A stretch of 64,000 nucleotides of DNA, taken from the NCBI GenBank assembly GCA_035544575.1, contig DATKEC010000132.1, positions 3,464 through 67,463 of the forward strand. The letters are read 5' to 3'. This stretch comes from Acidimicrobiia bacterium (GTDB lineage Bacteria > Actinomycetota > Acidimicrobiia > Spongiisociales > ZC4RG35). Of this stretch, positions 1 through 64,000 are shown one piece after another; the stretch's first letter is position 1, and every line of letters starts with the position of its first letter. The translations under genes were made by a program, and so were the position numbers. A model generated the notes under the pieces. It had not been told where the DNA came from. It was given only the letters and a program-made list of their open reading frames with translations, and searched no databases.

Positions 1-335
1 CAGACGTTTCGGCGAAGCCCGAGGTCGGCGCCGCTCTTCGATTTGGATTCAGCGAGGCTCCCGTCGACCTGGAAATGACCGTCATGGAACTGGGTCCCGA
101 CCGCGAGGTCCGCTGGGCCTGTGGTGGCCCGTGGCCGTACTGGGCGGGAACCCAGATCGCGTGGTCGATCCTCGAAGCGGACACCGGCGGAACGATGGTC
201 TTGTTCCGCCACGACGGTTGGTCCGAAGAACAACCGCCCGTCGAGTTCGGATCCGTGGCGATGGTTTGGGCCCGAGTTCTGCTGGCGCTCGAAGCTCACG
301 TTCGCACCGGAGTGGCGGCGCCCGCCCTGGGCTGA
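1..335 (+). CDS. SRPBCC/AHSA1-like domain protein, 5'-truncated by window edge
   Basis: Frame 3 is open from the window edge to the stop at 333-335. The C-terminal part (RWACGGPWPYWAGTQIAWSILE…GGTMVLFRHDGWSEE…) resembles the C-terminus of activator-of-Hsp90-ATPase-like SRPBCC proteins. Confidence 0.55.
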   Translation, partial: DVSAKPEVGAALRFGFSEAPVDLEMTVMELGPDREVRWACGGPWPYWAGTQIAWSILEADTGGTMVLFRHDGWSEEQPPVEFGSVAMVWARVLLALEAHVRTGVAAPALG

Positions 336-390
336 CCGACGAACCGCCGGGCGTGTTGGGAAGGAGCTGCGAAGCGACGACAATCCGAGA

Positions 391-1581
391 ATGGCCGAGC
401 GGCAAGACGACAGGTGGGCGAGCTTGCTCGACCCTGCCTTCACCGCCGCCCATCGGGCACTGGTGCGCCTCGAGGACGACGAGGTGCCCGCCGCCCTCCG
501 CCCCGTACGGGCGATTTCGAAGGCCAAGACGTGGCCCAAGCCTCATCGTCGCCTCCTCGTCACCCACCTCGACGACGAGTGGTTGCGCACCCTGGCGCTC
601 GTCGAACTCGGCGCCGGCTCCGGCCCCGCCGACCGAGCCTCCCGGATCTTTCTCGACCGGGCGGAAGGATGGGAAGCAGAGCTCGATGAGATCGCGTCGG
701 CTCGAACCGAACGCCGGGAGCAGCGCGACGCGGCGGCGCTGCGGACCGAGAATCAGCGACTCGTCGCCCTCAACGACGAGCTGAGCAGGCGGTTGCGGGA
801 CACCGAATCCGAACTTCAGGACCTCAACCAGCGCATCGACTCCGACGGCAGGCTCGAGCAGCTGAAGAAGCGTCTCGACGAGGCGTCCCGCAGCGTCGCC
901 GGCCTGGAACGCGAAGTTGGCGAGCGGGATGCCGCAGTCGAGCGCATCCGGAATGAGCTGGCTGAAGCCGACGAACGAATCAACGTCCTGCGTGCCCGGG
1001 CCGCCAAGGCGTCCGACGGGTTGCCGCGGACAGATTCGGCGTCCCGCACCTTCGGGAGAGGGAGACCCGTCGAGACGGCGCGTTTCCTCGATGAACTCGT
1101 CGAAGCCCTCCGCCCCCGCCCAGGCGAATCGGATACGTCGCCGAATCTGTCCCCGCTGGTGCTGCCACCCGGGGTCAGGCCGGATACCGCCGCCGCCGTC
1201 GAATGGATCCGGTCGATTCAGCGCAAGGTCCTGTTGGTGGTCGACGGCCACAACGTCGCCCACGACCTCGAAGCCGATCCCGGCCGCACCGCCCGGGATC
1301 GGGTGGTCTCAGAAGTCGCCCGGTTGCGTCGGCTGTCGGACGGGCCGTTGTCCGCGGTGGTGTTCTTCGACACCAGCGAATCCGCCGAGAAGTATTCGAA
1401 CTTCGGCGTGTCGGTCCGCTACGTCCCGAACGCCGACGACGCCATCGAAGGGTTGGTGGCGGCATCCGACACCCAGACGATCGTTGTCAGCACTGACCGA
1501 GACGTGCGGGCCCGCTCTGCCCGGCATGGAGCCGTGACGCTCTGGGGGACGGCGCTGTCTGCCTGGATCCGGGGGCGCTGA
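391..1581 (+). CDS. NYN-domain (YacP-like) protein with N-terminal coiled coil
   Basis: ATG at 391 in frame of ORF 121..1581. Long heptad-like Glu/Arg/Leu coiled-coil region, then C-terminal LLVVDGHNVAHDLE… typical of NYN/YacP RNase-like domains. Confidence 0.6.
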   Translation: MAERQDDRWASLLDPAFTAAHRALVRLEDDEVPAALRPVRAISKAKTWPKPHRRLLVTHLDDEWLRTLALVELGAGSGPADRASRIFLDRAEGWEAELDEIASARTERREQRDAAALRTENQRLVALNDELSRRLRDTESELQDLNQRIDSDGRLEQLKKRLDEASRSVAGLEREVGERDAAVERIRNELAEADERINVLRARAAKASDGLPRTDSASRTFGRGRPVETARFLDELVEALRPRPGESDTSPNLSPLVLPPGVRPDTAAAVEWIRSIQRKVLLVVDGHNVAHDLEADPGRTARDRVVSEVARLRRLSDGPLSAVVFFDTSESAEKYSNFGVSVRYVPNADDAIEGLVAASDTQTIVVSTDRDVRARSARHGAVTLWGTALSAWIRGR

Positions 1582-1590
1582 TCCCCCCTC

Positions 1591-1625
1591 GGGCCGGTGG
1601 AGGCCCATCCCCTCTCCACCGGCCC
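1591..1625. terminator. GC-rich hairpin between convergent genes (12-bp perfect inverted repeat GGGCCGGTGGAG / CTCCACCGGCCC, 11-nt loop)
   Basis: Seen directly 10 bp after the NYN gene stop and before the end of the minus-strand small gene. No U-tract, as is common in high-GC genomes. Confidence 0.4.
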
Positions 1626-1645
1626 GCTCCGACCTCTCGGTGATC

Positions 1646-1852
1646 TCAGCCAGCGGCGGCGGCGGGAGGATCGGGACGTTCGACCAGACGAAGACGGGGA
1701 ACGAGCCCGGCATCGGACAGGGCATCGAGCGCTTCCCGCTCGTCATCGTCCAGCTCCAACGGTCCGGGGCCGATCGCGATCAGCACGCCGACGACGCAGT
1801 CATCGCACGCGGTGGTGTCCCGCATGGAGCACCGGTCACAGTCGATCAGCAT
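1646..1852 (-). CDS. small Cys4 (CDRC…CDDC) zinc-ribbon-like hypothetical protein
   Basis: 68-aa ORF with GGAGG 6 nt upstream of the ATG on the minus strand. Two CxxC pairs. Divergent from queG. Confidence 0.45.
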   Translation of the reverse strand: MLIDCDRCSMRDTTACDDCVVGVLIAIGPGPLELDDDEREALDALSDAGLVPRLRLVERPDPPAAAAG

Positions 1853-1914
1853 GTCGCACCTCCGTCGGAGTCGCCTGCCGGCACCGTACGGAATGGGTGT
1901 GACACAATCCGGCA

Positions 1915-2967
1915 GTGACCGATCTCGAGACGCTCGTCTCAGCCGCAGGCTCTGACCTCGACAGGATCGGATGGACCACCTCCGACCCGTTCCCCGACGT
2001 GAAACTCGAGATCGAGCGGCGTGTGGCCGACGGGATGTCGGCCCGGTTGGGGTTCACCTTCTCGAACCCGGAACGCGCCACCACACCGCGCCAATCGTGG
2101 CCGTGGGCACAGTCGATCGTGGTGGGTCTCCACTCGTACCTGCCGGCCGCCGGCACGGCCCGGGGACCTGCCCGTGTCGCCCGATTCGCCGAGCGCGACC
2201 ATTACGTGGAACTGCGCGAAGGCCTGGAGCGGGTGGCCGCGGCGCTCAGAACCGGCGGGCATCGCGCAACAGTCGTCGTCGACGACAGTCGCCTCGTCGA
2301 CCGGGCGGCGGCCCACCGGGCGGGCCTCGCCTGGTGGGGCAAGAACACGATGTTGCTCACTCCCGGGCTGGGCCCGTGGTTCCTCATCGGATGCGTCGTC
2401 ACCGACGCTCCTTTGGGACCATCAGAACGGATGCAGCGCGATTGCGGGACCTGCGAGGCGTGCCTGCCGGCGTGTCCCACCGGAGCACTCGTCGCACCGG
2501 GGGTCCTCGATGCGCGGCGATGCCTGGCCGCGATCCTGCAGGCGCCGGGGGACATTCCCATCGAGTTTCGCCGGGCGGTGGGCAACCGCGTGTATGGCTG
2601 TGATGACTGTATCGAAGCGTGTCCGCCCGGCTCACGGCTGGCCCACCGGGCAACGGAGGACCGGGGCAGCGTCGATCTGGCGGAACTCCTCACGATCGGC
2701 GACAACGAGTTGCTCGCCCGCCACGGCCACTTCTACCTGCCGGGAGGAAGTCCCCGCATCATCCGTCGCAACGCACTCGTGGCCCTCGGCAACATCGGGA
2801 CCGCTGAGCATCTGACTTTGCTCGCCGGCTATCTGCTCCACCCCGACGCGCTGTTGCGTCACCACGCCCGGTGGGCGATAACGGCCATCGGCGGCCCGGT
2901 CGCCGAACGGCTGTTGGCGATGAGTCCTGAGTCCGATCAGCCCGAGGAACGACCCATCGGAAAGTAG
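1915..2967 (+). CDS. queG: epoxyqueuosine reductase (tRNA queuosine biosynthesis), 4Fe-4S with C-terminal HEAT-like repeats
   Basis: GLAWWGKNTMLL motif, CGTCEACLPACPTGAL and YGCDDCIEACP ferredoxin-type cysteine clusters. GTG start. Confidence 0.85.
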   Translation: MTDLETLVSAAGSDLDRIGWTTSDPFPDVKLEIERRVADGMSARLGFTFSNPERATTPRQSWPWAQSIVVGLHSYLPAAGTARGPARVARFAERDHYVELREGLERVAAALRTGGHRATVVVDDSRLVDRAAAHRAGLAWWGKNTMLLTPGLGPWFLIGCVVTDAPLGPSERMQRDCGTCEACLPACPTGALVAPGVLDARRCLAAILQAPGDIPIEFRRAVGNRVYGCDDCIEACPPGSRLAHRATEDRGSVDLAELLTIGDNELLARHGHFYLPGGSPRIIRRNALVALGNIGTAEHLTLLAGYLLHPDALLRHHARWAITAIGGPVAERLLAMSPESDQPEERPIGK

Positions 2968-5069
2968 GCCAGGTCGCAATAGTCCGACAGCATCCGATGG
3001 GTCGAGAACTCGACGAGCGAGGACACGATCGACTCTTTCATCCATTCCACCCACTGCTCGGGGACACCCGCCGGGTTGCGATCGTAATAGAGGGGAGCGA
3101 TCTCGTCGACGAGCGTGCGATAGAAGTCGTCGGCGTCGTGATGATCGGCCGCCTCCCAGTCGTCGCTGGCCTCGCCCGATCCGTACACCCACCCGTTCTT
3201 GCCGTTGTAGCCCTCGAGCCACCATCCGTCGAGAACCGAAAAATTCAGCGTCCCGTTGATGGCAGCCTTCATTCCCGACGTGCCGCTCGCCTCCATGGGC
3301 GGGCGCGGGTTGTTCACCCAGACATCCACGCCCTGGACCATGAATCGTGCCATGCGGGCGTCGTAGTCCTCCAGCATGAAGACATGTCCCCGGAAGTCCG
3401 CGGACTTCGAGATCTCGGTGATCTCCCGGATGAATGCCTGACCGAACTGATCGGCGGGATGGGCTTTGCCGGCGTAGACGATCTGGACCGGGAGATCGGG
3501 ATTTGTGAGGATCGCGTGCAGCCGCTCCCTGTCCTGGAACATGAGGGTCGCCCGCTTGTAGGTGGCGAACCGGCGGGCGAAGCCGAGCGTGAGGCGATCG
3601 GTGGGGAGCATGGTGGCGACGGCGGCGAGCTCGTCCGGCGAGCCGCCGTGACGGGCGAGCTGGCGGCGGATGCGGCCCCGGGCGAACCGGGCGAAGATCT
3701 CCTTGCGGCGCAGGTGGGCTTCCCACACGGCCGTGTTGTCGATGAGCCTGCCGCCCTCGATCAGCGTCGGGTCTTCGAGCAGCTTGGTGGGCCACTTCGA
3801 CCCCAGGCGTCTCGACAGCATGCGGGCGCCGTCGCGTCCGATCCACGACGGGGTGTGGACGCCGTTGGTGACGGAGGCGGCATCCGCGCCGATCAGATGC
3901 CTCCACCCGTCCGAGGCCACCTCGCCGTGCCGTTGGGAGACGCCGTTGATGATCGATGCGAACCGAATGGCCAGCGCGCCGAGATCGAAACGGTCGAGGG
4001 CTTCGCCGTCGGCGCTCGCCAGACGTGTGAGTTCTTCCATGTCGAGACCGAGCTTCTCGGCCCACGGGATCAAGTACTTGGCGGCGATCGGGGCATCGAA
4101 GACTTCGTTGCCAGCCGGGACCGGGGTGTGCAGGGTGAAGAGCGTGCGGGAACGGATCTGGTCCCGGGCCGTGTCCAAGGTGGTGCCGCTCGCCATGTGC
4201 TGGACTGCCCGCTCGAGCAGGCTCATCGCCGAATGACCCTCGTTCACGTGCCAGACGGCCGGCTCGATTCCCAATTCCTCGAGGGCGCGCACCCCGCCGA
4301 CGCCGAGGACCAGTTCCTGGCAGAAGCGCATTTCTCGACCCGACACGTACAACTGGTGGGTGATGGGCCGGTCATAGACGTTGTTCTCGGGGAGGTCGGT
4401 GTCGAGGAGCAGCAGGGGTACGCCGCCAACGTCGAGTTTCCACACCGCCACATACACCTCGCGCCCGGGGAACTCGACGGTGACCTTCAGCTGACCACCG
4501 CCGTTGGACGACACCGGTCGGACGGGCAGGCGTCGGAGGTCGAGTTCGGGATAGAAGTGCTGCTGGTCGCCGTCCATGTCGACTTCCTGGCGGAAGTATC
4601 CGCGGCGGAACAGCAACCCGACGGCCACCAGCGGGATCCCGAGGTCCGATGCCGACTTGAGGTGGTCCCCGGCGAGGATGCCCAGGCCGCCTGAGTAGAA
4701 CGGCACCGAGTGGTGCACGCCGAACTCGGTGCAGAAGTAGGCGACCGGACCCGCCATCGGCGCTCCCTGACGGTCGTACCAGGTCTCGCGTTCGCCCATG
4801 TAGATGTCGTAGGCGCCGAGCGCGTTGTGGGTGAGGTCGTGGATCGCCTCGACCTGTTCGATCTGGCGCCATCGGGTGGGATCGATCGAGGCGAGCAGGT
4901 CGATCGGGTTGTGGTACTGCTCCCAGTGGACCTGGTCGAGCGATGCCCAAAGGTCACGGCCCTCGGGGTGCCACGACCACCACAGGTTGTAGGCGAGGTC
5001 GGTCAGCCTTCGGAGACTGCGGGGGAGCATGAGTTCGGCGTTGGCGAGAGTTGGAATATCGAAAGACAC
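2937..5069 (-). CDS. glgP: alpha-glucan (glycogen/maltodextrin) phosphorylase, GT35
   Basis: 710 aa. N-terminus LAYNLWWSWHPEG…FCTEFGVHHSVPFYSGGLGILAGDHLKSASDLG is typical of GlgP-type phosphorylases. Confidence 0.9.
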   Translation of the reverse strand: MSFDIPTLANAELMLPRSLRRLTDLAYNLWWSWHPEGRDLWASLDQVHWEQYHNPIDLLASIDPTRWRQIEQVEAIHDLTHNALGAYDIYMGERETWYDRQGAPMAGPVAYFCTEFGVHHSVPFYSGGLGILAGDHLKSASDLGIPLVAVGLLFRRGYFRQEVDMDGDQQHFYPELDLRRLPVRPVSSNGGGQLKVTVEFPGREVYVAVWKLDVGGVPLLLLDTDLPENNVYDRPITHQLYVSGREMRFCQELVLGVGGVRALEELGIEPAVWHVNEGHSAMSLLERAVQHMASGTTLDTARDQIRSRTLFTLHTPVPAGNEVFDAPIAAKYLIPWAEKLGLDMEELTRLASADGEALDRFDLGALAIRFASIINGVSQRHGEVASDGWRHLIGADAASVTNGVHTPSWIGRDGARMLSRRLGSKWPTKLLEDPTLIEGGRLIDNTAVWEAHLRRKEIFARFARGRIRRQLARHGGSPDELAAVATMLPTDRLTLGFARRFATYKRATLMFQDRERLHAILTNPDLPVQIVYAGKAHPADQFGQAFIREITEISKSADFRGHVFMLEDYDARMARFMVQGVDVWVNNPRPPMEASGTSGMKAAINGTLNFSVLDGWWLEGYNGKNGWVYGSGEASDDWEAADHHDADDFYRTLVDEIAPLYYDRNPAGVPEQWVEWMKESIVSSLVEFSTHRMLSDYCDLAYFPMGRSSG

Positions 5070-5156
5070 GGGGGCTGCAAGTTACCTCCATTCGAGTGAG
5101 GGGCCGCGGCCGGCGGCGAAGCAGCGCCCCGGCATCAGTGGCGTACCCTGGGTTCC

Positions 5157-6827
5157 ATGAGCCTCAAGATCCACTCTCAGGACGTGACCGAGGGCCCGGC
5201 CAAAGCCGGAGCCCGGGCGATGTTGCGCGCCGTCGGCCTCACCGAGGACGACTTCTCCAAGCCTCAGGTCGGTCTCGTTTCGGCGGGCAACGAGGTCACA
5301 CCGTGCAACGTGACGGGCCCCGAACTCGCCGCCAAGGCGAAGGAGGGTGTGGTCGCCAACGGGGGCGTCGGCCTGACGTTCGCCACGATCGCCGTCTCAG
5401 ACGGAATCTCCATGGGCCACGAGGGGATGCGTGCCTCGCTGGTCAGCCGCGAGATCATCGCCGACTCGGTCGAACTCGTCATGCATGCGGAGCGCTTCGA
5501 CGCGATGGTGACGATCGCCGGCTGTGACAAGTCCCTTCCGGGGATGTTGATGGCCGCTGCCCGCACCAACCTGCCGTCTGTGTTCCTCTACGGTGGGTCG
5601 TCGATGCCGGGTCGCTACCTCGACCGGGACATCGACATCGTCGACGTCTTCGAGGCGGTCGGTGCCCTGTCCGAAGGCCGGATCAGTCCCGAGGAGATGC
5701 TCGAGATCGAACGTAACGCCTGTCCCGGGGCTGGCTCGTGCGCCGGGATGTTCACGGCCAACACCATGGCGAGTGTCGGCGAGGCGATCGGCATGTCGTT
5801 GCCCGGCTCGAGCACGGTGCCTGCGATCGATCCCCGCTTGCGCGACTATGCCGTTTCCTCCGGCGAGGCGGTGATGCGGCTCCTGGCCGACAACGTCCGA
5901 CCCCGCCAGATCATGACCCGTCCCGCCTTCGAGAATGCCATTGCGACAGTGATGGCGCTGGGCGGGTCGACCAATGCGGTGTTGCATCTGATGGCGATCG
6001 CCAACGAAGCCGAGGTCGAACTCACCCTCGAGGACTTCGACCGCATCAGCCGGAAGACACCGCACATCGGTGACCTTCGCCCGTTCGGCAAGTACCACAT
6101 GGTCGGCCTCGACCGCATCGGTGGCGTCCCGGTGGTGCTGAAGGCCCTCCTGGACGAAGGACTCATCCACGGCGACGTGGCAACCGTCACCGGCCGGACC
6201 ATGGCCGAAAACCTCGCCGAGGTAACGATTCCCGACGACCAGGACGTGATCCGTTCGTTTCACCAACCGCTCGCCCGCGAGGGCGGCATCGCCGTGTTGC
6301 GGGGCTCGCTGGCTCCGGACGGCGCGGTCGTGAAGGTGGCTGGCATCGAACTCGATGTCTTCGAAGGCCCGGCCCGCGTCTTCGACGGCGAACAGGCGGC
6401 GCTCGAGTCGCTCTTCAACCATCGCATCAACAAGGGCGACATCGTCGTGATCCGAACCGAGGGCCCGAGGGGCGGGCCGGGGATGCGCGAGATGCTGCAG
6501 ATCACCGCCGCCATCAAAGGGGCAGGACTCGGCAAGGACGTCCTGCTGATCACCGACGGACGCTTTTCCGGCGGCACGACCGGTCTGTGCATCGGCCACG
6601 TCGCTCCCGAATCCGAGGTGGGTGGCCCGATCGGTCTGGTGGAAGAGGGCGACCGCATACGGGTGGAGGTTTCCTCCCGCCGACTCGACGTTCTGGTCTC
6701 CGATGAGGTTCTTGCCGAGCGGCGCGCCAACTGGAAGGCACATCCGCCCCGCTACCCGTCGGGCGTCCTGGCCAAGTACGCACGTCTGGTGGGTTCCGCC
6801 GAGCACGGTGCGGTCACCGGCGCGTGA
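5157..6827 (+). CDS. ilvD: dihydroxy-acid dehydratase
   Basis: 556 aa. IlvD/EDD family signatures (…[26 protein letters not shown]…[14 protein letters not shown]…). Confidence 0.92.
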
Positions 6828-7123
6828 TCAAGGTCTACGCCGTCGTCCTGATCCTCGGGATCGTGGCGCTCATCGTCTGGATCTTCATCACCGTTCTGGC
6901 TGGCAACCTCGGGCGGGCCGGCATGGATCCCGAGGCGCGTTTCGGCGTTCCGGGACGCCAAGTGGTGGCATCAGCGGTCGGCTTCGGCATGGCCGGCATG
7001 TCAGCGGAGTACTCGCCGCTCGACATCTCGTGGCCGTTGGCTCTGCTGTTGGCGCTCGGGGGAGCGGCGGCGGCGGCCTGGTATGCCGGCCTGGTGGGCA
7101 TCGAGGCCGAGGAGCCTGCCTGA
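6824..7123 (+). CDS. small hydrophobic membrane protein (hypothetical)
   Basis: ATGA overlap with the ilvD stop. Two to three predicted TM segments. Confidence 0.45.
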
Positions 7124-7124
7124 G

Positions 7125-7910
7125 GTGCTGATCGTCTCCGACGTTCACGGGGCATTCGAGCCGTTGGCCGCGATCGCACGCGGACCCGAGACGCTGCTGA
7201 TCCTCGGTGATCTCCTCAACCTGATGGACTATCGCACCGGTGACGGCATCACCGCCGACATCCTCGGCCGCGACGCCGCCAAGCGGATTGCCCGGGCCCG
7301 CGCCAACGGGGACTTCGGAGGCATGCGCACGATTTGGGCCGACGAGATCGGCTCGGACTACGAGTCGTTCCGTCACCGCTTCGAGGCACACGCCCTCGGC
7401 CAGTACTCGGCGATGCGAGACGCCCTCGAAGGGACGTCGGGATATTGCACATTCGGAAACGTCGACCGACCCGGTCAACTGCGTGACCACCTGCCCGACG
7501 GATGGCGGTTCGTCGACGGCGAGGTGATCGAACTCGACGGCTGGACGGTCGGCATCGTCGGCGGCGGCATCTCGACACCATTGCACGCCAGTGGCGAGGT
7601 CACCGACGAGGAAATGGCGGGCAAGCTCGAGGCGATCGGACCTGTCGACATCCTGTGTTCGCACTTGCCTCCGGCGGTCCGGCCCATGCATCTCGATGTG
7701 GTCACGGGTCGCCCCGAGCGCGCGTCGCAACCCATCCTCGACTACATCGTCGAACACCAGCCGCTGTTTCACTATTACGGCGACGTTCACCAGCCGCAGG
7801 CTTCGACGTGGCGCATCGGACGGACGCGATGCCGCAACGTGGGCTACTTCCGGGCGACGGCCCGGGCGGTGCGTCACGAGCCGAAATTCGGTTCTGCCAG
7901 CGTTGGCTAG
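7125..7910 (+). CDS. metallophosphoesterase (calcineurin-like phosphoesterase)
   Basis: VLIVSDVHG…GDLLN…GNVD/HLPP motifs. GTG at 7125 gives the canonical M-LIVSDVHG N-terminus. An alternative ATG at 7083 overlaps the upstream gene. Confidence 0.75.
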   Translation: MLIVSDVHGAFEPLAAIARGPETLLILGDLLNLMDYRTGDGITADILGRDAAKRIARARANGDFGGMRTIWADEIGSDYESFRHRFEAHALGQYSAMRDALEGTSGYCTFGNVDRPGQLRDHLPDGWRFVDGEVIELDGWTVGIVGGGISTPLHASGEVTDEEMAGKLEAIGPVDILCSHLPPAVRPMHLDVVTGRPERASQPILDYIVEHQPLFHYYGDVHQPQASTWRIGRTRCRNVGYFRATARAVRHEPKFGSASVG

Positions 7911-7943
7911 CCTGAGGGCTCGAACACCAGGAGGATCGGACGC

Positions 7944-8390
7944 GTGGCCGAAGGGACCGTCCAGAGCATCGAGATCGACGCTGAACCATCGGCCTGCTTC
8001 GCGGTGGCTGCCGATGTCGCTGCCTATCCCGAATGGGCGACGGGTGTGCGTTCGACCGAAGTGCTGGAGACGGATGCGCAGGGAAGGCCGGCGCGTGCCG
8101 CGTTCGTCATCGACGGCATGGTCAAGGAGATCGCCTACACCTTGACCTACAGCTACGACGAGCCGCATTCGATGTCGTGGAACGCAGAACCCGGCGCAGA
8201 CCTGAAGGCGCTCGAAGGCTCGTACACGTTCAACGATCTCGGGGAGGGCCGCACCGAGATCGTCTACGCCCTCCGCGCCGATCCGGCGTTCACCATTCCC
8301 GGGTTTCTCCGGCGGCAGGTGGAAAAGCAGATCGTCGGCACCGCACTGCGCGGCTTGCGCGAGCGCGTCGGCGCCGTTTCGGGAGGCTGA
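7944..8390 (+). CDS. SRPBCC (START/polyketide-cyclase/CoxG-like) domain protein
   Basis: 148 aa. IEIDAEPSACFAVAADVAAYPEWATGV… pattern of the SRPBCC ligand-binding fold. Confidence 0.7.
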   Translation: MAEGTVQSIEIDAEPSACFAVAADVAAYPEWATGVRSTEVLETDAQGRPARAAFVIDGMVKEIAYTLTYSYDEPHSMSWNAEPGADLKALEGSYTFNDLGEGRTEIVYALRADPAFTIPGFLRRQVEKQIVGTALRGLRERVGAVSGG

Positions 8391-8395
8391 GCGCC

Positions 8396-9586
8396 ATGCG
8401 CATCCTTCTCGTCACCGGGAAGGGTGGTGTTGGAAAGACGACGGTGGCGGCGACCACCGCACTCGCCGCTGCCGACCGCGGGTATCGCACGCTGGTCAGT
8501 TCCACCGACCCGGCTCACAGCCTGGCGGATGCCCTCGACATCGACCTCGGCGACCGCCCCACTCGGGTCGTCGACAATCTCGACGGTCAACAGATCGACA
8601 CTCAGGAGCGCCTCGAGAGGCATTGGGGGTCGATTCGTGACCAGCTCATGAACGTCTTCGACTGGGGAGGCGTGGGCGGAGTCGAGGCCGAGGAGTTCCT
8701 GGTGTTTCCCGGCATGGACGAGTTGTTCGCCCTGTTGGACCTGAACGAACACGCGCGGTCGGGGGCGTACGACGTCCTGGTCGTCGACTGTGCGCCGACT
8801 GCCGAAACCCTCCGGCTTCTCAGCCTGCCCGAAGTCCTGGCGTGGTACTTCGAACGGGTGATGCCCACCGAGCGGCGGATCATGCGGGCTGCCCGGCCGT
8901 TTCTCAGCCGGATGACCGACCTTCCCGTCCCGGACGACTCGGTCTTCGAGGCTGCCCAAACGGTCTTCGACGGCATCGAGCAGGTCAAGGAGCTGCTCGC
9001 CGATCCGAAGGTGACCTCGGCCCGCCTGGTGGTGAACCCCGAGAAGATGGTCATCGACGAGGCACGCCGCACCTACACCTACCTCGGCCTATTCGGGTAC
9101 GGGGTGGACGGCGTGATCGTCAACCGGGTGCTCCCCGAGGTGGTGAACGACCCGTACTTCGCCAAGTGGCGCAAGATCCAGGCCGGACATCTGGCCACGG
9201 TCGACTCGGCCTTTGCCGAGGTGACACGCCTGCGTTTGCGCCTCTTCGACGACGAAATGGTCGGCGTCTCCCGGCTCCGGGACATGGCCTTGGAGCTCTA
9301 CGGCGACATCGACCCGATCGCCGACTTCGAGGCGGTGAGCCCGTTTCACCTGCGCGAAGAGGGCGACGAGGTCGTCGTCGAGATGGATGTGCCATTCGCC
9401 TCCAAGGACGAACTCGATGTGATCCGGCGGGGGACGGAGTTGGCCATCACCATCGGGCCCTATCGGCGTTCCCTGGTGCTGCCCGACTCCCTGCAGCGGC
9501 GTCCTGTCACCTCTGCTTCACTCGTCGCCGGCCGGCTCCGCATCTGTTTCGGCCCGTCCGCCCGGCGGGCGCGGAAGCCGGCATGA
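8396..9586 (+). CDS. ArsA/Get3-family anion-transporting ATPase homologue
   Basis: ATG at 8396 (MRILLVTGKGGVGKTTVAA…) with GGGAGG 9 nt upstream. Deviant Walker A P-loop. The ORF-track N-terminal extension (8033) is in frame but overlaps the SRPBCC gene. Confidence 0.85.
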   Translation: MRILLVTGKGGVGKTTVAATTALAAADRGYRTLVSSTDPAHSLADALDIDLGDRPTRVVDNLDGQQIDTQERLERHWGSIRDQLMNVFDWGGVGGVEAEEFLVFPGMDELFALLDLNEHARSGAYDVLVVDCAPTAETLRLLSLPEVLAWYFERVMPTERRIMRAARPFLSRMTDLPVPDDSVFEAAQTVFDGIEQVKELLADPKVTSARLVVNPEKMVIDEARRTYTYLGLFGYGVDGVIVNRVLPEVVNDPYFAKWRKIQAGHLATVDSAFAEVTRLRLRLFDDEMVGVSRLRDMALELYGDIDPIADFEAVSPFHLREEGDEVVVEMDVPFASKDELDVIRRGTELAITIGPYRRSLVLPDSLQRRPVTSASLVAGRLRICFGPSARRARKPA

Positions 9587-9774
9587 GTCCCGAATCCGAG
9601 ACCGCCGCCGCATTGAAGCGGGCCGGTGCCAGGGCGGCGTTTCACCTGCTCCGGGCGGGGGTGGAGTCGCTGAAAGCGCTCGAGGCCGTCATCGACGAGT
9701 TGGGCAAGGTCGGGTCGCGTCGCGGTGAGGACGACGACGAGCCGGACGGTCCCGTTCGCATCGAAATCGAATGA
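9583..9774 (+). CDS. small hypothetical protein with acidic C-terminus
   Basis: ATGA-coupled to the ArsA-like stop and ATGA-coupled to the next gene start. 63 aa. No recognisable domain. Confidence 0.4.
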   Translation: MSPESETAAALKRAGARAAFHLLRAGVESLKALEAVIDELGKVGSRRGEDDDEPDGPVRIEIE

Positions 9775-10709
9775 CCGCCCTGGGCATGGACGTTGGCGGC
9801 TCGACGCTCAAGGTGGTGGCCCTCGACGACGACGATGTCATCGTTCACTCCTCGCGGGTGGCCGTGCCGGAGATCGCGGTCTCGGACTTCGTGGTTGGCG
9901 CTGCCAGACGGGCGGTGGCCGAGCATGCGGCCACCACACTGGGGCTCGGTGTGGCTGGCCTCGTGAAATTTCCCGCCGGCGAGTTCGTCTGGGGCCCGCA
10001 CTTGGACGGGACATCGATCCCGTATCGGTCGATGCTCGCTGCCGAGTTGGGCTTCGACGTGGCGGTCGACAACGACGCCAATCTCGCCGCGTATGCCGAA
10101 TGGGCGATCGGCGCAGGCGAACGGAAGGATCCGTTGGTGATGATCACGCTGGGAACGGGCATCGGAGCCGGCTTCGTGCTGGACGGACGTGTGTACCGGG
10201 GGGCGTCCTTTGCCGGCGAAGCAGGCCACATCGAAGTCGCCGCAGACGGCGAGGTCTGCTCGTGCGGACGCAACGGGTGTTGGGAGACGTTCGTGTCCGG
10301 AGCGAAGCTCGACCGGCTGGCAGTCGAAATCGCCCGCACCGATCCGGGCGGGGGAGTGGCCGCTCACGCCGGGACCATCACGCCCACCGGTATCCATCTG
10401 GCGAAGGCGGCCGCCGAGGGCGATTCGAGTGCCGTGGCGGCGATACACGTGGCCGGTCGCTGGCTCGGACGGGGACTGGTCAATCTCGTCCTCCTGTTCG
10501 ACCCGGTGAGGATCGTCATCGGTGGCGCGGCGGGCACCGCCGGACCCGCCCTCCTCGACCCGGCGCGGGCCGTCCTGGCCGAGACGATGCCCGGAGCCTC
10601 CTATCGCCTGCCAGTACCGGTTTGCCCGGCGCGGTTTGGATCGCTCTCTGGCGCGGTTGGTGCCGCGTTGGCCGGCCGACGTGTGCACAATGGACATCAT
10701 GACTGGTGA
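9771..10709 (+). CDS. ROK-family sugar kinase (glucokinase-like)
   Basis: MDVGGSTLKVVAL…, DNDANLAAYAEW, ITLGTGIGAGFV, CSCGRNGCWE zinc motif. Confidence 0.85.
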   Translation: MTALGMDVGGSTLKVVALDDDDVIVHSSRVAVPEIAVSDFVVGAARRAVAEHAATTLGLGVAGLVKFPAGEFVWGPHLDGTSIPYRSMLAAELGFDVAVDNDANLAAYAEWAIGAGERKDPLVMITLGTGIGAGFVLDGRVYRGASFAGEAGHIEVAADGEVCSCGRNGCWETFVSGAKLDRLAVEIARTDPGGGVAAHAGTITPTGIHLAKAAAEGDSSAVAAIHVAGRWLGRGLVNLVLLFDPVRIVIGGAAGTAGPALLDPARAVLAETMPGASYRLPVPVCPARFGSLSGAVGAALAGRRVHNGHHDW

Positions 10710-11121
10710 CCCCCTCCGACCTGACGAAGTGATCGTTCCTGGTGGCCGTGTCGCGCTACGTCGGGTCGCAGCCGATGCCGCCAGCACCATCCCGAACATG
10801 GCGAAGCTGCTGTGGCGTCTGCTGCGGGACCCGCGCGTCCCCCGCAGGACCAAGCTCGTGGTAGCCGGTGCGGCCGCCTACGCCGCCTCGCCTGTCGACC
10901 TCGTGCCAGACTTCATCCCGGTGATCGGGATGGCAGACGACCTGCTCGTCCTCGCATTCGCAATCCATCACATCGTGGAGGTAGCGGGCGAGGAAGTCGT
11001 TCTAGAGCACTGGGACGGCTCCCGCGACCTCCTCGAACTCGTGCGATCGATCCTCGATGTGGCCTCGGACTTCGTCCCGGCCCGCCTCCGCCGCACCGTC
11101 GCGCGCCTCTCCGGCGTCTGA
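10690..11121 (+). CDS. DUF1232 (YkvA-like) membrane protein
   Basis: …[26 protein letters not shown]… core of DUF1232. ATG at 10690 (alternative 10699). 20-nt overlap with the ROK gene. Confidence 0.65.
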
Positions 11122-11158
11122 CCGGGGCCCCTCGGCGGCACCGGTAGCCTTGGGGCGT

Positions 11159-12331
11159 ATGGACTTCCGCCGGATCGACAATCTCCCGCCATACGTCTTC
11201 GCCGAGGTGAACCACAAGAAGATGGAGGCCCGGCGGGCGGGTGCCGACATCGTCGACCTCGGTTTCGGCAACCCCGACATCCCCTCTGCGGACTTCGTCG
11301 TCGACAAGCTGATCGAAGCCGCCCACAACGAACGCAACCACCGCTACTCGGTGTCGCGGGGGCTCCCCAACCTGCGCCGGGCCGTCTCTGAGCGATACCG
11401 GCGCCGGTTCGGCGTCACGCTCGACCCTGACACGGAAGTCATCTCGACGATCGGCGCCAAGGAGGGACTCAGTCACCTGCTCTGGACCCTCGTCCAGCCG
11501 GGCGATGCCGCGATCGTTCCCGAGCCGTCGTATCCGATCCACATCTATGCGCCGGTCCTGGCCGGTGCCGAAGTACGGCGGGCTCCGATCACCTCCGAGG
11601 ACGACTACTTCGAGGTCCTCGAGCGGATGTTCGGCAATTCCTGGCCCCGACCCCGAGTGATCATCGTGTCGTTCCCGCACAATCCGACGACCACGGTCGT
11701 CGAGATCGACTTCTTCGAGAAGTTGGTGGCCTTCGCCCACGAGCACGGTGTGGTGATCGTCCATGACTTTGCCTACGCCGACATCAGCTTCGACGGTTAC
11801 ACCCCGCCGTCGCTCTTGCAGGTACCTGGTGCCAAGGACGTGGGCGTCGAGTTGTACACGCTCACCAAAGGCCACTCCATGGCGGGCTGGCGCGTCGGAT
11901 TCCTGGTCGGGAATCCCGAGATCGTCGCCGCGCTGGCCAAGCTCAAGTCGTACCTGGATTACGGCACGTTCCAGCCGATCCAGATTGCGTCGATCATCGC
12001 CCTCAACGAAGGCGACGATTACGTCGCCGAGGTGAACGACATCTACCTGCGGCGACGTGACGTCCTGATCGATGGTCTCAGCCGGGGTGGATGGAAGGTG
12101 GAAAAGCCCAAGGGAACGATGTTCGTGTGGGCTCCGATCCCCGATCCGTACACCGAACTCGGCTCACTGCAGTTCGCCTATCACCTGTTGGACGAGGCCA
12201 AGGTGGCGGTCAGCCCTGGGGTGGGATTCGGGCCGACCGGGGACGGGTTCGTGCGCTTCGCGCTCGTCGAGAACGAACAACGCATCGCCCAGGCCACCCT
12301 CGGCCTGAGACGCGCTCTTTCCCGGCTGTGA
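11159..12331 (+). CDS. class I/II pyridoxal-phosphate aminotransferase (alanine/aspartate aminotransferase-like)
   Basis: [14 protein letters not shown]…NPDIP…[10 protein letters not shown]…SFPHNPT…[16 protein letters not shown] (PLP-Lys context). Confidence 0.85.
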
Positions 12332-12384
12332 GGGCCGGAACCCCAGCGTGGGCCAGCTGACCGGCCCCATTACCCTCCGAGCCC

Positions 12385-13428
12385 ATGGCATTTGCTGACG
12401 GCATCGCCGACTTCCGGTCCGACACCGTGACCCGTCCCACCCCCGAGATGCGCCGGGCGATGGCCGAAGCCGAAGTCGGCGACGACGTCTACGGCGACGA
12501 CCCCACCGTGAATCTTCTCCAGGAAGAAGCCGCCGCCGCGGTGGGCAAGGCTTCTGCAATCTTCGTTCCGACCGGAACGATGGGGAACCAACTGAGTCTC
12601 ATGGTTCAGACCCGGCCCGGCGACGACGTGCTGTGCGACGAAGGGGCACACGTCCGCAACATCGAGAAAGGGGCGGCGTCGGCGTTCTCTGGTGTTTCCT
12701 TCCGACCGGTGCATGCCCCCGGCGGCTGGATCCAGCCGAACCAGATCGATGCGGTGATGGCCACCGCCGGGCGGTTCTTTCCTCGGATCCGGCTGATGGT
12801 GTGGGAGAACTCCCACAATCTCTCGGGTGGCCGGGTGATCCCGGTCGAAGGTGTGCGGGCAGGCAATGAGGCCGCCCGCCGGCATGGGCTTTCGGTCCAC
12901 TTCGACGGTGCTCGGATCTTCAATGCCGCCGCCGCACTCGACGTCGAAGCCGACGAACTGGCGGACGGGTGTGACACGGTGACGTTCTGTTTCTCCAAGG
13001 GCCTCGGCGCCCCGGTGGGATCTGTGATCTGCGGCTCGACGGAACTCATCGAGGAGATCCACTATCTGCGCAAGCGGATGGGAGGCGGCATGCGGCAGGT
13101 CGGTGTCCTGGCCGCTCCGGCCCGCATAGCACTCCGTGATCGCCACCGCCTCGGCGAAGACCACGCTCTCGCCCGATATCTGGCCGAACAGATCGCCGAC
13201 CACGCACCCGATGCGCTCGACCCGAAATCGGTCGAGACCAACATCGTCAATGTGGCCGTCGACCACTTGCCTGTGTCCATCGAGGCCGGGCTGACTGCCG
13301 TACGCGCCAACGGGATGCTGGTGAACCCGCCGCTGTTCGGTGGCGTGTGGAGGCTCGTCACGCATCGTGACCTCGATCGGTCCGACGTGGATCGGCTGGT
13401 GACCACGCTCTTCCACGCCGGCCAATAG
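12385..13428 (+). CDS. ltaE: low-specificity L-threonine aldolase
   Basis: FRSDTVTRPTPEMRRAM…GDDVYGDDPTV…FCFSKGLGAPVGS. Confidence 0.85.
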   Translation: MAFADGIADFRSDTVTRPTPEMRRAMAEAEVGDDVYGDDPTVNLLQEEAAAAVGKASAIFVPTGTMGNQLSLMVQTRPGDDVLCDEGAHVRNIEKGAASAFSGVSFRPVHAPGGWIQPNQIDAVMATAGRFFPRIRLMVWENSHNLSGGRVIPVEGVRAGNEAARRHGLSVHFDGARIFNAAAALDVEADELADGCDTVTFCFSKGLGAPVGSVICGSTELIEEIHYLRKRMGGGMRQVGVLAAPARIALRDRHRLGEDHALARYLAEQIADHAPDALDPKSVETNIVNVAVDHLPVSIEAGLTAVRANGMLVNPPLFGGVWRLVTHRDLDRSDVDRLVTTLFHAGQ

Positions 13429-13454
13429 GCTGGCCAACCCGACAGGAAGGTCCG

Positions 13455-14405
13455 ATGACGTTTGCGGTGTTGTTCCCCGGGCAGGGAAGCCAGTTCGTGG
13501 GGATGGGCTCGGACCTCTTCGATGCTCGTGCCGATCTCTTGGGGGAGCGTGCCGACGAAATTCTCGGCTGGTCCCTGCGGGATCTGTGTCTCGATGGGCC
13601 CGAAGAAGAACTGACACGTACCGAGCACGCCCAACCAGCCCTGTTCGCGCTCACCTTTGCGCTGTGGGTCGAGTTCGCCGACCGGCTCGCCTACCTTCCG
13701 AGCGCCGCCGCCGGCCACTCCCTCGGCGAATACACCGCGCTCGCCGCAGCCGGCGTCATCGATTACGACGATGCCCTGGGGGTGGTGGCCGAACGGGGCA
13801 AAGCGATGGCCGCCGCGGCCGATCTGGAGCCGTCGGGAATGGCGGCGCTCATCGGCGCCGACGTCGAACTGGCCGAATCCGTCGAAGCCGCCAGCCGCGC
13901 CATCGGTGGTCGGCTCACCGTGGCGAACGACAATGCGCCGGGTCAGGTGGTGGTGGCGGGCGGCACCGAGGATCTCGACTGGCTGGAGGCGAACGGCCGC
14001 GAGCTCGGGGTGCGACGGGCGGTTCGGCTCAAGGTGGCCGGAGCGTTCCATTCGCCGTTCATGGGGCCGGCCGCCGAGCGCGTGGCGGCTGCGGTTGCCT
14101 CCATCGAAGCCCGTGAGGGTCGTTTCGATGTGTACGCCAACGTGACTGCCACGCCGGTGGAACCCGGTCGGATCCGGACGTCGCTGGCCGAACAGGTCGT
14201 CGGACGGGTGCGGTTCGCCGACACGTTGCGCAACATCGCCGGCCAGGGGATCGGAACTTTCGTCCACGTCGGTCCTGGCGATGTCACCGCCGGCATGGCC
14301 AAGCGCACCGTTGTGGGGGCGGAGGTGCTGACGGTGTCGGATCTGACAGGAATCGACGCCGCGGTAGAAGCACTCTCTACCATCGACTCCCCTGGAGGTG
14401 CTTGA
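13455..14405 (+). CDS. fabD: malonyl-CoA:ACP transacylase
   Basis: FPGQGSQFVGMG…GHSLGEYTALAAAG…AFHSPFM. Confidence 0.92.
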   Translation: MTFAVLFPGQGSQFVGMGSDLFDARADLLGERADEILGWSLRDLCLDGPEEELTRTEHAQPALFALTFALWVEFADRLAYLPSAAAGHSLGEYTALAAAGVIDYDDALGVVAERGKAMAAAADLEPSGMAALIGADVELAESVEAASRAIGGRLTVANDNAPGQVVVAGGTEDLDWLEANGRELGVRRAVRLKVAGAFHSPFMGPAAERVAAAVASIEAREGRFDVYANVTATPVEPGRIRTSLAEQVVGRVRFADTLRNIAGQGIGTFVHVGPGDVTAGMAKRTVVGAEVLTVSDLTGIDAAVEALSTIDSPGGA

Positions 14406-15487
14406 TGCCGAATGCCGAGATCGTCGGATGGGGAAAGGCGATGCCACCGACCGTCCTCTCCAATGCCGACCTCGAGAGGATCGTCGACACGAACGACGAG
14501 TGGATCACCACACGCACCGGCATGAAGGAGCGTCGCATCTCCCATGTGGAGGCCTCCGACCTCGCCGCAGTGGCGTCACTGCGGGCGTTGGCGGCAGCCG
14601 GGATGGACCCGGGTGAGATCGATTTCATGATCAACGCCACCTGCACGCCGGAATCGATCATCCCGGCGTCCGTGGCATACCTGCAGGCAAAGATCGGCGC
14701 GGTGGGGGCGGGGGCGATCGACGTCAACGCCAACTGCTCCGGGTTCATCTACGCCATGGTGATGGCGTCTTCGCTGATCCAGACCGGGATAGCCCGCAAC
14801 GTGCTCCTCACCGGCGTCGAGAAGATGCACTACGTCATGGACTATTCGGACCGGTCCACCTGCATTCTGTTCGGTGACGGCGCCGGTGCGGCGGTGATGC
14901 GGCCCACCGACGAGCCGATCGGGCTCTTGTCCGGGATGATGGGCAACGACGGCAGGATCGCCGAGCACCTGACGGTGCCCAGCTTCGGATCCTCCGGTAC
15001 CAGGGCTCCGCGGGCGGCGTCGTCGTGTGGCGTGGTCATGAACGGGCCCGAGATCTTCCGCAACGCCGTCGTCCGGATGGGGGAGGCGGCGCTCGAGGTC
15101 GCCACCAACGTCGGGTGGGCGATCGAGGACATCGACCTGCTCATTCCTCACCAGGCCAACAAGCGAATCATCGATGCCACCGCCCGCCGGCTCGACCTCG
15201 ACGAGGACAAGGTGTTCGTCAACGTGCACAAGTACGGCAACACGAGTTCGGCGACGATCCCGGTGGCGCTGACCGAAGCGATCGAGGAGGAGCGCATTCC
15301 GCCCCACGCCAATCTGGTGTTCGCCGCCTTCGGCGGAGGCCTGTCCTGGGCTGCGGCGGCCGTCAAATGGGGGGAGCGGGTGACGCCGGTCGGCCACTCG
15401 GATGCCCAGATTCCCGAATTCGAGGGCACCGTCTTCGACATCCTCCAGCCCAGCCTCGACTTCTTCGGCGTGGGCGTCAAACCGTGA
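14402..15487 (+). CDS. fabH: 3-oxoacyl-ACP synthase III
   Basis: EWITTRTGMKERR…NANCSGFIYAM…HQANKRIID…GNTSSATIP. Confidence 0.92.
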   Translation: MMPNAEIVGWGKAMPPTVLSNADLERIVDTNDEWITTRTGMKERRISHVEASDLAAVASLRALAAAGMDPGEIDFMINATCTPESIIPASVAYLQAKIGAVGAGAIDVNANCSGFIYAMVMASSLIQTGIARNVLLTGVEKMHYVMDYSDRSTCILFGDGAGAAVMRPTDEPIGLLSGMMGNDGRIAEHLTVPSFGSSGTRAPRAASSCGVVMNGPEIFRNAVVRMGEAALEVATNVGWAIEDIDLLIPHQANKRIIDATARRLDLDEDKVFVNVHKYGNTSSATIPVALTEAIEEERIPPHANLVFAAFGGGLSWAAAAVKWGERVTPVGHSDAQIPEFEGTVFDILQPSLDFFGVGVKP

Positions 15488-16218
15488 GTCGGGTGGCCCT
15501 CGTGACCGGTGGCTCGCGCGGCATCGGCCGGTCGATCGCCCTTGCACTCTCCGCGGCCGGCCATCGGGTGGCGGTCAACTACGCCTCCAGGGCGGACGCC
15601 GCCGACGATGTCGTTGCGGCCATACGCGGCGCGGGGGGCGAGGCTTTGGCAGTGGGGGCTGACGTCGCATCCCAGGAAGCAGTCGTGGCGATGTTCGAGG
15701 AAGTGTCCGCCGCGTTCGGTCCTGTCGAGATCCTCGTCAACAACGCCGGCATCACCCGGGACGACCTGTTGCTCCGGATGAGCGTCGAAGCCTTCGATGC
15801 CGTGATCGCCACCAATCTCCGGTCTGCGTTTCTGTGTTCGAAGGCGGCGATGCGAGGCATGCTCAAGGCGCGGTGGGGTCGGATCGTCTCCATCGGCTCG
15901 GTCGCCGGCATCGCGGGAAACCCCGGCCAGGCCAACTACGCCGCTTCCAAGGCGGGGCTGATCGGGATGTCGAAGTCGATCGCCAAGGAGGTCGGGTCCC
16001 GCGGGATCACGGTCAACGTCGTCGCGCCCGGTTTCATCGCCACCGAGATGACCGAGAAGCTGGGTGAGGACGCCAGGCGGGCATCGCTCGGCGCGATCAC
16101 GCTCGGCAGGTTCGGCGACCCAGACGACGTCGCAGCCGCGGTGACGTTCCTCGCTTCGGAAGGGGCGGGCTACATCACCGGCCAGGTTCTGTCGGTCGAC
16201 GGGGGCATCGCCCTCTAG
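15484..16218 (+). CDS. fabG: 3-oxoacyl-ACP reductase (SDR)
   Basis: GTG at 15484 overlaps the fabH stop (GTGA). ALVTGGSRGIGR…NNAGITRD…YAASKAGLIGMSK. Confidence 0.88.
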   Translation: MSRVALVTGGSRGIGRSIALALSAAGHRVAVNYASRADAADDVVAAIRGAGGEALAVGADVASQEAVVAMFEEVSAAFGPVEILVNNAGITRDDLLLRMSVEAFDAVIATNLRSAFLCSKAAMRGMLKARWGRIVSIGSVAGIAGNPGQANYAASKAGLIGMSKSIAKEVGSRGITVNVVAPGFIATEMTEKLGEDARRASLGAITLGRFGDPDDVAAAVTFLASEGAGYITGQVLSVDGGIAL

Positions 16219-16250
16219 GCTGGCCGTTCCACCTACGAAGGAGAGACAGC

Positions 16251-16496
16251 ATGGATCGTGGTGAGATCTCAGCGAGGATGCAGAAGCTCCTCGTCTCGGA
16301 ACTGGGGCTCGACGAGTCCAAGATCAACGACGACGCCAACTTCGAAGAGGATCTCGAGGTCGACTCGCTCGGTGTCGTCGAATTGCTGATGGCGCTGGAA
16401 GACGAGTTCGGGGTGAAGATTCCCGATGAGGACGCCGAGAGCATCCACACCGTCGGCCAGGCCGTCGATCTCGTAGCCGCCAAGCTCGCCGGCTGA
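16251..16496 (+). CDS. acpP: acyl carrier protein
   Basis: 81 aa with the DLEVDSLGVVELLMALEDEFG phosphopantetheine-site motif. GAAGGAGAG RBS upstream. Confidence 0.95.
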   Translation: MDRGEISARMQKLLVSELGLDESKINDDANFEEDLEVDSLGVVELLMALEDEFGVKIPDEDAESIHTVGQAVDLVAAKLAG

Positions 16497-16497
16497 C

Positions 16498-17754
16498 ATG
16501 ACCCGCGACCGCCGCCGGGTCGTGGTGACCGGTTTGGGGGCGATCTCCCCGGTGGGCCGGACGATGGCCGACACGTGGGATTCGGTCGTCGCGGGCCGGT
16601 CCGGCGCCGGACCCATCACGCTCTTCGACACGGCCGAGCACAAAGTCTCGATCGCCGCGGAGGTGTCGAACTTCGATCCCACCGAATACTTCGAGGCGAA
16701 GGAAGCACGTCGACTCGACCGCTGTAGCCAGTTTGCACTGGTCGCGGCCCGCGAAGCGATGGCCGATGCCGGCCTCGAACTCGACCCTGATTCCGAGGAG
16801 GCCGAGCGCTCGGGTGCGCTGATCGGGGTCGGCTTCGGTGGGATGGACACGTTCATCGAGGAAGTTGGCATCCTTCACGAGCGCGGTCCGGGACGGGTGA
16901 GTCCGCTCGGCATTCCCAAGATCATCGCCAACATGCCCGCCGGTCTGGTGTCCATCGAACATCACCTGCTTGGTCCGGTGTCGTGCACCGTCACGGCGTG
17001 CTCGGCTTCGGCCAACGCCATCGGAGACGCGGCGGAGATCATCCGTCGTGGTGCGGCCGACATGATGGTTGCGGGAGGCTCAGAAGCGGCGATCACGACC
17101 TACGCGGTTGCCGCCTTTGCTCAGGCGCGCGCACTCAGTGCCCGCAACGACGACCCCGTGGCGGCGTCGCGTCCTTTCGACGCCGGGCGTGATGGCTTCG
17201 TGATGGGTGAGGGGGCGGCGGTACTCGTGCTCGAAGAGCGCGAGAGGGCGCTCGCTCGCGGGGCGACGATCCATGCCGAGGTGACCGGTTACGGAATGTC
17301 GGCCGACTCATATCACATCACCCTTCCCAAGCCGGGAGGGACAGGAGCGGCCCGAGCCGTGAAGGCCGCCCTCGCCGATGCCGGCCTCGAGGGGGCCGAC
17401 CTCGACTACATCAACGCCCACGGGACGTCCACGCCGGCCAATGACTCCACCGAGACACTGGCTTTGAAGGTGGCCCTCGGCGAGGAAGTCGCCCGGGCCG
17501 TGCCGGTGTCGTCCACCAAATCGATGACCGGTCACCTGCTGGGCGGTGCCGGAGCGTTGGAGGCGGCGATCGCGATACGGGCGATCCAGACCGGCATCCT
17601 GCCGCCCACCATCAACTACGACGAGCCCGATCCCGAATGCGATCTGGACTACGTCCCGAACGAAGCGCGCCAGGTGGATGCCGTCGACCACGTCGCTTCG
17701 AACAGCTTCGGATTCGGCGGACACAATGTGACGCTGATCCTCAGCCGGGCTTGA
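16498..17754 (+). CDS. fabF: 3-oxoacyl-ACP synthase II
   Basis: RVVVTGLGAISPVG…CTVTACSASANAIG…INAHGTSTPANDSTE…GHLLGGAGA. Confidence 0.92.
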   Translation: MTRDRRRVVVTGLGAISPVGRTMADTWDSVVAGRSGAGPITLFDTAEHKVSIAAEVSNFDPTEYFEAKEARRLDRCSQFALVAAREAMADAGLELDPDSEEAERSGALIGVGFGGMDTFIEEVGILHERGPGRVSPLGIPKIIANMPAGLVSIEHHLLGPVSCTVTACSASANAIGDAAEIIRRGAADMMVAGGSEAAITTYAVAAFAQARALSARNDDPVAASRPFDAGRDGFVMGEGAAVLVLEERERALARGATIHAEVTGYGMSADSYHITLPKPGGTGAARAVKAALADAGLEGADLDYINAHGTSTPANDSTETLALKVALGEEVARAVPVSSTKSMTGHLLGGAGALEAAIAIRAIQTGILPPTINYDEPDPECDLDYVPNEARQVDAVDHVASNSFGFGGHNVTLILSRA

Positions 17755-17772
17755 CGCCGCTACAAGATCGAC

Positions 17773-18579
17773 TCACCGCATCGCTCGAGCGAGGAGATCG
17801 CGGCTGTCAGTCCACCAGCGGCGGCGACGGTCGAACCGCTCCATCCCTCCCATCTCTGCCCACATCGCCACGAAGCCGGGGTCACCCAACGCCACCCGTC
17901 TGCGCACGAACTCTCCACCGCGGGCGATCGAGTCATCCAGAACCGCGAGCAGCTCGCCGCGGGCTGATGCATCGAGGCCGTACGTGTCGGCCACGAGATG
18001 CAGCCGGTCCGGCTTGTCTACCTGTCCCCATCCCAGGCGTACGGCGTTGACGTCGTCGTCGATGGGGACGCACAGCCGTGCGAACTGGGCCACGTCGTAG
18101 ACGGGCCGTCCCGGCGCCGCGAAGTCGAAGTCCAGCAGCGCGACCGGTTCGCCGTTGCGGAACACGACGTTTTCGAGGCAGACGTCGTTGTCGCACACGA
18201 TCGGGCCGCCCACCGGGTCCGCCATCTCCGTTGGCCAGTTGAGCCCCCGCGGGTCGAACGAGCGGGATGCTTCGTGAAACCTGGCCAACAGGGCCGCCAT
18301 CGATGCGAGCGCCACGTCGGACTGCACCCACTCCGGGTACGGCGGAACGGGTACGTCGCCCTCGACGAACTCGAGCCGTTCCCGGCCATCCGCGTCGATG
18401 CCGATAGGCATCGACGCCCCCTCGAACCCGGCGGCACGCAGTGACGAAAGGAAAGAGAGGATGGTCTCTGAGTGCTCGTTCGAAGGCCGGAGGACGTGAC
18501 GGCCGACCCGGACGACCCGGCCCGCATTGGCGACGCCTCCTGCCAACAGCGCTTCTTCGGTCCGGTCGGCGTCATCCAT
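17773..18579 (-). CDS. phosphotransferase-family (APH/choline-kinase-like) protein
   Basis: …IVCDNDVCLENVVFRNGEPVALLDFDFAAPG… Brenner/DFD motifs of aminoglycoside-phosphotransferase-like kinases. Confidence 0.75.
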   Translation of the reverse strand: MDDADRTEEALLAGGVANAGRVVRVGRHVLRPSNEHSETILSFLSSLRAAGFEGASMPIGIDADGRERLEFVEGDVPVPPYPEWVQSDVALASMAALLARFHEASRSFDPRGLNWPTEMADPVGGPIVCDNDVCLENVVFRNGEPVALLDFDFAAPGRPVYDVAQFARLCVPIDDDVNAVRLGWGQVDKPDRLHLVADTYGLDASARGELLAVLDDSIARGGEFVRRRVALGDPGFVAMWAEMGGMERFDRRRRWWTDSRDLLARAMR

Positions 18580-18585
18580 CGCAAT

Positions 18586-18882
18586 TCACTCGCCGGCCTC
18601 GCACCCCGCCGTCGGTGGTTCGTCTCCTTTGGCGATCGACTCCCGGTATTCGGCGATCGACCGGTAGACCAGCACCAGCACCACCGCCATTCCGACGGTG
18701 GCGAGCACGAACGCGACGACGGCCAGGGAGCCTGCCAACCCGGTGCAGGTCTGGATCGTCCCGTCCACCTCGACCCGACACGAGAGGTCCATGACGAGGT
18801 AGGTGATCCATCCGCTCAAACCGCCGATGACGAGCGAAGGGATCGAGATCCACGGGTTGGGGATGCGACGGCGGTCTGTCAA
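18586..18882 (-). CDS. small two-TM membrane protein (hypothetical)
   Basis: TTG start overlapping the TGA of the upstream membrane-protein gene (TTGA). Two hydrophobic helices. 6 nt upstream of the kinase gene. Confidence 0.45.
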   Translation of the reverse strand: MTDRRRIPNPWISIPSLVIGGLSGWITYLVMDLSCRVEVDGTIQTCTGLAGSLAVVAFVLATVGMAVVLVLVYRSIAEYRESIAKGDEPPTAGCEAGE

Positions 18883-19634
18883 GGCGTCTCCTTGCGGCGC
18901 CCGCGGGAGTCGAGACCGGCCGCATCGAGGATGTCGCCCGGTGCCAGTTCTGCGGGTATCGGCACCGCACGGCCGGGCGAGGCGAGCGGTATGACGGCGA
19001 CTCGGACGTCGGCGGACCAGGCCAACCATGACAACGCCAGGTAGGCGGCGACTGCCGGCAGCCACCAAGGAAAGTCGATGACGAAGGCGACGGCGACGGC
19101 CAGCGCCGGCAGACCGAACCGGCTGGCCCACAACGCGGTCGGCCGGGCACGGCTGTACCAGACGGCGAGGGCCACGGTCCCGCCGGCCACGGCCCAATCC
19201 CAGCGATCCACGCCGCCGGGCTGCAGGGCACCGATCAGGACAGGGACGGCGAGCATGCCGAGAACCAGTCCGGCGGCTTTGCGGGGCGGAGCATCGGCTG
19301 GAGGCCGGTGACGAACCGCCGCCCTCAGACCGGAGCCCAGGAGCCCTGCCAACCCGAAACCGGCGGCGCCGACCATCACCACCCAGGCGGGAGTGATCGC
19401 GTGGGTGACGGCAGGGATGGCGAGCATCGACACGAGGCCGATGCCCAGTCCCACCGACCACCGGGCCGCCCCGACCAGGGCACCGACGATCGTGATGGCG
19501 GTGAGGAGGAGATGCCCGGCCGCCAGCATCGCCCCCGCCCCGTCGGTCCACACCGCGTCAGCCCCGGTGAGGATGAGCGCGGCGGCGAGGGACGAGACGA
19601 GGAGTGCGGCAGTGGTGAGGATGGCGATGAGCAC
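18879..19634 (-). CDS. polytopic integral membrane protein (hypothetical)
   Basis: 251 aa, almost entirely hydrophobic Ala/Leu/Gly/Val segments. Heads a three-gene minus-strand operon. Confidence 0.6.
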   Translation of the reverse strand: MLIAILTTAALLVSSLAAALILTGADAVWTDGAGAMLAAGHLLLTAITIVGALVGAARWSVGLGIGLVSMLAIPAVTHAITPAWVVMVGAAGFGLAGLLGSGLRAAVRHRPPADAPPRKAAGLVLGMLAVPVLIGALQPGGVDRWDWAVAGGTVALAVWYSRARPTALWASRFGLPALAVAVAFVIDFPWWLPAVAAYLALSWLAWSADVRVAVIPLASPGRAVPIPAELAPGDILDAAGLDSRGRRKETP

Positions 19635-19681
19635 GGTACGTTGCCCCGAGTGTCAACTGTGTTCGACCCCTGTGCAAGACG

Positions 19682-20209
19682 GTGACCGAGTTCTGGCCCG
19701 GTGAGTTCCGGTTCTGTCCGATGTGTGCCACCGCTCTGCAGGCCACCGAGCGGGGTGGGCGAACCCGGATGGCGTGCCCGGGCTGCGGCTACGTGCACTT
19801 TCGCGATCCCGGTGTCGGCGCCGCGGTTCTCCTGGAGGATGGAGCCGGTCGGGTGCTGCTCGTGCAACGGGGGAGCAGCGCCACCAAGGCGGGCCTGTGG
19901 TGCGTGCCCTGTGGTTACGTGGACTACGGCGAAGAGGTGCGGGCGGCTGCGGCGAGGGAGGTGCGGGAGGAAACAGGGCTGGAGGTGGAGGTAGGGGATC
20001 CGGTCTTCGTCAGCTCCAACTTCCACGATCCGGAGAAGCTGACCGTCGGCATCTGGTTCGCGGGGCGGATCGTGGGCGGTGTCGCCGAGGCGGGAGACGA
20101 CGCCGTCGACGTCGGGTGGTTCGAACCCGGTGACTTACCACCGCTCGCCTTCGAGACCGATGCCGAGTTGTTCCGAGTTCGCTTCGGGGTCGACGCCCGG
20201 CTCGGCTGA
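19682..20209 (+). CDS. NUDIX hydrolase with N-terminal zinc ribbon
   Basis: CPMC…CPGC, then Nudix box GYVDYGEEVRAAAAREVREETGL. GTG start. Confidence 0.85.
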   Translation: MTEFWPGEFRFCPMCATALQATERGGRTRMACPGCGYVHFRDPGVGAAVLLEDGAGRVLLVQRGSSATKAGLWCVPCGYVDYGEEVRAAAAREVREETGLEVEVGDPVFVSSNFHDPEKLTVGIWFAGRIVGGVAEAGDDAVDVGWFEPGDLPPLAFETDAELFRVRFGVDARLG

Positions 20210-20866
20210 CGGCTGGGTTGGCCTGTGAGCTGACGCCTGGGTTGCCGCCGCGGCTGACGTCTCGGCCAGCTGGGCCTGCTCCGGGTGCCAGACCGTGAGC
20301 TCGGTCCACGGGGTTCCCGGTTTGAGCGTGATCACCGTTCCGTGCGCGGGCTTGTCGACGTGCTGGTTGGCGAGGTCGCGCCCGGTGATGGACAGCCGGG
20401 CGGCCTGGACGGGATCCTGGTGGGAGACCACGACGACGTCGCCGTCGTGGCGGGAGGCGATCGACGCCAGCACGGTTCGCATCCGTGCCGCGAGTGCGGT
20501 CAAAGACTCGGAGGCGAAAGGCATGTCGAGGGGATGCTCGAGGTACGCCTCGAGCTCGCCGGGGCGCTCCTTGGGAAGATCCTCCCAGGCGATCCCGGCC
20601 CAGTCGTCGGCCATCTTCCACTCGACGAGTTCGGGATCCACCCGGATGGGGATTCCGTGATGCGCGGCGACCGGCTCGGCGGTGGCGAGAGCGCGTTCCA
20701 GCGGTGAGGACCAGACGGCGACGACCGGGGCGGAGCGCAGGTAGCGGCTGACTGCCCGAGCCTGGGCCACCCCCGCTTCGGTCAGTTCGAACCCGGGCAA
20801 GGACGCATACACGACATGCCCCGGATTCCAGACCTCCCCATGCCTCACCAAGTGCACCCGCCCCAT
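20135..20866 (-). CDS. histidine phosphatase family protein (phosphoglycerate-mutase-like)
   Basis: MGRVHLVRHGEV… (RHG catalytic motif)…SSPLERALATA. Its 3' end overlaps the NUDIX gene convergently. Confidence 0.8.
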   Translation of the reverse strand: MGRVHLVRHGEVWNPGHVVYASLPGFELTEAGVAQARAVSRYLRSAPVVAVWSSPLERALATAEPVAAHHGIPIRVDPELVEWKMADDWAGIAWEDLPKERPGELEAYLEHPLDMPFASESLTALAARMRTVLASIASRHDGDVVVVSHQDPVQAARLSITGRDLANQHVDKPAHGTVITLKPGTPWTELTVWHPEQAQLAETSAAAATQASAHRPTQPSAEPGVDPEANSEQLGIGLEGERW

Positions 20867-20870
20867 ACCC

Positions 20871-20905
20871 GCTTTTTAGCGGGGCAGCGCGTCATTAGTG
20901 ACGCG
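20871..20905 (-). promoter_or_regulatory. 35-bp conserved element, copy A (GCTTTTTAGCGGGGCAGCGCGTCATTAGTGACGCG on +). Contains palindrome CGCGTCA-N4-TGACGCG. Ends 4 nt before the phosphatase ATG.
   Basis: Seen in sequence. 30 of 35 bases are identical to copies B and C. Confidence 0.6.
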
Positions 20906-20995
20906 TTTGGCATGAGAGAAGCGATGACAGGGGGCCGACGGTGCTGCTCGCGAGGGCGCCCGAACCCGGCCGCCTTGGGCTTCTCTAGTGCGGAT

Positions 20996-21030
20996 CGCGT
21001 CGTTTCTGACGCGCTGCCCCGCTAAAAAGC
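20996..21030 (+). promoter_or_regulatory. 35-bp conserved element, copy B (CGCGTCGTTTCTGACGCGCTGCCCCGCTAAAAAGC). Ends 5 nt before the dinB ATG.
   Basis: Seen in sequence. Inverted with respect to copy A, 90 bp away. Confidence 0.6.
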
Positions 21031-21035
21031 GAAGT

Positions 21036-22208
21036 ATGGCGTGGGGGGAGCGGGTGCTGCATGTCGACATAGACGCGTTCTTCGTCGCGGTCGAGCGGCT
21101 GCGGAGTCCGGGGCTGCGCGGCAGGCCGGTCGTCGTCGGGGGGACCGGACCGCGCAGCGTCGTGGCGGCCGCGTCCTACGAAGTTCGGTCGTACGGGATC
21201 CGGTCGGCGATGCCGATGTCCCGGGCTCGGGCGCTCTGCCGGGACTTGATCGTGGTCCCGCCGGACCACGCCGAATACGCCAGGGTGTCCGAAGAGGTGT
21301 TCGCGGTGTTCCGATCGTTCACACCGCTGGTCGAGGGGCTGTCGATCGACGAGGCGTTCCTGGACATCGGCGGCCTCCGGCACCACTTTCCCGGTCCCGC
21401 AGAGGTCGGCCACGCCGTGCGAGCGGCGATCGCCGAGAAGGTCGGGATCACCGCGTCGGTCGGCGTGGCCGCTACCAAGTTCCTCGCCAAGCTCGCCTCC
21501 GAGACCGCCAAGCCCGACGGCCTCTGCCACGTCCCGGCTCACGAGCAGCAGGACTTTCTCGATCCCCTCCGCATCGAGGCCCTGTGGGGAGTGGGCCAGG
21601 CCACCCGTGCCGCCCTCGAGACGGTGGGCGTCGAGACGGTGGCGGATCTGCGGGCTGTTCCGACACGCGCACTGGAGCGGGCTGTGGGCGCCTCGGTGGC
21701 GACTCACCTCGTCGAACTCGCCCACGGGCGCGATCCCCGCAAGGTCGAGCCCGATCGCGAAGTCAAGTCCGTCTCGGTCGAGGAGACCTACGACACCGAC
21801 ATCACCGGCGAGGCGGCGCTCAGGGTCGAGCTGCGCCGTCTGGCTGACCGTCTCGGGACCCGTCTCCGCCGGTCTGGGCTGGCGGGGAGGACCATCACCC
21901 TCAAAGTGCGGACCTCGGACTTCCAGACGGTGACGCGCTCGGTGACGCGGCCCGACGCCACGAACGGCGACCGTGACCTGTTCCTGACAGCCGTCCAACT
22001 TCTCGACGCCTCCGACCGAGGCGCCAAGCCGATCCGGCTGCTCGGTATCGGTGTGAGCCATCTGGTCTCGACCGAGGAAGCCGTGCAACTCGTCACGACC
22101 GGCGACCCGCGGTGGAACGATCTCGATGCCGCCGTCGACGCCATCCGCCGCCGATTCGGCGACGACGCGGTCGGTCCGGCAGGTCTCGCCGACCTGGACG
22201 AAAAGTGA
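21036..22208 (+). CDS. dinB: DNA polymerase IV (Y-family translesion polymerase)
   Basis: MAWGERVLHVDIDAFFVAVE…SYEVRSYGIRSAMP…SIDEAFLD… ATG at 21036 is in frame with the longer track ORF. Confidence 0.9.
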   Translation: MAWGERVLHVDIDAFFVAVERLRSPGLRGRPVVVGGTGPRSVVAAASYEVRSYGIRSAMPMSRARALCRDLIVVPPDHAEYARVSEEVFAVFRSFTPLVEGLSIDEAFLDIGGLRHHFPGPAEVGHAVRAAIAEKVGITASVGVAATKFLAKLASETAKPDGLCHVPAHEQQDFLDPLRIEALWGVGQATRAALETVGVETVADLRAVPTRALERAVGASVATHLVELAHGRDPRKVEPDREVKSVSVEETYDTDITGEAALRVELRRLADRLGTRLRRSGLAGRTITLKVRTSDFQTVTRSVTRPDATNGDRDLFLTAVQLLDASDRGAKPIRLLGIGVSHLVSTEEAVQLVTTGDPRWNDLDAAVDAIRRRFGDDAVGPAGLADLDEK

Positions 22209-22294
22209 GAATGTCGACCCGCTCGCCCTGTTCGTAGATTCCTGCTCGACCGTATACTGGGGCAACCCACACCACGGTGGAGTGAACGGCCGAC

Positions 22295-22630
22295 ATGCCA
22301 CTCGACGACCACGAACAACGCATCCTCGACGAGATCGAGCGTCAGTTCTACGAAGAGGACCCAGACCTCGCGCTGGCGGTACGGAACATCGACCGCTCCG
22401 GTCGCTTCGGCGTGCGCTATCCGCTGGTGGGTCTCGTCGTCGGGATGATCCTGGTGCTCGCCACCTTCACCACGTCGACTCCTCTCGCCATTTTCGGCTT
22501 CGTGCTGATGGTGGCTTCGGCGACTGCGCTCGCCTACGGAATCCGCAACCGGATCCAGGCCGGGGCTCGCACCGCCACCCCGCCGGACGCGTCATCTTCG
22601 AATTGGTACCGCCGCTTTCGTCGCGGCTGA
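22295..22630 (+). CDS. DUF3040 membrane protein
   Basis: MPLDDHEQRILDEIERQFYEEDPDL… then two TM helices. Canonical DUF3040 N-terminus. Confidence 0.8.
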   Translation: MPLDDHEQRILDEIERQFYEEDPDLALAVRNIDRSGRFGVRYPLVGLVVGMILVLATFTTSTPLAIFGFVLMVASATALAYGIRNRIQAGARTATPPDASSSNWYRRFRRG

Positions 22631-22769
22631 CACCCCACCGCTAGAGTGACGCCCCCTTGGTGCTTCCGACGTTCGACGTCCGGGCCGCCAAGGGCCGCAC
22701 AAGTGAAGGTGGGACCGGTCGTGTGTGCCATGCACCCCCCGGTCCTGGCAACGATTGAGAGAGGTTCCG

Positions 22770-23267
22770 TTGCGAGAAGGATTTACCGCCCAGCAGGCAC
22801 AGTCACTCACCGGGTGCACGCATCATCAGCTCCGGTATTGGGATCGGGTGGGCCTGGTGGCGCCCACGATCCAGGGCACCGGCGGTCGTCCCGGTGTTCG
22901 CCGGCTCTATTCGTTCCGAGACCTCGTCGCATTGCGTGTCGTGCGTAGTCTTCTCGACAACGGGATGTCGCTGCAGCGCGTCCGTCGGGCGTGGGACTAT
23001 CTGCGTCGGAATGCCGACATGGACGGCCACCTCGCCGAGGTGAAGCTCGTCACTGACGGCCACACGATCTTTCGCATCGCCCGTGACGACGGCCAACTCA
23101 TGGATGCGCTGCGGGAGGGCCAGCTGGCGTTCTTCGTTGCGATCGACGAGATCACCCGAACCGTGGAAGAGGATGTCAGCCGCTTCGAGCTCGACCGCAG
23201 CGAGTTCCTGGCGATGCTGCGTCGGGTCGAGGACGACGTCGCCGAGGAGTTGGCGGCCGAAGGCTGA
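22770..23267 (+). CDS. MerR-family transcriptional regulator
   Basis: HTH …LTGCTHHQLRYWDRVGLVAP…YSFRDLVALRVVRSLLDNGMSLQ. TTG at 22770 with GAGAGAGG 6 nt upstream. The track ORF begins at 22725. Confidence 0.7.
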   Translation: MREGFTAQQAQSLTGCTHHQLRYWDRVGLVAPTIQGTGGRPGVRRLYSFRDLVALRVVRSLLDNGMSLQRVRRAWDYLRRNADMDGHLAEVKLVTDGHTIFRIARDDGQLMDALREGQLAFFVAIDEITRTVEEDVSRFELDRSEFLAMLRRVEDDVAEELAAEG

Positions 23268-23275
23268 CACCCCGT

Positions 23276-25597
23276 TCAGCGCTTGCGCAGCGATCTGAGT
23301 TGGAGTCCGGCGACCAGCCGATCCCATCGACCGTACCGACGGGTGAGCCGCCCGTCCGCCTTTTCGAATGCCGCTCTGCCGTCGCCCCGTGGCGTGCCCC
23401 CGTAGGTTCTGGCCGTGTAGAGCGTGGCGAGCGGAACGAGGTCCTCGTGGTAGGAGTCGGCGAGTTCGATCGGCGTGGCTGAGACGGGGACGTCCCCGCC
23501 GAGGTCGCGCAACCGGTCGACGATCTCGTCCCAGGCGGCGTCGATGTTCCCGGTGTGAATGGCCGCCAGTCGCCGCCGCCGCCTCCACCACTTGTAGGCG
23601 GGGATCATGGCCGAGCCGACGGCTCCAAGGAGGAGTCCGGTACCCCACCACGGCATCTCGAAGCCGGTGTCGACGTCCAGTGCGGGTGTGGCGTCGCCAC
23701 CGAGTATGTCGATCTCCGGTCCGAGGAATGGTCGTTCTCCGGCGGCGATCGGCGAGCCGGTGCTGTCGATGTCGGTCGGTGCCGGCACGTACTCGCGGAG
23801 GTCGAAGCCCACATCTGCCAGCAGCGGCACGTTCACCCCGTCGGAGCGAGGCGTCGGGTCGAACCGAACCCAGCCCTGCCCGTTCATCCACAGTTCCACC
23901 CAGGCATGGGCGTTGCGCTCGCGTACGACGATCACATTGGTGCCGTCGCTCTGTTGCTGGACGTCTCCCGGTGTGAACCCCAGCACCACCCGGCTGGGGA
24001 TCCCGAGCGTCCGGGCCATGACGCCCATCGCGGTGGCGAACTGTTCGCAGTAGCCGGTGCGGTAGTTGTTCGAGTCGGAGTCGAGCAGCCAGTCGGCGAG
24101 GTCGAGGGACGTGTGGCCGGTGTCGACGTCGGTGCTGTACTGGAAGTTCCGCGGGTCGCGGAGCCATGCTTCGAGGATGAGGGCCTTCTCGAAGGTGGTG
24201 GTGCCTTCGACGGTCACCGTCCTCGCCAGGTTGCGCACTTCGACCGGCGTGTCGTCGGGGAGTTCGAGGTAGTCCGTGATGTCGTCGGGCCGGTCGAGGA
24301 AGCGCGGGCTCTGGGGAGCGCCGGGGAAGACGCCGGCTTCGGCTGCCTCTGCGAAGATCGGCGAGAGGATGCCGCCGGTCGACGCCAGATAGTTCAGGTC
24401 GGGAATGGGAACGTTGGCTTCGATCTCGTACTCCCAGCCGGGATTGGTGCGCAGGTCGATTCCGACCGAGCCGTCCTGACGGACCCGGAATCCTTCTCGG
24501 ATCAGGTCCTCGTCGCTGCGGAGGGCGTACGGGGAGTACAGCGTCGGCAGCACCGATTCCCGGAGTCCGGCCACCAGTACCCGTGCCGCCACCGGCACGG
24601 TCGTCCCCTGGAAGGCGAGGTCCTCACGTTCCCAGCGCGTCGCCCCCTGCTTGACCCAGCTGCTGTCTCCGATCCCCCAGTATTCGCCGTCATAGTTCTC
24701 GAGGGTGATGAGCTTCCAGTAGAGCTCAGCGTTGGGCGGCGCCGAATCCGAGACCGTCGCATAGAAGAGGGGGTCTTCGGAGAGGGACACGAGGCTCTGC
24801 TGCATGCCGACGAAGAGGTTGAACGAGCCGCCGCCGTAGAGGCCGGATCCGATCCCCGTCTGGGAGCGCCATTGCAGCGTGCCGGATTCGGGAACAGAGG
24901 CGGCAAACGTGTTGGCGGCCACTACTGCTCCGCCGGCGCCGACTGCCGCCACCGCCACCGCCGCCGCGAACGACACCCGCGGAATCAGCATCCCGGTTCG
25001 GGCCCGCAATCGCCCGGCCGCCGGGTTGCCCGGGTTGGCCATGGCCACCACTGAGAGTCCGGCCACCGTGGCGAAGGCGATGAGCCAGGCCAGACCGGGC
25101 GCGCGCCGGTCGAGCGTGGCGAGTTGGAGATAGAAGGCGATGGCCGGAACCGTGACGAGCCATGGCCGGCGGCCGAGGATGCCGACTGCCCCGAACGCCC
25201 CCAGCAACCAATACACGAAGGCGAGCACGGCAACGAGCCCGGCGACCGGAAGCACCGGTGCCGCCCCGAACCGAATGATCTCGAGTGCGAAGGCCATCTC
25301 GCCTCGGAACGTGGCGAGGGTTTCTGCGGTGGGGATCACGCCGGCCACCAACGTGGCGGGAGCGGTGATCCGGAGTACCGCCAGCGCGAGCCCGACGACG
25401 TTCACTGCGATGACGGCGGGTGCGGAGAGTCGGTACGAGCGTGCCACCCACGTGAAGACCGCGCCGAGCACCACCGCCGCCAACAGCACGATCTGCCACG
25501 CCGGACCGTCGCTCTGCGGCTGCAGCAGCCTGCCGAGCCGGGCGAGGCTCAGGACGACGGCGCTGAGGCCGGTCAGCCAGACGAAGCGTTCGACCAT
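23276..25597 (-). CDS. transglutaminase-like domain membrane protein (DUF3488/TgpA-like)
   Basis: N-terminal multi-TM region, then Cys-protease-like core YCEQFATAMGVMARTLGIPSRVVLGF…AHAWVE. The start is uncertain: ATG at 25597 (MVERF…) or 25633. Confidence 0.8.
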   Translation of the reverse strand: MVERFVWLTGLSAVVLSLARLGRLLQPQSDGPAWQIVLLAAVVLGAVFTWVARSYRLSAPAVIAVNVVGLALAVLRITAPATLVAGVIPTAETLATFRGEMAFALEIIRFGAAPVLPVAGLVAVLAFVYWLLGAFGAVGILGRRPWLVTVPAIAFYLQLATLDRRAPGLAWLIAFATVAGLSVVAMANPGNPAAGRLRARTGMLIPRVSFAAAVAVAAVGAGGAVVAANTFAASVPESGTLQWRSQTGIGSGLYGGGSFNLFVGMQQSLVSLSEDPLFYATVSDSAPPNAELYWKLITLENYDGEYWGIGDSSWVKQGATRWEREDLAFQGTTVPVAARVLVAGLRESVLPTLYSPYALRSDEDLIREGFRVRQDGSVGIDLRTNPGWEYEIEANVPIPDLNYLASTGGILSPIFAEAAEAGVFPGAPQSPRFLDRPDDITDYLELPDDTPVEVRNLARTVTVEGTTTFEKALILEAWLRDPRNFQYSTDVDTGHTSLDLADWLLDSDSNNYRTGYCEQFATAMGVMARTLGIPSRVVLGFTPGDVQQQSDGTNVIVVRERNAHAWVELWMNGQGWVRFDPTPRSDGVNVPLLADVGFDLREYVPAPTDIDSTGSPIAAGERPFLGPEIDILGGDATPALDVDTGFEMPWWGTGLLLGAVGSAMIPAYKWWRRRRRLAAIHTGNIDAAWDEIVDRLRDLGGDVPVSATPIELADSYHEDLVPLATLYTARTYGGTPRGDGRAAFEKADGRLTRRYGRWDRLVAGLQLRSLRKR

Positions 25598-26751
25598 GTC
25601 TTTCCCACAACTTTTGCCCATGCCGCCGCCCATGACTCGGTGGGGGTGACATTGAGCGTGACTGCTCCGGCCCGCTGGAATGCGATCTCGCCGCTGGAGG
25701 CTGTCTCGCTGGCCGACATCACGACAGTCGTCCGGTACTCCCGCGCCATCAGCCGCTGGACTTCGAGGAGATCCGAGTCGGGGATTCCCGTCACCAGCAC
25801 AAGGGCGCCGCCGCGTCCCACCGACTTGAGCCGGGCGGCGACCCCGCGGATGTCCAGGCGGCCCTCACGTTCGACCACCGCCAGCTTTTCCATCACCGCG
25901 CTGTACTGGCTGATCGGCGTGGCCGCCACGCCACCTGCCCACAGGTCAGCGTCGAATCCTTCCCTGGCGAGGTGGCGGACGATGGAGGCAGCACCCCGTA
26001 CTGCTTTTTCGAAGCACTCTTCGGACTCGTATGTCCTCCAGCGCAGGTCGAGGATGACCAGGGCTCGACTCTGCCAGGGCGTCTCGAGTTGGCGGATCAT
26101 GAGTTCGTCCTTCTTGGCAGATGACGGCCAGTGGACACGCCGGAGGTCGTCGCCGAACACGTACTCGCGCAGCGTGTAGAAATCTTCTCCTCCCCGCTGG
26201 GAGAACTCGGGCCGCGACGCCTGCATGGCCGGGTCCCTGCCACGGGTCATCGGGAAGCCGACGAGGTCTTCGACCTCGGGATAGACGATGAGTCGGTCCA
26301 CCGCGGGTACCAGCACCGTGGCCTTCGCCAGCCGGAGCGGATCGGTGACGGTGGCTGTCACCGGACCGACGGGGTAGACGCCTCGTGGCCGACACAGGAT
26401 CTGGTATTCGGCGTTTCCGGCCATGCCTGGTCCGATCGTTCCTGCTTCGAACACGGCTCGCCCGAGCGACCCCACCTCGTCGACGAAGGCCACGTTGGTG
26501 AGCGTGCGCCGGCCGTGGTTGGTGATGACCGCATCGACGGCGGCGCGGTCGCCTTCGTGGACGAGGCTGGGGGAGAGTCGGCGGACCACGCCGACGTTGG
26601 GTCGGGAAAGTCTGGTGATGGCCAAGGCAGCCACCAGGGCCACCGCCACGATGACGCCCGCCGCGAGCAGTTCGATCTCGCCGAGGCTGACCCAGAGGAC
26701 CACCAGTGCCGCCGCCACCCCGAGCCCGGCCCATCCGCGGTCGGTCAGCAT
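25573..26751 (-). CDS. DUF58 (vWA-like) domain protein
   Basis: …DFYTLREYVFGDDLRRVHWPSSAKKDELMIRQLE… DUF58 signature. N-terminal TM helices. Confidence 0.85.
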   Translation of the reverse strand: MLTDRGWAGLGVAAALVVLWVSLGEIELLAAGVIVAVALVAALAITRLSRPNVGVVRRLSPSLVHEGDRAAVDAVITNHGRRTLTNVAFVDEVGSLGRAVFEAGTIGPGMAGNAEYQILCRPRGVYPVGPVTATVTDPLRLAKATVLVPAVDRLIVYPEVEDLVGFPMTRGRDPAMQASRPEFSQRGGEDFYTLREYVFGDDLRRVHWPSSAKKDELMIRQLETPWQSRALVILDLRWRTYESEECFEKAVRGAASIVRHLAREGFDADLWAGGVAATPISQYSAVMEKLAVVEREGRLDIRGVAARLKSVGRGGALVLVTGIPDSDLLEVQRLMAREYRTTVVMSASETASSGEIAFQRAGAVTLNVTPTESWAAAWAKVVGKTWSNASSG

Positions 26752-26752
26752 G

Positions 26753-27772
26753 TCAGGTGGCCATGCGGCTACTGCCTGGCACCGTCAAGTTGCGTAGCAC
26801 CGAGCCGAGCACGTCTTCGATGGCCGTCCCGCGCATCTGTGCTTCGGGCCGCAGCGCCATCCGATGAGCCATCGTGGGAACGGCGAGTGCCTTCACGTCG
26901 TCGGGTGTCACATACTCCCGGCCCTGGACCGCCGCCCGAACCCTGGCGAGGCGCTGCAGCGCCAGCGACGAACGGGGGGAGGCACCCAGCAGCAGCTCTT
27001 CGTGGCTGCGGGTGGCCTCGACGATGGATATCACGTATCCCTGGATCGAGGGAGCCACGTGGATGCGACGGGCCACGTCGATCATCGAGACGACGTCGTC
27101 TGCGGAGATGACAGGTGCGAGGTCGTGGAAACCTGAGCGAACACCGTGCGTGTTCATCATCTCGAGTTCCTTCTCCCGCGTCGGGTAGCCGATACGGACC
27201 CGCATGGTGAAACGGTCCAGCTGGGCTTCGGGGAGGGGATAGGTGCCTTCGTGTTCGAGTGGGTTCTGGGTGGCGACCACCATGAACGGCGCGTCCAGCT
27301 CGCGTGTGATCCCGTCCGATGTGACCTGGCGTTCTTCCATCGCTTCGAGAAGCGCCGCCTGGGTCTTGGGGCTGGCCCGGTTGATCTCGTCGCCGACGAC
27401 GATGTTGGCGAAGATCGCACCCGGCTTGAAGACGAACTCGGAGGCCTGGCGGTCCCACACGCTCACGCCGGTCACGTCGGAGGGGAGCAGGTCGGGTGTG
27501 AACTGGATGCGGTGGAACGTGCAGTCGATACTGCGGGCGATGGACTTGGCGAGCAGCGTCTTTCCGACGCCGGGTACGTCTTCGATGAGGACGTGGCCTT
27601 CGGCGAAGAGCGCGGACAGAACGAGTTCGATGACGTCGCGCTTGCCCTGGATGACGGTCTCGACGTTGGATGCGACGACGTCGAATCGCTCGGCGAACCA
27701 CTCCACCCGTTCGTCTTCGACCGGTGTCTCGACTGATGTCAACGTGGATCTCTCCCCGATGGCGGATGTCAC
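26753..27772 (-). CDS. MoxR-family AAA+ ATPase
   Basis: GHVLIEDVPGVGKTLLAKSIARS… Walker A, DEINRASPKTQAALLEAMEE Walker B/sensor. Confidence 0.9.
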   Translation of the reverse strand: MTSAIGERSTLTSVETPVEDERVEWFAERFDVVASNVETVIQGKRDVIELVLSALFAEGHVLIEDVPGVGKTLLAKSIARSIDCTFHRIQFTPDLLPSDVTGVSVWDRQASEFVFKPGAIFANIVVGDEINRASPKTQAALLEAMEERQVTSDGITRELDAPFMVVATQNPLEHEGTYPLPEAQLDRFTMRVRIGYPTREKELEMMNTHGVRSGFHDLAPVISADDVVSMIDVARRIHVAPSIQGYVISIVEATRSHEELLLGASPRSSLALQRLARVRAAVQGREYVTPDDVKALAVPTMAHRMALRPEAQMRGTAIEDVLGSVLRNLTVPGSSRMAT

Positions 27773-27825
27773 GGCACTCTACCCCTGGTCAGATTCAAGC
27801 CCTCGGGTAGCCTTATGGCTAGGGA

Positions 27826-28716
27826 GTGAAACACATGTCGGGCTCGGCTGGGTCGGATCCGATGAAGATGATGTGGGGCAGAAATGGGCAACATGATGGG
27901 GCAGTCCTTCCGGGATCGGCTTCGACTCGTGATATCAGCGTGGGTGACGGGCGTCGCGCACGTCCGGAGGGACTGGTGGAAGCGCCCCCCTTTCCTGCCA
28001 ATGCCCTCACCGCGCCACCTCCGGTGGCGTCGGATGACCGCGTACGGGTCGGACCGGCCGGCGCAGCGGCGGGACGTGGTGGCCTTTCTGCTGTGGGCGG
28101 ATCGGCACCGCAAGGCGACAACATGATGGGTCTCGAAGATCGCCTCCGCCGGGTTCAAGGCGTTGCCGACATCACAGTCGAACTCGGCGATGCCGGGCTC
28201 GAGTCGATTCGGGTCAGGATCGACGAGGGAACCGAGGAGTCCTCGGTTCTCGACGAGATTCGCCGCATCCTGGTGGCATACGGATTGCGGTCCCGCAAGG
28301 CGGAGCATCCGAGGATCGACGGCGACGCATCACGGTCGATCGGCGAGTCCGAGGCCCCGCTTCGTCCACGCATCAATGTGGGTCCACGCGGCGAAGGCCT
28401 GTATGTCCGGCTCACTGAGGGCGAACGGATCGTCGAGCGGGCGGGTGAGAAGTCGCCGCTGGGAGTGGCTCAGGCGATGGTCGAGGCGGTGGCCGCCTGG
28501 CGCGGAGTGGAACCTCCCGGTCGGATCGCCCTCGCCCTCGACGAACTCGATGCCACTCCCGTTGTGACGATGCTCGCCCGACGCGACGGTCGAACCGCCG
28601 TCGCCGCCGCGTCATGCCAGGTCTCCCTGGCCGGCGGGATGTATCAGGTGGCTGACGGCGTGCTGACCGGGCTCGAGCCGATCGAACTGGCAAGCAGCCC
28701 GAACCTGTCGGATTAA
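27826..28716 (+). CDS. hypothetical protein (no recognisable domain)
   Basis: Long ORF divergent from MoxR. The Gly/Pro-rich N-terminal 100 aa may be non-coding. A possible true start is the MMGLEDRL… ATG near 28126. Confidence 0.4.
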   Translation: MKHMSGSAGSDPMKMMWGRNGQHDGAVLPGSASTRDISVGDGRRARPEGLVEAPPFPANALTAPPPVASDDRVRVGPAGAAAGRGGLSAVGGSAPQGDNMMGLEDRLRRVQGVADITVELGDAGLESIRVRIDEGTEESSVLDEIRRILVAYGLRSRKAEHPRIDGDASRSIGESEAPLRPRINVGPRGEGLYVRLTEGERIVERAGEKSPLGVAQAMVEAVAAWRGVEPPGRIALALDELDATPVVTMLARRDGRTAVAAASCQVSLAGGMYQVADGVLTGLEPIELASSPNLSD

Positions 28717-28728
28717 CCTGCCGGAGGC

Positions 28729-29226
28729 GTGACACGGGCTCTGGTACTCAATGCCTCGTATGAGCCACTTTCAGTGGTGAGTGCGCGTCGCGCCGTCGTT
28801 CTCGTCATCCACGGCAAGGCTGTTGCGGTCGCCGACCGTGACGACGAGTGGCGTGCCGAGAGGCTGTCAGTCCGCGTTCCGTCCGTGGTCAAACTGACCT
28901 CGTTCGTGAACGTGCCGTATGTGAGAACGGTGCCGGTGACTCGCCGAGCCGTCTTCGGGCGGGACGACTACCGGTGCCAGTACTGCCCGGATGTCGCCGA
29001 GAGCATCGATCACGTCGTACCACGCTCGCGGGGCGGCCAGCACGTCTGGGAGAACGTGGTCGCCTCGTGCCGTCGCTGCAACGTGCGCAAGGGCAACCGC
29101 ACCCCCGCCGAGGCGGGCATGCCGCTGATGCGCGACCCACGCGCTCCCAAACGCTACGGCTGGATCTACGCCTCGACCGGCTTCGCAGTCGACCCCTCCT
29201 GGCGCCCCTACCTCCAAACCGCCTGA
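28729..29226 (+). CDS. HNH endonuclease (actinobacterial conserved HNH family)
   Basis: (M)TRALVLNASYEPLS…CQYCPD…HVVPRSRGG…WENVVASCRRCN. GTG start with GGAGG 7 nt upstream. Confidence 0.8.
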   Translation: MTRALVLNASYEPLSVVSARRAVVLVIHGKAVAVADRDDEWRAERLSVRVPSVVKLTSFVNVPYVRTVPVTRRAVFGRDDYRCQYCPDVAESIDHVVPRSRGGQHVWENVVASCRRCNVRKGNRTPAEAGMPLMRDPRAPKRYGWIYASTGFAVDPSWRPYLQTA

Positions 29227-29333
29227 CCCCCGTTTCCTCCCCAGAGCCGGACGGAGTCCGGCGGAGTGGGGGAGGTGTCCCCGACGTGTAGCGGCGGGGA
29301 CGGAGGGGGTTCTGGCTGGCGCGGGGTCGGGGA

Positions 29334-29489
29334 CACCCCCTTCGTCCGGTCCGCTGCGCGTCCCGGCCACTTCCCCCGCTTCGGCCCTGCGGGCCGGGGG
29401 GAAGCAACGGCGAGCCACCCCCCTTCGTCCGGTCCGCTGCGCGTCCCGGCCACTTCCCCGCTTCGGCCCTGCGGGCCGGCGGGAAGCAA
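29334..29489 (+). repeat. tandem direct repeat, 2 x 74 bp (~96% identical, 8-bp spacer), each containing a GC-rich imperfect hairpin (CTTCCCCC…GGCCCTGCGGGCC…GGGGGAAG)
   Basis: Seen directly. Flanked by 19-bp direct repeats GCGGCGGGGACGGAGGGGG at 29291-29309 and 29503-29521. Confidence 0.8.
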
Positions 29490-29561
29490 TGGAGCAGGCG
29501 CAGCGGCGGGGACGGAGGGGGGCGATCCACCCGCCCGCGGGTGGGAAAGTGTCACATAGTG

Positions 29562-29593
29562 TTGACATGTGGGTCGTTGTGGGCCATAGTGGC
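29562..29593 (+). promoter_or_regulatory. mraZ promoter: -35 TTGACA (29562-67), 17-nt spacer, -10 CATAGT (29585-90). MraZ operator boxes GTGGG-N5-GTGGG-N5-GTGGC (29569-29593) overlap it.
   Basis: Hexamers and three GTGGG direct repeats with 5-nt spacers seen in sequence. MraZ is known to bind GTGGG repeats in its own promoter. Confidence 0.6.
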
Positions 29594-29667
29594 GCAAGCG
29601 ATGGACAAGTGCTGCTCGGGTGAGTGCCAAAACGGGACTTTCCGACAGCGGACGGGATCGACGTGAC

Positions 29668-30102
29668 GTGTTCCTCGGTGAGGACAGACACAATGTGGAT
29701 AGCAAGGGACGGCTCGTCCTTCCTTCGCGGTACCGCGACCAGCTCAAAGAGCAGGGGTGTGTCGTCGCCAAGGGACAGGACGGGCATCTGATGGTCTTCC
29801 CCAAGACGGTGTACGAGGAGAAGCGCGCTGCAGAAGCTCTCGCCTTGCCCAACACCAAGGCCGGCCGTCGCCACCGCCGCACCATGTTCGGTGGAGCGGA
29901 GGAACAGACACCCGACTCGTCGGGCCGTCTGCTCCTCCGCTCCGACCTGAGGGAATACGCCCATCTCGACATCGGCGAGCCGGTCGCCGTCATCGGTGTC
30001 TACGACCACATCGAACTCTGGAACGCCGCCCACTACGACAACGAGCGCGAACTCGGTGATCTGGCCTATCTCGACGACGAGGAGGACGAGGAACTCGAGT
30101 GA
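29668..30102 (+). CDS. mraZ: transcriptional regulator MraZ
   Basis: GTG at 29668 gives the typical (M)FLGEDRHNVDSKGRLVLP… N-terminus. Two MraZ repeats. Confidence 0.9.
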   Translation: MFLGEDRHNVDSKGRLVLPSRYRDQLKEQGCVVAKGQDGHLMVFPKTVYEEKRAAEALALPNTKAGRRHRRTMFGGAEEQTPDSSGRLLLRSDLREYAHLDIGEPVAVIGVYDHIELWNAAHYDNERELGDLAYLDDEEDEELE

Positions 30103-30235
30103 TGTCGTTACGACTGGCTGGCCCATCGCCAGCTCCCCGGAACCAAAGGAAGGCCCCTGACTCCGCCCGCTTCCTCTTGGTGCCAGCGCCCGGGGAGCTG
30201 GCCATGGGCCAGGCGAACGGCCAGGCGACTTCTCG

Positions 30236-31147
30236 ATGACATCCCGGCCGTATCACCGGCCGGTGATGGCCGACGAGGTCGTCTCGCTGTTCGCTCCGGT
30301 CCCGGACGGAATCGTGGTCGACGCCACCTTCGGCGGCGGAGGCCACACACGTGCCTTGCAGACGAGCTTTGGAGAAAGGGTGAAGATGATCGGAGTGGAC
30401 CGCGACCCGGACGCACGGGCGAATGCCGGTGACGTCACGGTGTTGGCGGGCAGCTTCGGTGATCTGGACCGACTCCTCGACGACGCCGGGATCGCATCCA
30501 TCGCCGGTGCCCTCTTCGACCTGGGGATCTCCTCACACCAGGTGGACGACGCCTCACGCGGTTTCTCCTATCTGCAGGACGGTCCGCTCGACATGCGCAT
30601 GGATCCCACTCAGGAGTTCTCTGCCGCCGATCTCGTCAACACCGCCTCAGAACAGGATCTCGTCCGCGTCCTGCGGACCTACGGGGAAGAGCGGTTTGCT
30701 TCGAGCATCGCCCGACAGATCGTCCGCCACCGTCCCTTCACGCGCACACTGGAACTTGCGGGGGTGATCGCGGAGGCCGTTCCGGCTGCGGTCCGTCGCG
30801 CAGGCCATCCCGCCCGCCAGGCGTTCCAGGCGTTCCGCATCGAAGTCAACGGTGAACTGGACGCTCTGCGGTCGGGGCTCGAGGCAGCCCTCTCCCGCCT
30901 GATCGTCGGCGGCCGCTGCGTGGTCATCAGCTACCACTCGTTGGAGGATCGCATCGTCAAGCGCCGCTTTGCCGAGCTGACCACCGTCGAGCGGCCCCAT
31001 CCCGACCTGCCTGTTCGGGAGTCAGGACCGACCGCAGCTTTCACCGCAGTCACTCGCAAGGCGATCAAGCCGTCTGATGCCGAGATCGAGTCCAACCCCC
31101 GCGCCCGGTCCGCCCGGCTGCGTTGCGTCGAACGAGTGGCAGCATGA
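30236..31147 (+). CDS. rsmH: 16S rRNA (cytosine1402-N4)-methyltransferase
   Basis: DATFGGGGH…DLGISSHQVD…SYHSLEDRIVK. Confidence 0.92.
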   Translation: MTSRPYHRPVMADEVVSLFAPVPDGIVVDATFGGGGHTRALQTSFGERVKMIGVDRDPDARANAGDVTVLAGSFGDLDRLLDDAGIASIAGALFDLGISSHQVDDASRGFSYLQDGPLDMRMDPTQEFSAADLVNTASEQDLVRVLRTYGEERFASSIARQIVRHRPFTRTLELAGVIAEAVPAAVRRAGHPARQAFQAFRIEVNGELDALRSGLEAALSRLIVGGRCVVISYHSLEDRIVKRRFAELTTVERPHPDLPVRESGPTAAFTAVTRKAIKPSDAEIESNPRARSARLRCVERVAA

Positions 31148-31572
31148 CCGCTCGCCCGCTTCGTTCTCCTGGCCGGCGCCAGGAAGGGCTGCGCGTCGTT
31201 CACGGCAGACGGTCTCGACGTCCGGCCGTCACCCCGTTCGTGGCATTCGTTCTCATCGTGTTCGTGGCACTGTTCGGCATCGTCTTCGCCCGCACCGCCC
31301 TCGACCAGGGCGCCTTCGACATCTCCGAGCTCAATCGTGAGATCGTCGCCGCTCGCAGCGAGAACACCCGTCTTCGCCTGGAGGTCGCCCAGCTCGAGAG
31401 CCCGACCCGGGTGGCTCCTCTCGCAGAGCAGATGGGAATGGTCTTTCCAACCGCACGCGACACGGTCGTCGTCGAGCGGATCATCGATCCGACCGAACCC
31501 GCGGATCCCCGTTGGGCGAGCATCGGTCGATACGCCGCCGCGACCGCGGTGGCGCCGGAGGCCGGAGAGTGA
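31144..31572 (+). CDS. ftsL: cell-division protein FtsL-like (single-TM, coiled-coil)
   Basis: ATGA overlap with the rsmH stop. One TM helix, then coiled coil. Position between rsmH and ftsI. Confidence 0.6.
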   Translation: MTARPLRSPGRRQEGLRVVHGRRSRRPAVTPFVAFVLIVFVALFGIVFARTALDQGAFDISELNREIVAARSENTRLRLEVAQLESPTRVAPLAEQMGMVFPTARDTVVVERIIDPTEPADPRWASIGRYAAATAVAPEAGE

Positions 31573-31646
31573 GTTCCCGACGTGTCGCTGGCGTCGGTTC
31601 GGTGCGTGTATCACACCCACCGCCCCGCCGGCGACCGGGCTGAGTC

Positions 31647-33401
31647 GTGGCCGCCCGTCCGGCGGCGCGCCGGCTGACCGCAGCCGCGCTGCGGATCTGG
31701 CTGCTCGGGTTCATCCTCGTTGCCAGTTGGCTGGGCCTCGGATATCGCCTGTTCCAGGTTCAGGTCGTACGCGCCGACGAGTTCCAGGAGAGCGGCCTGC
31801 TCCAGCGGCTCGAGACACGCACCCTGGCGCCCGACCGAGGCACGATCTTCGATCGCAACGGCGATCCGGTGGCCATGACGATCGAAGCGGAGTCGATCTG
31901 GGTGGTTCCTCAGCTCGTGACCGATCCCGTTTACACGGCCCAGTCGGTGGCGGCGATCACCGAACGGGATTGGGAAGTGCTGCACGGGGCGATCCAACGC
32001 GGTCTCGAGAGCGGGACCCGCTTCGTCTACCTCGCCAGACAGGTCGAGCCGGTGAAAGCCCAGGCGGTGATGGATATCGGGCTCGCCGGTGTGGCGACGA
32101 TTCCAGAGGTCAGACGCGTCTACCCGTCGGGGGAGGTGAGTGCCCACGTGGTCGGCATGGTCGACATCGATGGCAACGGCATCGAGGGGCTCGAGACCGC
32201 CTATGACGAAATGCTCACCGGGACGCCCGGCCAGATGGTGTTCGAGGAGGATCCCGCCGGAAACATCATTCCGCAGGCCACTCGCGAAATCGTGCCCGCA
32301 GTGCCGGGGGTGGACCTGCTCACCACCTTGGATCTCTCGCTGCAGTTCACGGCATTCGAGGCTTGTCGGGAGACCGTTGAGCGCACCGCGGCGCAGGGCT
32401 GTTGGATCGTCGCCCTGCACGCGGAGACCGGTGAGGTCCTGGCCATGGTCGGCAGTCCCGGCTTCGACCCCGAAACTCGCACCGGACCGGACGGGGCGTC
32501 GTTCTCGAACTTCGCGGTGCGAGGCATGTACGAGCCGGGCTCCACGCAGAAACTCATCACCTTCGCCGCGGCGTTGGATCGGGGAGTGATCAAGCCATCG
32601 ATGGTGATCGGCGCGGTGTCGGACCAGTACGAGACCACGCCGGGGGCCTGCAAGTCCGCCAACGACGACATCTACGGGTGCTTCTCGGACTTCACGAAGC
32701 ACGCCACGGTGGACATGACGGTGGCCGACATCTTCACGGAGTCTTCGAACGTGGGGACGATCAAGATCCAGGAGCGTCTGCCGCAGGGTGCGATGCTCGA
32801 ATACATCACCCTCTTCGGCTACGGAACGCCAACTGGCATCGATTACACCGGTGAAGCCCGCGGGCTCGTGAACGACGATCCCTCCTGCACGTCTTGTCTC
32901 GCTTCTACGGCCATCGGATACAACGTGGCGGTGACGCCGTTGCAGATCGCCGCCGCCTATGCGGCCATCGCCAACGACGGGGTCTGGGTCCAACCACGGC
33001 TGGTTGCCTCGACCGTCGACGTACGTGGCGAGAGGCGCCAGCCGGAGGCGATCACTCGCCAGGTGGTGTCTGAGGGCACGGCATTCGTCATGCGTCAGCT
33101 GCTCGCCAACGTCGTCGAGAGCGGGACCGGTCAGCTGGCCACGGTGCCGGGCTATCGCGTCGGCGGCAAGACCGGCACCGCGAACAAGCTCGGGGCAGAC
33201 GGCAAGTACAACGACGAAACCGTGGCGAGCTTCGTCGGCATGGCGCCGATCGATGATCCCAAGGTGGTGATCGCCGTCGTGGTCGACAACCCCGCCTGGG
33301 AGTTCCGGACGGGCGGCGCCGCCGCCGCCCCCGCCTTCGCCGAGGTGATGGAGGCGGCTCTGCACGCGCTCGGGGTGGTGCCGGATGCCTTCGACGGGTG
33401 A
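31647..33401 (+). CDS. ftsI: penicillin-binding protein (FtsI-type class B transpeptidase)
   Basis: N-terminal TM, dimerisation domain, SxxK (…GSTQK…), SxN, KTGT motifs. Confidence 0.9.
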   Translation: MAARPAARRLTAAALRIWLLGFILVASWLGLGYRLFQVQVVRADEFQESGLLQRLETRTLAPDRGTIFDRNGDPVAMTIEAESIWVVPQLVTDPVYTAQSVAAITERDWEVLHGAIQRGLESGTRFVYLARQVEPVKAQAVMDIGLAGVATIPEVRRVYPSGEVSAHVVGMVDIDGNGIEGLETAYDEMLTGTPGQMVFEEDPAGNIIPQATREIVPAVPGVDLLTTLDLSLQFTAFEACRETVERTAAQGCWIVALHAETGEVLAMVGSPGFDPETRTGPDGASFSNFAVRGMYEPGSTQKLITFAAALDRGVIKPSMVIGAVSDQYETTPGACKSANDDIYGCFSDFTKHATVDMTVADIFTESSNVGTIKIQERLPQGAMLEYITLFGYGTPTGIDYTGEARGLVNDDPSCTSCLASTAIGYNVAVTPLQIAAAYAAIANDGVWVQPRLVASTVDVRGERRQPEAITRQVVSEGTAFVMRQLLANVVESGTGQLATVPGYRVGGKTGTANKLGADGKYNDETVASFVGMAPIDDPKVVIAVVVDNPAWEFRTGGAAAAPAFAEVMEAALHALGVVPDAFDG

Positions 33402-34845
33402 ACGTCTCAGCCGGGTGGCTCAGATCCTCGGCACGTCGATCGAAGGTGTGGGCGACCCGCTGTTGAGAGACGCAACCCATGACAGTCGTCAGGCGAGTCC
33501 CGGTTCGCTGTTCATCGCCGTGAAGGGCTTCAGCGCTGACGGCCACCGCTACATCGGCCAGGCAGTGGCGAACGGCGCGGTGGCGGCGATCGTCACCGAA
33601 GCCGTCGAGATCACCGTGCCACACCTGCGGGTGGACGATGCCAGGGCGGTGATGGGCCCGGTGGCGGCGGCCATCCATGGTGATCCGTCGCGCCACGTTC
33701 CGGTGATCGGAGTGACGGGAACGAACGGCAAGACGACGGTCACACACATGGTCGAGCACATCCTCGGCCGAGCCGGTCTGACCGTGGGCCTGGTGGGCAC
33801 CATCCACACCCGGATCGGCCCCGACGAGATCCCTGCGCTCCACACCACCCCGGAGGCCACGGACTTCCAGCGGCTTCTGGCACACATGATCGACCGGGGC
33901 GCCGACGCGGTTGCGGTCGAGGTGTCTTCGCATGCGCTCACACTCGGCCGGGTCGATGCCGCCTGGTTCGCGGTCGTGGCGTTCACCAACCTCAGCCAGG
34001 ATCATCTGGACTTCCATCACGACATGGAGTCGTACTTCGCAGCGAAGGCATCGCTGTTCGACGCGTCGCGTGCCGCCCGGGGCGTGGTGTGGATCGACGA
34101 CGACTGGGGCCGGCGTCTGGCCGGCTCGACCGCCCTCGAGGTGCTGACGGTGGGACGTGACGCCGACGTCTCGGTCAACGTGGTCGACGGCGACCTCACC
34201 GGCACGACGATCGAACTCGACCTCGGGAGCGGCCCGCGCGTCCTGCGCCTTCCGATGGCGGGAACGTTCAATGTCGAGAACGCCGCCGTGGCCGCGGCGA
34301 TCTGTCACGTGCTCGGAACCGACGAGGATGTGATCCTGGATGGTCTCGAGTCCGTCCCTGGCGTGGCCGGTCGCTTCGAACTCGTATCCGGAGACCATCC
34401 GATCGCCGTGGTCGTCGACTTCGCACACACCCCCGACGGGATCACCGAGGTGATTTCGACCCTGCGGCGTCTCGTCGTGGGTCGCATCATCGCCGTCGTC
34501 GGAGCCGGTGGGGACCGCGACAAGGACAAACGACCGCTGATGGGAGCGGCCGTTTCGGCAGCCGATGTGGTCGTCGTGACCTCCGATAACCCTCGATCTG
34601 AGGATCCGGGTGCGATCATCGATGCAGTGATGGAGGGAATCGCACCGGGAGTCGAGGTGGTCAGGCTCCCCGATCGGCGCGAGGCGATCGGGGAGGCCGT
34701 TGCGGGCGCAGCCGACGGCGACGCGGTCGTGATCCTGGGCAAGGGCCACGAACGGGGCCAGGAAATCGCCGGCTTCAAGCATCCCTTCGACGACCGCATC
34801 GAGGCGAAGCTGGCGCTGGCTGGTAAGCGGGGGCGCTCCGAGTGA
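33385..34845 (+). CDS. murE: UDP-N-acetylmuramoyl-L-alanyl-D-glutamate--2,6-diaminopimelate ligase
   Basis: Mur ligase motifs GVTGTNGKTT, …DNPR… Position after ftsI. Confidence 0.9.
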   Translation: MPSTGERLSRVAQILGTSIEGVGDPLLRDATHDSRQASPGSLFIAVKGFSADGHRYIGQAVANGAVAAIVTEAVEITVPHLRVDDARAVMGPVAAAIHGDPSRHVPVIGVTGTNGKTTVTHMVEHILGRAGLTVGLVGTIHTRIGPDEIPALHTTPEATDFQRLLAHMIDRGADAVAVEVSSHALTLGRVDAAWFAVVAFTNLSQDHLDFHHDMESYFAAKASLFDASRAARGVVWIDDDWGRRLAGSTALEVLTVGRDADVSVNVVDGDLTGTTIELDLGSGPRVLRLPMAGTFNVENAAVAAAICHVLGTDEDVILDGLESVPGVAGRFELVSGDHPIAVVVDFAHTPDGITEVISTLRRLVVGRIIAVVGAGGDRDKDKRPLMGAAVSAADVVVVTSDNPRSEDPGAIIDAVMEGIAPGVEVVRLPDRREAIGEAVAGAADGDAVVILGKGHERGQEIAGFKHPFDDRIEAKLALAGKRGRSE

Positions 34846-35903
34846 TCAGTCTGCTCGTCGCGGCCTCCGTTGGTCTGTTCGTTTCCCTCGTCGTGATGCC
34901 GGCGGCGATCGGTGTGTTGCGTCACCGCAGCATCGGTCAGTTCATCCAGGAGGAGGTCGAGGGCCACCACCACAAGCAGGGCACTCCCACGATGGGCGGG
35001 GTGGTGTTCGTCCTCGCTGCGGTACTCGCCTACCTCTTCGCCCATGTCCGCGTGTGGTCGGCGAGCCGCGGGTTCCAGCTCGAGATCCAGCCCTTCGGCA
35101 ACGGTGGTCTGCTGGCCCTCTTCGCACTGGTGGGGATGTCGGCCATCGGCTTCGTCGACGACTTCGTGAAGTACACACGCAAGCGCTCGCTGGGGTTGAG
35201 CGTGAAGGGGAAGTTCGCCGGACAGCTGGCCATCGCCGGTCTGTTCGCCTGGGGGGCGTCGGCTGCCGGGGTGTCGACCGAGTTGTCCTTCGTCCGTCCG
35301 CTCGGGATCGATCTCGGGATCTTCTTCGTGGTCTGGGTGTTGTTCCTGCTGACCGGGGCGGCCAACGGGGCGAACCTCGCAGATGGGATGGATGGGTTGG
35401 CCGCGGGAGCGGGTGCCCTCATGTTCGGCGCCTACACGATCATCGCGTTTTGGAAGTTCCGCTACGGCGGGGAGGGTGGCACGTACATGGCCACGGATCC
35501 CCTGGAACTGGCGACGCTGTCTGCGGCGATGCTCGGCGCGCTGCTCGGGTTCCTGTGGTGGAACGCGCCTCCCGCCAAGATCTTCATGGGTGATGCCGGA
35601 TCCAACGGCATCGGCGGCCTCCTCGCTGCCATGGCGTTGCTCACCAACACCCACCTGTTGCTGGCGATCATCGCCAGCCTGTTCGTGGCTGAGACTGTGT
35701 CGGTGCTGCTGCAAACGGCCAGCTACCGCCTGACCGGAAACCGCGTCTTCCTGATGGCGCCCTTCCACCATCACTTCGAACTGAAGGGATGGCCCGAGAC
35801 CACTGTGGTCATCCGATTCTGGATTCTGGCCGGCGTGGGGGTGGCGCTGGGTCTGGGTCTGTTCTACGCCGACTTTCTGTCGGTCGAGGGGATCCTGCGA
35901 TGA
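34842..35903 (+). CDS. mraY: phospho-N-acetylmuramoyl-pentapeptide transferase
   Basis: 10-TM MraY with …KxGTPTMGG…, NGANLADGMDGLA, DxGS motifs. Confidence 0.92.
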   Translation: MISLLVAASVGLFVSLVVMPAAIGVLRHRSIGQFIQEEVEGHHHKQGTPTMGGVVFVLAAVLAYLFAHVRVWSASRGFQLEIQPFGNGGLLALFALVGMSAIGFVDDFVKYTRKRSLGLSVKGKFAGQLAIAGLFAWGASAAGVSTELSFVRPLGIDLGIFFVVWVLFLLTGAANGANLADGMDGLAAGAGALMFGAYTIIAFWKFRYGGEGGTYMATDPLELATLSAAMLGALLGFLWWNAPPAKIFMGDAGSNGIGGLLAAMALLTNTHLLLAIIASLFVAETVSVLLQTASYRLTGNRVFLMAPFHHHFELKGWPETTVVIRFWILAGVGVALGLGLFYADFLSVEGILR

Positions 35904-37168
35904 GGACGCTCGTGCTGGGGGCCGGGGTCTCGGGACGCGCCGCCTTGGGATTGGCCCGCAGGCTCGGCCACCGGGTGGTCGTCTACGACCGGGAGCCGGT
36001 CACCGATCTCGGCGACGTGGCCGTGGTCAGCGGCACCTGGGACCGGCTGACGCTCGATGGAATCGATCTCGTGGTGGCCTCCCCTGGGTTCGGCGAGAGG
36101 TCACCGGCAATCACCGATGCGCTGGAAGCTGGTGTCGAAGTCATCGGCGAAGTGGAGTTCGCATGGCGTGAGATCGCCGCGCCGACGGTTGCGGTGACGG
36201 GGACGAACGGCAAGACCACGGTGACCGGGCTGATCGCGGACATGCTGACGGCCTCCGGTTTGAACGCTCCCGCTCTCGGCAACATCGGCACCCCGGTTTC
36301 GGACTGGACCAGCGAGCCGCTCGACGTGCTGGTTCTGGAGATGTCGAGCTTCCAACTGCGCTTCACCGACCGGTTTCACTGTCATGTGGCCGTCGTGACC
36401 AACGTTGCCGAAGACCATCTCGACTGGCATGGCAGCGTCGCCGGCTACCGCGAGGCGAAGGCGAGGATCGTCTCCAACCAGACCGAAGATGATTTCGTCG
36501 TCTTCGATGCGCTGGACCCGGGTGCGAGGACTGTGGCCGCCCGCAGCGTCGCCACACCCGTCGGCGTCGCCGCGGACGGGTCGAACGGCGCCGGCGTGAT
36601 CGGCGGAGAGCTCGTGTGGGACGGGTCGGCCGTCCCGCTCTCGGCCGTTTCCGTCGACGACCCCGTCTACCTCACCGACTTGGCTCTGGCGGGCGTCGCG
36701 GCCCTGGCGATGGGCGCCGACGCCGACGCGGTGGCGGGCGTCGCCAAGAGCTTCACGCCTGGAGCCCATCGCCGCCAGGTGGTCTTCGACGCCGACGGCG
36801 TGAGGTGGGTCGATGATTCCAAGGCCACGAATCCCCATGCCGCCTTGGCGTCGATCGGAGCGTTCGGATCGGTGATTCTGATCGCCGGGGGCCTGGCCAA
36901 GGGTCTCGACATCTCCCCGCTCGCCACTGCCGAAGGGGTGAAGACAGTGATCGCCATCGGCGAAAGCGCACCCGTCTTGTTGGCGGCCGCCGGAGAGCGC
37001 GGTCTGGCGGCGTCGTCCATGGAGCAGGCGGTGGAGCTGGCTCGTGGTCTCGCCGTGCCGGGCGACGTGGTCCTGCTGGCGCCCGGTTGTGCCAGCTATG
37101 ACATGTTCGATTCTTACGCCGCCCGTGGTGATGCTTTCGCCGCGGCAGCCCGATCGGAGACGAAGTGA
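35900..37168 (+). CDS. murD: UDP-N-acetylmuramoylalanine--D-glutamate ligase
   Basis: ATGA overlap with mraY. (M)RTLVLGAGVSGRA…VTGTNGKTTV. Confidence 0.9.
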   Translation: MRTLVLGAGVSGRAALGLARRLGHRVVVYDREPVTDLGDVAVVSGTWDRLTLDGIDLVVASPGFGERSPAITDALEAGVEVIGEVEFAWREIAAPTVAVTGTNGKTTVTGLIADMLTASGLNAPALGNIGTPVSDWTSEPLDVLVLEMSSFQLRFTDRFHCHVAVVTNVAEDHLDWHGSVAGYREAKARIVSNQTEDDFVVFDALDPGARTVAARSVATPVGVAADGSNGAGVIGGELVWDGSAVPLSAVSVDDPVYLTDLALAGVAALAMGADADAVAGVAKSFTPGAHRRQVVFDADGVRWVDDSKATNPHAALASIGAFGSVILIAGGLAKGLDISPLATAEGVKTVIAIGESAPVLLAAAGERGLAASSMEQAVELARGLAVPGDVVLLAPGCASYDMFDSYAARGDAFAAAARSETK

Positions 37169-38337
37169 GCGCACGATCGGCAGGCAAGATCACCTCGATC
37201 ACCGAACTGCGGGCGGCCGCCCGTGCCAGGGCGGATCAGCGCACTGCCAACGCCCGATCGGCCACGACACTGATGGTGGTCATGGCGGCGTTGCTGGTGG
37301 TCGGGCTGGCTGCCACCACCTCGGCTTCGTCGGTCGTCGGCATCGGGTCCCAGGAGGATCAGTTCTTCTTCCTCAAACGCCAGCTGCTCGGGGTCGGTCT
37401 GGGGGCGGCGGCGCTGTTCGTCACCTCCAGGGTCTCCCATCAGGTCTATCGAAAACTGGCGATGCCAATCTTCGTCGGGATCTCCGGTCTGCTCGTGCTG
37501 GTGTTGATGATCGGCGACGAAGTAGCGGGAGCCCAGCGCTGGATCGACCTCGGTCCGATCAGCGTGCAGCCGTCCGAACTCGCCAAGTTCGGCGTGATCG
37601 TCGCCCTCGCCGCGGTTCTCGACCGCAAGAAGACCATGCTGGGAGATCTCGGACACTTCCTGGCTCCCGTTGCCCTTTTCCTGGGAGGGACGGCACTCCT
37701 CGTGATGTTGCAGCCCGACCTGGGCACCACGATCGTCATCGCCGTTGCCGCCCTGGCGGTGATGCTCACGTCGAACGCTCCGTTCCGCTACGTCGTCGGG
37801 ACCGGGATCGGCGGCGGTCTGGCGGCCGGCGCCCTGGCACTCTCTGCCGGCTACCGCCGTGACCGGATCACCGGCTTCCTGGACCCGTGGGCAGATGCCG
37901 GCGGCACCGGGTGGCAGCTCATCCAGAGTTACTACGCGCTGGGGACCGGAGGCATGTTCGGCGTGGGTCTTGGCGGCAGCCGGGCCCGCTGGTTCTACCT
38001 GCCCAACGCCCACACCGACTTCATCTTCGCCATCATCGGCGAGGAGACGGGTTTCGTGGGCGCTTCCATGGTCCTGGCGCTCTTCGCGCTCTTCGCGGCG
38101 GCGGGCTGGACCGTCGCTCGCCGGGCGCCGGACGCCTTCGGACGAATGGTGGCCGCCGGGATAACCGCCTGGATCACGATGCAGGCGATCGTCAACGTCG
38201 GCGGTGTGCTCGGCGTGATGCCGATCACGGGGATCACGCTGCCGTTCGTCTCCTACGGCGGTACGGCGATCGCCGTGACCATGGCCGCCGCCGGTGTGCT
38301 CGTGAACATCGCCCACTCCGGAGGTCGCACCCGGTGA
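37165..38337 (+). CDS. ftsW: FtsW/RodA/SpoVE-family peptidoglycan glycosyltransferase (cell-division FtsW)
   Basis: SEDS family polytopic membrane protein. Position murD–ftsW–murG. Confidence 0.9.
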   Translation: MSARSAGKITSITELRAAARARADQRTANARSATTLMVVMAALLVVGLAATTSASSVVGIGSQEDQFFFLKRQLLGVGLGAAALFVTSRVSHQVYRKLAMPIFVGISGLLVLVLMIGDEVAGAQRWIDLGPISVQPSELAKFGVIVALAAVLDRKKTMLGDLGHFLAPVALFLGGTALLVMLQPDLGTTIVIAVAALAVMLTSNAPFRYVVGTGIGGGLAAGALALSAGYRRDRITGFLDPWADAGGTGWQLIQSYYALGTGGMFGVGLGGSRARWFYLPNAHTDFIFAIIGEETGFVGASMVLALFALFAAAGWTVARRAPDAFGRMVAAGITAWITMQAIVNVGGVLGVMPITGITLPFVSYGGTAIAVTMAAAGVLVNIAHSGGRTR

Positions 38338-39392
38338 CCTTCGCCATCGCCGCCGTCGGCACGGGTGGACATGTCTTCCCCGGACTGGCGGTGGGAGAGG
38401 CGCTGGTGGCTGCGGGGGTCGCTCGTGCCGATGTCCTCTTCGTCGGCGGGGACCGGCTCGAGGCGACCGTCTATCCCGCCGCAGGGTTCCCGTTCCTGCG
38501 TGTCCCGCTGCAGGGGCTCGTCCGTGGTCTGTCACCGTCGAATCTGCGGATCCCGTTCGCTCTCGTCTCGGCGATCGTCACCATGCGTCGTGCCTTTCGG
38601 GGGCGAAGGGTTCGTACCGTGCTCGGCCTGGGAGGGTATGTGACGGTGCCCGCGGCCATCGCCGCGAGGCTCGCCGGAGCCACCGTGATGGTCTCTGAGC
38701 AGAACGCCCACGCCGGGTTGGGCAACCGGGTGGCCGGGCGGCTCGCTCGACGTCGCTTCGGGGCGTTCCCGACCACAGTGGGTCTCGACGCCGAGTGGGT
38801 CGGCAACCCGGTGCGGGATGCGATCGCCAGCTTCGACCGGGCCGCCCTCCGTTCAGAGGCGTTGGCTCGCTACGGGCTGACCGCCGACCGTCCGGTGGTC
38901 GGGATCTTCGGCGGGAGCCTCGGAGCAGGGGTGCTCAACCGGGTGGCACCCGACGTCGCGGCCATCGGCGGAGTCCAGATCGTCCACCTGGCGGGTGAGA
39001 TCCATGCCGGGGCATTGGAGGCGTCGGCCACCGATGACTGGCACATCGTCGGATTCGAAGACCGGATGGACCTGTTCTATGCCGCCGCCGACCTGGTCCT
39101 CGCCCGCGCCGGTGGGGCGGTCGCCGAACTCTCCGCCACCGCCACCCCGGCTGTGCTCGTCCCAGGCGGCTTCGGCAGCGCGGGGCATCAGGCAGCCAAC
39201 GCCGCGTTCCTGGCTGAAACCGGCTCGGCCGTGGTGGTCGCTGAAAGCGAGGCGCACACGGTGGCGGGGGTGATCGCCGGGATCGTGTCGGATGCGGGCC
39301 GGCTGGATGCGATGCGAGCGAGCGCCGCACCGCTGGCCCGTCCCCGGGCTGCCCACGACATCGCCGCTGCGATGATGTCTGCCCATGGCTGA
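38334..39392 (+). CDS. murG: UDP-N-acetylglucosamine--N-acetylmuramyl-(pentapeptide) pyrophosphoryl-undecaprenol GlcNAc transferase
   Basis: GTGA overlap with ftsW. (M)TFAIAAVGTGGHVFPGLAV… N-terminus. The track ORF N-terminal extension is rejected. Confidence 0.9.
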   Translation: MTFAIAAVGTGGHVFPGLAVGEALVAAGVARADVLFVGGDRLEATVYPAAGFPFLRVPLQGLVRGLSPSNLRIPFALVSAIVTMRRAFRGRRVRTVLGLGGYVTVPAAIAARLAGATVMVSEQNAHAGLGNRVAGRLARRRFGAFPTTVGLDAEWVGNPVRDAIASFDRAALRSEALARYGLTADRPVVGIFGGSLGAGVLNRVAPDVAAIGGVQIVHLAGEIHAGALEASATDDWHIVGFEDRMDLFYAAADLVLARAGGAVAELSATATPAVLVPGGFGSAGHQAANAAFLAETGSAVVVAESEAHTVAGVIAGIVSDAGRLDAMRASAAPLARPRAAHDIAAAMMSAHG

Positions 39393-40758
39393 CGGTCCCG
39401 CCCTCTCCGATCTCGAGCGGATCCACATCGTCGGCATCGGTGGCGCCGGCATGTCGGCTCTCGCCCGCTGGCTGTCGGGCCGGGGCCACCGCGTGACCGG
39501 CTCGGATGCGAAGCCGTCCGCAGTGTTGACGGTGTTGTCGGCCGAAGGGATGCAGACCTGGTCCGGTCACGAGCCGGGCCGCGTCACGGATGTCGATCTG
39601 GTGGTCGCCTCCTCGGCGGTGCCGGTCGACGATCCAGAGCTGGTGATGGCGCGGGAGCGGGGGATCCCGGTGTGGGCCCGCCCGGACCTGCTGGCATCGG
39701 TCACCGCTTCGCTCCCGACGATCGGCGCCACCGGCACCCACGGCAAGACCTCCACGACGGCGATGATGGTGGCGGGCGCCCGGGGAGCGGGTCTCGATCC
39801 TTCCTTCGTGGTGGGAGGCGACCTCACCGATCTCGGCACGAACGCCGCCGCTGGGTCCGACGACCTCCTGATCCTCGAAGTCGACGAGGCGTTCGGCACC
39901 TTCGAGCACGTCAGGTTGCAGGGTCTGGTGGTCACGAACATCGAAGCCGACCACCTCGACCACTTCGGGACGCTGGCCGGTGTCGAAGCGGCCTTCGAAC
40001 GGGTGGGTCGCGGTGTCGACGGCGTGGTGCTGGCGTGTGTGGACGACCCCGGTGGCCGCCGGTTCGCGGCGGCGGTGGGGGCGGTCGGATACGGGACCTC
40101 TGCAGATGCCACGTGGCGCGTCAGGGACCTCGACGCCGACGCCACCGGGTCCCGATTCCGGCTCGCCGGCCCGGCCGGCACATGGGAGGTGGCGCTCTCC
40201 CGTCCGGGAGTCCACATGGCTCGCAATGCCGCCGGAGCGCTGGCTCTTCTGCATGCTCGCGGCGTCGACCTCACCGCGGCTGCCGCCGCACTGGCCACGT
40301 TTCGGGGCGTGGGACGGCGATGGGACGTGCGGGGAACGGTGGGTGGCGTCACCGTCGTCGACGACTACGCCCACCACCCGACGGAGGTGGAGGCGACACT
40401 CGCCGCCGCCCGCCAATCGGACCGAAGACTCGTCGCCGTCTTTCAGCCTCACCTGTACTCCCGCACCAGCGTGCATGCCGCCGCTTTCGGTGCCGCCCTC
40501 GCCGAGGCTGCGGTCGTCGTCGTCTTGGACGTGTACGGGGCGAGGGAGCAGCCCATCGCCGGAGTCGACGGCCGGCTGGTGAGCGACGCCGCCCGGGCGG
40601 CGGGTGCCCCGATCGTCGTCGATGTGGCGGATCGGTCCGAGGCGGCCACCGTTGTCTCGGAACTCGTCCGGGCCGGTGACCTGGTGGTGTGCATGGGCGC
40701 CGGCGACATCGGCGAGCTCGGCGACGAACTGGTGCGTCGGTGGGGAGGTGGGACATGA
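39385..40758 (+). CDS. murC: UDP-N-acetylmuramate--L-alanine ligase
   Basis: IHIVGIGGAGMSALA…GTHGKTSTTAM. Confidence 0.9.
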   Translation: MADGPALSDLERIHIVGIGGAGMSALARWLSGRGHRVTGSDAKPSAVLTVLSAEGMQTWSGHEPGRVTDVDLVVASSAVPVDDPELVMARERGIPVWARPDLLASVTASLPTIGATGTHGKTSTTAMMVAGARGAGLDPSFVVGGDLTDLGTNAAAGSDDLLILEVDEAFGTFEHVRLQGLVVTNIEADHLDHFGTLAGVEAAFERVGRGVDGVVLACVDDPGGRRFAAAVGAVGYGTSADATWRVRDLDADATGSRFRLAGPAGTWEVALSRPGVHMARNAAGALALLHARGVDLTAAAAALATFRGVGRRWDVRGTVGGVTVVDDYAHHPTEVEATLAAARQSDRRLVAVFQPHLYSRTSVHAAAFGAALAEAAVVVVLDVYGAREQPIAGVDGRLVSDAARAAGAPIVVDVADRSEAATVVSELVRAGDLVVCMGAGDIGELGDELVRRWGGGT

Positions 40759-41642
40759 CAGCCCTCGATCGCCTCGCAGTGGTGCGCCGCGATGTGCCGC
40801 TGGGTCCACTGACGACCTACAAGCTGGGCGGGCCGGCGTCCTTCTACGCCGAGGTCCAGAGCCGGGCCGAGCTCGATCAGGTGCTCGAGGCGTGGCGGTC
40901 GACCGACCTGCCGCTGTTGGTGTTGGGACGCGGCAGCAACCTGGTGGTCGCCGATGACGGGATCGACGCACTCGTCCTACGGTTGGCGGGCACGTTCGGA
41001 CTCGTCATGCACGAGCCGGATGCGGTGTGGGCCGGGGCGGCGGTGCGTCTGCCGCAATTGGCCCGGGCCGCGGTGGGCGAGGGGCGCCTCGGACTCGAGT
41101 TCTACGTCGGCATCCCCGGCAGCGTCGGCGGGGCGGTGCGTCAGAACGCCGGCGGCCATGGGAGGGAGACCCGCGACGTCCTGGTGACGGCGACGGTGCT
41201 CGATGGGCGCGAAGGCAGTGTGACGTCGCGCACGGGCGTCGACCTCGAGCTCTCCTACCGCCACTCGTCGCTCACTCCGAACGAGGTGGTGACCGACGCC
41301 CGGTTCCGCTTCGAAAAGGGTGATCCCTCCGAAGGTGAGGCCCGGATGCGCGAGATCACCCGGTGGCGCAAGGAGTATCAGCCGGGTGGCACGCTCAACG
41401 CCGGCAGCGTGTTCAAGAATCCCGCCGACGACAGCGCAGGACGCATCATCGATTCGCTCGGTCTGAAGGGGATGGCGGTGGGTGACGTCTCGGTGAGCGA
41501 CAAACATGCCAACTTCTTCGTGGCGGGACCGAACGCCACCGCGTCGGACCTGTATCGCCTCGTCGCCGAGGTGCGGGCGATCGTTGCGGACCGCACGGGT
41601 GTGGAACTGGAGACCGAGATCCAGTTCGAAGGTTTCGCCTGA
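40755..41642 (+). CDS. murB: UDP-N-acetylenolpyruvoylglucosamine reductase
   Basis: ATGA overlap with murC. …PLGPLTTYKLGGPA…GRGSNLVV… FAD-binding MurB. Confidence 0.88.
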   Translation: MTALDRLAVVRRDVPLGPLTTYKLGGPASFYAEVQSRAELDQVLEAWRSTDLPLLVLGRGSNLVVADDGIDALVLRLAGTFGLVMHEPDAVWAGAAVRLPQLARAAVGEGRLGLEFYVGIPGSVGGAVRQNAGGHGRETRDVLVTATVLDGREGSVTSRTGVDLELSYRHSSLTPNEVVTDARFRFEKGDPSEGEARMREITRWRKEYQPGGTLNAGSVFKNPADDSAGRIIDSLGLKGMAVGDVSVSDKHANFFVAGPNATASDLYRLVAEVRAIVADRTGVELETEIQFEGFA

Positions 41643-42370
41643 TGGATCCGAGACTGGCCGCCCGGCGGCGCACCGTCGCCGAGACCAGGGTCCGCGCCGG
41701 GATCCGCCGCTTGCTGCTGATCGTCGTCATGGTCGGCGTCGGGGCGGCGACGCTGGCCGTACTTCGCTCTCCCGTGTTCGCGCTGGAGCGGATCGAGGTG
41801 GCGGGGAAGTCTCAGACGGACCCGGTGGCGATGCTGGGGGCGGCCGGGGTCGTCGAGGGAGTGCCGCTCATCGAGATCGACCTGGAGGCCGCTGAGGAGG
41901 CGCTGATGGCCGATCCGCGAGTTGTCACGGCCGATGTCGGCCGGCAATGGCCAACCGGGCTCGAGGTGAACGTGACTGAACGCTTCGGAGTGGCCTGGGT
42001 GGATCGCGGTGCCGGCTGGGAGCACCTCGCCCCCGACGGCGTCATGATCGAACTCGGCGACCCCGGCCCGGTGGCGCCTCGCATCAGGTCCGAGGCCGCC
42101 AGCGGGCGATCACTGGACGCGGCTCTGCGCTTCGTTGCGGCGCTGCCCGAGCCGCTGCGAGCGGGGCTCGTGATCGACGCCCGCAGCGACGAGCTGAGCG
42201 CGACGTGGCAGGGAATGGTCATCAGACTGGGCCGTCCGACGGACATGGAGGCGAAGGCGCGGTCGCTGGAGGCGGTGCTCGCCGGTCAACCCGAACCGGG
42301 CTCTGAGATCACTCTGATTGCCCCCGATCGTCCGGCGGTGCTCCCTCCAGCCGGCGAACCGGAGGAGTGA
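41642..42370 (+). CDS. ftsQ: cell-division protein FtsQ/DivIB (POTRA domain)
   Basis: N-terminal TM, POTRA (…LERIEVAGKSQTDPVAML…). Position before ftsZ. Confidence 0.8.
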   Translation: MDPRLAARRRTVAETRVRAGIRRLLLIVVMVGVGAATLAVLRSPVFALERIEVAGKSQTDPVAMLGAAGVVEGVPLIEIDLEAAEEALMADPRVVTADVGRQWPTGLEVNVTERFGVAWVDRGAGWEHLAPDGVMIELGDPGPVAPRIRSEAASGRSLDAALRFVAALPEPLRAGLVIDARSDELSATWQGMVIRLGRPTDMEAKARSLEAVLAGQPEPGSEITLIAPDRPAVLPPAGEPEE

Positions 42371-42502
42371 CGGTCATGTTGCTCGTCACTCTCAACCTCT
42401 AGTCGAACCTTATGGCCATGGGGTTTACGTAGCCCGAATCGATGTGTAAACCTTCGGTTGACCCTTTCGGTTACGGCCGAAGACAACCCGTGAGGATTCA
42501 AC

Positions 42503-43549
42503 ATGAGCAAGGCAGCAAGCGGCGGATATTTGGCCGTCATCAAAGTCGTTGGAGTGGGTGGTGGCGGTGTCAATGCCATCAACCGCATGATCGACGCCGG
42601 CGTGCGCGGCGTGGAGTTCATCGCGTTGAACACCGACGCCCAGGCACTCCTGATGTCGGATGCGGACGTCAAGCTCGACATCGGTCGGGACATCACCCGC
42701 GGACTCGGCGCGGGCGCCAACCCCGAAGTCGGCAAGGCGGCCGCCGAAGCACACCGAGCCGAACTCGAAGACGTCCTCAAAGGTGCAGACATGGTCTTCA
42801 TCACCGCCGGCGAAGGCGGCGGCACCGGCACCGGCGGCGCCCCGATCGTGGCCGAGGTGGCCAAGTCGCTGGGAGCGCTGACGGTGGGTGTCGTCACCCG
42901 CCCCTTCGGCTTCGAGGGCCGGCGGCGGGCGTTGCACGCCGAAGAGGGAATCCAGGCATTGCGCGAGGCGGTCGACACGCTCATCGTCATCCCCAACGAT
43001 CGTTTGCTCGAAGTGGGTGACCCGAAGGCGCCGATGACCGAGACGTTCCGCATCGCAGACGAGATCCTCACCAACGGCGTGTCGGGCATCACCGACCTCA
43101 TCACCACTCCCGGTCTCATCAACGTCGACTTCGCCGACGTCAAGGCGGTGATGTCCGATGCCGGAACTGCGGTGATGGGAATCGGCCGGGCGTCCGGTGA
43201 CGAGCGAGCCCAGCAGGCTGCCAACCGGGCGATCTCCTCGCCGCTGCTCGAGACGTCGATGGAAGGCGCCCGTGGTGTGCTGCTCTCGGTGGCCGGACCG
43301 AACAACATGACGCTGCTCGAGGCAACCACCGCCGCCAACGTCGTGGCCAGTCACGCCGACGATGACGCCGAGGTGATCTTCGGCGCACTCGTCGACGACG
43401 ATCTCGGCGACGAGATGCGGGTGACGGTGATCGCCGCCGGGTTCGACCGGGCCGGCGGTCGCCGCACGTCGCGGCGTCCCGTGACCGCAGTCAGGCCGAG
43501 CGGCGCCGATGACGACGACCTCGAGATCCCGAGTTTCGTGAAGGGATGA
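42503..43549 (+). CDS. ftsZ: cell-division GTPase FtsZ
   Basis: [13 protein letters not shown]…tubulin signature GGGTGTG…NDRLLEV. Confidence 0.97.
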
Positions 43550-44136
43550 TCGCCCCCCGCCCCGGCGTCGTCTTCACGACGGCCGCCGACGGTGACATGC
43601 GCGGCGACCACAGCCGTCGGTACGGCCTCGGTGCACCAGACGACTGGGCCACCGTGCGACAGGTGCACGGCGCCGACATCGTGGAGGTGGCCGGCCCCGG
43701 TGACCAGGGCGCTGCCGACGGCCTCACGACGCGCCGCGCCGGTCTCGCTCTGGCAGTCTTCACCGCCGACTGCCTCGGAGTCGTGCTGCACGGCCCATCT
43801 CAAGTGACCGTCGTTCACGCCGGATGGCGAGGTCTCGCCGGCGGCGTCGTGGAGCGGGCGGTGGCGTCGATGGACGTCGTCGAATCTGCGGTGATCGGCC
43901 CGCACATCCGGTCGTGCTGCTTCGAGGTCGGTCCGGAAGTGGCGGCGCGGTTCGCCGAACACACGGCCCAGACCACCTGGGGGACCACCTCTGTCGATAT
44001 GGCGGCGGCCGTTGCAGCCCGTCTCCCCGTCTCCCCGGACGTTGTCGACCTTTGCACTCGCTGCGGGAGCGACACCTTTTCGCACCGGAGAGACGCCACC
44101 GCCTTCCGTCTGGCGGCGGTCGGGTGGATCCCATGA
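43546..44136 (+). CDS. pgeF: YfiH/PgeF (LACC1-family) purine-nucleoside-phosphorylase / polyphenol-oxidase-like protein
   Basis: …[10 protein letters not shown]…HAGWRG…CCFEVG… Conserved position after ftsZ. Confidence 0.8.
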
Positions 44137-44780
44137 GCCTCCAGGCGGTCGAACACCGGATCGGCGAGGCCTGTGTCCGCGCCGGTCGTGACCGCTCCGA
44201 CGTCACGCTGGTGGCGGTGGCGAAGGGCCAGTCGGTCGAGACCATCCGCGCGCTCTACGACCAGGGGCATCGCGACTTTGGCGAGAACCGCGCCCAGGAG
44301 TTGCGGGACAAGGTCGACGAGCTTCCGGCGGACATCCGCTGGCACTTCGTCGGCCCGCTCCAGTCCAACAAGGTGCGGGTGGTCAGGCCGGCCGTCTTCG
44401 TGCTGCACTCGATGGATCGCGAGTCGCTCGCAGTGGCGTGGCTCAAAGGCCCGGGCCATCCGCCGCCCGTCTACCTCCAGGTGAACATCGGCGCCGAGGA
44501 ACAGAAGTCGGGCGTGAGTCGGGGCGACGCCCCCCGGTTCTGTGGCCGCCTGGTGTCGCTGGGGATCGACGTGGTCGGCCTGATGGCGATCCCTCCACTG
44601 GCCGAGGACCCCGAAGCCGCCCGGCCGCACTTTTCGTCCCTCCGCGAACTGCGCGACGAGATCGCGGTCGAACATGGGTCGGTCGTGGGGCTTTCCATGG
44701 GCATGACCGACGACTTCGAGGTGGCGATATCCGAAGGAGCCACGTCGATACGTGTGGGTCGGGCTATCTTTGCCGATTGA
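44133..44780 (+). CDS. yggS: YggS-family pyridoxal-phosphate homeostasis protein
   Basis: ATGA overlap with pgeF. …LVAVAKGQSVE…HFVGPLQSNKV…SMGMTDDFE. Confidence 0.85.
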   Translation: MSLQAVEHRIGEACVRAGRDRSDVTLVAVAKGQSVETIRALYDQGHRDFGENRAQELRDKVDELPADIRWHFVGPLQSNKVRVVRPAVFVLHSMDRESLAVAWLKGPGHPPPVYLQVNIGAEEQKSGVSRGDAPRFCGRLVSLGIDVVGLMAIPPLAEDPEAARPHFSSLRELRDEIAVEHGSVVGLSMGMTDDFEVAISEGATSIRVGRAIFAD

Positions 44781-44792
44781 GGTTCAACATTC

Positions 44793-45317
44793 ATGCCCCA
44801 AGATTCACTCTTCAGTAAAGCCCTCGTCTATCTCGGTCTCGTCGACGAGGATCAGATGGACGGTAACGACTCCGGTTATGTCGACACCGAGCAGCTCGCC
44901 AGCGACCGGCGGAACCAGCCCGTGCCGTTGGACGAGGGCCGCAGAGTCGAGCCCGCCGCCGCGGCCTCACGTACGGTCGCGCCCCGGCGCAACACCGAGC
45001 CGTCCATCGCCGGAGTCCGCCAGATCCGGCCCGAGGCCCAAGCCGACATCCTCGTCATCGACGAGTTCGGCGACGCCAAGATCCTCGCCGACCGGGTGCG
45101 GGATCGGATCCCGGTCGTGCTCGACTTCCGCAGGGTCGACGACGATCTCGCGCGCCGGGTCGTCGATTTCTCGTCGGGCCTCATCTACGCCCTCGACGGC
45201 ACCATGTCACGGGTCGGCAAAGGCCTGGTCTTGGTGCTGCCGCCGTCGACGCGGATCGACGCCGACGAGAAGCGCCGACTCTCCTCACTTGGCGCCTACG
45301 AGCTCCCGATCGAATGA
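44793..45317 (+). CDS. sepF: cell-division protein SepF
   Basis: MPQDSLFSKALVYLGLVDED… and C-terminal SepF domain (ILVIDEF…VVLDFRRVDDDLARRVVDFSSGLIYALDG). Confidence 0.9.
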   Translation: MPQDSLFSKALVYLGLVDEDQMDGNDSGYVDTEQLASDRRNQPVPLDEGRRVEPAAAASRTVAPRRNTEPSIAGVRQIRPEAQADILVIDEFGDAKILADRVRDRIPVVLDFRRVDDDLARRVVDFSSGLIYALDGTMSRVGKGLVLVLPPSTRIDADEKRRLSSLGAYELPIE

Positions 45318-45329
45318 TCGCCGCTCGGA

Positions 45330-45590
45330 ATGGGTGACATCCTCGCCGACATCGTCGGGATATACCGGATCGCCGTCTTCGCCTGGATCATCATGTCCTG
45401 GGTGCGGATCTCCTCGACCCATCCGCTCGCCCGACTGCAATTGTTCCTCGATCGGATCATCTACCCGGCAGTTCTGCCGTTGCGACGCGTGCTTCCGCCG
45501 CTGCGGGTGGGCGGGATGATGCTCGACTTGTCTCCGATCGTGTTGTTGATCGGACTCACCTTGCTGCAAGGTTTCTTGCGTTCGTTGTGA
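45330..45590 (+). CDS. yggT: YggT-family membrane protein
   Basis: 86 aa with two TM helices. …ISWVRI…YPAVLPLRRVLPP… YggT pattern. Confidence 0.8.
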   Translation: MGDILADIVGIYRIAVFAWIIMSWVRISSTHPLARLQLFLDRIIYPAVLPLRRVLPPLRVGGMMLDLSPIVLLIGLTLLQGFLRSL

Positions 45591-45653
45591 TCGTTGGTTC
45601 TGGTAGGGCCGATCCGTACAATCTGCCGACGACTTCCGGGGGAAGAACACAAC

Positions 45654-46397
45654 ATGCCTCTGACACCGATCGATGTACAGCAGAAGACCTTCGGGACTGC
45701 CCTGCGTGGCTACGACCTCGACGAGGTCGACGACTTCCTGGACGACATCGTCACGGCCCTCAAGGATTACGAGCAGCGGCTCCGTGACGCTCAGGAGCGG
45801 ATTGCCACCCTCGAAATGGAGATGACCGACCGAGGGGACGCCGAAGGGGCGATCGCCCGGGCTCTGGTCGCGGCGCAGCGTTCCGCCGACTCGATCATCG
45901 CCGACGCCAAGGCCGAAGCGGACAAGATCGTCGGCGATGCCCACAACGAGGCATCCGAGATGAGCAGGGCCCGTGACGTCGAGAAGGCCGATGCCGAGGC
46001 GGAGATCGGCCGCATCCGCGGCATCGTCGACGACCTGCGGGTTCGGCTCGGTGAGTTGACGGCGGCAGTGGGCGTTCCCCTCGACCAAGCGGACACCACC
46101 ATCGCCACGGCGCTGGAAGACCTCGAGGTCGTCGAGTTCGAGCCGGCAGTCACCGACTTCGAAGAACCCGTCTCCTCCTGGGAGCAGCCGTCGGCGGTGG
46201 ACGAGCTCGAGGAGTTGAACGACGACTCCGAAGACGAATTCGTCGAGTCGGAAGATTCGGGCCAGAGCGTCGACGACAGCGACGACTACGACGACGAGTC
46301 AGTCGAAGACTCCGAGGATGATGAGGACTCGTCGGTCCCCGACTGGGCCTCCACCGACGAAGACGAAACCCCCGTCCGCCCCTGGGAAGTCGGCTAG
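45654..46397 (+). CDS. divIVA: DivIVA-domain protein (Wag31-like)
   Basis: MPLTPIDVQQKTFGTALRGYDLDEVDDFLD… then coiled coil and acidic tail. GGGGGAAG RBS. Confidence 0.9.
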   Translation: MPLTPIDVQQKTFGTALRGYDLDEVDDFLDDIVTALKDYEQRLRDAQERIATLEMEMTDRGDAEGAIARALVAAQRSADSIIADAKAEADKIVGDAHNEASEMSRARDVEKADAEAEIGRIRGIVDDLRVRLGELTAAVGVPLDQADTTIATALEDLEVVEFEPAVTDFEEPVSSWEQPSAVDELEELNDDSEDEFVESEDSGQSVDDSDDYDDESVEDSEDDEDSSVPDWASTDEDETPVRPWEVG

Positions 46398-46410
46398 GCC
46401 CCGTTCTCTG

Positions 46411-46440
46411 TTGCTTCCCGCCGGCCCGCAGGGCCGGATT
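46411..46440 (-). repeat. inverted copy of the core of the 74-bp repeat (TTGCTTCCCGCCGGCCCGCAGGGCCGG), forming a GC hairpin between convergent divIVA and ileS
   Basis: Seen in sequence. Matches the reverse complement of the 29380-29407 core in roughly 24 of 26 positions. Confidence 0.6.
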
Positions 46441-46465
46441 GGGGATGGGGTGTTCCTTCCCGCCG

Positions 46466-49400
46466 TCAGCTCCGTTCGACCTGCAACCTGAGATCGAGTT
46501 CGGTGTCCGGGGCGGCTTCGACAGGTCCGCGGGTCACTGTTGAAGCCAGCGTCTCGCCTGCGATCACATCCCCGTGTCGTGCGAACGCCGCCACCACGGC
46601 GGCGTCGTCGCTCTGCCATGTCAGACTGATCCGGTCGGTGACGGCGAGATCCTTCTGGCGGCGCATGCCCTGGACGCGGCTGATGACCTCCCGAGCCATC
46701 CCGAGCACGACGAGGTCTTCGTCGAGCGTGGTGTCGAGGGCGACTGCCAGTCCTCCGGCCGCCTCGACGACGACGCCCTCGCGCGCAACACGCTGGACGA
46801 GAACGTCTGCGGCGGTGATCGACATGCCCCCGACGTCGATGGTGGCTCCGTCCAGCAGCCTGCCCACGTCGTCTGATGGGAGGGCCGCGATCTCTGCGGC
46901 TACTTCTTTCATCCGCGGCCCCAGCTGGGGTCCCAGCTTCTTGAAGTCGGCCTTGCAGGAGAGTTCGACCAGTCCCGTTTCGTCCGAGGCGACGTCCACG
47001 GAGAGCACGTTCAACTCGTCGGCGACGAGTTCCCAATGCGACGCCACGGCCGCTTTCACTGCCGTGTCGTGGGTCAGCACGGTTGCCGTTCGGAGCGGCT
47101 GGCGCACTTTCAACTCGTGTTTGGACCGGAGGGCATGGCCGAGCGCCACCACTTCGCGGACTGTGCGCATGGCGGCTTCGAGGTCGGTGTCGATGACGCT
47201 GACGTCGGCGGTGGGGAAGTCGAGGTGGTGGACGCTGGCCGGCGCCGACGGATCCCTCTCGGCGACGAGGGTCTGATACAGCCGCTCGGTGATGAAGGGC
47301 AGCACAGGAGCGAGCACTGCCGAGAACGTGGCCAGGACCTCGTACAGCGTGGCGAACGCGGCCAGTTTGTCGGCTTCGTCGGCAGCGGTGCGAGCCGCCC
47401 AGAATCGGCGCCGGGATCGGCGCACGTACCAGTTGGTGAGGTCGTCGATGAATCCGAGCGTCGGCGGGATGACGTTGTAGAGGTAGTAGCCCTCCATCTG
47501 TTCGTTGACGGCGGCGACGAGTGACTGGAGCCCGGAGATGATCCAGCGGTCCATCTCGGGGCGTTCGGCCACGGGCGGGGCGGAGACCAGGTCGGCCAGC
47601 GTGATGCCGTCGGCCTCGGCGTAGGTGGTGAAGAAGGAGAAGGTGTTCCACAGCGGGAGCAGGACCGTGCGGACGACGTGGCGGACGCCTTCTTCGGTGA
47701 AGCGGAGCGGTTCGGCCCGCAGCACCGGAGAGTTGATGAGGAACGCCCGCAGGGCGTCGGCCCCGGAGGATTCGAAGATGCTCGCCGGATCCGCGTAGTT
47801 CTTGAGGCTCTTGGACATCTTGCGGCCGTCTTCGGCCAGGATCATCCCGTTGACGACACAGTTCTTGAACGACGGCGCGTCGTACAGCAGCGTCGAGAGG
47901 ACGTGGAGGGTGTAGAACCAGCCGCGGGTCTGGTCGAGACCTTCGGCGATGAATTCTGCGGGGAAGGCCCGGGCGAAGCGGTCCTGGTTCTCGAACGGGT
48001 AGTGGATCTGTGCGTAGGGCATCGAGCCGGATTCGAACCAGCAGTCGAGGACCTCGGGGATGCGGGTCATCGTCCCGCCACAGTCGGGACAGGGGAAGGT
48101 GACGGGGTCGACGAAGTGGCTGTGGAGGTCGTCGAGGCGCACACCGGAGCGCTCGTACAACTCGTCGATCGAGCCGATGCATTCGGCGTGCTCACAGCTG
48201 TCGCAACGCCACACCGGGATGCACGAACCCCAGTAGCGGTTGCGGCTCACGGCCCAGTCACGGGCTCCTTCCAGCCAGTTGCCGAACCGCCGCGACCCGA
48301 CGTATTCGGGTACCCAGTGGATCTCGTCGTTCGTTTCGACGAGCCGGTCGGTGTGGTCGCTGACTTTGACGAACCACGTCGGGATGACCTTGTAGATGAG
48401 CGGCGTGCCGGTGCGGTAGCAGAACGGGTACGAGTGCCGGATCCGTTCGTTGCGGACCAGGATTCCTTGATCCTTGAGCAACCCGATCAGCGTGTGGTCG
48501 GCTTCCTTGATGTTCATGCCCGTCACCGGCGGCACTTCCTCGGTGAACTTGCCTTCGGCGTCGACGGGGTCGACCAGCACGTCGATTCCGGCCCCCTGGA
48601 GCGAGTAGAAGTCGGCTTCGCCGTAGGCGGGGGCCATGTGGACGAGGCCGGTGCCTTCTTCGGTGGTGACGGTGTCGGACTCGATGACCCGGAACGCGCC
48701 CCGGTCCCGCTCGCCTTCGAAGAAGTCGAACGGGGGTCGGTATGAGACGCCGAGCAGGTCTGCACCCTTGGCGCGGGCGGCGGCCTCCGGTGTCTCCTTC
48801 CAGTATGTGCCGACTCGGTCGGCTGCCAGCCAGAATCGGCCGTCGGCATCGTCGATCCGCACGTATTCGAGTTCGGTGCCGACCGCGATCGCCAGGTTGC
48901 CGGGCAGCGTCCACGGCGTGGTCGTCCAGATCAGGAGGCGGTCACCGGCTTGGACCGCTCCGGCGCCGTCGAGGACTTCGAGGCTCACGGTGATCGAAGG
49001 GTCGTCGGTGTCGCGGTAGTCGAGGTTGGCTTCGAAGTTGGAGAGCGGTGTCGTCGCGCCCCAGGAGTAGGGGAGGACCTTGAAGTCCTCATAGATCAGG
49101 CCCTTGTCCCAGAGTTGCTTGAAGACCCACCACACGGATTCCATGAAGTCGGTGTCCATGGTCTTGTAGTCGTCGTCCATGTCCACCCAGCGGCCCATCC
49201 GCCGGACGAGGTGCTCCCACTCGTCGGCGGTGTTCTCGACGAGGGCGCGGCAGGCTTCGTTGAAGGCGCCGATGCCGTACTCGGCGATCTGCTTCGGTCC
49301 GGAGATTCCGAGCTGTTTCTCGACCTCCATCTCGATGGGGAGGCCGTGGGTGTCCCAACCAAAGCGGCGTTCCACCCGGAAGCCCTTCATCGCCCAGAAG

Positions 49401-49624
49401 CGCGGGACGACGTCTTTGATCACTCCGGCGAGGATGTGGCCGTAGTGCGGGCTGCCGTTGGCGAACGGCGGGCCGTCGTAGAAGACGTAGTCCTTTTCGA
49501 CAGGCCGCATCTCCACTTGGGTCTTGAACGCGCCGATCCGGTCCCACAAGTCGAGGATGCCGCGCTCCATCGCCGGGAGGTCGGCGCGAGGTTCGACACG
49601 GGTGAAGTCGGATTTCTTCGACAT
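46466..49624 (-). CDS. ileS: isoleucine--tRNA ligase
   Basis: 1052 aa. HYGH (…NGSPHYGHIL…) and KMSKS (GRKMSKSLKN) class I motifs and a large editing domain. Confidence 0.97.
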   Translation of the reverse strand: MSKKSDFTRVEPRADLPAMERGILDLWDRIGAFKTQVEMRPVEKDYVFYDGPPFANGSPHYGHILAGVIKDVVPRFWAMKGFRVERRFGWDTHGLPIEMEVEKQLGISGPKQIAEYGIGAFNEACRALVENTADEWEHLVRRMGRWVDMDDDYKTMDTDFMESVWWVFKQLWDKGLIYEDFKVLPYSWGATTPLSNFEANLDYRDTDDPSITVSLEVLDGAGAVQAGDRLLIWTTTPWTLPGNLAIAVGTELEYVRIDDADGRFWLAADRVGTYWKETPEAAARAKGADLLGVSYRPPFDFFEGERDRGAFRVIESDTVTTEEGTGLVHMAPAYGEADFYSLQGAGIDVLVDPVDAEGKFTEEVPPVTGMNIKEADHTLIGLLKDQGILVRNERIRHSYPFCYRTGTPLIYKVIPTWFVKVSDHTDRLVETNDEIHWVPEYVGSRRFGNWLEGARDWAVSRNRYWGSCIPVWRCDSCEHAECIGSIDELYERSGVRLDDLHSHFVDPVTFPCPDCGGTMTRIPEVLDCWFESGSMPYAQIHYPFENQDRFARAFPAEFIAEGLDQTRGWFYTLHVLSTLLYDAPSFKNCVVNGMILAEDGRKMSKSLKNYADPASIFESSGADALRAFLINSPVLRAEPLRFTEEGVRHVVRTVLLPLWNTFSFFTTYAEADGITLADLVSAPPVAERPEMDRWIISGLQSLVAAVNEQMEGYYLYNVIPPTLGFIDDLTNWYVRRSRRRFWAARTAADEADKLAAFATLYEVLATFSAVLAPVLPFITERLYQTLVAERDPSAPASVHHLDFPTADVSVIDTDLEAAMRTVREVVALGHALRSKHELKVRQPLRTATVLTHDTAVKAAVASHWELVADELNVLSVDVASDETGLVELSCKADFKKLGPQLGPRMKEVAAEIAALPSDDVGRLLDGATIDVGGMSITAADVLVQRVAREGVVVEAAGGLAVALDTTLDEDLVVLGMAREVISRVQGMRRQKDLAVTDRISLTWQSDDAAVVAAFARHGDVIAGETLASTVTRGPVEAAPDTELDLRLQVERS

Positions 49625-49703
49625 GGGAGGGAAAGGATACGCCCGTCACGGGTTTCACCCGCCGGCTTTGCCCGGCGGCCAGACTGGGGCGGTGGAACCG
49701 TGG

Positions 49704-49946
49704 ATGCGCGCCGTCGACGACGGGTTCGAGGTGGATGTCTGGGTGGTGCCGGGCGCCTCACGCGACTCGGTGGATGGCACTCACGGCGAGGCCTTGAAGG
49801 TGCGGGTGACCGCCCCGCCCGACCGGGGTAGGGCAAACCAGGCGGTCGCGGCCCTCCTCACGGCGCACTTCGGAACGCCCGCCATCCTCCTCCGCGGCGC
49901 AACCTCCCGCCACAAGACCTACCGAATCGCGTTTCTTAGCGAATGA
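49704..49946 (+). CDS. DUF167 (YggU/UPF0235) family protein
   Basis: …FEVDVWVVPGASRDSVDGTHGEALKVRVTAPPDRGRANQAVAALLTAHFG… The alternative GTG at 49692 is in frame. Confidence 0.65.
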   Translation: MRAVDDGFEVDVWVVPGASRDSVDGTHGEALKVRVTAPPDRGRANQAVAALLTAHFGTPAILLRGATSRHKTYRIAFLSE

Positions 49947-49993
49947 GCGTTACAAAAACGTGTCGCTTCGCGTGGCGAAACCGGGATCTTGCC

Positions 49994-51163
49994 TCAGGAC
50001 GTGGCAAGCCGTCGCTCGAGCGGGGTCGCAAAGCGCGGAGTGAACCTGCTCGGTCCGATGAACTGCGAGAGCCGTGCTGCCTCCACCTCGACCAGCCTCC
50101 GACCCTCGGCGGGAATGTCCTCGAGATACTCGATCGCCAACTCGCCGTCGGCCCGCTGCGCCCAGCCGCCCACCACCCGGCCATTCCACCAGACGGTCGG
50201 CCCGACGTTGCCGTTGCGGTCGAAGAGGTGTGGAACGTGGTCGCCGAGATACCAGTCCCGTTGCTTCCAGCCCATCGGAGTGGAGTCGAGGGCCGGGAGC
50301 AGCGCAGCCCACGGGTACACCGGGTCGACCGGCGCCAGATCGTCGGCAAGGACGAAACCCGGTCCGCCCTCCAATTCCACCTCCACCGCCCCGACGTCGC
50401 CCAGCGCCGTCCGTGTCTGACCGAGATTCCAGCCGGTCCACCATTGGAGGTCGGTGACCGTCCCGGGGCCATATCCGGACAACCAGGCACGGGCCAGGTG
50501 AGCCCTCGCCACGGCGGCGTCCATCTCGGCGACGTCGGTGCCGATCCACCGGCTCATGGGCGCATAGCGATACTGGCTGCTGATCCATGTTCCGAGCGGC
50601 CTCGTCCGGGCGAGCACACCGGATGCGGTCATGAGCAGCACGATCCGGCTCCCCACCGACAACGACCCGGTTTGGGAGCCGACGGGCGGGACGAAACGCC
50701 GGTCGAGTTCCGGCCGACCGGTGGTGAGTTCCCGCGTCGAAGCCTCTCCGATCTCTTCGAGCATGTCGAGTACGACCTCGACCATGGAGTCGATGTGCGC
50801 CGCGCCGTCGGAGGCCACTCCGGTTGTCTCGAACCATCCCGCCAGCCGTTTGCGCTCTCTGGCGACGAAGGAGTCGGTGTAGGCGCGCTGGACGACGCTG
50901 ATCCGGGGGACGGGAACGACGAAGAGGGTGCGCCGCATCCCGAGCATCCGCAGGCTGGTCCGTTGCTCATACAGGGCGGATTCGACCTCGGCGACGGAGT
51001 CGGCTGCGCCCCGCGCGGCGAATGCGAGAAACACCGTGACCGGGTCGGTCGAGTGAAGCCCGACGAGGGCTGCGGCGAGGTCGTCGACGGTGGCCGGGGA
51101 GTCCACCAGCCGGTGGCGTCGGGCCAGTCGCCACCGTCGCTCCTGGTCCGAGATGAGCCTCAC
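49994..51163 (-). CDS. winged-helix DNA-binding domain protein, DUF1006 / AlkZ–YcaQ-like putative DNA glycosylase
   Basis: 389 aa. N-terminal …RRWRLARRHRLV…VGLHSTDP… arrangement and overall length resemble the YcaQ/AlkZ family. GTG start. Confidence 0.5.
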   Translation of the reverse strand: MRLISDQERRWRLARRHRLVDSPATVDDLAAALVGLHSTDPVTVFLAFAARGAADSVAEVESALYEQRTSLRMLGMRRTLFVVPVPRISVVQRAYTDSFVARERKRLAGWFETTGVASDGAAHIDSMVEVVLDMLEEIGEASTRELTTGRPELDRRFVPPVGSQTGSLSVGSRIVLLMTASGVLARTRPLGTWISSQYRYAPMSRWIGTDVAEMDAAVARAHLARAWLSGYGPGTVTDLQWWTGWNLGQTRTALGDVGAVEVELEGGPGFVLADDLAPVDPVYPWAALLPALDSTPMGWKQRDWYLGDHVPHLFDRNGNVGPTVWWNGRVVGGWAQRADGELAIEYLEDIPAEGRRLVEVEAARLSQFIGPSRFTPRFATPLERRLATS

Positions 51164-51216
51164 GCGATTGCCACCTGCATGGCGGACGAGCGTAGAGCCC
51201 GTTCTCCACTGCCAAA

Positions 51217-51251
51217 CGCGTCAGTAATGACGCGCTGCCCCGCTAAAAAGC
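51217..51251 (+). promoter_or_regulatory. 35-bp conserved element, copy C (CGCGTCAGTAATGACGCGCTGCCCCGCTAAAAAGC)
   Basis: Seen in sequence. Abuts the stop of the thioredoxin-like gene and lies 54 nt upstream of the AlkZ-like GTG. Confidence 0.6.
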
Positions 51252-51616
51252 TATCTGGGGCTGGCGGAGTGGAGGTGTTTGGCGAGGACGTCCTTCTTGA
51301 CGAGGCCCGAAGCGCGCCAGCGCTGAGTGAACGTGTTGGCGCCCGGTCGGGTCGTCAGCACCATGAAGGTCGGCGTCGACATCACCTTGAACTTCAAGAA
51401 CGCGTCCGGAACCCGGGCGGCGTTGGCTTTGACGACGTGGGCGACCCCGTCGAACTCCTCGGCGAGTTCGTTGACGATCCCATCCATCGTCCGGCACGGC
51501 TGGCAGTTGGTCTGCATGAAATCGATGAGGACCGGCTGACCGGACCTCACCAATTCGTCGAGGTGTGAGACCGACTCGAGGTCGATCGGTTTGGTTCTCT
51601 TCGTGAACAATCCCAT
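51251..51616 (-). CDS. thioredoxin-like protein with atypical CQPC active site
   Basis: 121 aa. …[27 protein letters not shown]…[12 protein letters not shown]… thioredoxin fold. The longer track ORF (to 52357) is an antisense artefact over moaA. Confidence 0.75.
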
Positions 51617-51694
51617 TGCGTGGTGCAACGATGGTCGACGACGAGCCATTCCGCCAGATGGCTCTGTTTCATAGCGGGGTACCCTCAACATTGC

Positions 51695-52705
51695 ATGCCT
51701 GAACTCGTCGACACCCGCAACCGGCCCGTCCGGGACCTCCGCATCTCGGTCACCGACCGGTGCAACTTCCGATGCACCTACTGCATGCCGAAGGAGATCT
51801 TCTCCCGCGACTACGAGTTCCTCGATCGTCACAGTCTGCTCACCTTCGAAGAGATCGAGAGGGTCGCCCGGTCCTTCGTCCGCCACGGCGTTTCGAAGAT
51901 TCGGCTCACGGGAGGCGAACCGCTCCTCCGCAAAGGCCTCGAGGAGCTCATCTCCCGGCTGAGCGCGATCGAAGGCGTCGACGACCTCACGCTGACAACC
52001 AACGGATCCCTCCTCGCCCGCAAAGCCATCAAGCTCGCCGAGGCCGGTCTCCACCGCGTCACCGTGTCGCTCGATTCGATGGACGACGAGGTGTTCATGG
52101 CAATGAACGACGTCGGGTTTCCGGTTGCGGCGGTGCTGGAGGGGATCGACGCCGCCGCCGAGGCGGGCCTGACCCCGATCAAGGTCAACATGGTCGTCAA
52201 GCGGGGCGTGAACGACGAGTCGATCGTCGATGTCGCCGAACACTTCCGGGGCACGGGTCACATCGTCCGGTTCATCGAGTACATGGATGTCGGCACGACC
52301 AACGGCTGGGTGCTCGACGATGTCGTCCCGGCCGCCGAGATCGTCGGCCGAATCCACGCCCGCTTCCCCCTCGCACCGGCTGCCGCCAACTACGTGGGTG
52401 AGGTGGCGAATCGCTGGAGCTACGTCGACGGGGCTGGCGAGGTCGGTGTGATCGCGTCCGTAACTGAGCCTTTCTGTGGAGACTGCACCCGGGTCAGGCT
52501 CAGCGCCGAAGGCTCGATCTACACCTGCCTCTTCGCCTCGAGCGGCGCCGACTTCCGAGCGCTGCTGCGCGACGGCGGGACGGACGACGACCTCGATGCG
52601 CTGGTCAGCACGGTCTGGGCGGGCCGGACGGATCGCTACTCGGAGATCCGCTCGCGGGCGACGCGCGCCCGGACCCGTATCGAGATGTCCTACATCGGCG
52701 GCTGA
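51695..52705 (+). CDS. moaA: GTP 3',8-cyclase (molybdenum cofactor biosynthesis protein A)
   Basis: …[17 protein letters not shown]… radical-SAM cluster and C-terminal …[13 protein letters not shown]… second cluster. ATG at 51695. Confidence 0.9.
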
Positions 52706-52880
52706 CTGCCAGCGCGGCCCTCTGACCAGGAGGTTTACGGTCGTGCGGCGTCAACGTTTCGCACAGATTCCGCGAGAGCACCGAGCGCGGCGTCGATCGC
52801 GTCCCGGGCCCGGTCCTCAGACTCAGGCATCAGATGGGCGTAAGTCCTCTCGTCAGCGGTCGGCCAGATACGAGCGTCGG

Positions 52881-53567
52881 TCACATGTCGGTAGTCGTCT
52901 CGATGCTCATGGAGCTCGACATGTGGAGACCGGGGAGGAGCCACGGATTCCACGGCGCCAACACTGCCGCGACCAGCAGGAGGGCGCCCACCGCGGAAGC
53001 GAACCTCCGTCCGTACCTCCAGACCTTCTCCACCAGGATCACGACGGCGAGCGCGGCCATCACCGCGATGTTCATGGCGCCGACCGCGATCAGGACGATC
53101 ATCAGCCCCCAGCAGCAGCCGACGCAGTAGGCGCCGTGATGCATACCCACCCGGAGATCCCGAACGGGACCTCGGAAGCTGGCGTAATGGAACAGCGACC
53201 CGATCGGTGAGCGACAGTGGCGAAGACACGCGCGCTTTAGCGGCGTGAGCTGGTAGATGCCCGCGAGGGCGAAGATCGCCGAGCCCACCCACTTCGCGGC
53301 GCTGGGAGATGTGTCGACGAGCCGCTCGGCCCCGAGCAGTGCGATGTAGGCGAGGAGCCCGAAAGCCGTCCAGACGATCAGGTATCCGGCCAGGAACTGC
53401 CCCACCCCGCTAACGCGCTGCCAGGTCGTCTCGCGGGCAGAGACGGATCGGACCCAGACGACGACCATCGGCGCAACGGAGGGCAGCATCATGGCCGCCA
53501 TCATCACGACCCAGAGCGACAGGAACGCGAGGAGCGTCAGCCCCATGGTCCCCGGGCCGATGCCCAT
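52881..53567 (-). CDS. DUF2182 predicted metal-binding integral membrane protein
   Basis: Multi-TM protein with CLRHC and CVGCC motifs. Canonical partner of DUF1326. Confidence 0.7.
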   Translation of the reverse strand: MGIGPGTMGLTLLAFLSLWVVMMAAMMLPSVAPMVVVWVRSVSARETTWQRVSGVGQFLAGYLIVWTAFGLLAYIALLGAERLVDTSPSAAKWVGSAIFALAGIYQLTPLKRACLRHCRSPIGSLFHYASFRGPVRDLRVGMHHGAYCVGCCWGLMIVLIAVGAMNIAVMAALAVVILVEKVWRYGRRFASAVGALLLVAAVLAPWNPWLLPGLHMSSSMSIETTTDM

Positions 53568-53688
53568 CCCGTTGGCCTGGTTGACCGTGACGATCCAGGC
53601 GAGCGCAGCCAGCGCGCACAGCGCGAGCCACCATGACAGGAGCTGCTTCAGCGGGAGGCCGAGCGACGGCGCTTTTGCCGCGTCCGTG

Positions 53689-54282
53689 TCAGCCGTCGTA
53701 CTTGAAGTGGGTAACGAAGCTATTTGTGCCCGCGTATTCGACGTCCCAATGACCGTGGTAGCTGACGTCTCCGGCCTTGGCCTGCGTCATGGGTTGCGTG
53801 ACCACCCCCAGAAGAGGGTTGGTGATGGCTGGCGGGTTCTCGCCGTCCATCCCCTTGAGCTCCTCCGCCGACATGGTCAGGACATTGGCGACCTCGGCGC
53901 GCAGCGAGCCGTTCGACCGGTCGAACGTGATCGAAGCCGGCGCCACGCCGACGACCTCACTGATCAACGGTCCGAGCGCCGCCAGGTGGCCGCCAGCCCC
54001 GCCCGAGAAGACGGCACCGAGCGCCTCGGACTGCTCCGGCGTGGCGCGGTCGTCCAAATAGAGCGCGACCTTCCAGCCGCCGTCGGTCATCTGCTTCGGG
54101 GAGTGCAAGGCCATCACGGCGTTCATACCCGAGAGATCCACGCCGTCTTTCTCACCCTTCGAGACGTGCCACGCGAGCATGAGGTCGCAGGCGTCCTTAT
54201 CGGCCGGTTTGAGCCAGATACAGGGGCAACTCACATCACAGTTGCAGGTCTCGAAGTAGTCACCTTCGACCGAGAAGCTCAT
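53689..54282 (-). CDS. DUF1326 family protein
   Basis: MSFSVEGDYFETCNCDVSCPCIW… conserved DUF1326 N-terminus. Confidence 0.8.
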   Translation of the reverse strand: MSFSVEGDYFETCNCDVSCPCIWLKPADKDACDLMLAWHVSKGEKDGVDLSGMNAVMALHSPKQMTDGGWKVALYLDDRATPEQSEALGAVFSGGAGGHLAALGPLISEVVGVAPASITFDRSNGSLRAEVANVLTMSAEELKGMDGENPPAITNPLLGVVTQPMTQAKAGDVSYHGHWDVEYAGTNSFVTHFKYDG

Positions 54283-55058
54283 CCGAAACCCCTTTCATCG
54301 ATGCGATGGGCGGCCTACGCGGAGTGTAAGCGACCCTACCGCAGCATGACGGGCGCACGCCGGCCGACTTCTCGATGAAGTCTCGTCGAGGACTCGAGTC
54401 GCTATCGACGCCTGTCGCGCGAGTCGGTTATTGCGTTCGTGCACGCGGACGTTCGACGCGCGATCGCTCCCTACCCTCACGCTGTTTTCCGATCTGTTGG
54501 CGCCCTCGGCAACTCGAACTTGCGACACCCCGTTGAAACCGGTGCCCCATCTCCCTGGGGCTACGGGGGCGTGAACTTGCAGCGAGTCGAGGGTGTGATC
54601 TCACGGCTGAACGAGCACAGCCTGGCCTCAGGCTCACTCATTCCAACTGGGACGCCACTGCCCTGCGGTTCTTGATCACAAACCAACCCATCGAGGCTCC
54701 AGCGCCGCGAGGATAAATCCGACAGCGATCGAGAGAGTTGGATCACCAGGGCCGTGACGATACGAATTCATCCCGGTCGACGGGAAGCACCACACCGACT
54801 CGCCGATCATCACGGGACGGCGGGCAACCGGTATCGACGCTCGAACCTCGACAGTCGGATCCCCGAACGCGGTCCCAAACAGCGATAGGTAGAACACGCG
54901 CATGCGGGCCCGCCGAATCGCGCTGACCCATAAGAGGGCTGTTTCGGCCCGTTACTCACGTTCCGCGGATATCCAGAGACGCCTCGTCAGATCGAACCAC
55001 AGCAGCCCGAATGATGGCGAAGACCAACCTTCGCCCGTGGTCCGGCTGACGGCGGGTC

Positions 55059-55502
55059 TCAGGCCGTGTGGACCTCGCTGACGCGTCTGTCGACATCGCG
55101 GATCCCGAGTCCGATGAGCACGAACAGCACGCCCATTCCGATGGCCATCGCCGCCACGCCGAAGGCGAGGATCGAAGTGAACAGCGACGCCTGGAGGAAC
55201 GACGACGTCAGCGCGGTCTGGCGCCGAGGATCTTCACGATCCAGCTCGGCGTAGTAGAGCCCCTCGGTGGTCTCCAGGGTGTGCTTTTCGATGATGTCGG
55301 CTTGGCAGTAGGCGGTGAATGGCCCTGCCACCGAGCGTCCCGGCAGGCATGCATCGTCTGATGTGACGATCTGTTGGTCTGCCAGAGTTGTACTGACCAT
55401 GAGCCAGGTGGCGGCGCCTCCGACGATGAGCACGATGCCAAGCAGGATCGAGGCAACTGACGCGGTCTTCCGCACGATCTTCCCCTTTCGTTTTACGTCC
55501 AC
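55059..55502 (-). CDS. small membrane protein (hypothetical)
   Basis: GTG at 55502 (VDVKRKGKIV…), two TM helices. The long N-terminal extension in the track (to 56267) is antisense to mobA. Confidence 0.5.
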   Translation of the reverse strand: MDVKRKGKIVRKTASVASILLGIVLIVGGAATWLMVSTTLADQQIVTSDDACLPGRSVAGPFTAYCQADIIEKHTLETTEGLYYAELDREDPRRQTALTSSFLQASLFTSILAFGVAAMAIGMGVLFVLIGLGIRDVDRRVSEVHTA

Positions 55503-55522
55503 GACGGTAGACGGGACCGGGA

Positions 55523-56017
55523 TCAGATGAGTGCTTCGACGGCGTAGCCGATTCCGATCAGTACGCCCGTGGTGAGCGCATGGCTGAGGAGGGTCACGAC
55601 TGCCGCCATGTCGAGACGGGCGAGGGTGACTCGCTGGAGCATGAAGATTCCGGCCAGGAGCCACCACGTGATGCCGATGGGTGGGCCGATGGTCGGCACC
55701 GGGATGAGCAGCAGCGGAAGTGACGTCGCCGTGATGGTGGCCGTCGTTTCGGCGAGGGTGACTTGTTGCCGGGCGATGCGTGTCACGAGCCTGAGCACGA
55801 ACGCCGCCAGCAGGGCTGTCAGAGGGGCGAGAACGGGTGTCAGAACCGTGGGGAGGATCTCGAAGGTGGTGAGCCCGACGACGAATGTCGCGATGACCGC
55901 AAAGCCGATCAGCCCGTCGTCGGCGACGGCTGGATCCTCCTTGAGTGCTTCGGCGGCGGTTCTCCTGCCGGTCGACGCGTCCCAGATCGTGCGGGCGATG
56001 CGTCGCAGGGCTCTCAC
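55523..56017 (-). CDS. polytopic membrane protein (hypothetical)
   Basis: 164 aa, four predicted TM helices. ATGA-type overlap with the mobA stop. Confidence 0.55.
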   Translation of the reverse strand: MRALRRIARTIWDASTGRRTAAEALKEDPAVADDGLIGFAVIATFVVGLTTFEILPTVLTPVLAPLTALLAAFVLRLVTRIARQQVTLAETTATITATSLPLLLIPVPTIGPPIGITWWLLAGIFMLQRVTLARLDMAAVVTLLSHALTTGVLIGIGYAVEALI

Positions 56018-56613
56018 GGTTCACCGAACCTGTCGAGTCCCGCTTCGAGTTCGGTGGCGGAGTCAGCCGAGAACCACGAGCGACCGTCCTCGCCCCATGT
56101 CCGCCATTCGTCGTCGATGACCGGCTGGAACGAGATCCTGTCCAGCAGGCTCTGAATGCTTCCGCCACCCTCGAGTTCCTCCGAGACGTTGTCGAGGGCG
56201 GCCGCCGGGTACACCGCGCACGTCGTTTGCCGGATTCCGTCATCGACGGGTAGCACCGGAAGTTCACCGCCGACGTCGAGCAGTCGGCGCAGGGTCGGGA
56301 CCTGCACCCATGGTTGATCGACGGCGACCACCGTCAGCACGGAGTTCGGAAACTCGGCGACGGCGGCGGCCAGACCGGCGAGCGGGCCCCGGTGGGGGCT
56401 CCCCGAGTCCGAAAGCGTCCGCACTCCAGGGGGCGACTCGCTGCCACCTGCCACGATGACCTCGTCACAGACCGATCCCAAGGCACCGAGGACGTGGTTG
56501 AGCATCGTTCTCGACCCGACGACGACCTGGGCCTTGTCGACGCCCATCCGCGAAGAGCGTCCGCCGGCGAGTATCACTCCGACCGTTGATGCCATGTACG
56601 CCGATGATGTCAC
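56014..56613 (-). CDS. mobA: molybdenum cofactor guanylyltransferase
   Basis: …VGVILAGGRSSRMGVDKAQV…VVAVDQPWV… MobA nucleotidyltransferase motifs. Confidence 0.85.
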   Translation of the reverse strand: MTSSAYMASTVGVILAGGRSSRMGVDKAQVVVGSRTMLNHVLGALGSVCDEVIVAGGSESPPGVRTLSDSGSPHRGPLAGLAAAVAEFPNSVLTVVAVDQPWVQVPTLRRLLDVGGELPVLPVDDGIRQTTCAVYPAAALDNVSEELEGGGSIQSLLDRISFQPVIDDEWRTWGEDGRSWFSADSATELEAGLDRFGEP

Positions 56614-56643
56614 GTAACGCCTCCTCCCGCGCAGTCGCTCCCC

Positions 56644-57747
56644 TCATCGTCGAGCGGGAGTGCGTCGCGCCGTGCCTGTCGGCGGCACCGCGTCGCTGAG
56701 ACGCCGGGCGAGTTGATGCGCCGTGTCGTAGTAGATCTCCATGACCGCGATCCCGCGTAACGGGCGCGGAATGCCTCGACCCTGGGGCGAGGCGACGACG
56801 ACGGGGACCCGCTTGGCGGCGGCGTATCCGGCCATGACGATGCCGTAGCCGTCCCTCAGGTCGGCAAGGACCACCGCAGCGGTGTCGATGGCTCGGAATG
56901 TTTCCTTGGCGAGGTCAGCGGGCGACCGTCCGACTTCGCCCCACGACTCGAGATCACGAGCCGGACAGAACACCTCGTAACCCGCCTCTTCCAGTAGCGC
57001 GATCGTGTGATCGGCATGACGGCGGGCGTCGCTCGTGGTGGATGGGCCGAGCAGGACGACGCGGGGACGGGGAGGGTCGGCGAACCGAGCCCCTTTCGTG
57101 ACGCGGTATCCGAGCCAGAGCAACGTGGCGGTGACTGTGAGTTTGAGGGCGAAGGCACCTTCTTCTTCCAGCGCCAGCACCGTTCCCTGGAACGATGCCA
57201 CGAGTGTCCCCGCGAGAATCAGCGCGTTTCCGATCACGATCCGCCGGTTGGTGCGCCAGAACCGGAACAGGGATACGAGCGAGAGGACGATCAGGAGTAG
57301 GGCGCCCGTTCCTCCCGCGATCGCCGCCAGCAGCCGGGGTCCGAAGCCATCCGTTATCGGCGGAAAGATCGCGGACGGAACTCCCGTGGCCGGGAGCGGG
57401 TTGACGAACGGGACGGTTGTGGTCAGCGTGATCGAGATCGCGGCGATCGCTCCCACCACGACCGTCATCACATGGCCCGAGCGTCGGCCGACGACGAGGA
57501 ACATCGATCCGAGCGCCAACACCGGGATGTTCAGGATGGCTCCGAAGAGGAAGAAAGTCCGGTACGCGATGCCGTTCCAACCCACAGTCGTTCCGTAGAC
57601 GAAGGCCCAGGTGGCGATGGCGAACATCAGGATGCCCGCCGCATAGGCAGCGACGTGCGGCCGCGGGGACCGACGGTGATCCCGGATCAGGTCGATTGCG
57701 AAGACTGTGGAGGCGACTCCGCCGACCACGCCGAGGATGGCATCCAT
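56644..57747 (-). CDS. fusion protein: N-terminal ~6-TM membrane domain + C-terminal nucleoside 2-deoxyribosyltransferase-like (Rossmann) domain
   Basis: The C-terminus (VVLLGPST…AAVVLADLRDGYGIVMAGYAAAKRVPVVV) resembles the Ndt/PF05014-like fold. The N-terminal 230 aa are hydrophobic helices. Confidence 0.55.
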   Translation of the reverse strand: MDAILGVVGGVASTVFAIDLIRDHRRSPRPHVAAYAAGILMFAIATWAFVYGTTVGWNGIAYRTFFLFGAILNIPVLALGSMFLVVGRRSGHVMTVVVGAIAAISITLTTTVPFVNPLPATGVPSAIFPPITDGFGPRLLAAIAGGTGALLLIVLSLVSLFRFWRTNRRIVIGNALILAGTLVASFQGTVLALEEEGAFALKLTVTATLLWLGYRVTKGARFADPPRPRVVLLGPSTTSDARRHADHTIALLEEAGYEVFCPARDLESWGEVGRSPADLAKETFRAIDTAAVVLADLRDGYGIVMAGYAAAKRVPVVVASPQGRGIPRPLRGIAVMEIYYDTAHQLARRLSDAVPPTGTARRTPARR

Positions 57748-57758
57748 CGGCAGCGACG

Positions 57759-58790
57759 CTAGTTGGATCCCGGCTGGGGAAAGGTCGCAGCTCCTTCGAC
57801 GGACACGTCGACGCGGTCGCCGATCTCGAAGAGGGGGCTGGGACCGAGTCGGGCGCGGATGATGGAGCCGTCGGGGAGGCCGACCGTCACCAGTTGATCG
57901 TGACCGAAGAACTCACGTCGGTGAACGACGCCGGTGCCGTGTTCGGCGGGGAGCAGCGTGACGGATTCAGGACGGATCATGACAGTTACTGGTCCGTGGC
58001 CGCCGGTGGTGAACGTGCCGGCAGACGTCGCGACGACTCCGTCTTCGACTTCTCCGGGGAGGAAGTCCGCGTCGCCGAGGAACGACGCCACCCAGGTGTC
58101 GGCGGGTCGGTGGTAGAGCTCTGCGGGCGTCCCGGTCTGTATGACGCGGCCGTCGCGCATGACGGCCACGATGTCCGAGAGCGACAGGGCTTCCTCCTGG
58201 TCGTGGGTGACGAAGATCGCAGTGGTGCCGCTGCGGCGGAGGATTTCGGCGACTTCGCCCCGTACCTTGGCTCGGAGCGTCGCGTCGAGATTGGAAAACG
58301 GCTCGTCGAGGAGGATCACCTCTGGGTCGGGTGCGAGCGCGCGCGCCAATGCCACCCGCTGTTGTTCCCCGCCGGAGAGCTCGTGGGGGAGCCGGTCGGC
58401 TTTGGAGCTGAGACCGACGAGCGCGAGCACCTCGGCCACCCGGGCGGCGCGGGTCGGTCTGGCGACGCCGTAGCCGGCGTTGCGGCTCACCGTGAGGTGC
58501 GGAAACAATGCGTAGTCCTGGAACACCATGCCCACGCGGCGGCGCTCGGGCGGCACGAACACACCAGGCCCGACCACCGTCCGCCCGTCGATGTCGATCG
58601 TGCCTTGGTCCGGGCGGTCGAAGCCGGCGATGAGCCTCAACGCCGTGGTCTTGCCCGAGCCGGACGGCCCTAGCAGCGTCATCAGCGAGCCGGTCGGCAC
58701 ATCGAGGTCCAGACCGGCGAGGGCCTGAGTCTCGCCGAACCACTTTTCGAGGCCCCGCGTGCGGATGGCGGCGACGGGCGGCTCGGTCAT
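57759..58790 (-). CDS. ABC transporter ATP-binding protein (FbpC/PotA-like, C-terminal TOBE domain)
   Basis: GPSGSGKTT Walker A, LSGGEQQRVALARAL signature, ILLDEPFSNLD Walker B. Confidence 0.9.
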   Translation of the reverse strand: MTEPPVAAIRTRGLEKWFGETQALAGLDLDVPTGSLMTLLGPSGSGKTTALRLIAGFDRPDQGTIDIDGRTVVGPGVFVPPERRRVGMVFQDYALFPHLTVSRNAGYGVARPTRAARVAEVLALVGLSSKADRLPHELSGGEQQRVALARALAPDPEVILLDEPFSNLDATLRAKVRGEVAEILRRSGTTAIFVTHDQEEALSLSDIVAVMRDGRVIQTGTPAELYHRPADTWVASFLGDADFLPGEVEDGVVATSAGTFTTGGHGPVTVMIRPESVTLLPAEHGTGVVHRREFFGHDQLVTVGLPDGSIIRARLGPSPLFEIGDRVDVSVEGAATFPQPGSN

Positions 58791-60403
58791 CGGTGTAGAT
58801 CTCTCGTCACGAGGAGGTAGAGCGGGACGGCTGATATCCCGACGAGTACCAGGGCCGCCACACTCGCCTGAGTGTAGAAGAGCTCAGACGAGGCGCTCCA
58901 GATGCGGACCGCCAGGGTCTCGAATCCGGTGGGGCGCAGCATGAGCGTTGCCGGCAGCTCCTTCATCACCGTGAGAAAGACGAGGGCACCGCCTGCCAGG
59001 AGCGAACGCCAGACGAGAGGGATCGTGACCCGAGCCAGCGTCGCCAGGCCGCCGGATCCGAGGCTGCGACTGGCGTCTTCGAGGTTCGTTCCGACTTGGC
59101 GGAGGCCGGCCTGTGTGGCCGAGAGAGCCTGTGGGAGGAACATCGCGACGTATGCGATGACCAGAAGTGTCACCGTTTGATACACCCCGCGGGCGTAGCG
59201 CAGCGAGAGCACCAGGAACCCGAGCCCGACCGCCAGGTGCGGCAGGGAATATGTCGACCAGCTGATGGCTTCGAGAGCCCGCGACAGCCGGCCCGGATGG
59301 CGCACCGTGAGGATGGCGACCGGGAGGGCTGCGGCCGCAGTGACGGCGGCTGCCCCCAGCGCCACACCCGCCGAGCGGGACGCCTCGGCCCACACGGATC
59401 CGAACACGTTGCCCAACGACAGCCCCTGCACGGTCCACCAGCCGAGGGTGATGAGAGGCAGGACGAGGCTGGCGATGACGAGAGCGGTGAGGAATCCGTA
59501 CGCGGCCATCCTGGGAAACCCACCCAGGACGACACGGTCCGCTGGCCGCGTCGCCCGGCGGGACGCAAGCGAGGCCCGCCCCCGGTTGCGTTGTTCGGCG
59601 ATCACCAGCACGAGGGCGGCCATGACCAGGACCCCTGACAGGAACAGGGCGGGGGTGAGGTCGAGGCGTCCCCGGAACTGCGTGTAGATCGCCCGGGTGA
59701 AGGTCTCGTACCGCAGGAGCGAGACGGCTCCGAAGTCCGAGATCACATACAACCCGACGAGCAACGACGAGCTGAGGAGGGCAGGCCGCAGTTGCGGCAG
59801 CACGACGTCGAGGAACGTTCGTCGCGAGGAGGCGCCGAGGCCCCGCGAGGCCTCCTCCAGCGTCGGGTCCATCCTGGCTAGAGCCGGTGTCGTGATGAGG
59901 TGGACGTATGAGAAGTTCCACAGGCTCAATGCCCCCCACGCCGCCCAGAACCCGCTGAAGACTCCGAGTTTGGGGAGCCCGATGGCATCGAGGGCGACGG
60001 ACACCACGCCGGTGTTGCCCGAGGAGCCGAGCATGGCGAGGGCACCGACGTAGGAGGGGATCACGAGGGGAAGGCTCACGAGCATGGACCAGAACCCCCG
60101 GCCGGCCAGATTCGTGCGGGTCGTCAGCCACGCGGTCGCCGTCCCGAGCACGAGTGCGGTGGCGGTCACGGTCACGACGAGAAGGCCGGTGGATGCGAAG
60201 AGCTGTCCGAGTCGGGGGGCGGAAATCCCTCCAGAGTCGATGCCGCCGGGGCGTACGACGGTCCACAGGAGGTGAGCGATCGGAGCCGCCCCCGGAAGCG
60301 TGACGGCGATCGCCATCACCCACAGCGCGGGCGTTGGCCTCCGCCGTTTCCGGCCGGGGGCCAACGGGGGCGGCACGACCGCCGGAGGCGTGACAGTCGC
60401 CAT
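58787..60403 (-). CDS. ABC transporter permease, tandem two-domain (FbpB/ThiP-like)
   Basis: ATG at 60403 (MATVTPP…) overlaps the SBP stop. About 12 TM segments with two EAA-like loops. The upstream part of the track ORF is rejected. Confidence 0.85.
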   Translation of the reverse strand: MATVTPPAVVPPPLAPGRKRRRPTPALWVMAIAVTLPGAAPIAHLLWTVVRPGGIDSGGISAPRLGQLFASTGLLVVTVTATALVLGTATAWLTTRTNLAGRGFWSMLVSLPLVIPSYVGALAMLGSSGNTGVVSVALDAIGLPKLGVFSGFWAAWGALSLWNFSYVHLITTPALARMDPTLEEASRGLGASSRRTFLDVVLPQLRPALLSSSLLVGLYVISDFGAVSLLRYETFTRAIYTQFRGRLDLTPALFLSGVLVMAALVLVIAEQRNRGRASLASRRATRPADRVVLGGFPRMAAYGFLTALVIASLVLPLITLGWWTVQGLSLGNVFGSVWAEASRSAGVALGAAAVTAAAALPVAILTVRHPGRLSRALEAISWSTYSLPHLAVGLGFLVLSLRYARGVYQTVTLLVIAYVAMFLPQALSATQAGLRQVGTNLEDASRSLGSGGLATLARVTIPLVWRSLLAGGALVFLTVMKELPATLMLRPTGFETLAVRIWSASSELFYTQASVAALVLVGISAVPLYLLVTRDLHR

Positions 60404-61437
60404 CAGGTCAGACCGGCCTCCGCGATGAGTCCGAGGGCGGGTTCGAGCGTGTCGGCGGTGTCGGTGAGGTTGATGTCGAGCGTGGGAAGCTCGGCGAGGG
60501 GGAGTTGACCGGCCGGTGTGCCCACGCCGGGGATCAGCGGGTATTCGAACAACGAGAGGAAGTGTGTCTGGGACTCGGCGGACAGCAGGTGACGAATCAG
60601 GGCGACCGCCGCCTCGGGCTGGTCGCTGTTGGCGAGGACGCCGGCTCCCGTCGCCATCACGAGCCCGCCGGGGTCCCCGGAGCTGAAGAAGTGATTGGCG
60701 GCCGGCACACCGCCCAGTTGGTCGATTCGCTGGAGCAGGTAGTAGTGGTTGACGAGTCCCGCCTCGAGGTCTCCCGCCACCACGGCGTCGACGATCGGGC
60801 CGTTCCCGTCGTAGATCACCGGGTCGTTGGCGGCGATTCCCCGCAGCCACTCGCGAGTCCGGTCCTCTCCTTCGGCGACGATCATTCCCGTTACGAACGC
60901 CACGAACGATCCATTGGTGGGCGCCACGCCGAAGCGTCCGGCCCACTCCGGCTCGATGAGATCCCACACGGTGGCGGGCAGAGCGTCGTCGGCCACGAGG
61001 TCGGTGTTGTAGACGAGAACCCTGCTGCGACCCGTGATGCCGACCCAGTGGTTCTCGTTGTCGGAGAAGCGGGCATCGACGAGTTCGACGACCTCGGCGG
61101 GCAGTTCGGCGAGGAGTCCTTGGTTGGCGATCCCACCGATGAACGCCGGATCCTGGGCCCAGAACACGTCGGCGGGTGACGACGCACCTTCGGCGACGAT
61201 TGTCGTTGCGAGGTCACCGGTGCCGCCGTAGCGGACCTCGACTTCGATTCCCGAGGCCGCCGTGAAGGCGTCGATCACGGGCTGCACGAAATTCTCGTTG
61301 CGACCCGAGTAGAGGACCAACTGGCCGGATCCGACGGGTGGTGCGGTCGAGATCGTCGTCTGGTCCGAGGCGTTCTCTCCGCCACAGGCCGTGACCACCA
61401 GGGAGAGGGCGATGGCCAGCCCCGTCAGTCGTCGCAT
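60403..61437 (-). CDS. ABC transporter substrate-binding lipoprotein, Fe3+/FbpA-like
   Basis: Signal peptide with lipobox LVVTAC. Type-2 periplasmic-binding-fold Fbp/AfuA-like size and motifs. Confidence 0.8.
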   Translation of the reverse strand: MRRLTGLAIALSLVVTACGGENASDQTTISTAPPVGSGQLVLYSGRNENFVQPVIDAFTAASGIEVEVRYGGTGDLATTIVAEGASSPADVFWAQDPAFIGGIANQGLLAELPAEVVELVDARFSDNENHWVGITGRSRVLVYNTDLVADDALPATVWDLIEPEWAGRFGVAPTNGSFVAFVTGMIVAEGEDRTREWLRGIAANDPVIYDGNGPIVDAVVAGDLEAGLVNHYYLLQRIDQLGGVPAANHFFSSGDPGGLVMATGAGVLANSDQPEAAVALIRHLLSAESQTHFLSLFEYPLIPGVGTPAGQLPLAELPTLDINLTDTADTLEPALGLIAEAGLT

Positions 61438-61486
61438 CAGCCTGTCCCTTTCGGCTCGTTCCGTGTGAGTGCGCCGGCACGATAAA

Positions 61487-61542
61487 TTGCACTATCACGG
61501 TAGTGCAAATGCTCCTTACAGCGATCGTTAGGCGCGGCTAAC
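61487..61542. promoter_or_regulatory. divergent control region. 8-6-8 palindrome TTGCACTA-TCACGG-TAGTGCAA (61487-61508) and iron-box-like near-palindrome GTTAGGCGCGGCTAAC (61527-61542).
   Basis: Seen in sequence. TTAGG…CTAA half-sites resemble the IdeR/DtxR iron-box consensus TTAGGTTAGGCTAACCTAA. Confidence 0.45.
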
Positions 61543-61600
61543 ACACCCGGGGATCTGTGCCCAGGTGGGCCGGTCCGGCCCGGCAGGTAGCATCGCCAGG

Positions 61601-62278
61601 GTGACCGACATCAGCGCCGCCCGCGAGGTGACCCAGTACCGGACGCCGTATCGGGAGTACGCGGCGGCGGTCTACGAACTGGCCGAAGCCGATCTGCCGG
61701 TCATCCAGGCCCGGATCGCCGACTGGCTCGGCGTGTCCCGCCCATCGGTGTCCGAGATGATCCACCGGATGTCCGATGACGGCTTGGTCACGATCGGCGA
61801 GGAGATCGAGCTCACGGAATCAGGTCGCCACCTGGCCGAGGTGGTCGTGCGACGTCACCGGTTGGCGGAACGATTCCTGACCGAGGTGCTTGGACTCGCC
61901 TGGGTCAAGGTTCACGAAGAGGCCGAAGTCTGGGAGCACGCCATCTCCGATCAGGTCGAGAAAGCCATGTGGAAAAAGCTGGGCGACCCGAAGACCTGCC
62001 CCCACGGCAACCCGATTCCCGGGGCGGGCTATCAGGCGCCTCCGGTCGAACCCCTGGCCGCGATGACCGATCGCATCGCGGTGCTCGAGCGTATTTCGGA
62101 GGAACTCGAACTCGACGACGACATCATGGGCTTCCTCGACACGAACGGCCTGCGACCCGGCGCCCGGGTGGGGATCGTCGCCCGCACGCCCGACGGGACG
62201 ATCACCGTGCGCGTGAACGACGACCACCAGGTGGGCTTGGGGCCGTTCATCGCCGAACGCGTCTACGTCGTTCGCTGA
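61601..62278 (+). CDS. ideR: iron-dependent repressor IdeR/DtxR family with C-terminal SH3-like domain
   Basis: GTG at 61601 (VTDISAAREVTQYRTPYREY…), HTH …ARIADWLGVSRPSVSEMIHRM…, metal-site and dimerisation region, FeoA-like C-terminus. Confidence 0.85.
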   Translation: MTDISAAREVTQYRTPYREYAAAVYELAEADLPVIQARIADWLGVSRPSVSEMIHRMSDDGLVTIGEEIELTESGRHLAEVVVRRHRLAERFLTEVLGLAWVKVHEEAEVWEHAISDQVEKAMWKKLGDPKTCPHGNPIPGAGYQAPPVEPLAAMTDRIAVLERISEELELDDDIMGFLDTNGLRPGARVGIVARTPDGTITVRVNDDHQVGLGPFIAERVYVVR

Positions 62279-63360
62279 CCGCCCACCAGCAGCGGAACCT
62301 CGACCTCGTGCCGTGTCAACCCACCGTGGTACCCGACGAGACGCTTGTCGAAGCCCCGCGGCAGCAACAACGAGCGGTCCGCCGCCAGCGCCACCACGTC
62401 GGGCATCCGCTGGTCGAGTTCGGGGTGCGGATCCCCGTCGTGGCCGAACCAGGCGATGAAGTCGTCGCGCAACACCAGTTGGGCCTGGGTGTCTGCCAAC
62501 AGATCGGCGATGGCATCCACATCACCGCGCGCCATCAGCGATCGCGAGTCTCCGAACCAGATCTGGGACTCCATGTCGCGATGCCGCAGCAGGGTCTTGT
62601 CCGACTCGCGGTAGTCGAGGTGGCCGTGGTCGGCGGTTCCGACGAGGGCGACCTCGACCTGCTGGCAGAGTCGTTGCCACAGCCGCCCGGCCTCGGTGAC
62701 GGTCCGCGCATAGGCGGCACTCGCTCGACCGCTGACGTGGGCGGCTACGTCGACGTCCGGCCAGTACGCGAACACGAAACGCCCGGGGGCGTTAGCCAGC
62801 TGCACCGTGGCCTCGACCCACTCGGCCTTCGACCACACCGCCTCGAAGCGGCAACCCCGATAAAGCGCGGTTGACAGCGGTGATCCGGCGAAACCACCGG
62901 GCTGGACCGTGACCGGCTCGATTCCCGCCTCGCGCAGCCGTTCCCACAGCGTGGGGCCGGGCAGGAAGGCTTCGAAGTCGAGGGGCACCGGCGTTCCGGA
63001 CGGTGTCATGAACTTGAGGACGTTGGTGACCACTCCCGCGCTGGGCAACCACATGAGATGGCCGAGCACGCCGTGACCTGCCGCTACCCGGCCGGTCGCC
63101 ACCGACGCCAGGCTGACGGTGGTGGTCGTCGGGAACGGAGCGTGGAGGATGCCGGCCACACTCGACGCGAGGTCGTCGACGCCGGCGGTCTGGGAGGCGC
63201 CCAAACCGTCGAACAGGGCGAGACACACCGACGGGCCGTCTGGCACGAGTTCTGAGAGTTCGGGCGAGAGGCGATCGGCCCGGGACGAGCCGGTGAACCG
63301 GTGTTCGATTTCTGCGACGAGATTGACCAGGCCGCGTCCCGTGGTCGACGGGATCAGCAC
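62263..63360 (-). CDS. alkaline-phosphatase-superfamily protein (type I phosphodiesterase / nucleotide pyrophosphatase-like)
   Basis: …VCLALFDGLGAS… metal-binding N-terminal motif, …GTADHGH… Start uncertain: GTG 63360 (no overlap), GTG 63420 or ATG 63486 (overlapping the upstream gene). Confidence 0.65.
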   Translation of the reverse strand: MLIPSTTGRGLVNLVAEIEHRFTGSSRADRLSPELSELVPDGPSVCLALFDGLGASQTAGVDDLASSVAGILHAPFPTTTTVSLASVATGRVAAGHGVLGHLMWLPSAGVVTNVLKFMTPSGTPVPLDFEAFLPGPTLWERLREAGIEPVTVQPGGFAGSPLSTALYRGCRFEAVWSKAEWVEATVQLANAPGRFVFAYWPDVDVAAHVSGRASAAYARTVTEAGRLWQRLCQQVEVALVGTADHGHLDYRESDKTLLRHRDMESQIWFGDSRSLMARGDVDAIADLLADTQAQLVLRDDFIAWFGHDGDPHPELDQRMPDVVALAADRSLLLPRGFDKRLVGYHGGLTRHEVEVPLLVGGQRTT

Positions 63361-63370
63361 GAGGAGGCGC

Positions 63371-64000
63371 TCATGCCCCCAGTATCCACATGAAGAGCTC
63401 CCGAGCGGTGCCGCGGGCACCGCCGACGCTGAGCAGCGCCCGATCGGAGAAGGGGAGCAGCACCGGTGCGCCGCGTTCGATGCCACGCGCCCGATCCAGC
63501 GCCAGCGGGCTCCAGCGGCTGGCGTCGGTCGACCACCACACGGCCGACGGCGTCTGTAGCCAGTACCGGTCCTCCAGTCGCCAGAAGGCGACGATGGGAA
63601 GCTCCGGCGGCCGGATCACGGTGGTCTCGCCGGGCTGGATCGCCACGGTGACACCGTCGCGCTGGTGGAGCGTGATCACCTCGCCGATGCTCAGCGACAG
63701 TTGAAGCCCGGCCGGCTCCCAGTTCGTGCCATCGGTGCTGTACAAGTAGCCGACGGTGCCGTCGGCCAGTCTGCCGCGCCCAATCATTCCCGTCCCTGTC
63801 GACACGAGGCCCGTGTCGGGCGCGTCGGTCTCGGTCACCGCCCACCCGCGGCCGAAGGTGCGCGCCGCCACCTGGCGGTTGCGGGTGGTGTCGATTCCCA
63901 CCAAGACCAGCCCGTCTTCCTGGATAGCCACCGCCTGAACCGATCCCGTCCATGGCAGCCTGATCTTGTTCCACGTCGAGGCGTCGGTGCTGCGCCAGAG
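63371..64000 (-). CDS. BNR/Asp-box repeat protein, 5' end beyond window
   Basis: The frame is open to the window edge. Three Asp-box-like motifs (WRSTDASTW, YSTDGTNW, WSTDASRW). The ORF track starts it at an internal GTG at 63931. Confidence 0.55.
   Translation of the reverse strand, partial: LWRSTDASTWNKIRLPWTGSVQAVAIQEDGLVLVGIDTTRNRQVAARTFGRGWAVTETDAPDTGLVSTGTGMIGRGRLADGTVGYLYSTDGTNWEPAGLQLSLSIGEVITLHQRDGVTVAIQPGETTVIRPPELPIVAFWRLEDRYWLQTPSAVWWSTDASRWSPLALDRARGIERGAPVLLPFSDRALLSVGGARGTARELFMWILGA

Follow-up and report, generated by a model that had tools for sequence, protein, structure and literature searches.

Classical REP families usually have tens to hundreds of copies in a genome. 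Two other kinds of short intergenic repeat that have to be considered here are the Correia elements of Neisseria, which are MITEs with outward promoters, TA target duplications and a fixed internal segment, and the mycobacterial MIRUs, which are tandem, direct, operon-internal and non-palindromic. REP dimers, or REPINs, occur in one predominant dimer type with variable spacers of 20 to 100 bp, and a-palindrome-a^c derivatives of them are known (PMC3337134, PMC3733652); the REP survey in PMC3733652 makes no mention of Actinobacteria. As regards damage-responsive promoters, PafB has been shown to contact the -26 motif (PMC11804915). In the literature that we searched, no description of such repeats in Acidimicrobiia was found.

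The DNA analyzed here, called the window throughout, is a stretch of 64,000 nucleotides from an uncultured Acidimicrobiia bacterium in which dinB and a histidine phosphatase gene are divergently placed around two inverted copies of a palindromic element. The original prediction was that this element is a DNA-damage operator/promoter module. We favor, with only modest confidence, a different reading, namely that it is a REP/REPIN-like repeat which has been locally co-opted as a -10 box.

Copies in the window and anatomy of the unit

The two inverted copies between dinB and the phosphatase gene are real. The 24-mer TGACGCGCTGCCCCGCTAAAAAGC has three exact matches in the window, at 20871-20894 on the minus strand and at 21007-21030 and 51228-51251 on the plus strand, whereas in none of 100 shuffles was there any match even when up to 3 mismatches were permitted, the chance expectation being 0. 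Over the whole window the palindrome CGCGTC-N6-GACGCG occurs only at 20888-20905, 20996-21013, and 51217-51234, which is 3 occurrences compared to 0.47 expected. Copy A is located at 20871-20923 on the minus strand (exact 24-mer; nhmmer E = 4.9e-14; cmsearch 67.9 bits) and its outer AAAAAGC end is 4 nt from the ATG (20866, minus strand) of the histidine phosphatase gene (20135-20866, minus strand; His_Phos_1 by Pfam, and orthologues). Copy B is located at 20979-21030 on the plus strand (exact 24-mer; nhmmer; cmsearch 64.1 bits) and its outer end is 5 nt from the ATG (21036) of dinB, which codes for a Y-family polymerase (21036-22208, plus strand; IMS and IMS_C by Pfam). Both distances are as predicted. 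Copy C, at 51199-51251 on the plus strand (exact 24-mer; cmsearch 69.9 bits), is not directed at a gene start: it runs up against the 3' end of a thioredoxin gene (51251-51610, minus strand; sequence and domain annotation) and has an AlkZ-like DNA glycosylase gene (49994-51163, minus strand; domain annotation) on its opposite side. Copy C has as its last base the G of the thioredoxin stop codon (TAG on the minus strand), and its left end is 36 nt from the GTG of the AlkZ-like gene. Directly beyond the 3' end of this gene there is a weak match to a decayed fourth copy at 49931-49985 on the minus strand (nhmmer E = 7.4; cmsearch 16.4 bits, E = 0.036; sequence), and the AlkZ-like gene is thus bracketed by an inverted pair of which one partner is copy C and the other is weak and decayed.

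Some dimensions of the element had to be corrected. Alignment of copies A and C gives 92% identity over 50 nt and that of A and B gives 83% over 53 nt, so the unit is about 53 nt long and not 35 bp; over the 35 positions first compared, A and B agree at 31 and not at 30. With a unit of this length, the spacer that really separates A from B is 55-56 nt and not 90 bp. This spacer (55 nt, 20924-20978) was examined by its sequence and by comparison with the orthologous doublets of genomes L008 and L078, with whose spacers it cannot be aligned. It has no TA dinucleotide and therefore no -10-like hexamer.

The unit is made up of a left block, (G/C)TTCT-N5-TGC, a 7-bp hairpin, and a right flank or core, CTGCCCCGCTAAAAAGC. 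When 27 copies were aligned, the left block and a right flank of 17 nt proved to be conserved, and between them was a stem of 7 bp with a 4-nt loop. The loop is A/T-rich and varies from 4 to 6 nt across the copies, and it is the unpaired flanks that are best conserved, above the stem. The hairpin, HP1, was located by palindrome search and stem alignment; in copy A it is CGCGTCA-CTAA-TGACGCG on the element strand (20888-20905, minus strand) and in copy B it is CGCGTC-GTTTCT-GACGCG with G·T as the closing pair (20996-21013, plus strand). A small conserved ORF ending in ..DALPR* was also considered and was rejected as a by-product of the repeat that overlaps real gene starts.

When stem pairing was examined in 29 copies it was found that 91% of the cells were paired on the element strand compared to 82% on the complementary strand. 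Wobbles that pair solely on the element strand numbered 22 compared to 3 that pair solely on the other (binomial p = 1.6e-4, uncorrected for relatedness). Orthologous copies from close genomes have stems that differ in sequence and yet are complementary: CGCTTCA/TGGAGCG, GGTACCA/TGGAGCC, CGTACTA/TGGTCCG, and GTGCCA/TGGCAC. These compensatory changes preserve the pairing and bear out the earlier suggestion that the stem is under selection. Since the stem sequence varies while pairing on one strand is kept with the help of G·T wobbles, selection appears to act on a single-strand structure and not on a double-stranded operator for a dimeric regulator. The asymmetry of the wobbles fits RNA equally as well as single-stranded DNA. 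Folded as single-stranded DNA, the doublet has an energy of -68.6 kcal/mol (z = -10.6); the folds of single units do not stand out in stability (z = -0.5 to -2.8).

Distribution, placement and pairing of the copies

The window and 18 related Acidimicrobiia contigs, 253 kb in all, were searched with a profile and a covariance model, by which 30 full copies were found. When one genome per prokaryotic species was searched with the 20-mer core, 4 exact copies were found in an Acidimicrobiaceae MAG and 5 in an Acidimicrobiia MAG, and one cyanobacterial MAG matched the 20-mer core without the remaining element. A further 7 true copies, on high-GC contigs, came from a metagenome scan, in which the 11 other matches were chance matches on low-GC contigs. 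In IMG/VR a 15-mer scan gave 43 matches, all by chance in unrelated contigs, and no true copy, and on this ground a phage or prophage origin was rejected. All carriers of the family belong to a single clade of uncultured Acidimicrobiia. Profile searches of the fetched DNA brought out extra variant copies beside the seeds, ending in ...AAAAACG or ...AAGAAC. The exact 20-mer copies, 4-5 per MAG, are thus accompanied by a similar number of variants no more than 5 kb away, and about 10 copies are known in the best-sampled MAG. Contigs often end inside or beside copies, as expected of a repeat that breaks assemblies; the frequency of these breaks also hints at more copies per genome. The sole exact match to the phosphatase was on a Logan contig broken within the element, and an exact look-up of DinB with either start codon found it not on record in public assemblies.

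Copies within a genome are more alike than orthologous copies in different genomes. At the same time, copies are retained at orthologous sites across species whose phosphatases are just about 78-80% identical, and the 3' flank is nearly invariant. This retention is stronger than a purely selfish repeat would predict and leaves room for a host function.

To count placements, orthologous sites were grouped and the gene beside the AAAAAGC end was classified, which reduced the 30 copies to 20 distinct readable sites. At 13 of these sites the gene beyond the outer AAAAAGC end was convergent and had its stop codon there; at the other 7 the end faced a co-directional start. The seven start-facing genes were those for the histidine phosphatase, dinB, purK, a CcdA-like protein, a small zinc-ribbon protein, DksA/TraR, and one gene of unknown function. 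Facing by their stop codons were genes for thioredoxin (three genomes), AtuA (two genomes), NUDIX (two genomes), an hspR-like MerR, pafC, ArsR, a luciferase-like monooxygenase, AlkZ, MgtE, CtaG, an ATP_bind_1 gene, and two others; MarR and CNNM genes were further neighbors. The stop-facing copies have no start codon after them. Intergenic regions of every kind contain units; all copies are intergenic or overlap merely the last 1-10 codons of a gene, the element-encoded ..AF* (GCT TTT TAG) terminates five unrelated genes, and one gene extends 30 nt into the element. A tabulation of the adjacent genes had been expected to bring out a repair regulon, but 13 of the 20 sites are stop-facing and just dinB, AlkZ, and pafC among about 30 neighbors are related to DNA damage. 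It had also been said beforehand that a placement irrespective of gene starts would point instead to a REP/MITE-like repeat, and that is the placement seen. Still, the presence of dinB, pafC, and AlkZ, the last of them bracketed in two genomes, is slightly more DNA-damage biology than one would expect by chance.

Neighboring copies formed pairs in a single configuration, (-)...(+) in 8 of 8, with the left blocks inward and the AAAAAGC ends outward. Four pairs are tight doublets with unconserved spacers of 28, 28, 43, and 56 nt, and four enclose genes, namely, a gene for a 71-aa protein, one for a DUF559/AbiEi_4 protein, one for a CNNM transporter, and the genes for a 225-aa protein and AlkZ. 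Target-site duplications were not found at the 9 pairs examined, there was no transposase among the enclosed genes, these genes did not recur elsewhere by tblastn, and neither Y1_Tnp/RAYT nor any other HUH protein was present among the 30 flanking and enclosed proteins scanned.

Pairs differ from genome to genome. The luciferase-like gene of L029 ends in ..ADLVA* beside a single copy; that of L003 ends in ..DLVFSGAAPHE* and there an extra inverted copy and the 71-aa gene are present. The dinB/phosphatase locus was compared with that of L008, L078, L030, L079, L031, L077, L032, and L033. A plain doublet is present in L008 and L078. In L030, whose phosphatase is about 89% identical to that of L078, the doublet has a DM13 gene between its partners. 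In L079 a transglutaminase-core gene is flanked by rearranged 'left block-palindrome-left block(rc)' units, a form that corresponds to the 'a-palindrome-a^c' REPIN derivative of Bertels & Rainey (PMC3337134). The element is decayed in L031, L077, and L032 and absent from L033. These differences, at both loci, show that units duplicate or rearrange and that DNA is inserted between partners. Three other readings of the pairs were discarded: integron attC sites, because cassette sites would be direct repeats; an invertible segment, because spacers of 28-56 nt are too short for inversion; and a transposon for the far-apart pairs, because what they enclose (DUF559/AbiEi_4, CNNM, the 71-aa protein, the 225-aa protein with AlkZ, DM13, and transglutaminase core) are non-transposases.

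Proposed origin of the repeat and its possible use at dinB and the phosphatase gene

A probable explanation, to which we lean as stated above, is that the feature of 160 bp consists of two inverted units of a short, interspersed palindromic repeat, the single form of which would be the analogue of a REP and the double form that of a REPIN. A trans-acting enzyme, RAYT/HUH-like or equivalent, would read the hairpin as single-stranded DNA and copy or homogenize the units, and such an enzyme would account for the greater similarity among the copies of one genome than between orthologous copies. Recognition as single-stranded DNA would be possible at every copy, by analogy with REPs and with the ends of IS200/IS605. 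The long palindromic doublets may be fragile sites at which foreign DNA is inserted. At the locus under study the resident element would then have been co-opted, its terminal TAAAAA serving as the -10 for a phosphatase mRNA without a leader; it may also serve dinB, in this genome only, after a deletion of about 11 nt that removed the ancestral TAGCGT.

The comparison of orthologues bears on this co-option. The TAAAAA of copy A (20873-20878, minus strand) is at -12 to -7 of the phosphatase ATG and, judged by sequence and orthologues, is a candidate co-opted -10; that of copy B (21023-21028, plus strand), judged likewise, is at -13 to -8 of the dinB ATG. The phosphatase N-terminus, M-x-x-R-V-H-L-V-R-H-G, is conserved and there is no Shine-Dalgarno sequence upstream. 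In seven genomes, including three in which the element is otherwise decayed, GCTA(A/G)AAA is found 6-7 nt before the phosphatase ATG, and at the same position there is TAGCGT in L079 and a canonical TACTCT-N8-GTG in L033, the most distant orthologue. Because the orthologues keep either GCTA(A/G)AAA or a canonical box at that place, TAAAAA is probably the -10 of a leaderless phosphatase mRNA, one that lacks the usual T at -7. With dinB it is otherwise. In eight other genomes dinB starts with GTG and has a canonical box (TAGCGT, TACCGT, or TACGCT) at 6-7 nt upstream of it; this box is downstream of the element where the element is present and is also found in genomes that do not have the element. 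In the window about 11 nt including the TAGCGT box are missing at dinB, GCG stands in place of the ancestral GTG, and the start is a new ATG at 5 nt from the element. The tight spacing between element and dinB is therefore a recent accident of this genome, and, the TAGCGT box being lost, the TAAAAA of copy B is the sole remaining -10-like hexamer at dinB. Thus, the earlier proposal that TAAAAA is the -10 of leaderless mRNAs on both sides is probably right for the phosphatase gene; the orthologues of dinB use a -10 of their own. Nearby leaderless genes (purK, the 225-aa gene, and the AlkZ upstream region) have canonical TANNNT boxes outside the element. A scan of 20600-21300 for promoters and terminators gave no sigma-70-type site and no intrinsic terminator. 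Two other candidate signals were dropped: the sigma-54-like TGGCA-N5-..GC of the window-type left block, which is absent from the other genome types, and AAAAAG as an unconventional Shine-Dalgarno sequence pairing with the 16S 3' tail, rejected by reasoning as its spacing is off by about 6 nt.

The hairpin could also act in RNA, as a module of untranslated regions that stabilizes, processes, or terminates transcripts or tunes translation and that has spread by duplication. The compensatory changes and the one-strand wobbles, which G·U pairs would allow, agree with this, as do the position of most copies directly after stop codons, where REP RNAs act (PMC3733652), and the fact that at dinB and at the phosphatase gene alike the hairpin forms on the sense strand. 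However, at many copies (C, L005a, L003b, and L023) the hairpin-forming strand is antisense to every adjacent gene and would therefore be in no mRNA, which means that RNA cannot explain every copy. Also, no U-tract follows the hairpin on either strand and there is no terminator-like site, the folds of single units are unremarkable, and conservation is highest in the unpaired flanks and not in the stem. In Rfam 15 there was no match at the gathering threshold in the whole window and only matches with E > 1 in 20500-21400. We therefore regard a role in RNA as unlikely, although it deserves more weight than the explanations that follow. A tRNA-like origin was considered separately and ruled out, as ARAGORN predicted nothing at the copies.

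The original idea of a promoter or operator responsive to damage or stress would have the palindrome bind a regulator or act as a PafBC-type -26 motif, with TAAAAA as the -10 and with antisense RNAs driven from the stop-facing copies. It draws on the position of TAAAAA before both genes and its counterparts in the phosphatase orthologues, on dinB and AlkZ being neighbors, on a pafB-pafC pair beside a copy in L011, and on TGACGCGC-N8-TAAAAA having the same spacing as the mycobacterial TGTCRGTG-N8-TANNNT. The octamer equivalent to the -26 motif, however, differs between genomes (TGACGCGC, TGGAGCGC, and GGTCCGGA), TAAAAA is without the T at -7, and a separate, canonical -10 intervenes between the element and the start codon of purK and of the dinB orthologues. 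The predominance of stop-facing sites, several of them overlapping coding sequence and none followed by a start codon, is not what such a promoter would give; nor do the neighbors make up a repair regulon, and stem covariation confined to one strand is not how an operator behaves. What had been said about known damage motifs is in agreement with our scans: GAAC-N4-GTTC occurs once in the window, at 63295 (1.14 expected), and not near dinB, and TGTCRGTG-N8-TANNNT with 2 mismatches gives 13 matches compared to 11.2 expected, none of which is in 20700-21100 or 51150-51300. On this evidence a DNA-damage operator/promoter module is very improbable.

We give scarcely any credence to the pairs being terminal inverted repeats of a DDE-type MITE, or of an insertion cassette moved in trans by an unseen transposase, with the singlets as solo ends. 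Inverted ends of 53 nt in one fixed configuration enclosing variable cargo of 28 nt to 2 kb, and contig breaks at copies, would fit such an element, but the pairs have neither target-site duplications nor enclosed transposases, and singlets with a clean, conserved inner boundary outnumber pairs. Moreover, the ends stay with dinB and the phosphatase gene while different genes enter between them in different genomes, which shows that the pair does not move as a unit. It is just as doubtful that the element is a host-domesticated, strand-specific DNA hairpin which, on becoming single-stranded after damage or in replication, switches on outward transcription, with doublets as preferred landing pads for genes. 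Outward transcription would be sense for dinB and the phosphatase gene and antisense for trx, hspR, and pafC, and a WYL/PafBC-type factor that senses single-stranded DNA might read the hairpin; if true, this would be a stress promoter, mobile and gated by structure, of a type that has not been described so far.

Comparison with known systems

As a REP/REPIN-like repeat, this family is apparently the first of its kind in Acidimicrobiia, a class known almost only from metagenomes, and recognizing it keeps a palindrome next to dinB from being annotated as a new SOS-like operator. It would also offer examples of a hairpin preserved by compensatory change at orthologous sites, of genes inserted between the partners of a palindromic doublet, and of the A-rich end of a repeat that was apparently turned into the -10 of a leaderless gene. 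In practical terms, these repeats break the short-read assemblies of the genomes that carry them.

Like the MIRUs, the elements are actinobacterial intergenic repeats with ends that overlap flanking stop and start codons, but they are dispersed, inverted, and hairpin-forming. With Correia elements they have in common that they are short intergenic inverted-repeat elements near genes, that their ends can supply a -10, and that they form long hairpins when transcribed; they differ in having no target duplication, unrelated spacers, and frequent singlets. In PafBC/RecA-NDp promoters of mycobacteria an upstream motif 8 nt from the -10 replaces the -35 before repair genes that are often leaderless, and pafBC homologues do exist in this clade. 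Here, however, only the N8 spacing is shared and not the motif sequence, the octamer is not conserved among genomes, and most copies precede no gene.

The closest resemblance in this comparison, and the basis of the reading we favor, is to REPs and REPINs, from which there are also departures. The unit is about 53 nt long compared to 20-40 nt in classical REPs, and it does not have the unpaired GTAG/CGTC tag of the super-families of Di Nocera 2013, as GTAG is absent from the copies in our alignment and CGTC is found only inside the paired stem of window-type copies and is absent from the L008, L030, and L078 variants. The count of about 10 copies per MAG is one made near seeds, no RAYT was present among the 30 flanking and enclosed proteins scanned, and copies are retained at orthologous sites across species. 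What is shared is the three-part unit, in which an imperfect palindrome stands between a 5' and a 3' flank; the extragenic location, mostly just downstream of genes (13 of the 20 sites); the occurrence as hairpin-forming singlets and inverted doublets in a single predominant configuration with variable spacers; the lack of target duplication, the vertical persistence, and the greater likeness of copies within a genome; and, finally, the 'a-palindrome-a^c' derivatives and the DNA inserted between the partners of a dimer.

Start regions of the genes next to the repeat copies

When the start of the His-phosphatase gene (20135-20866, minus strand), which lies beside copy A of the ~53-nt repeat, was compared to P0001, a public record of the identical phosphatase, it was found that this 237-aa annotation places the start 6 codons further into the gene than the ATG adopted here (window 20849-20866). 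The longer form is favoured as the correct start because the N-terminal sequence M-x-x-R-V-H-L-V-R-H-G is conserved among orthologues, and this longer form is probably leaderless. On the other side of the doublet, compared to eight orthologues, the start region of dinB in the window (21031-21060) is missing about 11 nt, including the canonical TAGCGT -10, and the ancestral GTG start has become GCG, with a new ATG one codon upstream of it.

Next to copy C (51199-51251, plus strand), the stretch at 51164-51198 (minus strand), upstream of the GTG of the AlkZ-like glycosylase gene, carries TACGCT-N8-ATGCAG followed by a stop after 6 codons. In the related contig L005 a 225-aa gene lies between the element and AlkZ, and its promoter and first two codons read TACCCT-N8-ATGCAG, which the window sequence matches. 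It seems that the 225-aa gene was deleted from the window locus and that its leftover predicted promoter now drives AlkZ, for which AGGTGG is the ribosome-binding site.

Outer end of the element and contig ends

Where the right flank permits, the end of the element makes a second small hairpin, CCCCGC-TAAAAA-GCGGGG, in which the A-run is the loop. Many copies have it at their right flank, examples being window 20866-20870, L013, L016, L023, and L027, and several genes run through it to end in ..PAF*. In the 25 nt next to the element's outer end, runs of G seem to be commoner than expected.

In several projects, short-read contigs terminate inside a repeat copy or no more than about 100 nt away from it, as seen from the copies at L001 1-26, L002 3430-3482, L013 46-98, L018 38-90, L022 92-144, and L027 1341-1390. 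Therefore, the repeat breaks assemblies of these genomes, and it is probably under-counted in MAGs.

Other features of the window

Another repeat family, unrelated to the ~53-nt element, is present at window 29336-29500 and 46405-46450. The former is a tandem duplicate of an 83-bp unit, in which 29336-29376 and 29419-29459 are identical over 41 nt and which contains the GC-rich hairpin ..GGCCCTGCGGGCC.., and the latter is an inverted copy, 84-85% complementary, immediately 3' of a 1052-aa gene. This family looks like a repeated terminator-type palindrome. The tRNA-Arg (TCG) called by ARAGORN at 19315-19393 (minus strand) falls within a conserved 251-aa membrane-protein ORF (18879-19634) that is syntenic across all related loci, and the call is probably a false positive.

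Accessory genes between repeat units

The dinB/phosphatase intergenic region has gained different accessory genes independently in two genomes, a DM13-domain gene in one (L030 9227-9814) and a transglutaminase-core gene in the other (L079 9140-9802), each of them placed between the two repeat units. In L011 (4245-7573), pafB-pafC homologues (HTH_PafC, WYL, WCX) adjoin a repeat copy that extends over the stop codon of pafC. The gene that follows them encodes a DUF559/AbiEi_4 protein (nuclease-fold and winged-helix), is flanked by two inverted copies 0-9 nt away, and has a lower GC3 than its neighbours. This protein is a possible partner enzyme for the repeats.

Follow-up and report, generated by a model that had tools for sequence, protein, structure and literature searches.

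A thioredoxin-like gene (trx) with a CQPC motif and a gene for an AlkZ/YcaQ-like DNA glycosylase (alkZ) are located on the minus strand of the 64-kb stretch of DNA analysed here (the window), and a palindromic element lies between them (Table 1). A sequence search of the window places the 35-mer CGCGTCAGTAATGACGCGCTGCCCCGCTAAAAAGC at 51217–51251 on the plus strand (copy C). With up to three mismatches allowed, it recurs at 20871–20905 on the minus strand with one mismatch (copy A), for which the chance expectation from 100 shuffles is 0.00. In a third copy, at 20996–21030 on the plus strand (copy B), the palindrome differs (CGCGTCGTTTCTGACGCG) and an 18-mer, GCTGCCCCGCTAAAAAGC, is identical. 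The 35-bp element of the original prediction, with its third copy at 51217–51251 and two recurrences where chance expects none, is therefore real, although the conserved unit is larger, at 51 nt (51201–51251). Copies A and C share 34 of 35 positions over the 35-mer, which ends just beyond a TAAAAA hexamer, and are 92% identical across 50 nt. All three copies have the same half-sites, with the stem GCGTCA/TGACGC, and their inner arms read GTTTGGCAGTGGAGAAC (C), GTTTGGCATGAGAGAAG (A) and GATCCGCACTAGAGAAG (B).

The geometry that had been described for copy C is also borne out. It has the same orientation as copy B. It ends at 51251, where the TAG stop codon of trx (51251–51253) begins on the plus strand, such that the final base of the codon is the first base of the outer arm, a one-base overlap. 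The palindrome is centred at 51225.5, 62.5 nt upstream of the alkZ GTG at 51163, where about 63 nt had been given. Two of the three copies do lie beside DNA-repair genes by Pfam: copy B abuts dinB, and copy C is near the AlkZ-like gene. A covariance model (R1), built from 27 aligned copies, matches these three units and a weak fourth, copy D.

Table 1. Positions of the repeat copies in the window and of the features around them.
Feature	Position	Strand	Evidence
Copy C, full 51-nt repeat unit	51201–51251	-	Covariance model R1, 64.1 bits, E 1.5e-16; aligns with 26 other copies
Copy C outer arm, GCTTTTTAGCGGGGCAGC	51251–51234	-	Sequence
Copy C hairpin, GCGCGTCA-TTAC-TGACGCGT	51235–51216	-	Sequence
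Copy C inner arm, TTGGCAGTGGAGAAC	51215–51201	-	Sequence
Copies A (20871–20921, +) and B (20980–21030, -), convergent doublet, 160 nt	20871–21030	.	R1, 61.2 and 58.5 bits
Copy D, weak degenerate fourth copy	49931–49981	+	R1, 15.5 bits, E about 0.009
Thioredoxin-like gene (CQPC)	51251–51616	-	Pfam Thioredoxin, 1e-11; TAG stop 51253–51251
AlkZ/YcaQ-like DNA glycosylase gene	49994–51163	-	Pfam PF06224, 3.3e-54
Predicted -10 box TACGCT of alkZ promoter, 6 nt beyond the inner end of copy C	51189–51194	-	Consensus inference
Remnant mini-ORF, ATG CAG GTG GCA ATC GCG TGA (MQVAIA*)	51160–51180	-	Alignment A5
moaA	51620–52705	+	Pfam
Histidine phosphatase gene (His_Phos); ATG 6 nt after TAAAAA of copy A	20135–20866	-	Pfam His_Phos_1, 9e-39
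dinB (DNA polymerase IV); ATG 7 nt after TAAAAA of copy B	21036–22208	+	Pfam IMS, IMS_C

Copy D is located just past the stop of alkZ, convergent with copy C, and overlaps the 3′ end of a DUF167 gene; a degenerate equivalent also follows alkZ in three relatives (L001, L002 and L003). The synteny of the window breaks exactly at the outer end of copy D, where a DUF167/ileS side replaces the purK found there in every relative. This is either a real rearrangement at the repeat or an assembly join. One more match of the model, at 6690–6754 (E 0.4), falls inside a coding ORF and was treated as chance. The GC content of the window is 67%.

Homologues of the AlkZ-like protein share 92% and about 70% identity with it, and the AlkZ and DinB homologues are labelled as Acidimicrobiia MAGs; an exact look-up with the window AlkZ protein returned no record. 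A GTG at 21054 is the dinB start that matches a 384-aa database DinB protein. However, the upstream ATG at 21036 is favoured, since homologues conserve the N-terminal W-x-E-[RP]-[IV]-LHVD.

Distribution and anatomy of the repeat

A scan with the 18-mer across one genome for each of 185,579 species returned 40 loci. Twenty-five of these are in four Acidimicrobiia MAGs, and the 18-mer is one arm of the 51-nt unit at every Acidimicrobiia locus; the other 15 are single matches in unrelated taxa, about the number estimated by chance. Exact copies of the 18-mer number about 14 in LejiaD_65_18, 7 in LejiaA_66_105, 2 in LejiaC_65_80 and 4 in Acidimicrobiaceae SRP217488_co1_44, and the window holds 3 strong units and 1 weak one. 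Since copies were gathered by exact match, the apparent invariance of the 18-mer is partly a matter of ascertainment. All comparison sequences are MAG or metagenome contigs, in which repeats can cause mis-joins. Only 16 contigs in a scan of JGI metagenomes carry the 19-mer, indicating that the family is narrow. Rfam gave no match anywhere in the window at gathering thresholds; at E values up to 10, the surroundings of copy C gave only chance-level matches (E above 4) and those of copies A and B gave none. A search for the unit in 72,556 plasmid and 50,697 phage records gave one chance match and otherwise none.

Each unit consists of an 18-nt outer arm, a hairpin with an 8-bp stem and a 4-nt loop, and an inner arm of about 15 nt. 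The consensus of the relatives, read from the outer end, has the same outer arm as copy C (Table 1), then GGTTCA-N4-TGAACC and GCAACGCAGACCAGAAs. The hairpin is well supported by the 27-copy alignment, where 89% of stem cells are paired and 19 cells have double-sided changes; none of 500 shuffles reaches the observed level of pairing, and slid controls pair at 19–39%. Substitutions in the stem are compensatory, with GC changed to CG at 11 of the 27 copies and UA to GC at 7. Conservation within the unit is lowest in the palindrome, while the non-palindromic arms that flank it are conserved. The type of stem is specific to the genome, even at orthologous sites: GCGCGTCA is found in the window and in CAZCRP, and GCGGTTCA in LejiaD and LejiaC, with 7.6–8 of 8 pairs intact, whereas the stems of LejiaA are heterogeneous, degenerate and weaker (6 of 8 pairs).

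Single units fold modestly better than shuffles (z -2 to -3). The A and B doublet, when folded as RNA over its 160 nt, forms one near-perfect hairpin that includes the spacer (-111.4 kcal/mol, z -11). Neighbouring units are almost always convergent, with their outer arms pointing outward (18 of about 19 pairs, gaps of 31 to 1759 nt); the sole exception is a tandem adjacency in L030. Doublets are 127–171 nt long and have 51-nt inverted ends, and their spacers differ from one doublet to another. Target-site duplications, sought as direct repeats of 2–10 nt, were found neither at nine doublets nor in comparisons of filled and empty sites. A C-rich run upstream of the outer arm, which could pair with the GGGG of that arm, is seen at 12 of 44 copies, compared to 3 to 7 of 44 in control windows, a weak enrichment. 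The first 20 nt of L001 are odd and resemble a breakpoint at the hairpin foot; this is probably a contig-end artefact, as the unit is complete in L051, which belongs to that lineage.

Genomic context, empty sites and the predicted alkZ promoter

The repeat is found between genes or overlapping their last codons only. A crude caller based on third-position GC, which may pick up antisense frames, places the stop of a co-directional ORF with coding-like GC3 within -12 to +9 of the outer end in about 38 of 55 copies; a subset of the gene calls was checked against Pfam. About 20 copies appear to provide the stop themselves, the upstream ORF ending at the TAG of the element (e.g. PafC, ...RYSAF*, and FolD, ...AAEAF*), and at six copies, that at trx included, the TAG shares its G with the element. 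Pfam confirms the 3′ ends of PafC, MerR, CtaG, AtuA, ATG22 and an ImuB-like gene at copies, and one copy follows the 3′ end of a tRNA. At the imuB-like gene and pafC, the unit is located at the 3′ end and not at the promoter. The outer arm faces the starts of genes at His_Phos, dinB, purK, a Zn-ribbon gene and a CcdA-like gene. At the alkZ-purK site, a unit in the opposite orientation lies directly after the stop.

The genes adjoining the repeat are heterogeneous, and include a branched-chain amino-acid permease, CtaG, MFS and ATG22 transporters, an acyltransferase, AtuA, MerR, BacA, Zn-ADH, MgtE, CcdA/DsbD, FolD, PafC, DUF559/AbiEi and the ImuB-like protein. Some pairs of units enclose one or two genes, namely alkZ, DUF559, a CNNM/CorC-type gene and, by reading, a DM13-like gene. 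An AbiEi/DUF559 nuclease gene beside pafC is exactly bracketed by two inverted units in two species. Doublets occur between convergent genes in L011, L016 and L044, and between divergent starts in the window (A and B) and in L039.

Several sites are occupied in some genomes and empty in others. The neighbourhood of NUDIX, His_Phos, dinB, DUF3040, MerR and TgpA genes is conserved, and the His_Phos-dinB gap varies by lineage. It holds a doublet in the window and in LejiaA (L039), and a single degenerate unit in L064 (75% DinB identity). In L065 (72%), there are two units bracketing an extra transglutaminase-like gene; these are of a "double-foot" form, with an inner arm, a hairpin and a second inner arm, lacking the outer arm. 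The gap in L066 (63%) is only 53 nt and has no unit, with the canonical boxes TAGCCT-6-ATG for dinB and TACCGT-10-ATG for His_Phos. The site at trx contains a unit in the window, L051, L002, L030 and L005. By comparison, L069 (66% AlkZ identity) has trx followed by 20 nt and the TACGCT-9-ATG of the next gene, as well as alkZ followed by 8 nt and the TACCCT-7-ATG of purK, with a unit at neither site; the purK site is also empty in L068, where alkZ and purK overlap. Since the same sites are both filled and empty in related genomes, the units were inserted into short intergenic gaps. Such movement is rare, as several units occupy orthologous positions in species that share about 70% identity in the flanking proteins. 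The conservation of the 18-mer may reflect selection for a host function rather than replication.

The order of genes in the relatives is trx, the unit, a gene of 225–231 aa of unknown family, alkZ, purK and purE. The middle gene is complete in L002, L005, L030 and L069, and deleted in the window, L001 and L051. In the relatives, it is preceded by a conserved -10 box (TACCCT or TACGCT) located 8–9 nt before the ATG, which implies a leaderless mRNA. The TACGCT of the window aligns with these boxes in L001, L002, L030, L005, L051 and the element-free L069. It is followed by an ATG at 51180 that opens a mini-ORF of six codons, the TGA of which overlaps the alkZ GTG (GTGA). Because both the box and the ATG were kept after the loss of the middle gene in the window, L001 and L051, alkZ is most likely expressed from a leaderless promoter inherited from the deleted 225-aa gene. 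The -35 region of this predicted promoter is covered by the inner arm of copy C. The unit is not needed for a promoter of this type, as element-free L069 has an equivalent one. Relative to the predicted transcription start of alkZ, the centre of the palindrome is at about -45.5, instead of the originally proposed position of about -61.

A probable REP/REPIN-like repeat and the alternatives

We consider it very probable that copy C is one member of a lineage-specific family of dispersed palindromic repeats of REP/REPIN-like type, found in a narrow clade of uncultured Acidimicrobiia. REPs and REPINs are palindromes with 5′ and 3′ flanks that also occur as inverted doublets, in which the spacer folds into a hairpin despite its lack of conservation (PMC3337134). 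The corresponding features here are the 51-nt unit with its 8-bp stem in 27 aligned copies, the dispersal of the 18-mer loci, the convergence of neighbouring units, the single long hairpin of A and B, and the unconserved spacers. As in the BIMEs of E. coli and the REPINs of Pseudomonas, an imperfect palindrome with conserved 5′ and 3′ flanks is found as singlets and inverted doublets, the types are genome-specific, and units persist vertically at fixed sites for long periods and leave no target duplications. A position just after stop codons is also frequent among REPs (PMC12306157). The double-foot units of L065 resemble derivatives in REP/REPIN descriptions (PMC3337134; PMC6006769).

The repeat differs from REP/REPIN in its longer conserved arms (18 and about 15 nt), in its modest copy number and in lacking the GT[AG]G tag. 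Canonical REPs carry this tag, and classes 2.6 and 3 do not (PMC6006769); on inspection of the 27-copy alignment, the foot of the hairpin has neither GTAG nor GTGG on either strand of the consensus. The copies seen amount to tens per genome rather than hundreds. In the loci examined, about 350 kb in all, a Pfam search of 35 flanking and window ORFs gave no transposase match, no gene located between paired units looked like a transposase, and neither tnpA nor tnpB was present between the copies or close to them. We therefore file the repeat as REP/REPIN-like and not as a full member, given that the tag is absent, that a RAYT was not found among the ORFs examined, and that a MITE fails the duplication test. 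A literature search for REP/RAYT or intergenic repeats in Actinobacteria or Acidimicrobiia found no report. The repeat adds a previously undescribed REP/REPIN-like family from an uncultured actinobacterial class.

The genome-specific stem types suggest co-evolution with a trans-acting factor. By analogy to the action of RAYT (HUH) enzymes on REPINs, the units would be propagated or homogenised in each genome by a trans-acting enzyme that recognises the hairpin. If such an enzyme were found, REPIN-type biology would extend beyond the groups in which it has mainly been studied, among them the Pseudomonads and Enterobacteria. At this locus, the unit of copy C entered the space between the stop codon of trx and a leaderless promoter that already existed (-10 box TACGCT); since the loss of the intervening 225-aa gene, that promoter most likely drives alkZ. 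The local effects would be secondary. They could include the placement of the inner arm over the alkZ -35 region, the apparent use of the outer-arm TAAAAA as a -10 box at A and B, and perhaps antisense transcription at C. The hairpin foot, 15 nt after the trx stop, may also form a 3′ hairpin of the mRNA or obstruct ribosomes. Such repeats shape local expression; here, one appears to have replaced the His_Phos promoter and another lies over the alkZ -35 region. They also mark positions where MAG assemblies can break or mis-join.

The alternative that survives best is a portable outward promoter, which we regard as possible but would not favour. The outer arm would end in a non-canonical -10 box (CTAAAAAG), from which transcription would start 6–7 nt beyond the unit. 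Copies A and B would serve leaderless His_Phos and dinB mRNAs, and copy C would produce an antisense RNA from near 51258 on the plus strand into the 3′ end of trx. The A/B site provides the best case. The 169 nt between the two starts are almost entirely doublet, so both promoters must lie within it, and TAAAAA is, by eye, the only -10-like hexamer at a workable distance in this gap. The His_Phos ATG follows TAAAAA by 6–7 nt in three lineages (window 6, L039 6 and L064 7), and the empty-site relative L066 has a canonical TACCGT where TAAAAA stands. These comparisons support the co-option of the outer-arm TAAAAA as a leaderless His_Phos promoter, and the hexamer is probably also the -10 box of a leaderless dinB mRNA. 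An antisense RNA into trx from copy C is possible, in view of its near-identity to copy A up to and beyond the hexamer. There is a precedent in the Correia elements of Neisseria, which have promoters at the repeat ends (PMC2649163). However, the final T that is conserved in the TAnnnT -10 boxes of actinobacteria is missing from TAAAAA, and a sigma-70 promoter scan around all copies found nothing at the copies. Moreover, a separate TAnnnT box persists beyond the unit at purK everywhere and at dinB in LejiaA, L064 and L065, and most copies would fire antisense into coding genes, which is seemingly costly. A related candidate, a conserved promoter cassette with a -10 box at a fixed distance from the inner arm, was rejected, since only the trx and L032/L034 sites have such a box, at differing spacings.

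An RNA element selected by the host is unlikely. In this case, a hairpin at the 3′ end of transcripts would stabilise, terminate or insulate them, or would damp translation termination of the upstream gene, here trx. The preference for co-directional stops (about 70% of copies, within -12 to +9 of the outer end) agrees with such a role, as do the conservation of sites and of the 18-mer across species and the doublets between convergent genes. The hairpin foot is 7–15 nt after the stop; E. coli REPs located 15 nt or less after a stop codon stall ribosomes (PMC12306157, citing Liang et al.). On the other hand, single units fold only modestly, units in the opposite orientation also directly follow stops, as at the alkZ-purK site, doublets are found between divergent starts (window A/B and L039), and related genomes dispense with the unit at orthologous sites. 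An intrinsic, Rho-independent terminator was rejected: the consensus has no U-tract directly after the stem (GCAACGCAG), and a terminator scan was empty at all three copies.

We view as improbable an origin from a DDE-derived MITE, a non-autonomous element of 130–170 bp when "empty" and longer with cargo, which would have the 51-nt units as its terminal inverted repeats and of which singletons would be solo ends. The near-universal convergence of neighbouring pairs, the 127–171-nt size of the doublets with their 51-nt inverted ends, the enclosure of one or two genes by some pairs, and the existence of both filled and empty sites would all suit such an element. However, target-site duplications are missing at all nine doublets, and no autonomous element with these ends was found in the loci or among the plasmid and phage records searched. 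The enclosed genes are syntenic housekeeping genes. In addition, a hairpin internal to each arm, with genome-specific covariation, is better suited to a structure-recognising enzyme than to a DDE transposase.

We give a similarly low likelihood to a composite scheme, in which a genome-specific, vertically inherited REPIN-like replicator would have a partner other than a RAYT (the AbiEi/DUF559 nuclease being a candidate) and its outer arm would double as a leaderless promoter, portable and non-canonical. Under this scheme, most copies, C among them, would transcribe antisense into the 3′ ends of upstream genes, and genes lying between paired units, such as alkZ, could be moved or inverted by them.

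The originally proposed DNA-repair operator, a dimeric transcription-factor site (CGCGTCA-N4-TGACGCG) for a repressor or a class I/II activator co-regulating dinB and alkZ, is most improbable, as the palindrome is the hairpin stem of a dispersed 51-nt repeat that, in sister genomes, adjoins functionally unrelated genes, mostly at their 3′ ends (transporters, CtaG, FolD, MerR, AtuA, a tRNA). The idea had its attractions. In the window, dinB and alkZ each adjoin one of the three copies and all three share their half-sites, copies elsewhere abut the ImuB-like gene, pafC and the DUF559 nuclease gene, and the palindrome, centred about 45 nt upstream of the predicted alkZ start, overlaps the -35 regions on the TAAAAA side. 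However, the copies are not placed at a consistent distance in the promoters of related genes, with about 70% of them at co-directional stops, including those of imuB and pafC. A fixed operator would keep its half-sites and let the flanks drift; here, the stem varies between genomes and copies with compensatory changes, and the arms are conserved. Distant relatives retain trx-alkZ and His_Phos-dinB, with ordinary TAnnnT promoters, in the absence of the element. The palindrome also appears unlike the actinobacterial LexA box and the PafBC/RecA-NDp motif. With the repeat scattered between unrelated genes in a few uncultured Acidimicrobiia, its adjacency to two DNA-repair genes looks like coincidence and not a common repair switch, which removes a tempting false lead, namely a new DNA-damage regulon motif deduced from two repair genes sharing a repeat.

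Several other known repeats share features with this family. The MIRU, reportedly described by Supply et al. in 1997, are actinobacterial intergenic repeats of 40–100 bp within operons, where the upstream stop and the downstream start overlap the repeat ends. The apparent supply of a TAG to the upstream ORF by about 20 units is reminiscent of this arrangement; the MIRU differ in being direct tandem repeats that have neither a hairpin nor inverted doublets. Correia elements (CREE) have ends of about 26 bp, a TA target duplication and an IHF site. Our repeat is unlike them in that it makes no duplication, carries a hairpin in each end and is commonly found as singletons. The A/B doublet between His_Phos and dinB nevertheless looks analogous to CREE, which are elements of about 100–160 bp with inverted-repeat ends that are inserted beside genes in Neisseria, can create promoters at either or both ends, and form a long RNA hairpin when transcribed (PMC2649163). 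The subterminal ends of IS200/IS605 elements likewise have a hairpin with conserved flanks and generate no target duplication, and they are recognised as single-stranded DNA by an HUH Y1 transposase (PMC6006769). The left and right ends of IS200/IS605 are distinct, whereas those of the present repeat are inverted copies of one sequence.

Genes ending at or enclosed by the main repeat in relatives

In comparison loci from related Acidimicrobiia, several unrelated genes terminate at the outer end of the main repeat, the ~51-nt dispersed REP/REPIN-like unit that is built of an 18-nt outer arm, an 8-bp hairpin and an inner arm. ImuB-like and MerR genes end at this point or a few nucleotides before it, while FolD and PafC share a C-terminus ...AF* in which the stop codon is the repeat's own TAG. 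The 40 nt that precede the outer arm also show a mild C-rich, G-poor skew: over the 44 copies from the comparison loci, C stands at 0.43–0.45 and G at ~0.21, compared to C at 0.34 and G at 0.31 in the region further upstream.

Two inverted units bracket an AbiEi_4/DUF559 gene (Vsr-like nuclease), at distances of 2–10 nt as measured in L045. In both species carrying this arrangement, the bracketed gene lies directly after pafC, whose final two codons and stop are supplied by a repeat unit. In its arrangement, the gene with its two flanking units recalls a REPtron. At another locus (L065), "double-foot" derivatives of the main repeat, which lack the outer 18-mer, are located on both sides of an extra transglutaminase-like gene between His_Phos and dinB, and this placement suggests recombination at the hairpins.

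Features associated with the main repeat and with the alkZ upstream region (L numbers, comparison loci; other coordinates, window)
Feature	Position	Strand	Remarks
Degenerate main-repeat copy (D)	49931–49981	+	Overlaps last codons of DUF167 gene
Remnant of lost gene and its promoter	51160–51194	-	From comparison with relatives
Unrelated genes terminating at or a few nt before main-repeat outer end	L016 871–2343; L049 1214–2128; L025; L043
AbiEi_4/DUF559 gene between two inverted units	L045 4610–5693; L038 935–1995		Two species
"Double-foot" derivatives	L065 1085–1135 and 1928–1975		Inner arm, hairpin, inner arm

Synteny break and gene loss near alkZ

In all relatives alkZ is followed by purK-purE. 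The window departs from this gene order exactly at the outer end of copy D, through either a rearrangement at a repeat or an erroneous join during assembly of the MAG contig. Upstream of alkZ, relatives carry a 225–231-aa gene of unknown family that is deleted in the window, and contigs L001 and L051 show the identical loss. Two traces of it persist: its predicted leaderless promoter, with TACGCT as the -10 box, and a residual ORF of 6 codons, the TGA of which overlaps the GTG of alkZ.

The dinB start and a second hairpin repeat

A 100% identical database DinB has 384 aa, a length that fits a GTG start at 21054 (+). ATG 21036 (+), giving 390 aa, is the better start, since DinB homologues conserve W-x-E-[RP]-[IV]-LHVD upstream of 21054.

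The window also contains a second hairpin repeat, CCCCGCTTCGGCCCTGCGGGCCGG(G/C)GGGAAGCAA(C/T)GG, unrelated to the 51-nt unit (29336–29494 and 46405–46450). Two copies lie within a perfect 41-nt tandem duplication (29336–29376 = 29419–29459, period 83), and one inverted copy is found between the stops of divIVA and ileS.
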